Assembly: GCA_000182565.2 (NCBI GenBank)
Contig: KQ257455.1
DNA length: 64,000 nt
Reading direction: 5' to 3' (one strand)
Source: Spizellomyces punctatus DAOM BR117
Taxonomy: Eukaryota
A program made the translations under genes and the position numbers. The notes beneath the pieces are model-generated. The model was not told the origin of the DNA. It ran no database searches and worked only from the letters and a program-made list of their open reading frames with translations. Position 1 is the stretch's first letter, and each line of letters begins with the position of its first letter. This document shows, in pieces, positions 1 through 64,000 of this stretch.

Positions 1-2211
<2,211 letters not shown>

Positions 2212-2484
2212 GGTGGTTGGGATTGACATGGATTGATGTAGTGTGAAATCTTGCCATGTTTCTTGAGGGATTTATCTCGTAGATGAATTTTATGTCAATT
2301 GGATTCGTGCTGCCCTCCATTCCGGCTTGTGGCTTCAAATATCTTGAGAACATGAACACGAATCTAATTGTTCCACTCACATCCCCTTACGCATTTCCAA
2401 CATAAAATGACTAGGTACAAAAAAACTATACATGTAGGACTAGTCAAGCTTTCTCGAAGTATATATAGATCGGACTTCTACTCG

Positions 2485-3515
2485 CAACAGGGGGTTCTAA
2501 GGAGGCCGTCCGGACACATCTCCCATGTCTGGCGTAGCAAGGAGTTGGTTGTCGGACATCCCCTGCAAGGAGACCGTCCAAGGGGTCTGTCGCGTCCGCG
2601 CAGCAAGGGGTTTGGTCGTTCACGTCCACGACGCGTCTTGCCAGGAGGCCGTCCAACGGGTTTGTTTGTCGCCTCGGTAGACACAACACGTTCATCTCCC
2701 ATGTCTGGCGTAGTAAGCGGTTGGTTGTTCACGTACACGGACACCCCTTGCAAGGAGACCGTTCCAGGGGTTTGCCGCGTCCACGGTTCATGTCTGGCGT
2801 GGCAAGGGGTTTGGGACGTTCAAGGAGGCCATCCCAGGGGGCCGTGACGTCCGCGGAGCAACTAGCAAGGGGATTGACTGTTCAATAAAACCATTCAAGA
2901 GAAGGAATAGGATCGTCCCAATAGGCAACAGGTGTAAAGGTGCCGTCACCACCAGCAGCATCAACCCGTGATAACCAAGTAACCTATCATTTGAAAAACC
3001 CGGTCTCAGTCTGGATCTTGAAAGCGCTCATCGTCTTCTTCATCGTTGGTTTTTCGTTTGCCTTTGCCTTCTCAACGTCACGGACACGACACGTCCATCC
3101 TCCATGTCTGGCGTAGCAAGGAGTTAGTTGTCGGACACCCTTGCACGGACACGACGCGTTCATCTCCCATGGCTGAAGCAGCAAGGGGCTAGTTGTCGGA
3201 CACCCCCTGCAAGGAGGACGTGCAAGGGGTCTATCGCAAGGGCGTGGTTGCTCATGTCCACGACGCGCCTTGCAAGGAGGCCGTCCAAGGGGTCCGTCGC
3301 GTGCGCGTAGCAAGGGGTTTGGTTGTCGGACATCCCCTGCAAGGAGACCGTCCGTCCATCTTCCATGTCTGCCGTAGCAAGGGGTTTGGTCGCGCGTCGG
3401 TAGACACGACACGTCCATATCCCATGGCTGGCGTAGCAAGGGGTTTGGCTGTCACACCCCGTGCAAGGAGACCGTCCAAGGGGTTTGTCGCGTCCGGACA
3501 CGTCCATCCATCCTC
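2485..3515. repeat. Two blocks (about 2485-2875 and 3075-3515) of degenerate, shuffled GC-rich direct-repeat modules
   Basis: Recurring modules CATCTCCCATGTCTGGCGTAGCAAGGGG, GTTGTCGGACATCCCCTGCAAGGAGACCGTCCAAGGGG and CGTCGGTAGACACGACACGTCC, all in the same orientation; the overlapping ORFs in all frames are repeat artefacts. Confidence 0.9.
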
Positions 3516-3778
3516 CAAGTCCAGCGTACCAAATCTCACATCCACAACCAAGCCATCAAAGCAAACCTCACAAAAAATTAAAAAAACAAAACCAAGTATA
3601 TTGTTTACAAAAAGTTTTCAGCGCACACGACAAAAAAAACACAAAACTCGAGAACAGATCGGTAATGCATTCACCACAATTTCCTATAAACCCAACTCAC
3701 AAAACGAGATAAAATCATTAAGGGTACCAATAGGGTTTGATACACGGGTTTTGCTCATCAACATGTGAGATTCAAGTC

Positions 3779-6501
3779 TCACAGTTCAATCAAAGGGGCC
3801 TCTGGTTGGGGTGGAGGCGGGGCCTGCTGTACTACAGGTGCGGGAATGGGGTGCGTGGTGGGTGCGTACCCGACCGGTTGCTGGGGTGCATATGCCTGGG
3901 GCATGTATTGCTGTGGAGGGGTCGCCGGAGGTTGACCGTGCTGAGGCGCAAATGAATGCGTTGGTGGTTGTGTGTACGTATAAGTAGTGGGACCTGGAGC
4001 AGGTGGAGCTGCTGCTTGTTGTTGTGGTTGTGGTTGTTGCGGTGGTTGTTGTTGGGGTGGTGCAGTTTGCGGAGGGTAATTGGCTGGCGCAGCAGCTACA
4101 TCACCTGGTCCCGGAACGTGGGATGGAGCAAAGGAACCTTGGGGAAGCTGCTCAGCGTTCTGATTGGCGTAGTAAGGGGTAGCTCCAGGTTGCTGTTGTG
4201 GAATAGCGTCTACTGGGTACTGCTGAGGCGCCGGTGGTTGCTGATATATCACACCCTGCTGATTAGGATCATAATATTGGCCGGGAGCAACTCCAGGTGG
4301 AACAGATGGCAATTGCTGTTGCTGTGCATCCTGTGGTTGATTCGGGGCCGGCACAGACAGAGGCTGCTGAGGTGGCGATTGCGGTATATTCTGGTACTGG
4401 TCGGCAGCAATACCTGAAGGTTGCGGTTGCTGCGACGGATCTTGATAATTTTGGGGCGGCGCCATACCCGGCTGGCTTTGCGGATATTGTGCATACTGGT
4501 GAGGAAGCGTTCCAGCCGATGCCTGCGCATGAAGTTGAGGGTGCTCGGGTTGGGGTGCACCGCCATAATAACCGCCAGCCTGTCCAGGGGTAGGAGGTGC
4601 CCCATACCCCGGCGCATATGAGCTTGGTGCTGGCGGGGTGTTGTATCCAGCCGCAGGAGGCTGCGGTTGGTAGGAATTTGGCACAGGAGACTGTGTGTAT
4701 TGCTGGTACCCCCGCGGTCCAGCGACGTATGGTTGGGCGTACCCAGCCGCCGCAAGTCGCTCCTGGAGCATACGGTCATACTCTTTGGTGGCTGCAGTAA
4801 GCTGTTCATGCAAATCATAGAACGTCCCGTATTGCCGTGATGTCTCATCGAGATTACGCGCCAACTTTGGTTGCATTGTTGCAATTTGCGCATACAGTGT
4901 CTAAAGTAAGAACGGGGTGAGCATCCACGTAATGACTGACAATGACTACTCATGAAACGCACCTGAATCTGCGAATGACCAAGCACTCCCAACCCATGCG
5001 TCGCAACATCCGCCTCAGTTCGCTCAACAAGCTCCGAAAAGAGGCGGATATTCTCCAGCTCAACTGCACTCAGCTCGTTCGGGTTATATGCCGGAGGGCT
5101 TGATGCTGGTACCGAATCCCGACTCACGGGTTGTGAGACAGTTGCGTTCGATCCTGCAGGCGTCTTATATTCGTATGTTGGCCGATCGGCTGTATAATCT
5201 GACTTTACGTCCTGCAGTGATGCCGCTATAGCGGCCTTCAGATCCTCATCTTCCTCCTCATCACGCACGACAGGTTTAGGCTTCGGCTGTGTGACAGCTG
5301 CCGGCCGATATGAAGATTGAGATTTAGCCGCCTCCAGGGAGAGCGCAATGGCTCTTTGTATGTCTTCTTCCTCCTTCCTTGCGGCATCGTTGTCCCGAGG
5401 CATCGGCAAAGATGACGCCCTAGGTTGATGAGGAGTTCCCGGTGGCGACTTGGATGTCAGTTTTACATGGCATGTGTCACAGACACGCACTTCTTGCACA
5501 ATGCCTAGATGCGGCAGTGCAAGAGTCTTGGCCGAGCATTGTCCACAAAAAGTCTGTCCGCAATTTCGACAGTGGTGTTTTCGATTGAAAGTGGTAAACT
5601 GTGTCCGGCATCGCATGCACACATCGCTATCCGTCCATTCGGGTGCCTATACAAGCAACAAAATGAGCATCCATTGAATTTGACAGTATTGCGGGGTGTA
5701 GCACCTTACCGTAGTTGTTTCAATCATCGCTGCAGAAGATTCGGCCCTTTCGACTGGAGGGAATGTAACTCCTAAAATTGCAAACATTAGCAAATTCTAG
5801 GAGAAAGTAGTATGATGTTACGAATGCCTACCGTCTTGCTTGAGAGATTCGTAAACTTCAGTAACGTATCGGAGATCCGATTTAGCTTTAAATGCCAAAC
5901 CCCACGACTGTATCAGCGCCAAAATCTTTTGCCGTACGTCGGGATTGGTTCCAATCTACCATGCGTCGACATGCTGTTACTATGCATTCATTTCAAACGC
6001 TTCCAGCTTGTTCATCATGCTTACCGGTGCTCGTGCAATTGACACAAGATTGTCTGTAAATTCCCGAGAGGCAACTTCTTGAACGAAATGGTGCCCAGAG
6101 TTTTTGACACAAGTGTCTGTGAGCTAACAACGTACGACAAACAAGCCAGTGAGTCTTTACGCGCGACGGAGCCATTGACCGTTCATTTTTCGTTCAATAC
6201 AAACCTTTAATGCGAGTAATTGAACGTTTGGATTCTTGTGGTTCACCCGTCTCTTCAGACTTTGCACAGCTTGCTTTGCAGATACTTCTTTAGCCTTGAT
6301 TTTATCCGCAATTTCCAAATTTAGGACAAGGTCTTCGGTTCCGATAGGTAGGTTTTCGGAAGTGGCTTTGTCTAATGCACGTAAGTTCATTAAACAACCA
6401 TCATTAAAATTCCAAGTAGGTGACACCTCAATGAGCACCACACATGAATTGATATTCTTACCGACAGCTTCGTCAAGTGGATTCGAGAAAAAGAAGGACA
6501 T
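3779..6501 (-). CDS. VPS27: Vps27/Hrs ESCRT-0 subunit (VHS, FYVE, two UIMs, P/Q-rich tail)
   Basis: VHS ([30 protein letters not shown]), FYVE ([29 protein letters not shown]), UIMs ([26 protein letters not shown]), C-terminal PLIEL clathrin box. Confidence 0.95.
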
Positions 6502-6802
6502 TTGCTTTGAAATCACAGCCAACAGAAACTGATAGAGAAGAGAAACAATAGCCTACGCAAGGAAAACGGTGTACAAAACGAAATGGTAAAACAGGAATAA
6601 AAGCAAGGGCTGCCAGTTGAAAATGAGATGTGTAGATGAGCAGCGCTTTTGGTGGGGAAACCTTGCAGGGGAGGGGCTGACTGCCACACTTGGCGTCTGA
6701 GTAATCAAACCACGGTTATATTTTGCACTGGAATGCGCAGCCAATGTGATGTCTAACTGGGCATTAATGAAATGTTATCGTTCACAAGGATTTGTGGACT
6801 AT

Positions 6803-8288
6803 CTACAATTTTGCCTTTTTGCGAGCATCCTGAAGAACACCGTCCAATTTCTAAAGGGAGGAAAGCAATCTTAGCGTTGGTGTTCAAATCTTTAATTCAT
6901 ACAGTTTTTGAAAAACTCACCATGGCCAACATCATTTGACCCTTTACTTTAATCTTTCCGCTCATAAACAGCTTCTGGGCATTTGCTTTTCCCATGGCCA
7001 AATTGACAAAATCGTCATCAGCAATGAGAATGGTGGCATCGGCTTTAGCAGGTGCGGCACCAGCTCCAACTTGGCCCTGGCCATTTTTGAGGTCAATGTA
7101 CCAAGAGGTAGACTTGCCCTCAGAGTTGGTCACGTCAAATTGGAAAACGGCTTTCACCTAAAGAGAATGTACAGTTTGGTTACCATCTTGAGATTGCCAA
7201 GACGTGCGTACGAAAACAGATTAAAAACGCACCTTTTGCACACGTGCCTTCCTGTCCTGCTCAGAACCAGCTTCGATTCCGGCTTTCAAGGTTTCAAAAA
7301 TCTGGCTAGCCTTGAAACCAGGTACTGCCACTCCACCAGTCGCACCACCAGACGATGCGCTGCCGCTACCAGCATCAGCACCCTCCACGCCGACCAGTTC
7401 GACAGCAGCATTGGAAATGGCAAGAACGTCGCGCTCCACAACGCGGACCTGGAAGATGATCTTGTTTCCTTCCTTCCACATCTCTGTCTGAAGAGTCTCA
7501 CCAGGGAAGACGTGCTTGCTGAACCGGACTTTGATGTTTTTGAATTTAGTAGCATCCGAGTTGGCAAATGTCTTCAGCACGTGCTTGCCAGCGATACCAA
7601 AACTGCAAAGTCCGTGCAGAATAGGTACTTCAAAACCACCGATACTGCTCATTTGAGGATCAATGTGCAATGGGTTGGTGTCTCCGCTCAATCGGTACAA
7701 CGCAGCTTGGTTTTCCGTGGTCTTTTCCTTGACCACAGCATCGGGAGCGCGATTTGGGGGTTCGTTCGACGCGGTAGCTGCACCCCTGTCCTTTGGCGTC
7801 TTTGAGCCAACACCCTTTACGCCACGAATAAAGTTTGAAAACTCATTGTAGCAGATGACGTTGCCCTGCTCGTCTTTCGTGGTGGTGCCCATAATCACAA
7901 CACAGCCTTTTCCTTTGTCAAGAATATCCACAATCTTGCCAGTTGTGGTGAGCGTCCCAGAGGTAGGAATAGGGCTGTGAAGTTCAAGGAATTGCTCGCC
8001 GTGAAGCAGGAGCATCTAAATTGCAAAAGGTGAGCAAATTAAAGTTGTTGAATAACAGTCGTAACTCTGACATACGGGGTTAAAGTTGGGAATAAAGTCA
8101 CCAAAGGGCGTGTTCATCATGGTCGAGAACGGAGGTACAACGCCAAAAGTAGGCAGTGCGCTAAAGTTCTCGCTGTTCTCGTACACCCATTGCAGCTCTT
8201 CTCTAGTTGCTCCAACTCCCAGAGCGTAGAGGATGAGGTCCCTCTCGGTGTACTCGAATGTTTCAGGGCCAAAGGTCTGGTCGGTCAT
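6803..8288 (-). CDS. Peroxisomal 2-enoyl-CoA hydratase 2 (MaoC double hot-dog) fused to SCP2 domain, PTS1 AKL
   Basis: YTERDLILYALGVG, LLHGEQ and the hydratase-2 motif YRLSGDTNPLHIDP..ILHGLC; SCP2 exon (WYIDLKNG..AQKLFMSGKIKVKG); last exon reads KLDGVLQDARKKAKL*. Confidence 0.92.
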
Positions 8289-8671
8289 ATTGCTCAAGAG
8301 TTTAAAACCAAAAAGGTAAACGTGCCTAATGGGAATGCGAGAGAGATGAGGAGGAGGAGGAGAACGGACGAAAAACAAACAACGAAAGGCTTCTTGGGAG
8401 ACATCGCGATCTGGTGGCACAGCACTGGCACATGACACTTTCATTTAGACGCATTTGGTAATTGCATGTGAAAGGATCAAAAAGGAACACTTCCAAGTCT
8501 TTTGTTTTTATTCGTCCATCTGACAATGAAGCGATATCCCCGCCATCCCATTCCAATTCAAAAGCAAGAAGAAAGTATTTTATGCATTCGTAACGTTTCT
8601 TTCCATGTGTATTGTAATCACCATCCAGTCATACAAGCGGCCCGTACTATATCACCATATCTATGCACAGC

Positions 8672-10056
8672 TTACATCCTTGGTGCCGGCCCAATCAATG
8701 CATTAGACCCTTTCAAAGCTTGAATGGCTCCAGAAATCATCTCGTCCACAATCTCCTTGGCTGGCTTGACGTCCTCAATTGCACCCGCGACTTGTCCCAT
8801 CAACAAAGGACGGTACTTTATCAAGAGAGATGGATCAGCATCGTCTCCTCCTCGTTTGCTCCGTTCTTCAACATCGTGTTGGGCGGGAATGATGCCCTTT
8901 GAGGTGAGGTCGCGGATCTCGTTTTGCTTGTATTGTTCCCATCTAAGTAGAATTGCGTTAGCATAGGCTAATTCATAACTTTCCACGACTTTGAAAGGAT
9001 TTCACGCACTCATCAATGTATTCATTTCGAAGGACACGCAGTGGACGGCCGGTGAAAATGATGGTGCGGACAGTGTCGTGATAGCCTGCATCGACGATCG
9101 CCTTTTGGTGTCGCGGGGGAGCACCAGCCTCTGTTGCGCAGACAAAACGCGTTCCGACCCAGACGGCATCCGCTCCAAAGCAGAGCGACATGGCTAAACC
9201 GCGCCCGTCGTAAATACCGCCAGCGGCCACAACGGACACGGGAAGGCCTGTCAGAGGCGACTTGTGCTTGCGGCAGATGCTGCAGATTGTACAAAGGATC
9301 AGCTTTACGCGCAATCAACGGTACTAGGTAGGTAGGGAGATGGAGGCTTACTCTACTACTTTTGGGATGAGGATACTAGTTGCAACGTCGCCTAATGTGA
9401 TCAAGCAAGAAAGTAATGCGTCAGTCCCCATAGCTTTCAAAATCTTGTTTGACGACGAAAGAAACTTACCAGTATGACCACCGCCCTCACCACCCTGTGC
9501 ACAGATGATATCTACTCCAGCCGCCAGCGCCTTTTCAACATGCTTTGGAGCACCAATCATGTTCATCACGGGGATCCCCGCCTTGTGCAGCTTGTCGACA
9601 ATCTCCTTTGGTGGGACACCAACAGCCGATACAAAAAGCTTGGCCCCAGACTCGATGATGATATCGATCAATTCGGGAAGTTGGCCATGGGTGTAATCGT
9701 AATTGGTTTTACGTGCATTTCCACCCACTTGTGGGAGGAGAAGGTCAATGCCGAATGGGAGATTGGGCGATGTCAAGTTTTCCTGGTTATTTTTAAAGTA
9801 AACCAAATTTTAAAAGAGTCTAAATGTGTAGTTTTTTACAAACGTCAAAAGTTGCCACTATTTTTACCTTTAGAACGCCAATCTGCTGCTTTAAAAACTC
9901 TGGCGTATAACCCAATCCACCAATAACGCCCAAACCACCAGCGTTCGACACTGCAGCTGCCAGTTCTGGGCCTGCTGCCACATTCATTCCGGCCAGCAGA
10001 ATCGGGTGTTTGATCCCAAAGAGTTTGGTTATCGGTGTGGTGATTGTCTCTGGCAT
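8672..10056 (-). CDS. Nitronate monooxygenase / 2-nitropropane dioxygenase (FabK-like) FMN TIM-barrel flavoprotein
   Basis: IKHPILLAGM..PELAAAVSNAGGLGVIG, AQGGEGGGHTG, VVAAGGIYDGRGLA..GADAVWVGTRF, LMGQVAGAI; ends GPAPRM*. Confidence 0.92.
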
Positions 10057-10079
10057 CTTGTCCAAGATGTTGTTTAATC

Positions 10080-10081
<2 letters not shown>

Positions 10082-10110
<29 letters not shown>
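10082..10110. repeat. (GT)n microsatellite just upstream of the NMO start codon
   Basis: Perfect GT dinucleotide run. Confidence 0.95.
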
Positions 10111-10112
<2 letters not shown>

Positions 10113-10987
10113 CTGACAAGTCCTGTGTAGGGAAGAAACACTTTCCAGTGTGCTTTTATGTCAAAACGCTCTAGTCGCGTGACAAACAATGCACATGTTG
10201 AGCGGTTATTTATTTCAACCATTTTGTTGTGTTGTAAAGGAGGGGAGGCTTTCCTCTGTATACAAGTGTTACTCTCTCAAGAAGAATGGGTGGCCCCTCT
10301 TACACGTTGTAATTGGACTCTTAGTGCGGACGCGGATGCGGATCTACTACGAGTACGACTAGAACAAGTAAACTCTTCTCTTGCCACTGGTCTGGTGATT
10401 ATAACACACAAGTGCCCTCATAGCCAACATGGAAATCAGTGCGTAATGACAAACAGGTGTAAATAAACTCTAAACCCATGTTCTCTAGTCTCCTGTAACC
10501 ACACCGTAACCATTGCAAATGCTCGTGAAATCCAAAAATTAAATGCTGCATATCAAATTCCAAATGTTTCTTCCTTTATTAGTGAATTCATCCTTCTTTA
10601 TAACAAAAGAAAGTGAGGGATCCAAAAATTGACAACTCCACGTTGTGACGCTCACACACAGGACTCTTTAGTAAAAGGCGAAAGGGTCATTTGATCTGTG
10701 TCAACGTCGTGGAGGACTGAAGAAATCAGAGGGGGGAACGGGAAGCGTCGCCTTTTTATAGCCGAGAGGAATGGCGCAAGGGGCACAGCATCGGAAATTT
10801 AGTGGCCTATTGATTGGTTGTTGTTGTTGGCGGGGCAACTCGTTTTTTCATTTTTCACGGGCGCAGCAACCCAGTGCCCAGCCACCTGCGCCATGGCTTT
10901 GACATTAGCACACCCACACACCGACCAGCCAGAATGAACAAATGTCAGCCATACAAGCAATCTATCCAATGACAGTAATGGATATTC

Positions 10988-11698
10988 CTAAAACACGACA
11001 TTGACGGTACGGTTGCCGTTGAGCAACTTTTCAATTACAAAGACCTCCAGCAGCCCTGCCAGAACAACAAGGGCAACTTCTCCTCCACCAAACCAAAAGA
11101 TCCTCGCCTGTGTACTTTTCACAGTATCAAAGTGTCGATTCTCCCTTGTTCTGAAATATTTCTGCATGCGTTGTATTCCATTGAGGGCACCGTTGAGGTT
11201 ACCAACGCTGTCGTCCAGACCTTTAACGTGTTGCTCTGCGGTCGCCTTGAGTACAGTAAACTCATTTTCAGACGAAATGTCAAGGTCGATGGTTTTCTGA
11301 GAAAATGTGGACATTGTATTCGAGAAGCAAAAGGCATGTTCGCCCGGTTGTTTGGCAGAAAAGATGAAATCGCCCTGCCGTTCCTTGCGGCCATTCAAGA
11401 TGCGATTGCCTGCAGGGCCCGTCACTTCATAGTCAATGTCAAAGGAGCCGCCCGCTTGAACCTTTCAAAAAAAAAAAAAAAAAAGAGTGCATATGGGACC
11501 TATCCCGTTTGCGTTTGGAGATTTGGGCCTAGGGCCTACCGCAAAGTAAAAGCCAATCTTTTCTCCTTCACGACTCGCTTGGGTGTAAAAGCATGCCCGT
11601 TCGTGAGGCGCCATTGAATACGTCAAGGCCGTTGCAGCTACTCTCCCATCGGGCCATGCAAACAGAATTGCCAAGAGTAAAATCACACTTGTCTTCAT
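10988..11698 (-). CDS. p24/EMP24-GP25L family GOLD-domain cargo receptor
   Basis: Signal peptide, ERACFY..GEKIGFYFAV|QAGGSFDID, FCFSNTMSTFSQK, RTRENRHFDTVKST, C-terminal TM helix. Confidence 0.92.
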
Positions 11699-12125
11699 CT
11701 TCCTGGTTTGCGGCACACCACGCTGTCTGTGCGTCTGCTACCAACTCCCCAACAAAGAATTAGGCGTGACATCACCAACCGGTTCAAATCGTTCTATAAA
11801 TCCAAACGATCCAGATCTAATAATATCACGTGAAGATGAGTCAGCCGATCGCGCTTCCGATGCTCGCGCGATTTTCACACTTCATGGCGGATTGATACCA
11901 GTGTTCTTTTTTTTTTTTTTTTGGTTTGGGGATGTTGCTGGCTGAATGTGGGGTATTAGGGTTAGGGCTTGTATCGTCCCCCAGCCGGCGCCTGCTAGCG
12001 AACAAGGGCTTTTTATCGGAACGAATGACATCTAGTGTGGTGTTCTCTGGATCTTTAGCATTTCGGTAGCTCTCCAATTTCGGCATTTGCCGTAGGCAAC
12101 TCTTTCAACAACAAAGGTCCACGCC

Positions 12126-13110
12126 ATGGCCTTTCATCCAAGCTTACTTGAACCGATATTATCTTTTATCATTGTGCTTGGTTACCATGTCTGGCTTGTA
12201 TACTCTGTCATTGCGGCCCCTGAAAGCACAGTTATTGGTTTAACAAGGTATATTTGAGAATACTCTTTTGGAACTCGCCGGTTTTGTGTGTTAGGACTTA
12301 ACTCCCTTGTGTAGAAACGCGCGGAGAAAATGGTGCTATGTGATTGCACAAAAGAAAGATGGTGTATTGTGCGTTCAAACACTTCGGAACTGGTACGTTG
12401 ATTGCAGATCTAGCGGGAACAAGAACTAGTCAACTTATTTGAACGGCTTTTTGATCATCAGGTTGATGGCGTCCTCGTTGCTGGCAACGGTTTCCGTCAG
12501 TCTCGTGGTTGGTTTGGCTGCATTCATGGGCCAACGCTCCCGAATGTCCGCATTCCCTGAAACCGACGACGGAGTCAGAGTCAAATGGAAAATAAGTATG
12601 TCTTGATTTCATTCCAGTCCGTTGACATTATAATCAAATTAACAAAAACATGTCGTTGGTTCAGTCATTCTAATGTCCTGCTTTGCGAGCTCATTCTTTT
12701 GCTTCACCCAGTCCATGCGATACTTTATCCACGTTGGGTTCTTCGCCACCGCCGCATTTGCCCTTCCTCCCCAATTCCCACCATACAATCCCCTGACACA
12801 CGGCCCCGTTTCGTTACCGAATGCGAATGGAGACAGTGCTTACTCTGAAGCCAACGGAAATGGCGTGGCAGTGGAAGAAGGAGAGGACTCACTCTCGCGG
12901 GACGTTAGAACTCTTGCGAGTTTGCTCAATTTGGGTGGGCTCTTCCATACATTGGGTTTACGAGGCTTTTATTTGACATTCCCTGTGATTTTGTGGTTGT
13001 TTGGGCAATGGCTACTCTTGGCGAGTACCATCGTGCTCGTTATGGTATTGGTTATGTTGGATGTCAACTTTGCATTCTTTTACGGGCGGCGAGGAAGAAT
13101 TCGCATATGA
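12126..13110 (+). CDS. DUF599-family membrane protein
   Basis: N-terminal GYHVWL..PESTVIG, a VQTLRN motif, FFCFTQSMRYFIHVGF and FHTLGLRGFYLTFPVILWLFG, all matching DUF599 motifs. Confidence 0.8.
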
Positions 13111-13289
13111 CAGAATGCGTGGCGTGTAACGTTTGCAGGACCAGGTAGAAACAGTTGCAGATGGGGGCACTGGGTTCAAGAATAGGCTGTAACATATTGT
13201 ATGGGTATCCCATTCGCATTAAATCATTAATCATTCATAATTTCATTACATCCAACATCGATGCATCGCACGATGGCCTTGAGATACCT

Positions 13290-16200
13290 TCACCCCGCTA
13301 ACCAATTTGGATCGGCTTCCAATCTCAGTACATCTGCAGCGGCCCGCTCCTGATCCCGTACAGCCTTGGCTCGCTTCCAGAAAATATCACTGTCACTAAG
13401 TGCACCAAAACCTTAACCGATCAGTATTCAATCACACAAAGCATCCATTTTCACGTTACGTACCTGTTTTCACAAAGAACTGGCCACGCTCTGGATCCCT
13501 GAGCTTGTCGACAGATGGCATGTAAAGCCACATTGCGACGTTGGATATCATTCGAGATTGTAACAAGTCGATGATAAATCGACGGAATCTGTTGTCCAAA
13601 TCATTAGCCATGACACTTTATCTGACTGCATGATGGACGTTGCAATTCTGACCAATGGGACACAGTCATCACAAACGGCCCTATCCACCGGCACTTTTTT
13701 CCTGCATCCGAGACAGGACGCTGTTGTTGGGGTTTGAAAAAACGTAGCAATGCCTATATTTAAATGTTGCAAATCATGTGAGACGCAGACGCAAGCGAGT
13801 AGTTGGCAAAATAGGAAACCAAAAACAAACCCTTGGCAGCTCCTTCCGGCTTTCCAGCACCAACCCTCGTATGGTCTCCCGTGAAGAGGGCAGTAACTTG
13901 TGAAGGGGGAAGTAAAAGCTCAAAGATGCGTGTCAGTTGGTTTTCAATCTAGACAGCCGTGTTTAGTTATAAAACTCAATAGACTAGCAAAAATGGATCA
14001 ATCGATGCTTTTTACCTGATGCCGTACATAATAGAGGTAATCCAATCCCAGACCATTTTGAAGGGCGTACAATGGGTCTTCGCTTTTTTCGTGACCTTTT
14101 GTCCCGCCTGTTGTATACACGAATGGGATGCTAATCCAGAGTTTGGGTGACAAATGAGTTTATGTCGATAGGTAACATATATTCTTTCAGACGGTAGTAC
14201 CGTTCCCCATCTTGGAATGTCCGCCATGGTTGACGTTTGCGGATGCGTTCGACGAGTTCTACGTGAATCTGTTTTGCTGGTATTGAATTGTTGCGTAAGC
14301 CATCTACTTGCAACGCCCAACGATGTCCAACAAGTGATGATACCTTGGTAGTCCTCTGTCTCGGTTCCCAACCACAATCCTTTTGAATAATCCCTTTTCA
14401 ATCAGCACAAAACGTCCCGTAGTGGTAACTACTGAAAAAGTCTCCCACCTTTTGTAGCAATAAACTCCCCAATATCATACTCCCCTTTTAGAATGCGTCC
14501 AATGCACCAACGAACGTATTCAGCTGCAGTTGTAATATGACTTTGTCGTTCCTGATAGAATGGAATCAGTCCCATCCATGCAAGACCACCGCAGTAATCA
14601 TCCCACCAGGTACCTCCTCATTGATACAATCGGTTAAAAGTTCCCTGTTATTTGTTTTTCCACGGGGGAAAAGAATTTCGAGAACGTTTGTCATCAATGT
14701 GCCGAGAAGTGGGATACTGTCGCGACGTTGCGATTCTATACCCTTTTTTATCGATGTCATGATGAGTGATTAGGGGAGTGCATGGTATGCTCTAGGCAAA
14801 CATTGAATATTCACCTTGGCGTCAATCTTGTCTGGTTTGTCCGGGCGCGTCCATTGGAGACCTGCGTACCGTTTGCGATTAATGAGAATATAAGGAAAGT
14901 ACACCTAACCCGGGATAATATTAGCGATCATCCCGAATACACTGAATGTAACCATCCTACCTTTTCAAACTCTAGTTGAATGGGATCAGGCCACAGCTCT
15001 GACATTTTCTTTGCAATTTGTTTTCCATACTCGATTGCGTCTTGAACAGATGTGTCTGACATTTGGACAAACACCGAGTCTTGCAATTGATGTCAGAGCA
15101 CCTTTCTAACTCTTCCTATACCTATACATGGTTTTACCTGTATCTCCATACACAACCTTACAGTCCACTGCAAATCCATTGGCCTTCGTAAAGGTTTTCT
15201 CAATCTCTTTTATGAGATCCCCCAACATGGTTGCGCCGTAGAGGATAGTAGTTTCGGCAATCGGCAGGCATTGTAGTTTGGATTCGCGGGCACCAGTAAA
15301 ACCTTGGTGAGTTTACCAAAAAGGTGAGTACCGACTTATTTCCTTGGTTTCTGTTTTCGAGGTTGGGTTTACCATAAATTGCGTTTGCTGACACTTTTAG
15401 AGCCTGCTGACGACCTACCAGTTTACGTTATTAGCAAATACAAAAAACGCAGAAAAGTTTACGGTTGGATACTACCGTGGAGGACAATCTTCATGGTCGG
15501 ATCAGTGGTCTCTTCCATCCTCTTCTTGACTTTACGACGTTCATCCAGAAAATGTTCGAGAATGGCGGGCACAACCCCTTTTTTTAACTATGGCCGCAAA
15601 CCGCAAAGACGCCGTTATCTATCCACTTTTCATATTTGAACAGCACAACGATGATACCTACATGGCTCTTGACAAACCACGCCTCAATAGGTCCTAACCC
15701 CTTCTCATAATCCGTTTCTTCCAACTGAGACCGGTCGTCAGCCATCAACAATGTGTCGTAGCTCAGATTATGTGCAATAATGATACTAGGATACAATGAT
15801 CGGAAATCCAACACGGCAATGGGGTCTTTTGTATTATATTGTGCGACAGGTGCAATGTTGAGTGGCCCTTCTGTCATTTGGCCTTCATTCCTGTCTGTAC
15901 GGGTCGGAATGACTGTTTTGATTTTTTTACAGTACCGAAAGAGTTGGGACCAGAAGCGGATCATTTGGCCTCTGTGGAAAGTATCCTAAAAAGTTTGAGA
16001 TCAGCAATGACTCTGTCATTTAATAAACAACATAGACAGCTAACAGAAATATTCAAACCAGTCACTCTCGCCATCTCCAGATAACTAATCAACGCCGCTG
16101 ATTTTCGCACAAGTTGCATGCAAAGTCTAACATCTCGATTGAGGTAATCAACCACCCGCCGTCGCGTCTCGGGGGATTCAAGCCAAAGTGCCGTCAACGT

Positions 16201-18057
16201 AGGTGTCGAGAGAACTTCTTTAGAAGTCTGTAATTGGAGTTGAATCGCTTCGGCGAAACTGTGCGTATCAAATTAGTTTTGTACTGGGTATTCCAAGGAG
16301 CAGGTAAACGTTACCTATATGTTCGTAACCGCTCGTCTCGTTCAATAATCTGTCGCATGTCCAACACGATCCGTCCAGTCAATTCCAGGATTTTGAATTC
16401 CCGATTTGACGTCCCAGCCATCCGTCTAACCCAAATCCAAAACAATTTCATCAAAAACACACATAGCTCACAACTAACACATAGTGACACCGTACCTTTG
16501 AGCTCTCACCCATCCCGCCCCATAAATCTGCTTTCGAGACCCCTTTGCCTTCAAATGTGGCAATCGTCCCAGGTACCCCCATTTGGGTACCTTTAACCTC
16601 TCTGCGCGATCCATTAACCCCATGATCTGTTCGCTGACATCGTATCCAGTGACAACGTCCGGATCATATGTATTCAAAAAGGATTGGAATGCCGAGAGCA
16701 TGGCGCGTTCGGTGGGGTACATCAAGACTCGGGTAGTTTGTGAATTGGATGGCGAGCGAATACGTTCTGGTGTCGTCGAATGCGCAAAAATAAGGGTGGT
16801 GTCATTCGAGGATGCGGTTAGGGTATGTGAGGTGGTTGTGAGGCAGGATATGAAGCCTGTTATGCTGTGTGGGGCAATCGGTTGGGAAGGGGTGCTTGGG
16901 GTGTTGGAAGCGTTGCGTTTCTTTGATCTCGTTGCCTGAGGCTTTGGTGAATGATTTTTTGTATTCGAGTCTGGGTATTCGTCTATAAGGTTGGTTGCAA
17001 GCATGCATAGCACCCGTAAGGGAGCTATTTCCCCATGACGGTTGTCGCTCTTGGCGGCAAGTGTGTCGTCGGCCATAGGTTCATGAGCCGTCGCTGGGGC
17101 AAGGTCGGCTGCTCGGCAGATAACCTGTATCTGACACCGACTGGAACGCTGATGTGATTGCTGTACATGTCGGTATTTGTTCCCAGAAATAGCTACCCAT
17201 CCACCTCCGACCTAAAAGTAACCGACGGTCAGTAACTACAACAGCGATGGAGATAGTAGACACATGAGAGGATATTAAATGACGATCGATACACACCATG
17301 CCAGTATCAACCATAACCCTCATCTCCGCCGTCAAATTCCACTCATAAACTGTGACATCATACAATTTGCCTTTCCCAAACCACTCTTTCACACCTTCCA
17401 ATTCATCAGCCCCTTCCAAAATCTTTGCCAGACGACCCACCATGACCGGCTCCTGAACCTGAAGCTTCAAAAAGGAACTATACCGTGCTGGCTCATTGTC
17501 GCGCTGTACAGCATCTCTGTAATACATGAGTGGAACGACATCTTGAATGATTTCCGTTGATGTGATTGTGATTTTGGAGATATGAGGGGCTAAAACGTCC
17601 AGAAATGCTGGTATATCGTCATTTGTAAAATTTGGTGTGATGGGAAAATACAGATAGGGGTAAAAGTCGGTCAAAAAAACACATATAGAGTGACCCGTAG
17701 GTGTGCATCCAAATAGACGAATCAGCGGCGAGGAAGCGCTGGGAATGGGGTTGGCGGAAGGAAACGAGTCTTTGGACGCATCTTCACACTTTATAGTATA
17801 TTGTATCAAGAAATGGAAATCAAATGATTCAAGAAGAAAACATCATATCTAACCTCTAATAGTTGAAATAATATATCCTGACTTTCATCAGGCTCATACG
17901 CTCCTCTTTCAAACTCTGGAAACTCTACAGGTGCATCCCGGTTCCCGTTGAGGGATTCACTCGGACGCTCTTCCACCCGCGTACGCTTGGCGGGCGGTGC
18001 CCCCAATCCAGTCCCGGTACTTGATTTCCTCCGTTTGAAAAAGTTTAGGTTTGACAT
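13290..18057 (-). CDS. Family-B DNA polymerase, divergent Pol delta (POL3)-like paralogue, multi-exon
   Basis: Motif A DFRSLYPS (about 15785-15810), motif [14 protein letters not shown], motif C YGDT|DS split by an intron (about 15075-15150), [39 protein letters not shown], CysA CLGC..CDDC; the N-terminus aligns with the Pol delta NTD ([20 protein letters not shown]). Confidence 0.92.
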
Positions 18058-18179
18058 TTCAAACGTTCAAACGCGGAAGGGAGGATGTGGTATTTTTGGT
18101 CTTCACGGGAGGGGCCCCACTTACACAAAGGAGTTGTTACCTATGCATACATGTATGGAAGCTTATAGATCGCCTTAAT

Positions 18180-19120
18180 AACTCATGTAGAACTCCCAAG
18201 AGCTAATGCTTGAAGACAAGGATGGAAACGACGAGGTTGGGTCATTACCAGCGGACGCGATCTGCTGCGCCTCACGCATGCGGATTATGTAATGGCTGGG
18301 TTTTGTCGCATTCCTGCTTTTTCCATCATCGGGCGTTAACAAACGGCGAGTCACCTATAAGGGGGCGGTGGGGACAAAAGATCTGTGCAGATAGAAAAAC
18401 AAGTTTTTACCTGCGGCGGCGAACTCTTCATTGACGCACTCAACATGTATTTTAGAGATGGCTCCTTCTCCTTTCCTGTCGACGATGGACTTCATCTGCA
18501 GGCGGTATAGTGAGCCAGCAATAATTTGGACAAGTCAGTGAAGAAGAATGTCACAAATCGCAGTGTCAATTTGCTACCAACTGACGGTTTGAGTGAGTTT
18601 GGGATAAAAAGAAAATGGTGGCAGAGATGAAGACGTACCATGAGTGGAAGGGCGTTGGAGCCAAGATCCTGTATCTTTGCATTTGGACTTGCTCGTGTTG
18701 AGGTCAACATTCTAGTTACTCGGACGAGTACAGGTCCAAAGGTCAATCTTTCCGGGAAAGTTTGGAGATGGATCCGCGATTTGGTGCTGTCGACTGTGGG
18801 TGTGAATGACGATGAGCCAGCTATTGACGTTCTGCGTTGAAATACCCTCCGCTTCAGGAGGTCATTCGAGCTCATTGCAAAGGGAGTTGAAGCATCAACA
18901 GGCTAGTGGTAGAGCAAAGACAACGACTGAAACAGCGAGGTGCAAGTATTGCAGCAATGTAGTCCCATACGGTAGCACGGACTGAGGGACGGTTCGAAAA
19001 GCATAGGAAGGACATACATACATTTCCGCAGGATTAGAGTTGAGGGTTCTTTGACCACTTTGTGACAGGATGGTTGCGATGACTCGTATGATCCCTCATA
19101 TATGAATATTTCAGTCAAAG
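18180..19120 (-). pseudogene. Possible decayed multi-exon gene relic
   Basis: Minus-strand GT/AG-bounded exon-like blocks (for example about 18639-18902 and 18410-18530) with in-frame stops; no recognisable family. Confidence 0.3.
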
Positions 19121-19734
19121 TACTAGTTGACTAGATCTTGATTGGATATCAATATGGCGTCTATCTTTTTCAGAGACCGCACTTTCCGAACATGAAAGGA
19201 TCTCCGAAGAGGGGTTTTGGCATTATTGCCAGGTGAAAAACATTGCCGAATTTCATATGCATAGATATGTGTGCGCACCAAGCACCAAGTGCCAACATGC
19301 AAAAAGAACTGGATGTCTGCAACATGGCCAAGTATCGTCAAATACCAACATAGTCAAGACTCGAGCGTGGTACGATGGGAGACATGTAATTGAAGACCTG
19401 CCTTGTGCTGAAGGTTGGCACGACGAGAGAAACGGAACATGACCGACTTGTCCCTCTTAAGAGTACGCCATGCAGAACACTATTCAAGCAGTTCAGCACC
19501 TGGTGTAGGATAGCACATGCCTATAGCAAGGACATCCAAGCATCCTATCCTGCATATGCACATGCATGAACTTGGTTTGTCATCGCCCATTAATATGCGT
19601 GGATGTGTCATCACGTGTCTCATCGCTTTGGAAGTGTGTGTTGGGACCTTTTGCCAGCAGCACTTCCTTTCACTGCCATCCTAATCTTCCATTTCCTTGG
19701 CTGGCCTCCAACGGCGGTTTATCACAACGCACAC

Positions 19735-22700
19735 ATGGCCACACCACACTGCCTTTCCCCCAAAGAGTTGCTCAAACAGGCTGAAATCAAGGAACCACCC
19801 AATAATTACTCGTTCAAAGCATGGATCAACAGCGCCCTCTCTCTATATGACAAGGTAACGTTCTTACTAATTGTACAAAAGGTCTTTCTTAACACTCTTC
19901 GATAGGGAGACTTGGCGGCAAAGACGGGGGAGTTGGAGGCTGCATACGTGCATTTTATGAAGGCAACAACGTTAGTAGCATCTCACTTGAACAAATGTGG
20001 CCCGAACGCCAAGAAACAAAGCAATTCTTGTACTGACTGGCGCGTTGAAATGATACAGCATCGTCATGGACGTTTTGCCAAAGCATAGAGATTACAGGCC
20101 CATTGATATGTCGTTCAGACAAGCAAAATCGGCAAGTTCTTGCACTCTGTTTACGTGAGCACACGAAGCGGACAGCCACTGACTTGGTTCTCTTTGCGTG
20201 TGTAGAAAGTGTCAGAGTACATGGTTCTTATGGAACAACTCAAGCAGCAACTACAGGAACGCCATGATAAGCAGAGACAAGCGCTGTCGTCTTCCCTACC
20301 TACAACCAACTCGCTCGCAACGCCACCACCCTTGTCACAGTCACTACCCAACGGCAACGGGTCCAACGGAAGTGGATCCATTGGAAACGGATCCAGTTCG
20401 CAGCGCTCAGTAGTGCATCCTGATCGATTGCTGGCGTTATTAAAGCAGGGGTCCACATCTGTCCTTATTTTGGATATACGTCCCATGGAAGAGTACATTT
20501 TGGGCCACGTAAAGTGGAAAATGCGGCAAAATGGTATTCAAGGGGGTGTGGTGCATATTGAACCGGATTGGCTTGCATCGGATAGGTAAGTCACACCGTG
20601 GCAACCTTTTAGTGGCGTAAGAACAGTATAATTTATGAATCGTTCCATCTTTAACTTGATGTATATAGCCTTGATGCGGGTGATTTGGAAAGATATTTAA
20701 CGTCCTTTGGCCAAAGCTCGTCCCTTTCCAAAAACCTCTTTGAAGCCCGGCACACTTTTGATTTAATCATTTTTCTGGACCAGTCGAGCACATCCACACT
20801 GGGATCTCAATATCTCAGACGATTGATGGAGGTGGTATGCAATCACGACAAAAAGAAACTAAAGCAGCAGCCGGCGCTGTTGGTGGGAGGTTTCGATGGA
20901 TGGGATCGATTTGTGAAGCAGAGTGCAGAGAATTGGGGGGATTGGGTCGAGATTGGCGAAGGGTGTGGTCGGTTTGTGGTGGATGAGAATCAGGGCGCCA
21001 ATGGAGTTACTGGACAAGTGGCACTAGCGAGAAGTGCTTATGAATATGTGCGTCTGGCTCGTGAATGTTTATCGATACAGTGGGATGGCTAACGCTTGAT
21101 ATTCGCTAGGTGCAATCACGGGCACAGCAAAATGCTTCATCTGGATACTCCCAAAAACCGCTTTCTGCATATCCTTCTGGACAATCACAACAACAGCAAA
21201 AGACACCCCAACCTTCACCACCCTCGTCTCGACGACCATCAGAACCCTTTCAGAACCGCACCAATGTCCAACTGAATTCAGCAACGAGTGCCATGCCGGT
21301 CATTGTACCCGTCACACAATCGTACCACCAGGCACCCCTATCCCAATTCCAACGTTTCAATGATCCATTTTATAATTTCCAACATCACGCGAAGCGAACC
21401 CTTGATCAGAGCGTGTATCCCTCTTCTCTTCAAGCGGTGGGACCCCGCAACGAGTCTCTGGCGGCTTACCCTGCAGTCGGGAAAAACGTCTCTGGTACCC
21501 AATCAAACAACACTTTCAACTATCCCTCCCCCGTTGCGTCTGTACCCACCGCCCTCAGTCCAAGAATACCACCTCCCCTGCCGGTCAAGCCTCGATCCAA
21601 CAAGGATGTGGACCCATCCGCCCCTGCCCCCAACATCCCACCATTGGGCTACCATCAGATCATAAACACTTCCCCCGGTCTCCCCCGCCGTCCCCCACCC
21701 GTTGCCATTGCTCCACCTGCACTTACCATCCGTCGATCCTCGTCCCCATCTGGCTCACCCAGCACAGCACGATTTTATGGCCTTCCACCGGCCCTCCCGC
21801 CTAAACCCCGCCACCAGCTCCAATCGAGCGATACAAACAGTTTACAAGCATTTTCGCGATCGACAGCGAGTGAGCTGTCGTATTCGCAATTGGGCGGTTT
21901 CATGGGCATGGCTGGGCTAAAGAACCTTGGTAATACATGTTTTATGAATTCGGTTATTCAGTGTTTGGGGGGTACTGTACCCCTTGCGCGGTATTTTCTT
22001 GGTAAGTCAAAAGTATGTGCAGGGTATGCCCTCGTGGGTAATGAACACAGCTTTTTTTAGATGGAAGTTATCGCAAGCACATGAATAGACGAAATCCGCT
22101 CGGCACGCGGGGGGAAGTAACGGATGCCTTTGCCGAGTTGGTCAAGACCATGTGGTCTGGACAGGATGGTAATGTCGTGACACCGACTAAATTCAAGGTA
22201 AAAGAACGTTTGGGCAAGTGTCTTTTTTTTCCTATACGATCAGGCGTATTAACACTCCACAGGAAATCATTGGAGCTCACCACCCTTCCTTCCGGGGTAC
22301 CGAGCAACAAGATTCCCAAGAATTTCTTGCATTCCTCCTAGACTCGCTTCATGAGGACCTCAACGTTGCGCGCAAAGGAAACGTCGTACCTGACAAGGAA
22401 CCCGACGAGGACGAGGAGGGCATCCCAGATGCAGTCTTGCTTGATCGCGCATGGAAACGGTACAGAAAACTGAATTGGAGTATTATTGTGGATTTGTTTC
22501 AGGGGATTTTGAGAAATCGGTTGCAGTGCCTCACATGTGGAAAAGTACGTGACAAGAAAGCATTCACTTCGACGTTTTTTCTCAACTTTTTGGTGTTTTT
22601 GTTTCTAGACGTCCACGACATTTAACCCCTTCATGTACCTGACCCTCCCTATCCCCTCCCACAACCAAGCCGGCAAGAAAAACGGACCAGTCTACCTCCA

Positions 22701-23396
22701 AGAATGCCTCGACAAATTCGTTGAAGAAGAAATCCTCGATGGCGATGACGCATGGCGATGTCCCCGATGCAAAGCACCCCGTCGATCTACGAAACGTTTA
22801 ACGATTGCGAGACTCCCCACAGTCCTTTTGGTGCATTTGAAAAGATTTTATTTTTCGGGACCGTTTCGGAATCGGGTGGATACTTATGTTGAGTTTCCTG
22901 TTTCGTATGCATATACACTGTTTATTGTTCTTTTCTTCTATTGTGTTGATTCTTTTTGGGTTGATAGATCGTTGGATTTGACGCGGTACATGACCCAACG
23001 CACGGGATATGCACCCGAGTCTGTTTATGATCTTTACGGCATCTCCGTACGTTTCCAAGAGTTATTTTTCACGCCATTTTCATCCTTTGCACTGATTTAC
23101 GTTTCTTTTTGTATTTTAGAACCATTTTGGTGGCCTTAACGGAGGACATTACACCGCGTCCGTTAAAAACAGCTACAAAAACAAGTGGTTCTCATTTGAT
23201 GATTCGAGATTTTCTGGTGTCGATGAGTCGTCTTTACGGGTAACGTTTCCCGTTTTTGTATTTTAGTGTTTTTGAGTGTTTGTTGATGGTTTTGGGGGTT
23301 TTTTTGTAGACTCCGGCGGCGTATATACTATTTTATGTCATGAATGGCCGGAGGACGACGGATGATTGGTGGAGTGGTGGTGTGGCGAGGATGTAA
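19735..23396 (+). CDS. DOA4: Ubiquitin C-terminal hydrolase of the Doa4/USP8 type (N-terminal MIT-like, rhodanese, USP domain)
   Basis: [19 protein letters not shown], rhodanese [14 protein letters not shown], Cys box [34 protein letters not shown], His box [19 protein letters not shown]. Confidence 0.93.
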
Positions 23397-23825
23397 CGAT
23401 GTGTGTAGATAACTTGCGCGCGAGTGGGGTATTTTCTTGGTCCATTTTTTTTTGTTTTCTAGGGATTGGAGGTCATGTTTATGTGAACAATGTGACGGTG
23501 GTTAATTTTGCAAAAAAACAGACGATTTTTTGTTACATGTGTCTTTTGTCCTTTGGATTGGTTTTGAGTAGCCGTTTTTTGATGGTGTCGATCGAAAGGG
23601 GAGAAGGATGGTTGCATTTTGAGATGTTAAAAGGGTTTGCGTGTGTTTTATGTTTTTGAGAGACTGTTGCGTATGCTGTCATGTTGGTTTTGGACTTGAT
23701 CGACATCCAGGTTTACCTTTTCGAACAAGCAGATTTAGTATATTACCAAAAACCCCACAACGATGAGAATACGGATAGCGTACAAACACTCTAAAGTTCT
23801 ATGAGACTGAATTCCATCAATTATT

Positions 23826-25298
23826 CTACGTATTGAAATACTTGCTCGCATAAGCCGCCATTTTGTTTCTCGACTCAACTAGCCCTCCATCTTGTCTATC
23901 CACAACAACGACATCCAACCCCCCAAAATTACATTTCATCAACCTTTCCAAAGCCGGCAAGAGTTCTTTACCCGGCGCATACGTTCCGGAATTATTATCC
24001 ATAACCACTTGCCAATCCTTTCCTAACGCACTTGGTTCAACAGTGAGATCCCACCCCCCAAGGGGCCTCACATGGAATTCACCCGCAAATCGGACATACT
24101 CGGAACAATTTGAATGTAATGCATGCTTTGATGCAAAATCCACTAAAAAAGCCGCACCGGTTTCTGAGAACCTTAGAGTTTCGTCATCGATAATGTAGGT
24201 GTACATGCATGGTTTGGGGATGGCTGGATGGGGGATGGCGGGTTGTACGGCCCCCGCATTCCAAAATAAAAGTCCCATAAAGTCGTATCCGTTTTGTAGG
24301 ATTCCACCGCCATTGCCTCCTGTCCTCGCATACAACATGCGATGCGCAGCTTGGATCCCACTCTTGACACCAAAACTCATGGGAGAGCTAAAAATGGTTT
24401 GAGCGGCTTTGTAGGCTGTATTCCAATGTTGTTTTTGTGTGGATGAAAAGTAGGTTTCTATATTGGTTAGATGGATTTTCCAGGTTGCGTAGGGTCTTGT
24501 GTCGTTTTGGCGGGTCAGGGCGCCTAGGAGGGGTGAATAGTGGATTGTGTGGCGGACTGGGCCGGCGAATGTGTAAGGGGGGACGGGTGATGCTGGGGTT
24601 GTTGTGATGGACAATGTGATTGTGCCGCGGTGTCGAGTGGAGAGAGTCAGTGGGAGTGTGTGGGTAGTTGGTTCCAGAGGAGTTTGACACTAATGGCAAA
24701 AAGGGTCGGTGAAGGATACAGAGTGTTTGGGTGTTTTTGTTTTTTTCTTTTACCTTTCCGACGATCTCGTCATTGGGGACATGTAAATCCTTATCCCATA
24801 CCGAAATGTATAGAATAGCGTTAGAGGGTACGTTATTGACTTTCCAGGTTTCGTTCCAAGTGGGTGTCAAGGTATTGCTGATACATGTTGAACTAAATAT
24901 AGGCAACATGTCACATTTTTCACCCGTCTTGATGTGTTGCTATTGAGTGAAAAACGTACCAATATGATATACAGTTATCAATCGTGGCTCGAAAGTAGGG
25001 ATCTGCGGTGCCAATGATATCCATCTTTGGTAGATCCTGGTACGATAAAAATAAACAATTACCAACAATGTTTTTTTTTTGCTGGAGTTGAATGAGTTGT
25101 ACGTACCCGTGCCCCAATAAATGTTACAGCGACATCCACACCATCGCTATAGGGTGTTCCCTGCGTCGGGTGCGGGGGAGTCGTGGTCGACTCTGCAGGG
25201 CCGCTCGTGTCGGTGGGTGCATAGGCGGGTGGACGGGGCGGAAGGGCGGGGGGGAGGTCGTCGGAGGGGAGGGAGCTTGTGCGGGGAAAAATGTTCAT
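23826..25298 (-). CDS. C2-domain protein with uncharacterised conserved C-terminal domain
   Basis: C2 motifs DLPKMDIIGTADPYF, STCISNTLTPTWNETW, ISVWDKD..DEIVG; C-terminal RFSETGAAFLVDFASKHALHS..FAGEFH..DNNSGTYAP. Confidence 0.85.
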
Positions 25299-25472
25299 TT
25301 GTTGGATAGAGGGCCGAAACCTCCAAAGATGGGGGAAGGAAATTGGGAAAGAAATGGAGGACGTTGGGATAAGACGATGCCGCGAAAACCTCAACGCGAA
25401 TGCACAGCACGTGTCAAGTGTTCAAAAGCACACCTCCACAAAAAGTCAACTGTTCAAAATTCCGTTCTAAAA

Positions 25473-36304: not shown

Positions 36305-37916
36305 TTCCAATTGCTGAAATTCACACCCAATTCAGTAAGATGCCTTTACAGTTTTCGTCAATTCCGAAATTCTCCATCTTCATAGAAAATCCCAACGTGA
36401 TCTAAACACATGACTCTCACATGATCGTATCACGTAATCGGATGGTGTCAGCGTAGATGGATGGTCGGAGTGTATCAGCTATCATGTAGGTACAAAGAGG
36501 GACAGGTCATCGTACATGTATCATCTTACACATGTATCCAACGGACAGTCTACAAATAAAAAAATGGGTCAAACATTTTAATAGTTTATTGTCTTTGGCC
36601 TTAGCACTACCATTCGCAAACACCACCAAATGCAACCTGTATCGAATATGCGTGATCATCTCTTGCAAAAGTGAATTAGAAACTTGTCTGTGAGGGTGGT
36701 TTTCATGCCCAAAGATACTTGTTGTTGTTGGTAGGGCACACCCGATACAATGCAAGAATGTTTTTGTCGACCCCGTTGTAAGTTCTGCTTTTGTTCTTTT
36801 TGTATGGAATTATAAAGGTTGATTGTTGTCAAAGAATACTTTTTTGCAAACGTAAAAGACCGAGAATGTAAAAAACTAATAGTGAAATGTTTTTTTTTTT
36901 GCTCCTCCCGTTCCTGTTCCCATTGTTGACATTGTTCCATCAACAAATAATTCCACGACGACCCCATAAAATAACAAAAAGCGCTACAGCCTGGTTGTCC
37001 CTAGTCAAGAACTCTGGGTGGTGGAGGAACTCTAAACTGGTGCCATATGTTTCGGTATATCGGGAAGGGACATAATATACAAGCTCCCAGGAGTGATATT
37101 CGTTCTTTTTCAACATCTTTATAACAAGTTGTCTGATTTTTTAAGCAGTTATTGTTCGTTGCGCTTGTCCCGCTATATAATCGTCAAATGTCTTGTCAAT
37201 TTTCGCCTGTATCCAAAAGAAGACTGGTCATATCTTGAACGGAGATTTCCACAATTTGGCTATGCTGTTTGGAAAATGGGGTAAACTCTGACCAACAAAC
37301 TTTAGGAAATCACGCACAGCATGGACTGATCAACCCAACGCCGTAACGCCCGCATCCCCAACTCCTACTCGGGTTCACCTTTAAAAGATTCTTTTTTGCT
37401 TCTACCCCAACCTATCTAACAGAAAACCCCCTCCTTTTAGGGATTCCGAGGACCCTTGCACGCATTAGCTAAAACCTGCCGATAAGTATCTTTAAACTGT
37501 CACTCTTCCATGATCGAACGCTTGATATGTCATATCCCCCCAACCTCGGAATATTGGCTGTTCATGCTAAACTTAAACTAGAAAAACGGATTGTTTGTAT
37601 TTTTCAGTGTTCTTTTGCATTGCCATGCCCCGGTTCAACACTTGATACTCCAACTAATTCTTTAATTCGTTACGTTAATCCATAACGAGGGTTTTGGCGA
37701 CGGTTTTAGCGAATCCATGTCCCCAACCGTTCCAACTCGCTCGCTAACTCTTACACGAAACCCTAAAACGAAACCCTTAACCATATTTTTCAAATTCACA
37801 CTACTACACCCACCAAATACAGAAGGTCCGAGCCAGTCAGATTCTCTGCTTTGAGGTCGGGATACCCTTCTTGTAAATGTAAGCGGCTCAGGATAGCATG
37901 TGGTATACCATCCCAA

Positions 37917-37924
37917 TATATAAA
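37917..37924 (+). promoter_or_regulatory. Putative TATA box of the small secreted peptide gene
   Basis: TATATAAA about 96 nt upstream of ATG 38020, followed by an A/C-rich leader. Confidence 0.55.
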
Positions 37925-38019
37925 GGGTCACCTCAGCAACGAAATCATCTCGCAAATCATTTACAAATCAGATCTCAACCAACCAAACGCAAAAAAAAAA
38001 CGATTATAACAAAATCACC

Positions 38020-38232
38020 ATGGTCAAACTCCTTGCCGTTATCATCTTTGCCCTTTCTGCTACGATCGCGAATGCCGCCAACTGCGCCTGTCTAAGCGAG
38101 GCTGGTAAAACTCTTCAAGGAACCACTAGATTATGCTGTACGGATGGTGCCTTGATGGGGGTAACAAAGTGCATCAATGCTCCACCTACGATGCAAGACT
38201 GTTGCAGACCTGCTGCTTTTCGATGTTTCTAA
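38020..38232 (+). CDS. Small secreted cysteine-rich protein (70 aa, 8 Cys)
   Basis: Signal peptide MVKLLAVIIFALSATIANA; mature part with pattern CxC-CC-C-CC-C; ACCATGG start context. Confidence 0.8.
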   Translation: MVKLLAVIIFALSATIANAANCACLSEAGKTLQGTTRLCCTDGALMGVTKCINAPPTMQDCCRPAAFRCF

Positions 38233-38820
38233 AGTGCTCCCCGGTTTTGTATGTTGTGTAGTTCAAGTACAAAGACGTTTGTAAAATACAAGTTGAACTG
38301 TTAGGTAGTGAATGTAGAAACACTTTTTGTATAGTCAAGTACATTCTCTGGGATTCTGCCCACTAGATACTAAAAGCACAATGTGATCGTAGCTAGTTTG
38401 CAGCCAGCTTGTATATTAAATACATGCTCACCATTAAAACAATACCTTGAATCATTGTTTTTATTATTCGATTGAGATCCACTCTTGTAAAGTATTCTGT
38501 TCAATTACATGTTTGGGGTAAGGACACATACTGGAAAAAACGTACGGATTCATATCTCTCATCGTGGTGGTTTGAAAATACTTGCTGCATGTAGTGAAAA
38601 TAGAAACTTACAAGTGCTTCCAATAGCATATAGGCATATAACCTGCACACTATCCAAAGCATGCAATGGAACACTATCACACTCAGTCGCTGATTTCAAC
38701 CAAAACTACCCACATTCGAATGCCCACGTGAATCCGAACGCGTGTCATAAACTGCCTTTCCATTTCAACGCTTTCGTTTGGACTAGCCATCATCTTGTGT
38801 TGTCTTTAAACATTTTCATT

Positions 38821-39837
38821 ATGCTATCCCACGCAACATCCTGTCCCGTCCAAGCACCCGTTGAACACCGGTTCTCGCCTTACACCGATAACGGAGGGTA
38901 ACGTAAACATTCACGCCCATCCCTACACGAAAAAAGACGGAATAATGATTGCTTGGGGCCCGTAGGACGACGTTGGCGATTGCAGGAGATGATTTCTGTG
39001 TGATTGCCGGTGATACGCGCCAGAGTGAGGGGTATAACATTAATACCCGGTACGCACCCAAAGTGTTTCAATTGTAAGTTACAATTCGATAAAGTGCGAG
39101 ATTGCTTGTTCTTTCGGTTACGCGTTATTGACATTTTATTCGAGGTCGAATGGAGCTGTGCTTGCTACGGGGGGTATGTACGCTGATGCCGTGACGTTGA
39201 TGAAGAGGCTTGAGCAGCGGTTAGAGGTGTGTACTGCCGGAAAAAAACTAGAGTATGCTGAGTGATTTGGTAATGTGGGTACAGTGGTACAGGCACCAAC
39301 ATGAAAAGGAAATGTCGTGTGGAGCACTCGCGCAAATGCTGTCAACTATTTTATATCATAAACGGTTTTTCCCCTATTATGTGTGGAATACGTTGGGGGG
39401 TTTGGATGAAGAAGGTATGTTGTTCCTTTTTTGCCTTTGCGTGCGGTTGGTGAAAATCTAAAGTTCTAAATATACTGGTGTATATAGGACATGGAGCGGT
39501 ATACAGCTACGATCCCGTGGGAAACTATGAAAAACATAAATGGAATTGCTCTGGGTCTGCTGGACATTTAATTCAACCGTTTTTGGATAACCAGGTATCG
39601 TTCGTACGACACTTTTGTTTGTCGTTGGTTTTCCCTCATGTATTTTATTTCTAGATTGGCTTTAAGCATCAATTGGCCAATGCCACATCTCTCACGATCC
39701 CTCAAGTGCTTAAAATCACTAAAGATGCTTTCACGTCCGCCACGGAACGGGATATTTATACGGGCGATTATTTGGAGTTGTTTGTGGTGACCAAGGAGGG
39801 AATTACCAAGGAAAAGTTTGAGTTGAAAAAGGATTAA
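38821..39837 (+). CDS. PRE7: 20S proteasome beta-6 subunit (PSMB1/PRE7)
   Basis: [69 protein letters not shown]. Confidence 0.96.
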
Positions 39838-40137
39838 TGAAAAAGTTTTTTCTGTGTATGCCTGTGTGTGCCTGTGTGTTTTTTAAGTGCCTGGCTTTAT
39901 CTTCTCCCCTTGAACGTATAGATCATGCGAGGAGAATCGCGAATCATGTATCACCATGCAAATAGGACTTCAAAGCTAGCGCTATGCGTCCTTTGTTTAG
40001 CCACAAGGGCCGGCTGTCCATTTGGTGCGTTTGACTTTTGCTCAAAAATGCATGCCATATGTATGGGTCGTACATCCATTTTAAACAACATCTATCAACC
40101 ACATCCGCTTCTCACCATCTACCTCTTGCCACACATC

Positions 40138-41395
40138 TCACACTGGCCTACACTCCTTTTTCAAGTCCACCACCAAAAACTTTTCTATCAACCCTAAAAA
40201 TGCCTGCCATCCACACAACCCCATCTCACCACACCCCAAGTCTACCACTTGTCCATTGTACAGTACCTTTACCCCCTTTTCACCCTCCCCGCGTGTCCAG
40301 ACTTCAAATACAAGATGAGAAGCATAAGGAGGCCACAAAACCGGCTCAAAACCCAACACACTCAAAACCCCCGAAATAGTGGTATCATGGGCAGAATAAT
40401 AGTACAGTTCTTTTTTACCTTCCTCCATAGTCTGCACGAGTTCATCCAACAATGGCCCAACCCGAAGCCCAAGCTCAACCGTCCGTGTGGCATTATATTC
40501 AAACCGTAACCACCAATACGCCAGTCGCACCACCTCCTCTTCGACACCCAACTTTTCCTTTCCCCAACAACTCCTACATTGAACAATATCAAACCATCTC
40601 TCCAAATCCCTGTATTCTACACCCATTTCATTCGATAACCCCTTTGCAACCCTCTCCGCCCTCTCCTGATACAATTTATATTCCCTCGTCCTCCTCGCCG
40701 CCTTGTAAACCTCCACTACCCGCGGACACACCAGCGACAAGGATAACGTATCCACCGCTTTAGGATAAATATACAAAGGAATCGCATCCCCTTTTGGTAC
40801 CAACCCAGTTAAAAACGCCTGGGCACCTTGAATTGTCCTCCATACGTCCGTACTCCGCGCCATCACAGGCCATTCACCATAAATATCCGCAAATACTTTC
40901 CCGAGTGTGTGCATTTGGTGTATACCCCGCACAGATAATTGCCCCGTCATACACGTTCCATTCCATAGATGCGTTTCTGGTAGTGTCCGGAGTATGGGTC
41001 GGGCGTTTGGGAGGATTGATGATGGTAAGGTGAGGTTGTCAGATGGTTGAGGACATGTTGTCCATATTTCTGTTGGGATGTGTGTAGAGGGTGCGCGGTC
41101 GCCGTGTCGGGTTATGATGTAGAGTTGGTGTAATGTCCATGGTGGTGGGACCTATCACGCCTATATTTAAAATGTTGTTTTTCGGTTTTGGTGATCGTTA
41201 GTGATTTTGAGTTTCACCTACTTTGTTGTATACAGACGGCGATGGATACGCTGCTTGGCAGTAATTGTATCCTGATGGAAACAATGGTGTGTCCACATCC
41301 CAGTAAGTTGCATCCCAATCAAAAAGGGTATGATAATAGTAATAGTAAACGCCAAGACATGTGCTAATGACCGCAACACAAATGTGAAGCAACAT
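40138..41395 (-). CDS. Histidine acid phosphatase (branch 2) with N-terminal membrane anchor or signal
   Basis: ITRHGDRAP (about 41090-41117), CMTGQLS, ARSTDVWRTIQGA, YSAHDTT. Confidence 0.92.
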
Positions 41396-41550
41396 TGGTC
41401 AAAAAGATGTAAAAACGATGACGGGGTGTCCGAATTCATGTCCGACAGGGTATTGTAAGCATCCCCCCCTCTACGCGTTTTATAGACTTTTGAGCATCAT
41501 CTACTGCATCAGCCATTTACATTTCACTTTTTTGTTTTTCTATTATCATC

Positions 41551-42583
41551 ATGTCATCCTCTCCATTTCAAGAAGACCGTACGTATCCACACTTTACATC
41601 TAACACAAAAAAGCAGTCGACACTAACCATCCTCTTAGTCCTCACATGCGCCATATGCTCCGACATTTACACCAACCCAGTCAAACTCCCCCAATGCCCC
41701 CACATTTTCTGTAAAGAATGTCTAGAACATACTCTTCAGTACGTACTTTCCTCCACCTCTCTCGTCTACACAACCCTGTAACTCCTCTCATTTTAGATCC
41801 TGCGCACGGAAATGCCCCCTTTGTAATCGGTTTGCAGGAGGAGGATACAGAAGAGCACTCCCCCAACTCGCACTATCACAAACATGCGATGCATATCGTA
41901 AATATCTTGATCAAACTCGTCCGGTATTGAAATCGACGTTTACGGGTGGGTGTTCATTGGAGACGTTGACACTCAAGACGGGAGAAAAGAAACCACGAAA
42001 CGGGGTTCAACAATGTGAGATTAGTGTACCGTGTGAGAAATCGGATGTCAGACTACGAGGACGACCGAAAGGGGCTACGAAGAATCCTGAGCATATCTCA
42101 GCCGGGACTACAAAGAAAACTGAACATATCTCACCCGGGACTACAAAGAAACCCGAACATATCTCACCCGAGACGACAATAGAGGAATCGAATAGCAGAT
42201 TACGAGGGCGACCGAAAGGGACTACGAAGAAGCCTGAGCATATCTCACCCAGGACTACAATAGAGGAACCCATTACCAGATCACGAGGACGACCGAAAGG
42301 ATCTGTCAAGAAGCCCGTCGAACATCCACCGCCCATTCTTGTAGAAGATACAAACACCAGACCACGCCGCCATCAAAACATGTTAAAACCCCAGACAGTA
42401 CCAGCAGATCGACCCCGACCATCAAAACCAGAGTCCAAAGACCATAAAAATACGTCTCAAAACCCTTCCAAACGAACCACGACCTCCACAGACACTGAAA
42501 ACAAGCCCCCATTGGCCCTCCATATTGAACTTCGCTCTCGGAGACAGTTAAAGCGCATGGCGGACCAGTTTGAACACACCTGA
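41551..42583 (+). CDS. RING-finger protein with three AT-hook motifs
   Basis: LTCAICSDIYTNPVKLPQCPHIFCKECL..CPLC across an intron; RGRPKG three times in the C-terminal half. Confidence 0.8.
42050..42300 (+). repeat. Nested coding tandem repeat (33-nt TTKKPEHISPG units within longer AT-hook-bearing units)
   Basis: GACTACAAAGAAACCCGAACATATCTCACCCGG-like unit present four times; ACGAGG(A/G)CGACCGAAAGG present three times. Confidence 0.88.
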
Positions 42584-42875
42584 ACTCTCTCTTGGGAAAT
42601 TCAAAAAAAGACATCTAATCAAATATATATGAGGTTGCAACATGGCTCGCGCATCATCTCTTTTGTTTTTAAAAACATATATCTAATTAGGAGGGGGTTG
42701 GTTCGGTATTTTCTGTTCTTCTCCTCACACCATTTGTCAACAACAAAGAAAAAAAAAGTAATCCAAATCACCCAATACGTTCCGGTATGAAACCACATGA
42801 TATGGCAAAGACATGAGTGTTTTTTGAAATATTTTTTTTCTCTCTTTTGTGGGTTTGGCTAGTGGTAGGACATGT

Positions 42876-43852
42876 TTAGATGGCTTCGGTCAAGAGCCGG
42901 TTGAGCTTGCTGATCTTGGACGAGACGGACAGGTCAATGGTCTTGTCTCCAAAGTCAATGACGAGACCACCCAAGATGTTGGGGTCGACCTAAAGACACA
43001 TGTTAGACTGGCATCGTTCTAAAAAACGAAAACACAAAGCATTTACCTTGTTCGTGAGGATCAATTTGGCGTCCTTGTCGAGGAGGTTGCTCTTTTGCAA
43101 GATGCCTTGAAGTTGGCGCGAGGTCTTGGCGTCCAATTCCTGTTTCGAGGGTCAGATATCGATTAGTAACGGTGTTTCATCTCTTTGCCCGTCCGTTTCT
43201 GTAGGATCCATGTCATTTCACATTGAGCAGGCCAGCCAACTGGGAGCGTTGGCTTCGATCCTTTCAACCCTCCTCTCATTATGTCTTCCCACCCCACCTA
43301 GTATTCATTCCAACCCACCTTTGCAGAGATAACGGTAACTGGAACCTCGCGACGGTACGCAGCCATCAACTGCTCAAAAGCCCCCAAAATCTTGCTGGTC
43401 TGGTCCAAACGACCATTCTCAGCCAACAAGTCAAAAAAGTTGCGAGTAATCTCCGACACACGGCCTTGGACAAGACTCTGCACAATGCTCTTCTTGGCCT
43501 TCTTGTCCACAAGAGGCGATTCCAACAATGTCTTTGTCTTGGGGTCCTTGTCCAAAGTGGCCTTGAGTTTGACGAGCTCGCTTTCGACGGATTCCAGTGC
43601 ACCCTTCTTTTGGGCGGCAGAGTAGAGAGCTGTGGCATAGCGACCTTCGATACCGTGGAGAGCCAACGGGATTTGAGACGAGGCGGGGGCACTGGCGTAG
43701 GCACGGACAGCCTGTAGGCAAAAAGTGATGAACGGTTAACCCTCGGTTTTTCTTGTCATGCCCCATCATAAACCGTTAGAACCATCATCTCAACCTACCT
43801 GGCTCAACGGCGCACTCTTGACCAGAGCCGCAGATCTCCTGAATACGTTCAT
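42876..43852 (-). CDS. ATP5: Mitochondrial ATP synthase OSCP subunit
   Basis: [57 protein letters not shown]. Confidence 0.96.
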
Positions 43853-44096
43853 GATGTGCAGATTACGACAAAGGAAATGTTGCGAACCTATCGCGTTTCG
43901 TCCTGCTAAATGGGCCCTTCCCTTCTCCAAGACCCTCCAATGTGGAAGACGTCGGGCCGTCCTCGTTGCCATGGATATTCTCCAACTGTCACGTGGTGTC
44001 ACGAGACAAATGACTGCGCGCAGCTGGTTGAGTCTTTGCATAAGGCCAAGATGGTTTTGGGCTTCTTGCATAGAAGTTAGATTTTATCCCTTGACC

Positions 44097-45193
44097 ATGG
44101 CATCTTCAGAGCACGACTATTACGCCCTTTTGGGTGTAACATATGAAGCGACCGCTCAGGAGATAAAGAAGGCATATCGAAAGAATGCCTTAAAGTATCA
44201 TCCCGACAAGGTCGGCGCAGATAATGAGCAAGCAGGTATTGTTAATTGGTGAGCACATGATAACTTTAGTTATTCAACTGCTAACAATGTCATCATTTGA
44301 CATGTTCAAACAAACACAGCGGAAATGTTTCATCTCCTTACCCTCGCATCCGATACTCTCGCCGATCCAACCAAAAAATCCGCCTACGACACCCTCCACA
44401 AATCCCGCATCGCCCAGAAACGAAAACTAGAGCAAATGGACTCTCACCTCCGCAAAGCGCGTCAAGATCTCAATGACCGCGAACAAGCAGCGAAACGCGC
44501 CAAAGATACGGCCTTTATGGCGGCCGTGCAGCGTAAAAATGAGATTGATCGATTAAGGGAGGAAGGACAACGGAAAGTACATGCAGCTGAGGAGCAACGG
44601 AGACAAATGTTTACGGCAAAAGTGGACGCTGCGAAACATGAAGCAAATTTGCGAAAAGTGCGAGAAGGGGCCAGTGTCATGGACTGTACGCTCAAAGTCA
44701 AGTGGAAAAAGAAGTATGCGGATTTTACCAAAGAAGATTTGGAGATGGTTTTTGGAAAGTACGGAAAAGTAGAGTCTGTTATAATGTCCAGTAAGGGAAA
44801 GGGAACGGCCATGGTCATTTTTGACTCTTTACTGGATGCGGTATGTACCATATTCGCGCATTTGCACTTTTGTTTGGCGCCGTCCCTGGACTCATCGCTT
44901 TGTTTTTTAATTGTTAGAGGTCCGTCATGAAGGATCAAGCATCTCCAAATTTCCGCAATCTTCAGGTAGTTTGGGCCGCTGGTGAGGAGCCATCCATTCT
45001 TAAGAGTCTAGATTTGGATCCGCCATCTGAGAAGGGCACAACACAAACGGGCACCACATCCGAAGAAACCAAATCAGCTGGATCTGAATTTGGATTCGGA
45101 TTTACTGGATTTGCAGCTGGTGATGCAGATGATGATTATGAAACGATTACCCTTCTCAAAATGCAGCAAGCTGCAAAGACGGCTAGCACATGA
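44097..45193 (+). CDS. J-domain plus RRM protein DNAJC17/Cwc23 (spliceosome-associated)
   Basis: [24 protein letters not shown], coiled coil [29 protein letters not shown]-terminal [10 protein letters not shown]. Confidence 0.88.
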
Positions 45194-45354
45194 TTGGGCA
45201 TACTCGAAATGTCTTTTGCTTTCATCCCTGTGCAAAGATGGAATGCCTCGACAACGATATGCAAATCGAATCCCTGTTCACGCGTCATCACGCGTGATCG
45301 GGCTAGAATCCATTTGCAGATATCATCTATTCACACGCACTCCATGAAGGTAGT

Positions 45355-47004
45355 TCACATGGTTCCTCGAGGACCAAACTTATCCAAGGCCCGTACACCC
45401 TGTTCCTGCCACTCTTGCTTCGATACCCAGAACGCCTCTCTGTTCTGCATAATACCTGCCAACACGGCACCACCCAAGAAAACGGCGTGTTTACGATTCG
45501 GTGGGTCTGCGACCTTTATCTTGAATTTCTGTTACGACAAAAACGGTTATCATGGGTTGCGAAAATTGTGCTAGTTGAACGCAACAGAAACTTACACTCA
45601 ACCGGGATGTGTCTCCCTTCAAGACTCGCTCCAAGTATAGCTGCTTTAGCTCCTTTTCCATGCGACTGGGAAGACCAGGGTACATAGAGGTTCCGCCAGA
45701 TAGTACAATTTGCTTGAAGAGTTCAGGGCGGATATCAATGTCAGCTGATTGGATAGTGTTGAATAGGAGCTCTGTATCACAATCAATAATGCAATTAATG
45801 CAGTGCCTCCACTCATTCCACGAGTCATTTTCTCAATATACCTGCAACTCCAGGGGATTCAACATCTACGAGATGTGGTGAAAAGAGAGCCTCGGGAGCT
45901 TGGAAACGCTCTGCACCAACTTTGATCACGCGACCGTCCGGTAGCTATGATGCGTGAACTTGTAAATGATTCGCATGACTCCTATTCTCAACTCGCAGAT
46001 CACCTACCGTATACTGCTCTACCAAAACAGTTGTATCATTGGCTAATCGTTGTTCTAAATCTAGGTCATATCTGCGATAGATAGTACACAGTGAGCTGGG
46101 GTTCCACGTACCACGCGAAATGGAATAACAATAGCATACCCAACGTAACAAAGCTTCTCTTTCAGCGTACGGACAGTTTCAAAATCGGCCGTTCGGTTGA
46201 AAGCATAACCGCGCAAGAGCAAAAGCTTGATGAGATACCGTGTGATGTCGCGACCAGCAACGTCCAAACGGCGGATCAAGTGAGGAAGTGCGTATCCGTC
46301 ATACACAGGTACAATGTGCGTCACACCATCACCAGAGTCTACTACAACTCCGGTTTGCATTCCTGATAAAGCCACAGTTAAATATATGTAATCTGGAAGA
46401 GATGCATCAGGGTTAAAGCATTCATACCTTGAGCGTAGAGGGTCAATACGGCCTGAATCGCAACATACACTCCATTGAAGCCATAGTGTTCAAACATCGT
46501 TTCACACATCCTTTCCCGATTGCGCTTTGGATTCATTGCCGGTTCAGTCAACATTATTTTATGGTCAGCGTAATTGGTAATCTTCAATTTTTCTTGAAAT
46601 GTGTAGTCCCACAGATGAAGCATATCGTCCCAGTTTCGTACAATGCCGTTCTCCATTGGATACGCCATTTGGAGCATGCTTCTCACAGCAGCTGCCTCAT
46701 CCCCAACCATGATATCTTTCAACTGAACATCTCCAATAGCTTCTTCCGACCGAATAATGGGACGTCCAATTACAGCCGGGAATATTGCTTCAGGAAAATT
46801 GGCACCAGCAAAACCGCATTTGACAAACTGTAGAGAAGAAAGCGTAAGGAGGTGTTGACTTGATTGACGCGTCACAACAATGAAAGAAGCGCCAGTAGGC
46901 GTGGCACCACCCAAGGGAATGCCGTAAATGTATCAAGAATTGGATAAGAGGCCCCTGCTTACCCCAGTCCCGTTATCGCAGACGACGATTTCTCTCGTGG
47001 CCAT
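45355..47004 (-). CDS. ARP2: Actin-related protein 2
   Basis: [75 protein letters not shown]. Confidence 0.97.
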
Positions 47005-47362
47005 GGTTAATAGACGATCAGGAGAAGGTGTGGGTCTGCTAGTGAAACGGATGTCTCTGCTCTCTGCTGGCTTCCTTCACAATCACAACACCTCACAAGA
47101 AGATTGCAAACTAAGATAAAGGGCTGGACGAGGCTGGGTTACACTGTGGAGTCCAGATAGATGGCCTGCTGCCTGTTGTGATGGCGATGGCTAACAGTCA
47201 AGGCGCTTGGCACGCCATCATGCGCGGAACGCCACGACATCCTATCACTGTGCCATTCTAAACTGGCACAGCCACTGTGTTATTTAGGGAAACCATGGGG
47301 ACGTGAAAACCGACATCGAGAAATCTGCTGGACTGAACAACTGATCGCTGGTTTCCAACACA

Positions 47363-49093
47363 ATGTCGCTCGTTTCGTGGAGACGAGGCCCCGCTCTCCT
47401 TCGGCAAACGTGCGCTGCCACATCCTTCCGTCGTGCGTACGCAACGGTTGGAGCAGATCGCGCATACGATTTGGCTTTGCAGGTTTTGGAGTCAGAACGT
47501 AATGCAGTACGAACTCAGATCGCGGAGCTCGAACGACAAGAGAAAGATGGAAAGATTGGAGAGAAAGAACAGATAAATCTGACCAAGAAGCGCGTGGAGC
47601 TTGCCTACAGCGATTTGGCCAATCATGCCGCCTTTGCCAGTGGAGAAGGTATATCAAATGATGCTCATTGGGATAAAGGTTGCGTTATTGAACTAAACTC
47701 TGCTACCACGTTAAAAAGTCGATTTGACCAAGGACGTGTTCGCCTCAATGCACCACCGCCGGTGGCGATCCTTTTTGGTTCCACAATTACTCAAACTTGA
47801 AGAAGAGCACCGGGTGATTGGCGATGCCCTTCCTGCGCGCATTGCACCGGAAGTCAACTTTGAAGTCAATTTCCAAAACACCAAATGGCTCTGCCCTTAC
47901 GGCCAGCCTGTTCCACCAGTATGGACGCTTTACTCACCTGAATTAATTATCACCACGGGTGATGATAAGCTCCGACACTTTACGATAGCGTTGGTGGATT
48001 TGGACCGTCCCGAGCTTGAAACGCAGTCCTATGAAGAGTGGTGCCATTGGCTTGTAACCGATATTCCAGTACAAAACCGTCTCGTAATTCCCGGTGGATC
48101 CTCACCTCTTCTTCAACCTGCATCTGACAGCGTCCAAAAATCACTTGCTGGTGCGACCTTTGTTCCCTCCCAACCTGCCCAAGAACCCAATATTCCCGGA
48201 AATGTCGTCTTCCCTTACGTTCCCGCCCACCCTCCGGCATCAAATCCGCGTAAAGTGCATCGGTACTTCTTTGCGGTGTTGGAGCAGCCTACACCGAGTT
48301 TAAAGATTGATATGGAGAGCGTGAAGCAACAGGCGATTGCGGTGGCTGAGCAGTTGAAGAAGAGGGAAGGCAAGAAGGATATTCCCATGTGGCAGAAGAG
48401 TGTTGAGGGCGAGGGGGAGAAGAAATTGATGGTCCGGGAGAGGTAGGTGGCCCCATTGATACGATAATCAAATGAGACATCTGACATATTCATAACCTCG
48501 CAGAGGCGTCCTGTTCCCTACTACCAAGTTCATAAATCAGTATGGTCTCGAGCTGAAAGGTCATGGCTTCTTCACAGCTGGTTGGGATATCCACACCCCT
48601 GCCGTATTCTCTCGATTAGGTAAGAACTTCGTGAGTATCATTGAGTTTTGAATGAGAACTTGAACTAGTTGGGTCAGGTATCCACGAGCCGGTGTATGGG
48701 AAAATTGGCAACCAGACGCCTACTGAAACTGTGCGACAGCTCGAGACAGCAACGGAGCTTGCGGCCAGCTTGCCAGCACCATTGGCATCTCTTTCCACCC
48801 AAGCCCTAAGAAGTCTCAATTACGCCGAACGACCACGCGTCGCCCCTGCTAGATTGGCGACGCAGCGTGGGCTGGAAGCTGAAGCTCGGCGAGACAAGGA
48901 GGCCGCTGCAGGTCGGAAAAAGGGCAAAAAGGAGGTGGCGCGTCCTCCAGCAGGTCTGAAAAAGACCCCGCGGTTGACGGCTCTTGGTGCAGCTGCCATG
49001 GTCAGAACCAAGGAAGGCGATATCGCACAGGGTTACAAAGGAGAGCTTGTGCGAAGTGTGAAGGAGAAGCGGTATAGGTACAAGAATGTGTAG
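47363..49093 (+). CDS. Mitochondrial ribosomal protein mL38 (yeast MrpL35), PEBP domain
   Basis: Mitochondrial-type presequence, helical N-terminus, FTIALVDLDRP..WCHWLVTDI, YVPAHPP..HRYFFAV, FFTAGWD. Confidence 0.8.
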
Positions 49094-49216
49094 ATAGCCT
49101 AAACTCTTTGCATGCCCATTATACATGAACTATTTAGAAGTTAGGTATTCATCGCACTAGATACAGCCTAACAAAATCCACATGAATCAATATCTATTTG
49201 AAAGTGATCATGGCTA

Positions 49217-52200
49217 CTACCAGTCATCTACGATATCTTCGTCCAGATCCAACTTGGATAGGTCTGGCAGCTCGTGGATTCCGTTAGAGTATTCTGAGGC
49301 ATTTGAGCTTCGTGTCGGCAGTTCCGTAGCTTCCACTTCGTCCACCAAATCAACATTTACATCCTTCTCTCCAAACGCGCGAGCACTGGCATGGTAATAT
49401 CCTTTTCGGTAGTTGCATAGGGAATCAAGCAGATGCCGGTGATGGGAAGCTGTGTCCATACGAGCTTCAGTAAGTATTCCGTCATTCACGCCATAACTAC
49501 CATGACTCGTTAACCATGAGTTCGTAGGTGACTTACAAACAGCAGTATTCCATTGACCAGATCCTATGATTGCTGGAGACTGTCTCTGGGACCGATGGCC
49601 TCCCGACACACCATATCCCTCAGGACCTGTCACCACCGAACGGGAGTGCTGCCATTGTCCTGATGTCCCGCTCCACGAAGTCCGAATCGTTCGTTGCGGC
49701 GATCGCATCATTATTCCAAGGAACGGTAGTACATCCGTGCACATGGCTGATGAAGAATATCGGCCTAAAGTCGGAAAGTAGTCAGGTATAAACCACACCT
49801 CTGCAGAACTCTCTACGCGTATAATGACCTGTCAAATGCATGCCTGGGTTATTTGAACCCCCTGCGCAACCTGCTTTCGTCCAATCAAGTACCGCCTCCT
49901 GTATGCCGCTTTTAAATTCTAGTGTTCGTCTTCTCACCGCCCAATCCTCTGGCCTGTGCATCTGGCGGAATCTTTGAGGGGGAACGGGATGGGTGTGGGC
50001 GAATAGCAAACCTCGGGATGCGACAGACGCGGCGTACGAAGAGAGTTGCATTTGATGCTACAGATGATATTTCTTGAGGGTGCTGTACCTTTCTAGAAAC
50101 CTCACAGACCATTACCTGCCAGTTTCCTGCAAACAAATCTGAGATGCTGAAATATGCACTGGATGTCTGGACTTCTTCTATCTCTACAAAGAACGATAGA
50201 CAGTTCTCATGAAGAAAAAGTCCAAACGCTTCCGAGTCAAGATGGGCGCGTTCGAAAGCTTCCTTTGGAGTTGAAGTGGCGTCAGCCCACCTCTCGGAGA
50301 ACAACTATTACCCTTAAAAGCATGTACCTCTGGATTATTCGCCAACGGCGGCCGAAAATGCTCGCTGAGATGGGAAGGTAGCTGCTCGGGACTTGACTGT
50401 GCCAGCATGCTATTCATATCGGATGCTTCCTTGGACGGTAGCTCATCCCCTGTGTAATAGCAAAGTTGAGATTCATCAGAAGTTCATCTAAACCTTAGTG
50501 TCATGCATACGTTTGTTGTAGAGTATCTTTCCAAGTGAATGAAAGAGTGCCAAGTTGGTTTCGCGCGATCCGACGTAATCCAATTGAAGATTACTGAATG
50601 TTTAGACGTCAGTAGAATTCACATCTGAAGAATTTGACTATCAAAGATCACATACGAATTTTTGACTTTGGGGGTCCGGTTCTTAGCTCGCGCGCCTTTC
50701 CGAGCAGTAGCCGCACTACTTGAGTTGGAGCTGATCCGCAATGTGAGAAACTGGAGGGCATTTATCGCGCAGCGGATATCCCCCCCGCTTGATTTTGCAA
50801 TAACCTCAATGCTCTCCTTGTCTGGACGCAGGGAGGAGCGCATCGGCGAACGGAACTCGAGATCCGTAATCCGCGTAAGAGCTTTCACCAAATAAGTTGG
50901 AGCAATCGGATTGAAGCTGAAAAGCAAGGTCATTATAGAGACTTCTACCAAGAAAAAAGCGAGCCATTATTTACGCACCTTATTTGTGTATACGCACTGG
51001 ATGCGCTAACGTCCGCAGGTATTAACGTTCTTACGCTTACAACGTCTGTCCTTCCGTTACTCCTCCTCTCATTGCCATGCTCCACCACAGTAGTATCGGT
51101 AACAATAAATACAAGAGGAAACTGGCTACGCGGAGAGCGGATATAGGCTCGAATCGCTGTATGGAGAGCCGTACGGGTGGAAAGATGGGCGACATTTGGA
51201 AGGTCCTCCACTAAAATGATCTTGCGTGTAGTGGCGCTCGGGGAATGGGTAGGGATAGTCTCTGCATTGAGGGATGCTGAACTGACAAAGGTAAGGGCAG
51301 GTGTCTTACTAGCAGACGCTAGGAAGTTTTGAAATTGCCGAGTCAAAGATATATATCCCGCCTGCCATCGTCGATCTTTGGATGGGGCAACAAGATGAGT
51401 AGAGAACAAAGGATAGCAAGGGTCCGTCTCAATACCTTCGTCGACATCCGCGTGCATATCGTCTTCATTTAGCTTTATCATGTTTGTATTTATTGGGTTA
51501 CTCCATTCAAGGATCTCAAAGTTCATTTCCTTAGATAGCGTCCGTAGGACTGCAGTTTTGCCCGCTCCAGATGGACCCGTTAATACAAGGAGCTTCGCTG
51601 TCTAGGCAGATCATCATTAAATTCGTCTTTGCTAGCGCGCTATTGAGATGCCTAACAGCCAAACGCACTTGTCCCTTGCTACGTCGCAGTCCATCTGCAG
51701 TGGACAGGGCATCGACGAGCCATTTTTTCACGTCGGAAACCTTCTTGTTATTCACAGCAAGTTCATTCTGATCCATCTAGTTTAGTACACCAATATGAGT
51801 GGGCTTCAATTAGAAGACAAAGCTTACCTCTGACAGTGGGTGGTATTTGTCAATCCACAGCTGCGTTTCTAATTGAACATGTTCTGCAACATGAGTTCAT
51901 CTGACCATATATCTACAGATGAAACAATCCCCTCTAACCTTGTTGGGGGCTAGATGCACGACGCTCTGGCAAGGGAGCGCTTGGGATAATCCAGCGCTGG
52001 GATAATTATTTTAAGGTGTGATACACATTACACTATCATAGTTTGGTTACCTACTTGAAGACCTGATGGTGCAGTGGTTTGCTCTCGCTGGAGGTTGGCT
52101 GCTTGATCATCCTTCTGCAGTTTGCGTCGCTTAGGGACAGCTTTGCTACCTTCGTCCGTGGAAATTTTCACCTCGCAGTTGACCTTCACAGTCTCCGTTA

Positions 52201-52863
52201 CCAGTCGCTTAGACCTCCGCAGAATTTTGTCTTCAACAGGCGAGAACTCCGCGGTTGTGGTTGGCATTGTCTCATGTAAAGTTTCATCTTTTTCTGTGGC
52301 ATCTCGGGAAGAATTTGAAGGTTCAGTAGAAGGTGGAATGCATGATTCGCGTGTTATCTCCAAGGAGAGGTTCTGTGTATTGGCATATGACATCTCTTCC
52401 ATTGGATCAATCAGCGTTGTGGGTTCTTCCAAGATGGTTTCATGGCTTCGAAGTTGCTCGACGGGTATCGCTTTCTTGATTTTCAGCTTTGGGGTCTTGT
52501 CCTTAGAAACACTCTCTCTCTTGCGAGATCTCACGACTCTCTCCTTTCTGACTTCTTCCACCAGTAACGGGGTTTTGGGTCGGTCACCGGTGCCTTCGTC
52601 AGCAAACGCGGCATCTGTCGCTTCCGATGGTGCGCGTCGGCGCTGGCGTCGTAAGGATCTCAACGACAGTGTATCATCTTTCTCAGTAGCATTTCCCTGT
52701 CGGAGAAGCTCTGATCGCTCGTCCACAGTAGTCGCATCCGAATCGGAAGAGACCACACGGCGGGTTCTCCTTCGAACCTGCGAGTGCGTTTCAGCCTTTG
52801 AATTCAGCAAAGTTGGCCTTTACACCCATTCTATTACTCATACATCTGTGGAAACCTTACCAT
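49217..52863 (-). CDS. RAD17: Checkpoint clamp loader Rad17/Rad24
   Basis: LWIDKYHP..ELAVNNKKV, LLVLTGPSGAGKT, ILEWSNP, IILVEDLP, FNPIAPT, GGDIRCAINALQF, LFHSLGKILY, LFLHENC, acidic C-terminus DEDIVDDW. Confidence 0.92.
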
Positions 52864-53055
52864 TCAAGACAGAATAGGGCTCCCGACTCTCATAGATCGC
52901 GATTTAAACCTGAATTATAAGCGAGGCAGAGCCAAAGCCGGAGTTTGCTGGTTCCAAATGGAGTCAATTTTGGTTGGAGCCGTTGGATCTTATCGTGCTG
53001 AGATTCAAATTCATTGGACGCGCACTTGCTGCCTGACCAACCTTGGAACAGGGCT

Positions 53056-53916
53056 ATGTCCATCCCGACGACACCGTCTGAATCTCCATCAGAGCAGACG
53101 TTCGAAGAGAAGCTGCAAGAGTATGTAGACGCCTTACTGCGTCTGGGGATCAGCGTACACGATTTTGAACCTGAGAACGCCGAGTCACTGTTTGACCAAA
53201 TGTAGGTGTGACGAATCGTAGGTGGGGGTCTCAGGCCAGTTGCGGAGTGCCGATTCACGCTAAGCGAATGCGACGAACGGACATGGGCACTGGGGAATGT
53301 CTAGTGAATGGATGACTGTTTTGGGTCGATTGCACTGGAAAAAAGTGCGAGATCCTTTTACAATGTTCAGATCCGCTTACCAAACCCCGATTTGATGACA
53401 GAGACGGCCTTGTTGACGATCTCAACGAACTCAATGCTCTCAAAGAGCAGGTCGATATTGAAGTTCCTGGAAATGTCCTAGAGTAGGTCATTTGTACCAT
53501 TCACAATGCGCTCTGGTGCACGTCTAAAGCAGCCGCCTGACATAGCCAGGTGGAGGATGGCGCCAACCCGGACATTCTCGTGAGAGATTGGGCTCAGACG
53601 CTTGTGGACAAAAATCAAAAGACGCACGGTCATATATGTGCTCTACAGGTGTGTTCTTCCCAGTTCGTGATGGTGTACGGTATCACTTATAGGGAGCCGA
53701 CTATAGGAGTTACATGACCAAATACAGAATGAAATGAACTTGCATTTTCCAAATCTAATTCCCGATCACCCAAATCCGTCAATATCAGAACCCATCCCTT
53801 CATCACAATCACTTCCATCCCCACTGCATGCCATCAAGTCGGAGGTTCCCCAGCTATCATCGACAAAGCAGGAACCAGTCACATCAACTCTTGTGGAGGA
53901 TACAGCACCCACGTAG
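53056..53916 (+). CDS. MED10: Mediator subunit MED10/Nut2
   Basis: LLRLGISVHDFEP, DIEVPGNVLE|QVEDGANPDI..LVDKNQKTHG. Confidence 0.85.
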
Positions 53917-55777
53917 TGGGCTTGTCCTAGCTGCTTACTATCCGTGTTCCAATAGTGCAAATCTCTTACTATGGGTAGGTTCAAAATTAGTGTCGCCTCT
54001 CTACGGAGGTGGACGATACGATTTGCATAATGTCAATACTTAATGGAGGGTGCAGTTGCAAATACATCACTACTTTTGCATATACTGTTTTGTAATGAAA
54101 GAATCGAGCATCCAACAAGGTTGGCATTTGACCTTTGAGAAACAATTACACGTTGGATCAAAATGGTGGATTTGCGAATGTCGCGTCTGGTTAACCACCA
54201 ACGTCCACCTCAGTCATTCTGCAAGTCTTTTTGACATCCATTTTACTCCTCATCTCCCCAAAGACTTTTGAACCAACATCAAAAGCCAACCTATGCAGCC
54301 ACGATCGCCATCTGCATCCACAAAGGTGCTGATTAGAACACAGAGACAGCGCTCTGTCATATTGAGCTTAGTCGGGGAAGTGGTAAGTTGCCATCTTCTG
54401 CATTTTGAACACCTGTTTTCGAGCACTGGGCAGAAAATTAAACCACTAGGTTACTTTTGCTGAACGTAGATAATGGACTGGGCAATCGTACCGTTTCTGA
54501 ACGGATTTTTTTTTGGCGCTATTAACACCTTGACACGACGAGCTTGGAACGCACGCCGTTTTGCGCGGACAGGGCAACCTTCAACCTCGAAAGCTGGTGT
54601 GGCGGTCGAGATGGCCAGGGAGGTTGTATGAATCATTTCATTTGTGGATATTTAGATGTAGATACTGGGATGGAATATATCAGTGTATTTTGTGGGCTAT
54701 TGTCAATTCGTTCGGCCACCGTCATTTTGCCAGAAGTGCTCTGCGAAACCGTGCTCAAAAGTTATACATCGCTGACACCCTTGCACCGCTACGAATTCTG
54801 AGTGTAAGGATAATAACAAATGACAGAAATGAATGGCCGATGACATGTTTCCGATCGCTTCTGATATTTCACGACAATAACGGATTGCGTCTAGTAAACA
54901 GATCATATGCTATGACCTATCTATGCATTACAACGTTGGTAATGCGATAATACGCTCAGGTGCATTATCAACCCCATCATTTGGATCTTACCAACCCTAT
55001 ACGTAACGGACATTACATCCGCAAATCACGTCCATGCACACTGATGCGACAAAACAAGAGATGATGTTTCCGATGTAATGCGAGTTTAGACGTTACAGAG
55101 ACCGAAAGAGCATGATGATGTAGTGCGAGAATAGCCGATGGATGCCCGGCTTGTATAAACATCATATGGAGATATTGAATGGTCTACACTTTACTCTTCA
55201 AAGCGCGGCGCAATCGGAAGATAATATGACAGAAACCATTGAAAGAGCGACGTGAACCTACTCAATCCCAATCGCCAAATAACAGAACACATCAACACCG
55301 AATACGTTGTCCAGCTAAATACACTAGATCATCTTCCAAGATTTGAGTATTTGAATGCCTTTAAACATCTCGTTCCTCCATGGAATCGAGAAGGCTTCAT
55401 ACGTTTCCTCGTCCATCTGCTGAGGCCATTTTCTCCGCTGGAATAGTTCAAGAAACTGGAGCCACCACGTGAGCCCGGTTACGGTGTCAAACATGTTGTG
55501 TAGATCGGGTAGGATATGCCTTTGGTTTATGAAGAGTTCAAACCCCGTTTGGTCGTTGTAATATGTGATGAAGAGCATATATGTGCTCCAAAATCTGTAC
55601 CAAGGCTGTTTACATCCATATAGTATATAGACTGTAGGTAGTGCTAATGTTATGTCATCAAAACTCATTGCGAGCATGCTCGGTAAATTACCGGAGATCA
55701 TAATTAGATGAATTTGATTAATTCCTTTGTATCAGCCATCAAAGTTACAACGATTAGGACCGCTTCACATCCCAAAG

Positions 55778-56871
55778 ATGACATCTTTTCGTGGCTTGGG
55801 AGCTGCAAAAGTGGATGACGAGGAGGTGGAGGATTACATGTCGGATGCACTGTTGGCAGGAATATCGTCACAAGAATCTCGATCTGCTCCGGTAACCTAC
55901 ACCAAACGTCGGGCAGAGAAACTGCGTCGGCAAAAGGAGAGTGGAACCGTCAAGCCTCTGAAGGAGATAGGTTCGTTTGTCGCCAAGCGACTCTTTCTTT
56001 TTGGATACGCAGCTTGACATCTTCCATTGTCATAGAGCGAGAGAGCCGCGAACGAGGACTACAATCACAACTCCCAGAAGAGAACAAGGGATTCCAAATG
56101 CTGGCGAAAATGGGATACAAGTGCGTTTCCATCCATCGTCTTGTCCGCGCCGGCCGTTCAGTATCTAAAGTCACGGCCGTACTCTCATCATTAGCCGATC
56201 TTGAATATTGTTCTCTTGTGTAGGAAGGGGATGTCCCTCGGCACCACGCATGCATCAGAATCGAGAGTGGAGCCTATCACTGTTACTTTGAAACAAGGTA
56301 GGTACCTGAAATATCTGTAGGTTTGAAGCCCTCTTCTAACCCAGCCCCTACCATAGACAGACAAGGGATAGGACTCGCAGACCCTCTGGCTGTAAAGCGT
56401 CAACGAAGCGAAGAACAACAAAGAGCACTAGAGCACGAACAGGAGGAAGCACGGCAGGATTATCGAATGTTGATGAACAAACGATTTGCAGAGAAAAGAC
56501 TGATGGCTGACCTCCGTAAGGCGCGTTTGCAATGTGAACATCTGGATCGAGCAAAGGGAATAGAGAGAAACGAGTTTTGGTTCCCCGAGAAACGGCAGAC
56601 ATCAGTGGATGACAATGGAAATCCACTGGAAGAGGAAGAAGAAGTGCCAACTGAGTTTGATCTAATGGAGGTACGTTGGATGTAGCCGGTTTACCGTTCG
56701 GTCTATAGCTCACCCCTTGGCTTTTCCCAGCCATCGTTGCAATTAATGGCCGTCACCATTTACCTGCGCACACTGCACTACTACTGCTTATGGTGTGGTG
56801 AGGCTTACCCGACTGCAGAAGATCTTGATAATACTTGTCCGGGGGATACAGCAGAATCGCACGACGTGTGA
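55778..56871 (+). CDS. G-patch domain protein (GPATCH11/CCDC75-like, C-terminal DUF4187)
   Basis: EDYMSD, ENKGFQMLAKMGYK|EGMSLG, RQGIG, YLRTLHYYCLWCGEAY..CPGDTAESHD. Confidence 0.9.
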
Positions 56872-57067
56872 ATCTCGCATTAGGACTCTATGGTTGGGGG
56901 ATCCATTTGGATGTCCGTAAGACGGTAGAGGATGATGGTGGTTCTAGTAGATAAACTATACAATGATCCAGCTTTGGTAGAAAGATGTAGGAAAGATAGT
57001 CAGGCAGCGTTCGCATAACAGAAGTCTCCCGATACCATCACATTTTGTACATTAATACACATTCCGT

Positions 57068-58661
57068 TTATGAATTGTTCTCATCGTCGTCGCTCCCGTA
57101 GCCAGCGGAGGCGAGTGCTGCTAGACCCTTAGCATCCTCCTTCCCATTCTTATCTACCACGGAGTCATCGGCGGCCGCCGCTTCTGACGCTGCTGCGCCC
57201 GTGCCACCACTTGTCGCACCCGTATCTGCCTGTCCCGCATGAGCATAATACCAGTTCCGGTATGCTTCTTCATCATATGTGCCACTGTTACCCGTGCTCT
57301 GATAATACGCCTGCCAGTCATACCCTGTCTGATCCCCAACATATCGCCACGCGGTTCCGTCCCACTGCCATCCATTGTAGGTTCCATCTGCACCAGCCCT
57401 GCCTTCACTGTCAAAGACAGTGTTACTAGCGTCCCTTAGGGCAGCGGAAATTGCACTTTCTTCTTCCACTTTTGCGGCTTTGGCGGGTGGGGCTTCTGCG
57501 TAATAGCCTTCGTAGTCTAGAATATTTCCTTGATCGCCAATCACGGGCAGTTTTTGCTGGAGCGCTTCGGATATGTACGCCTCCACCTTCCGCTTTTTCT
57601 CCTCCTTGACGCGCGGATTCGGGTCTTCCGTGGCCCATCGGACATTTAGAATCTGCAATCATTGTCAGCCAACAGATCCACTTGCAGTACAGATTGTGCA
57701 CGTACCTCATTACTGTCTAGCGACTGCCCGTACATCGCCTCTCTCGCAAACTCGGCATTCGATCTTCTCACGTAGCGTACAAAGGCCACAGATTTATGTG
57801 GCAAGATATTGACTATGAATATTCTGCAGTCAGCGTCTCGTGCAGTCAACAATATGCCTGCCGGCAAAGCGAATACGTACTATGCTCAATCTCTCCCCAT
57901 TCGCTAAAGTGTCTTCTTACCACCTCCTAATAGTGGAAAAGGGCCTTCAGATATGTTATCCTCAACATCAAGCCAAGCGCTAGCATACCTCCATTTCAGA
58001 TTGAGGTGCCTTTATATTTCCAATATACAGTGTGCGGTTGTCCCGTTCAAATGACCCAACTTACATACGGTGTGCGTCAGTTTTCGGCCATAAGGTGGGC
58101 CTTTCGATATTTTGACATACCTCCACCCATATCATCTCGGTCCTCTCTGAACCGTTCCCTTCCAAATATATCATGCGCTTGAATCTCTCTGTCTTCCGGT
58201 AAAGGTATCCGGTGCCAGTACTGTTGCAAGACAATGCTGTATGATTATCCCGACAAGTTTCGCAGTTCATCGCAATCAGATACTCACCGAACATGTATGT
58301 CCCTTCATACAGCAGCCTCGAGCAAAGTGAACACAGAACGATGAACCCGTTTGGGCCTTTGTGTATCCCATGTCCCTCGCGATTTTGCAACGGTGTTCGG
58401 CTTTCTCCAATCTGGGTCAAAACATGTGAGATGCTGAAGAGCGCAGCAACCACAACTTCTTCATAACATACGCATTTCGCTTTCGGCCCTCTCCTGTCCA
58501 TCTATTGTACCAAATGTTGTACGTGCCTGCTTGGTCGGCAGCGACAGTCGCCTTCGCCGGGGCGGACACCTAAGCGCGACATTTCAAGACGCAAAGTTTA
58601 GATGCTGCTTCATCGAGAATGATGACTATCTGAATACCTGTTTGCGTGCTGGTCTGTCCAT
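57068..58661 (-). CDS. CWC2: Pre-mRNA splicing factor Cwc2 (CCCH plus RRM)
   Basis: MDRPARKQ, YNIWYNRWTG, FCVHFARGCC, DDMGG|VGSFERDNRTLYIG, AFVRYVRRSNAEFAREAM, ILNVRWATEDPNP. Confidence 0.93.
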
Positions 58662-58838
58662 AGAGAATGCGAGCGTTCGTGTACGCTGGACAGAAGAAAA
58701 GTGGGAATACAAGAGTAGATCGCCGGAGGAGCTCCTGTTCGACGTCCTTCCCTTGTTGCTATGGCATTCCGCACAGTCATCTGGTGGGATCTTTGGAGCT
58801 CACGTATTTGCTTGTGGAGTGACCATAGGAAATCCTCT

Positions 58839-61800
58839 ATGGGTAGTATTGCAGAGCACCTTAGGATTGCTGCATACTTGGCTGGAGGTCAGCAACCTGG
58901 TAGGTAAAGTCTGCTTTTCTGATGGTCAGACTTGGTGTCATATGCTGCGTTTTATTTAGGCTCCACCGACAATCGTGATGCCGTGAGTGCTATTGAAGCC
59001 CGCTTGGAACGAGCAAAATTACCAGAAGAAACCACAGGCATATCACCAACCGACCTCAAGGCCCGCTTTGCTTTAGCCTGTCTTCAATGCCTAAAGCGCG
59101 TAAACGACGCTTTATTATCCACTTCAACCGATGGCTCTGACCTCGGAGCCAGAGATCAAAAGCTCCTGGATACACTTCTGCAGATCACAATTTATTTGGG
59201 AATATATCCGTCACTGGAACCTAATGTAGGACTTCCTCTCTCACGACGCACACGTTTCCCTTTGTTGGATATTGAAGGTCTGCCTTCGCCTATTATCAAG
59301 ATTATGTATTTATTAAACAGCTACTTAATGAGATCATTTTTCCGATCCTTCCTCCTTCTCTTTGGCTATTGTTCCTTTTTCATCTGCTCTTTATCAGGTG
59401 GAACAGAATCTGGTGTCAACCCACAATTCCTATTTTATGTCACCCGAGAATTGGCGTCGATAACTTGCCATGATCGCACCTTCCTAGCGACAACAATTGT
59501 GAACAGGTACCTTGCCGACTTGTATGCCGCGCAATTACAGTTGGCCTTTTCGCCCGAGATACCGGCTATGTCCATGATGTTTAGCGGCGATCAAGAGAGT
59601 CTGAAATCTGTAAATATGCGGGATTACTCCCGTCAGATGTTGGATGAGCTATTTGCAAGGTTGGAGTGCGGAGAATGATTAGATGATCACAGCACGGGAT
59701 TTCTTACATTTTGAGCGTTCAAGAGTCTCGTCGTTGTCGTCATTGGAAGCCTTCTTATCGCTTCTTCGGGCCAAACCACCACCTTGGTTCCGCGCACAAT
59801 GCACCCGGCTTCTATCACAAGTCGTCCTTAGACCAACTGGTGTTCAGACGGTCTTTGAATGCTTCCTACCATCCACTCCAGTTGCTGGTACCGTGTTTGC
59901 GTTCTTATGCGGTGGACCACTTCTGGCTAATGCTTGAGCGGTAGGCGTCCTCGATACTGCACAACTGCAGCATGTCGCCCAGCTCATTTCATCAGTGCCC
60001 AAGCAAGTAGCGTCCGTCGAGGTAGGCTGCTCCATGCACGTAGTCTTGTCCTCATGGCGACTGATCTTTGTGAAAAGGAATACTATTCAATCATCTCCCC
60101 ACAACTTCTGGACCTTGTTGAAAAAGTAGAGTCAACAAGACCCATATTTCGCGCGGCTATATACGTCACAGTTCAGATGATAAACAAACACCCACATTTC
60201 GGGAAGCAATATCTGCTTAACCCGCTTATTGCGCCCTTACTACAATTCTATCGGTCAGATGTGTCGGATAGGAAGGAAACCCGTAGGTATGCCCACTGTT
60301 GTCTGTTTGCCTTAAAGGACTCGGCTTGCTAATCGGCAAGGGCAGCGAACAAAACGTAGATCTTCATGGCAGAGTCATTCTTGCTGATGAAGAGTCCGTT
60401 CAATGCGCAATAGATCACATTCGACAACTGCTCGTTGGAAATGAGATCAGTCACACGCTCATGAACGCCTTGATACCCGGTACGTGCCGGTTTCCTGTGA
60501 AACAGAAGAAGAAACCATCTCTAAATTTTGACCAAAACCTCAGTCATAGCACCACTCTACTACATTCACGACTTTGCGACTCAAAGCGGATCGAACGTGA
60601 AAGTTGCTGTCCATACGATTCTGCTCACATTTTTCCGAACAGCACATACCGATGACGCATCGTCTGCACTTTGGCGAACTTTAATGGATGTTCCGCGCCA
60701 GGCAACCGCTGCTATTGCTGCTGGAGATGCGGGAGGTGTCATGTTGGTAGCAAATGAAGAGGGCAGGTGTGTGTCTTTGCACCTTTCAATATGTACAGGC
60801 GTCGCCTTCGATTGATAACAGTTATTATTTAACAAAAGAGTAACTGTCGATGTGGACCGATTGCAAGAGCTCCTGGATGAAATAAACAATGAGGAGCTGA
60901 TCGCCGAATTCTTTCTGAAACTACTGGAAGTCCGCGGAACACAGACTTCAGATGATCCTGACGACGAGTTTAAGTAGGAAGCCCGAGTTACCTTGAAGGC
61001 GATTTGCTTGTTCTGCTTATTCTGATACGCATCTTTGTCATGGAAAGTAAAATCTTCGCCACCGAACTTATCCTGGGTATCATGAGTCGCTTTGGTGAAG
61101 CTATATTGAAGAAACCACGGCAAATCATCATTTTTGCAAAGAACGCACTATTGAGCGGCGAAGAGGAAGTCGTATCAATGGGACTTGGCCTTTTAAGTGC
61201 TGTCTTAGGGAACGGTAGGCTAATTTCACTGCTGTAGCGGGTTGCATTGGTAACCTGTATCTCATACATCGGATGCAGAGGAGACTGCCTTGGACCCAGA
61301 AACTCGTCCAGTGTTGGATGAGATCCTGATCATATTACAAGCGCACAGTTCCCACGACGCCGTCGAAATAAGAGAGATGGCTAAAGAAGTGCGAATCCAA
61401 TTAATCACACGAACGTCTGCTTTTGGTTCTTTCGGTAATGCGTACAGTTCGTCAATAGTATCTTTTGTGACAATTGAGTTGACCACAAGAAAAACGGTCA
61501 GACACGGAGGAACCAAAGAACAACTCTGCCAGTATTCTCCAAGACGCCCTGAAAGAACTTCAGGATGATCTCATTCCTGTTCGAGCGCATGGAATGCATC
61601 AGCTTCGCAGCCTTATCTTGGCGCATGATCCGATTGTAGAGGAACAAATCAGTACCATCACGTCCTTGTTTCTTGATCAGATTGCGGATGAGGATAGGTA
61701 TATCTTAGTTACTGCTGCTTCAGACAACAAAATCGGTGACAACTTCTCGACCATTTTTTGGTAGCTTTATATACCTCAACGCTGTCAAAGGCCTGTCGGC

Positions 61801-62464
61801 GCTCACCGATGTGTATCCTCGCGCGACTCTCGCAAGTATCGCAGCTCGCTATCACCTATCTACTCTGAACCTCGACTACCGACTACGAATAGGTGAGGCG
61901 CTATTGCAGACAATTCAACGATGCGGTGAAGTGTTTGGAAAGTATTGTGGGTATTTCAACGGGTGCAGCTGCTTGGGGGACAATCCAGTCAGATGCTCAC
62001 GCAGTTCGTATCCGCAGCTCCAGAAATCCTTCCACCCATTCTTAGAGTCATGCACGACCCAGCAAAAGAACTTCGGGCCAGCGCACTCTCTCTTTTAGCA
62101 TGTGTTGCGGAGACAGCTCCGTTGGCTCTGCTACCTGTGCTATATCAGGTGATGGACTATGTGCGGAACCTGCTGGTTTTCGAGAAAGACGTGGAACCGA
62201 GAAGAGGTGTGTTGAACCGCGTGTGGTACCCTTGCCGGACTTGGCTTAACATTTTTGCTCGCCCAAGGTGCCATTGTAACCCTCCTGTCACTCATCCGGG
62301 GGCTGGGCGAGAACATTTTAGCCACGTTACCGCCCGACCTAGTGAAGGAGATTAGCAAACAGCTCAGGATCACAGAGTCGACTGACGCAGACGAGCTAAC
62401 AAGAGTTCATGCTCGGACTGCGCTGAATGATATAAGAGAGATTGTTAGGGGTGTGACTGGGTGA
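58839..62464 (+). CDS. RTP1: RNA polymerase II assembly factor Rtp1/TANGO6 (HEAT repeats)
   Basis: YLGIYPSLEPNVGLPLSRR, LLSQVVLRPTGV, DALKELQDDLIPVRAHG, DED|SFIYLNAVKGLSAL, RLRIGEAL, ELRASALSLL. Confidence 0.88.
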
Positions 62465-62725
62465 TTCGCTTCGGGTAGCATCCTGATTATGGATGACTGA
62501 CGTTTAATCGCATTCCGACGTTATGTGCTCGTCAACATCATGTAATTGAATTCTTCACAACCTACACATTTGGAGCCTTAACCAATCGGTCATTTTCTCA
62601 AACTATGGTACAGTAGAAACAAGCATATCTATAACTGATCTATCAACTCTATAACTGTAACAACAACTCCTCCTCGCACCGAGGACAGGCATAATAGGTT
62701 CAATTTTGCAAACTATGGAAAACTT

Positions 62726-64000
62726 TTAAACCGCACTAAATTTTGCCACAAACGCCATAGGAATCCACCCAACCTCGGGTTTAATTTCGGGTGGTGAGTC
62801 TGCTTGCGGCTGCTGCTGCTGCGGGGGTCCGCGGCGGAATCTGTCCGCAAAGCCTCTGGAGGATGATGGGCTTTCGACAGAGGGACTCATAGGCTTGTCA
62901 GTCCCGTCCTTTTTTTTACGCTGCAATTTTGTGCCATATATCCAGGTTCCTTGGCGTTTGCGGACTTCGATGACGTCGCCCTAAAAGCAACACAATTGAG
63001 AATTGATGTGACCCACCAGAAACCTCGAGTCACGGATACCTTTGTTAAAGACATTTCCTTTGCGCTTCTCGCCGTAAAATCATGAATTGCATACACAAGA
63101 TCTGCCGCCTTCGTTGATGACATGACTCCTACTAAACTTTCGCTCGCTCCAACCACACTCCCCATTTGGCTTTCTGCATCTCCATCCCCACCCGCCACAT
63201 ATACGGCTGGAGTACGAAGATTTCCCCCGTGACGACTCACTGGCACAGATGCAATTTGTGTGTTCTCGGCGGCGAAGATATCGGGATACAATGACGACAA
63301 GGTAGAGGTGAGATTCTGTGAAGTTGTTGGCTCTATGACCGAGGATCGGACCGTGGCGATAGGTTTAGAGGTAGGAAATGCTACACGACGCTTTTCTCTT
63401 TCGATTGTGCTGCTGCTGTTGTTGGATTTAATGATAGGCCTTGGCGGGAACTGTGATGAAGGAGTAGTAACTGTTGGCGATTGCTCCTTCGGGGATGGTG
63501 CGTCATTTTCATTTCCAAGTCGTGAAAATGCGGGGAGAGAAAGCTGTGGTGCACTGGAATTCGACGCGGCTTCCTCAGCCGCCGTGCCCGACGATGCAGG
63601 TTCCGTAGTATCATTTGCTGTAAGTGATGAATCCTGACGCTCAGGAGCTCCTATCGTTGCAGCTGCTACCGCCCCCGCCAGTTGTGCAACTGCCCGCCCA
63701 AAACTGGCCGATTTCATAGCTTCTTCATGATGTCTCTGGTCGGGGCCAATATTGCTATCTAAGGATCCACGCCGTGACACGCGACGAGATGGTCCATCCG
63801 AAGTTTTAATTGAGTTGTTGCGTTTGCTCGCGCTGAACACTGTCTCCGTCAATATAGCATTGGCGTCAGATTTCTGGTCTTCCGACAGCTCATCAGCACA
63901 TCCTGCTGCACCGGCGACGCACTGCCCAAAGAGGATCGCGAGACTACGTAGCAATGTACTCCACTGTGCCTCCATGCTGCGTATGTTTCGTGCTTCTTCT
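62726..64000 (-). CDS. Protein with C-terminal SH3 domain, 5' part outside window
   Basis: VYAIHDFTARSAKEMSLTK|GDVIEVRKRQGTWIYG...VGWIPMAFV*. Confidence 0.8.

What the first reader, a model, noticed from the sequence alone, without database searches (positions are those of the whole stretch)
13290..18057. Divergent Pol delta paralogue with an intact polymerase core but decayed proofreading and Fe-S modules: candidate specialised DNA polymerase
Seen: the spliced reading frame appears open from ATG 18057 to TGA 13290 and is co-linear with Pol delta over its whole length (NTD, exo, palm, thumb, CysA, CysB). Catalytic motifs [21 protein letters not shown] and YGDTDS are intact. Known: canonical Pol3/POLD1 is very highly conserved across fungi, yet this protein departs at normally invariant sites (EGPLNIAP for EGATVIEP, RGQMIRF for RGQQIKV, TKGLWLG for TKELT) and has long insertions. 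Inference: this is not the replicative Pol delta but a second, possibly error-prone or repair-dedicated polymerase. It lacks the huge insert and size of Rev3. Surveys of B-family polymerases may already list a divergent delta-like group; I know of no functional study.
Basis: partly seen in the sequence, partly recalled or inferred. Interest (0 to 1): 0.85.

Follow-up and report, generated by a model that had tools for sequence, protein, structure and literature searches.

The report
Proofreading-dead Pol delta-like fungal polymerase
This chytrid fungus carries, beside its normal replicative DNA polymerase delta, a second intact and transcribed delta-like polymerase gene that has lost its proofreading site, and it belongs to a small, apparently undescribed family kept by scattered fungal lineages.

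Summary
Window 18057-13290 (minus strand) is an intact 20-exon gene with 19 GT-AG introns of 56-85 nt. Its 1165-aa product is letter-for-letter XP_016609097.1, "DNA polymerase (pol2)", of Spizellomyces punctatus DAOM BR117.

Polymerase motifs A, B and C are intact. The Exo I and Exo II carboxylates are gone. CysA is intact and CysB keeps 2 of 4 cysteines.

It is not the replicative enzyme: the same species has a canonical Pol delta on another contig (P0240). The gene belongs to a clade I call PARA. Its 11 named members are all fungi (chytrids, Gonapodya, Paraphysoderma, Bifiguratus, three Taphrinomycotina), and 7 of them showed their own canonical Pol delta. PARA is monophyletic (100) and lies outside crown Pol delta (97-99). 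Joining it to fungal Pol delta is rejected (AU p 0.00065). An unnamed proofreading-dead group (G2) is its sister. Whether the pair sits on the delta or the zeta side is unresolved.

RNA reads cover the 3' end and show a poly(A) site.

The likely role, a PCNA-tethered non-proofreading repair or bypass polymerase, is inferred and untested. My literature searches found no description.

The parts
13290..18057 (-). Whole CDS span of the Pol delta-like paralogue (20 exons, 1165 aa; XP_016609097.1)
   Evidence: Coordinate-built model, one terminal stop; identical to P0121
17854..18057 (-). Exon 1 (start ATG 18057; disordered N-tail with a basic KR-rich stretch)
   Evidence: pLDDT below 50 for aa 1-40
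17297..17788 (-). Exon 2 (N-terminal domain)
   Evidence: colinear with orthologues P0001 and P0002
16496..17211 (-). Exon 3 (end of NTD, Exo I-equivalent strand, insertion loop, Exo II-equivalent)
16315..16425 (-). Exon 4
16045..16258 (-). Exon 5 (Exo III region)
15662..15985 (-). Exon 6 (fingers N-part, motif A)
15476..15587 (-). Exon 7
15373..15414 (-). Exon 8 (42 nt; most of motif B)
15138..15302 (-). Exon 9 (end of motif B to first part of motif C)
14961..15079 (-). Exon 10 (rest of motif C)
14815..14904 (-). Exon 11 (NRKRY motif)
14614..14742 (-). Exon 12 (thumb)
14449..14551 (-). Exon 13
14344..14379 (-). Exon 14 (36-nt micro-exon)
   Evidence: The same peptide is present in the Rhizophlyctis orthologue P0002. 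The S. 'palustris' annotation omits 4 of its residues.
14201..14276 (-). Exon 15
   Evidence: the acceptor was fixed by comparison with the orthologues
14016..14130 (-). Exon 16
13831..13948 (-). Exon 17
13653..13753 (-). Exon 18 (PIP-like IxxFF stretch and CysA, 4 Cys intact)
13464..13588 (-). Exon 19 (linker helix and first half of CysB: first Cys kept, second replaced by Ala)
13290..13395 (-). Exon 20 (second half of CysB: last Cys lost; C-terminal helix; TGA 13292-13290)
13197..13289 (-). 3' UTR, ending at a poly(A) site near 13197
   Evidence: RNA run X7: 5 reads carry a T-run loose end before 13197 (agreement 1). Minus-sense depth is 15.5-22 over 13087-13460.
16990..17019 (-). Exo I-equivalent strand (aa 297-306); both catalytic carboxylates replaced
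16786..16989 (-). Insertion region after Exo I (aa 307-374); the S/T/K/P-rich loop aa 313-338 is predicted disordered
16627..16650 (-). Exo II-equivalent (aa 420-427); N and D lost, one-residue deletion
15785..15808 (-). Polymerase motif A (aa 639-646), intact
15301..15409 (-). Polymerase motif B (aa 727-739; interrupted by intron 8), intact
15075..15150 (-). Polymerase motif C (aa 790-795; interrupted by intron 9), intact

Best explanation
The gene encodes a functional, transcribed, nuclear B-family DNA polymerase of Pol delta architecture (NTD, exonuclease fold, palm/fingers/thumb, C-terminal metal-binding domain). Its polymerase active site is preserved and its 3'-5' proofreading site has been dead since the origin of its clade. 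It is a paralogue that coexists with the canonical replicative Pol delta. It belongs to a small clade (PARA) inherited vertically within Fungi and retained only patchily.

Inferred mechanism:
- It synthesises DNA without proofreading, in repair, damage tolerance or another specialised transaction rather than bulk replication.
- It is tethered to PCNA through a conserved hydrophobic IxxFF stretch and CysA just before the C-terminal domain.
- In most lineages it can dock on the Pol31/Pol32 accessory module through an intact CysB. It would then be an alternative catalytic subunit in the manner of Pol zeta.
- In Spizellomyces CysB has lost 2-3 of its 4 cysteines. There it probably no longer holds an Fe-S cluster and may act without the B-subunit.

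Shown: gene integrity, paralogy, motif states, clade structure, transcription of the 3' end, fold.
Inferred: catalytic activity, low fidelity, PCNA and Pol31 binding, cellular role.
For: Gene integrity:
- 20 exons, 19 GT-AG introns, identical to the annotated protein.
- 95.0% identical (1103 of 1161) to the S. 'palustris' orthologue. Divergence is 3.0-3.8% in the exo, pol and CTD parts against 10.8-11.8% in the NTD and N-tail. The canonical Pol delta pair is 97.9% identical.

Transcription:
- RNA run X7 gives sense-strand depth 22 and 8.3 over the last two exons and about 2.5 at the 5' end, plus a poly(A) end at about 13197.

Paralogy:
- Canonical Pol delta is present in the same species. It was also seen in 6 further PARA-bearing species.
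- PARA proteins are 31.5-35.9% identical to their own species' Pol delta.

Clade:
- PARA has SH-aLRT 100. Crown Pol delta has 97-99 with PARA excluded.
- The AU test rejects PARA plus fungal Pol delta as one clade (dlnL 64.8, p 0.00065).
- The internal branching groups chytrids, and groups Bifiguratus with the Taphrinomycotina.

Motifs:
- None of the 14 PARA rows covering Exo I has the D-x-E pair.
- All 15 lack the N...FD of Exo II.
- 14 of 15 keep motifs A, B and C. The 15th is a fragment that ends before them.

C-terminal domain:
- CysB is 4/4 in 10 of 14 rows.
- CysA is C-C-C-C or C-C-C-H in 12 of 14.
- An [I/M]xxF[F/L/I]-type stretch sits before CysA in 13 of 14 rows; the 14th, an unnamed ENA row, is unalignable here.

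Similarity to solved structures:
- By sequence: human Pol delta 502 bits, yeast 484, Pol zeta 190.
- By fold: Pol delta target TM 0.85-0.91, Pol zeta 0.63-0.64.
Against: - No biochemical or genetic data exist for any member.
- RNA reads were 3'-biased and gave no splice joints, so the internal exons rest on the annotation and orthologue colinearity alone.
- dN/dS could not be computed, because no orthologue DNA was available.
- In Spizellomyces CysB is decayed, and in Rhizophlyctis CysA is half lost. This could mean relaxed constraint rather than a changed mechanism.
- The family evolves much faster than Pol delta: Spizellomyces-Rhizophlyctis identity is 54.7% against 77.0%.
- The PCNA and Pol31 contacts are argued from position and from recalled knowledge of Pol delta structures. 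They were not tested here.
- I could not check whether these fungi also have a canonical REV3. The Pol zeta-like role could therefore be redundant with, or a replacement for, Rev3.
Confidence: 0.6

Rival explanations
1. It is a member of the Pol zeta lineage, not the delta lineage: a short 'mini-Rev3' that shares the ancestral loss of proofreading with Rev3 and works as the extender polymerase of translesion synthesis, possibly with Rev7.
For: - The full-length mixture-model tree joins PARA+G2 to Pol zeta with SH-aLRT 96. The 32-row tree does so weakly (72).
- The protein shares the exo-dead state and some residues with zeta: GY[D/E]V at Exo II, VLDF before motif A, and F after motif C.
Against: - The zeta affinity comes only from the NTD+exo partition. 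There every proofreading-dead lineage clusters, and the proofreading-active ones (archaeal plus delta) cluster too (93). That is the pattern expected of a functional-shift artefact.
- The polymerase partition puts PARA+G2 beside DX+delta.
- The AU test does not reject the delta-side tree (dlnL 3.3, p 0.39).
- Motif B, the RGQ...SQL fingers segment and NRKRY are delta-like, not zeta-like.
- Similarity is 502 bits to Pol delta against 190 to Pol zeta.
- There is no large insert between the NTD and the exo domain.
Confidence: 0.15
2. It is a second replicative-type polymerase used in a particular life stage or compartment, for example the rapid nuclear cycles of sporangia. It would do processive PCNA-dependent synthesis in which loss of proofreading is tolerated.
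For: - The full Pol delta architecture is retained, with an intact pol site, a PIP-like stretch, CysA and (in most members) CysB.
- The protein has a basic N-tail.
Against: - The family is missing from most fungi and is retained patchily. That fits an accessory role better than a replicative one.
- A proofreading-dead bulk replicase would be strongly mutagenic.
- No stage-specific expression data were available.
Confidence: 0.1
3. It is a decaying duplicate with no remaining function of its own: an expressed pseudogene-in-progress, at least in Spizellomyces.
For: - Lineage-specific loss of CysB cysteines: 2 of 4 left in S. punctatus and 1 of 4 in S. 'palustris'. Half of CysA is lost in Rhizophlyctis.
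- It evolves faster than Pol delta.
Against: - The 3.5-kb frame is open across 19 introns in two Spizellomyces species.
- All polymerase catalytic motifs are invariant across a clade that spans five fungal phyla.
- Divergence is concentrated outside the catalytic core.
- The gene is transcribed and polyadenylated.
Confidence: 0.05
4. It acts non-catalytically, as a regulator or decoy that competes with Pol3 or Rev3 for PCNA or Pol31/Pol32.
For: - The C-terminal docking elements are conserved in most members.
- Inactivated polymerase modules with structural roles are known, e.g. the inactive C-terminal half of Pol epsilon (passages of PMC7544198).
Against: A purely structural role would not keep motifs A, B and C and the NRKRY motif unchanged in 14 of 14 full-length members.
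Confidence: 0.05

Closest known systems
DNA polymerase delta catalytic subunit (Pol3 / POLD1)
   Same: - Same domain order and fold (target TM 0.85-0.91 to 7kc0, 6p1h, 3iay, 6tny, 9ekb).
- Best sequence match in the PDB (502 and 484 bits).
- Delta-like motif B, fingers segment and (N/K)[RK]KRY motif.
- C-terminal CysA/CysB domain ending in a conserved W.
   Different: - Exo I and Exo II catalytic residues are lost in every clade member.
- There is an insertion loop after the Exo I strand.
- It is only 31.5-35.9% identical to the same species' Pol delta.
- It lies outside the crown Pol delta clade, which holds fungal, animal and Andalucia sequences. The AU test rejects union with fungal delta.
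- It coexists with a canonical copy.
- CysB is decayed in Spizellomyces.
DNA polymerase zeta catalytic subunit (Rev3 / REV3L)
   Same: - A B-family enzyme of the delta/zeta group with a dead exonuclease and an active polymerase.
- It has a CysA/CysB C-terminal domain. In Rev3 this domain lets it use the Pol delta accessory subunits Pol31/Pol32 (abstract of PMC3526297, seen in the listing).
- It is a possible sister lineage in the full-length tree.
   Different: - 1165 aa against 1504-1538 (yeast chains) or 3130 (human; abstract of PMC6895278).
- No large NTD-exo insert.
- The motif B and fingers signatures differ.
- 190 bits against 502 to delta; fold target TM 0.63-0.64.
- It is not inside the zeta clade in any tree. 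The zeta affinity disappears in the polymerase partition.
Unnamed proofreading-dead delta-like groups found here (G2: P0287, P0317, P0320, P0339, P0360, P0346; DX: P0279, P0280, P0284, P0338, P0308)
   Same: - G2 is the sister of PARA (SH-aLRT 93-97 in the whole, pol-only and exo-only trees).
- G2 shares the one-residue deletion at Exo II and the N-A-x-Y-G form of motif B.
- G2 has an xxFF stretch before CysA.
   Different: - G2 has Y[A/C]QTDS or YGHTDS at motif C in place of YGDTDS, and its source organisms are unknown.
- DX keeps the canonical motif B and groups weakly with delta (85 in the pol partition).

Membership tests
Pol delta catalytic subunit (Pol3/POLD1 orthologue) | B-family polymerase fold with intact motifs A, B and C | tested here: met
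   Pfam DNA_pol_B at E 4.4e-107 in the 95%-identical orthologue. Motifs intact. Fold target TM 0.85-0.91 to Pol delta.
Pol delta catalytic subunit (Pol3/POLD1 orthologue) | Active 3'-5' proofreading site (Exo I D-x-E, Exo II N...F-D, Exo III Y...D) | tested here: not met
   Exo I and Exo II carboxylates are replaced; only the Y and D of Exo III remain.
Pol delta catalytic subunit (Pol3/POLD1 orthologue) | C-terminal domain with CysA (4 Cys) and CysB (4 Cys, Fe-S) | tested here: inconclusive
   CysA is 4/4. CysB is 2/4 in the window protein and 4/4 in 10 of 14 clade members. Metal content is not testable here.
Pol delta catalytic subunit (Pol3/POLD1 orthologue) | Branches inside the eukaryotic Pol delta clade with its own taxon's sequences | tested here: not met
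   Crown delta has 97-99 support with PARA outside it. AU p 0.00065 against PARA plus fungal delta. Caveat: long-branch effects.
Pol delta catalytic subunit (Pol3/POLD1 orthologue) | Is the genome's replicative copy | tested here: not met
   A canonical copy, P0240 (XP_016612712.1), lies on another contig of the same species.
Pol zeta catalytic subunit (Rev3) | Dead exonuclease with an active polymerase | tested here: met
Pol zeta catalytic subunit (Rev3) | Large insert between NTD and exo domain carrying Rev7-binding motifs | tested here: not met
   No such insert. The protein is 1165 aa, and its only sizeable insertion is a loop within the exo domain after Exo I. Rev7 binding itself was not tested.
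Pol zeta catalytic subunit (Rev3) | Branches inside the Pol zeta clade | tested here: not met
   The zeta clade has support 100 without PARA in every tree. A sister relation is unresolved: 96 in the full-length tree, absent in the pol partition, AU p 0.39.
Pol zeta catalytic subunit (Rev3) | Zeta-type motif B and fingers signatures | tested here: not met
   The window protein follows the delta form at these positions.
PARA clade (defined here) | Monophyly, shared Exo I/II loss, RGQM.RF-type fingers, N-A-x-Y-G motif B, NRKRY | tested here: met
   Support 99-100 in all trees. Motif table.

The most novel reading that the evidence does not exclude
PARA together with its unnamed sister group G2 is a distinct, old nuclear B-family polymerase lineage. 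It would stand beside alpha, delta, epsilon and zeta, would have lost proofreading at its origin, would predate the radiation of Fungi (possibly much earlier), and would have been lost from most eukaryotes, including all standard model organisms. It would then be an unstudied alternative catalytic subunit for the PCNA / Pol31-Pol32 machinery.
Probability: 0.3. Interest if true: 0.8.

Novelty: new variant of a known kind. Interest (0 to 1): 0.62.

Why it matters
Eukaryotes are described as having four B-family polymerases: alpha, delta, epsilon and zeta (PMC7544198, passages read). Here is a conserved extra lineage of Pol delta architecture. It kept its polymerase and threw away its proofreading, it sits beside the normal Pol delta in at least seven species, and it spans five fungal phyla.

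If it is active, it is a natural experiment in how a replicative-type enzyme is turned into a specialised, probably mutagenic one. The conversion would be independent of, or sister to, the one that made Pol zeta.

Within the family the two C-terminal metal sites decay in different lineages: CysB in Spizellomyces and CysA in Rhizophlyctis. This offers a comparative test of what each site does.

As I recall, and did not check here, S. punctatus can be transformed, so knockouts may be feasible.

Tried and rejected
I rebuilt the model from coordinates instead.
- Rejected splice choices: (i) a single exon 14393-14201, rejected because the Rhizophlyctis orthologue has the micro-exon peptide; (ii) a 37-nt intron 14343-14307; (iii) a 28-nt intron 13616-13589 leading into a frame without cysteines. 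The orthologues P0001 and P0002 show the third frame is the right one.
- Whole genome: none is held for this window. 'A separate POL3' was therefore answered through protein databases.
- Sequencing runs: no RNA holder is listed for this stretch. Run X8 laid no contig.
- Splice confirmation: X7 gave no splice joints, and its loose ends other than the T-run were of low agreement. X1 and X2 are unspliced genomic contigs.
- Viral origin: 493 of 600 matched stretches in IMG/VR encode relatives. The 80 kept loci are only 24-31% identical, and none matches the query beyond residue 1077, so they do not cover the CysA/CysB part. The G2 query found none. Rejected.
- First 55-row mixture-model tree: not finished in two calls. 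Replaced by FastTree and smaller mixture trees.
- Naming G2: two Atlas look-ups returned only generic polymerase clusters.
- Earlier findings of this scan: four look-ups, nothing relevant.
- Literature: seven searches found no description of this clade. In PMC7544198, 'fungi', 'fungal' and 'paralog' occur 0 times in the main text; its supplements, which hold a distribution table, could not be seen. PMC11061109 surveys REV3 in early-diverging fungi, but the per-species data are in figures and supplements I could not read.
I sent no complex prediction.

Full report
**What is in the sequence**

The minus strand between 18057 and 13290 carries a split gene. I derived exon borders from the ruler and tested them by script. 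There are 20 exons and 19 introns. Every intron is GT-AG and 56-85 nt long. The CDS is 3498 nt with one terminal stop and encodes 1165 aa.

Three junctions needed orthologue guidance:
- The 36-nt micro-exon 14379-14344.
- The acceptor at 14276.
- The C-terminal part, where the correct path is 13753-13653 / 13588-13464 / 13395-13290.

The two alternative frames in the C-terminal stretch would each need a 28-nt intron. One of them yields a CysB region with no cysteines at all. The orthologues from Spizellomyces sp. 'palustris' (P0001) and Rhizophlyctis rosea (P0002) show that the third frame is the real one.

The model is letter-for-letter the database protein P0121 = XP_016609097.1 / KND01058.1, 'DNA polymerase (pol2)' of Spizellomyces punctatus DAOM BR117. 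The window is therefore from that chytrid, and the gene is already annotated, though only generically.

**Surroundings and transcription**

The neighbours are ordinary host genes. A DUF599 gene on the plus strand converges on the 3' end. A ubiquitin hydrolase gene lies at 21-22.6 kb. Nothing suggests a mobile element or a viral insert.

An RNA-seq run with the same species label (X7, about 6% of it read) is strongly 3'-biased.
- Sense-strand depth is 22 over 13274-13460 and 8.3 over 13461-13647. It is near zero through the middle of the gene and about 2.5 over 17762-18135.
- Five reads carry a clean T-run before 13197. This marks a poly(A) site 93 nt after the stop.
- The gene is therefore transcribed and polyadenylated.
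- No splice joints were reported, so the reads do not verify the internal exons.
- Runs X1 and X2 are unspliced, 100%-identical genomic contigs.

**Anatomy of the protein**

Pfam finds DNA_pol_B (E 4.4e-107), DNA_pol_B_exo1 and zf-C4pol in the 95%-identical orthologue.

Against solved structures, the sequence is closest to human Pol delta (502 bits) and yeast Pol delta (484). Pol zeta scores 190.

An AlphaFold model built on a 60-row alignment has mean pLDDT 86.1 and pTM 0.86. Its disordered parts are aa 1-40, 275-287 and 313-338. Foldseek ranks five Pol delta structures first, with target TM 0.85-0.91. Herpesvirus polymerases follow, and Pol zeta reaches 0.63-0.64.

Polymerase motifs A (aa 639-646), B (727-739) and C (790-795) and the NRKRY motif are intact.

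The proofreading site is not intact.
- Exo I: where the species' own Pol delta has FDIE, this protein has neither carboxylate.
- Exo II: NINGFD is replaced by DV-SEQ, with a one-residue deletion.
- Exo III: the Y and D remain.

After the Exo I strand comes an S/T/K/P-rich insertion, whose aa 313-338 are predicted disordered.

In the C-terminal domain CysA has all four cysteines. CysB has two: the second is Ala and the fourth is lost. In S. 'palustris' only one CysB cysteine remains.

**It is a paralogue, not the replicase**

S. punctatus has a canonical Pol delta, P0240 = XP_016612712.1. It is 1098 aa, has all three Exo motifs, and lies on a different contig. The two proteins are 34.2% identical.

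Searching with the paralogue gave 323 proteins at E <= 1e-10 among 7992 scored candidates. Eleven proteins other than the query score 686-1209 bits. The next hit, a canonical-type delta, scores 552 bits. Rev3-like proteins score about 200.

Together, the named members are:
- S. punctatus and S. 'palustris'
- Rhizophlyctis rosea
- Borealophlyctis nickersoniae (a fragment)
- Cladochytrium replicatum (partial)
- Gonapodya prolifera
- Paraphysoderma sedebokerense
- Bifiguratus adelaidae
- Saitoella complicata
- Protomyces lactucae-debilis
- Savitreella phatthalungensis

These are 11 species in five fungal phyla (lineages checked for four of them).

For 7 of the 11 named species a canonical Pol delta was seen as well. 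The other four simply were not among the 120 rows listed.

Powellomyces, Gaertneriomyces, Fimicolochytrium and Batrachochytrium showed a canonical delta but no PARA protein. This suggests patchy retention even among close relatives, though a word-indexed search of annotated proteomes is weak evidence of absence.

An exhaustive profile search of 1.84 billion representatives found 23,780 proteins at E <= 0.001. Full-length PARA representatives score 1263-1691 bits and canonical deltas start at 775. The family is therefore small.

**Phylogeny**

- FastTree, 55 rows: PARA, delta and zeta each have support 100, and their mutual order is open.
- LG+C20 PMSF 'quick' tree, 32 rows x 942 columns: PARA 100, crown delta (fungi, Branchiostoma, Andalucia and three unnamed) 99, zeta 100. 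The single deep branch joins PARA to zeta at only 72.
- AU test: holding PARA together with the ten fungal deltas costs 64.8 lnL units and is rejected (p 0.00065). On these data the family is not a simple within-fungi copy of Pol delta. The test shares the model's susceptibility to long branches, and I framed it after seeing the first tree.

Within PARA the branching roughly follows fungal relationships. Spizellomyces groups with Rhizophlyctis and Borealophlyctis. Bifiguratus groups with the Taphrinomycotina. This fits vertical descent with many losses.

**A wider family**

I tabulated motifs in 168 aligned sequences: 141 representatives of at least 700 aa, plus 27 references. This revealed two more proofreading-dead groups.

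G2 (P0287, P0317, P0320, P0339, P0360, P0346):
- It shares PARA's one-residue deletion at Exo II and the N-A-x-Y-G form of motif B.
- It has an xxFF stretch before CysA.
- Motif C reads Y[A/C]QTDS or YGHTDS.

DX (P0279, P0280, P0284, P0338, P0308) keeps a canonical motif B.

In a 37-row PMSF tree PARA+G2 has support 93, and that pair joins zeta at 96. Splitting the alignment is telling.
- Polymerase domain: PARA+G2 (97) sits beside DX+delta. Support for this placement is weak (59).
- NTD+exo part: PARA+G2 is again a pair (96). Here all proofreading-dead lineages fall on one side, and the proofreading-active ones (archaeal plus delta) on the other (93).

The zeta affinity therefore looks like a functional-shift artefact of the exonuclease domain. 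The AU test does not reject the delta-side tree (dlnL 3.3, p 0.39).

Solid result: PARA+G2 is a clade of its own, outside crown delta and outside zeta. Open questions: which of the two is its sister, and how old it is. I could not learn G2's source organisms.

**Conservation and constraint**

Across the 12-row PARA alignment 119 columns are invariant, including the motif A and C aspartates.

Motif states in PARA:
- 0 of 14 rows covering Exo I keep the D-x-E pair.
- 0 of 15 keep the Exo II N...FD.
- 14 of 15 keep motifs A, B and C; the 15th is a 722-aa fragment.

The exonuclease was therefore already dead in the clade's ancestor, while the polymerase site has been held since.

Between the two Spizellomyces species the protein is 95.0% identical, against 97.9% for their Pol delta. 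Differences are 3.0-3.8% in the exo, pol and CTD parts and 10.8-11.8% in the NTD and N-tail. A few of these differences are annotation differences. Over longer distances the family evolves much faster than delta: Spizellomyces-Rhizophlyctis identity is 54.7% against 77.0%.

In the C-terminal domain:
- CysB is complete in 10 of 14 rows, decayed only in the two Spizellomyces, and truncated or unalignable in two.
- CysA is C-C-C-C in 6 rows, C-C-C-H in 6, half lost in Rhizophlyctis, and unalignable in one.
- Just before CysA, 13 of 14 rows have an [I/M]xxF[F/L/I]-type stretch where canonical delta has LMKFA-like residues; the 14th (an unnamed ENA row) is unalignable there.

**How it probably works**

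Shown: an intact polymerase active site in a Pol delta fold, no proofreading carboxylates, a retained C-terminal docking domain, and transcription.

Inferred:
- The enzyme extends primers without proofreading, and so with lower fidelity and a better ability to extend mismatched or damaged termini.
- It is held on PCNA through the IxxFF stretch and CysA.
- In most lineages it binds Pol31/Pol32 through CysB. Pol zeta does this (abstract of PMC3526297, listing), and Pol delta's Fe-S site matters for its activities (abstract of PMC6613617, same listing).
- The roles of CysA in PCNA-dependent synthesis and of CysB in B-subunit binding are recalled from the yeast literature. I did not read them here.
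- In Spizellomyces the loss of CysB cysteines predicts loss of the cluster, and possibly action independent of the B-subunit.

I put 0.6 on this overall reading.

**Rivals**
- A zeta-lineage 'mini-Rev3': 0.15.
- A stage-specific replicative enzyme: 0.1.
- A decaying duplicate: 0.05.
- A non-catalytic competitor: 0.05.

**Is it known?**

The gene is annotated generically. Some orthologues are even labelled 'DNA polymerase delta catalytic subunit', which is misleading.

Seven full-text searches found no paper that describes a proofreading-dead delta-like clade in fungi. The broad PolB survey PMC7544198 states that eukaryotes have four PolBs, and its main text does not contain 'fungi', 'fungal' or 'paralog'. 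I could not see its supplementary tables. PMC12198294 (passages) does not mention the clade either.

I therefore rate it a new variant of a known kind: an unrecognised subfamily of the delta/zeta group.

**Limits**
- No whole genome was available.
- REV3 presence was not checked.
- The trees are 'quick' searches with SH-aLRT only.
- The splice sites are not verified by reads.
- dN/dS was not computed.
- G2 and DX remain unnamed.

Noticed in passing
proteins P0287, P0317, P0320, P0339, P0360, P0346 (representatives): This proofreading-dead delta-like group (G2) is sister to the fungal clade. Its motif C reads Y[A/C]QTDS or YGHTDS: the first Asp of the canonical motif is replaced and the second is kept. 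CysA and CysB are intact in the four G2 members (P0287, P0339, P0360, P0320) whose C-terminal domain I aligned. The source organisms are unknown.
   Followed up: partly
proteins P0279, P0280, P0284, P0338, P0308; also P0273, P0286, P0297: Further Pol delta-like representatives have lost their Exo motifs but keep a canonical (DX group) or near-canonical (P0273, P0286, P0297) motif B. Loss of proofreading in extra Pol delta copies seems to have happened several times. Their taxa are unknown.
   Followed up: partly
window 13197-13245: The polymerase gene (minus strand) and the DUF599 gene (plus strand) converge, and their transcripts appear to overlap by about 49 nt. There is a T-run loose end before 13197 (5 reads, agreement 1). 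There is a weaker A-run loose end behind 13245 (4 reads, agreement 0.57).
   Followed up: no
P0002 (Rhizophlyctis rosea) around the position of window intron 5 (16044-15986): The annotated Rhizophlyctis orthologue has a 22-residue insert exactly where S. punctatus has intron 5. It is probably an unspliced intron in that gene model. The S. 'palustris' model drops 4 residues of the micro-exon 14379-14344.
   Followed up: no
P0002 and P0121 C-terminal domains: Sister chytrid orders have damaged opposite metal sites. Rhizophlyctis lost the first Cys pair of CysA and keeps CysB. Spizellomyces keeps CysA and lost CysB cysteines.
   Followed up: partly
window 21110-22625 (+): ORF fragments match ubiquitin carboxyl-terminal hydrolase (PF00443; E 2.8e-08 and 2.4e-15). 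This is an ordinary neighbouring host gene.
   Followed up: no
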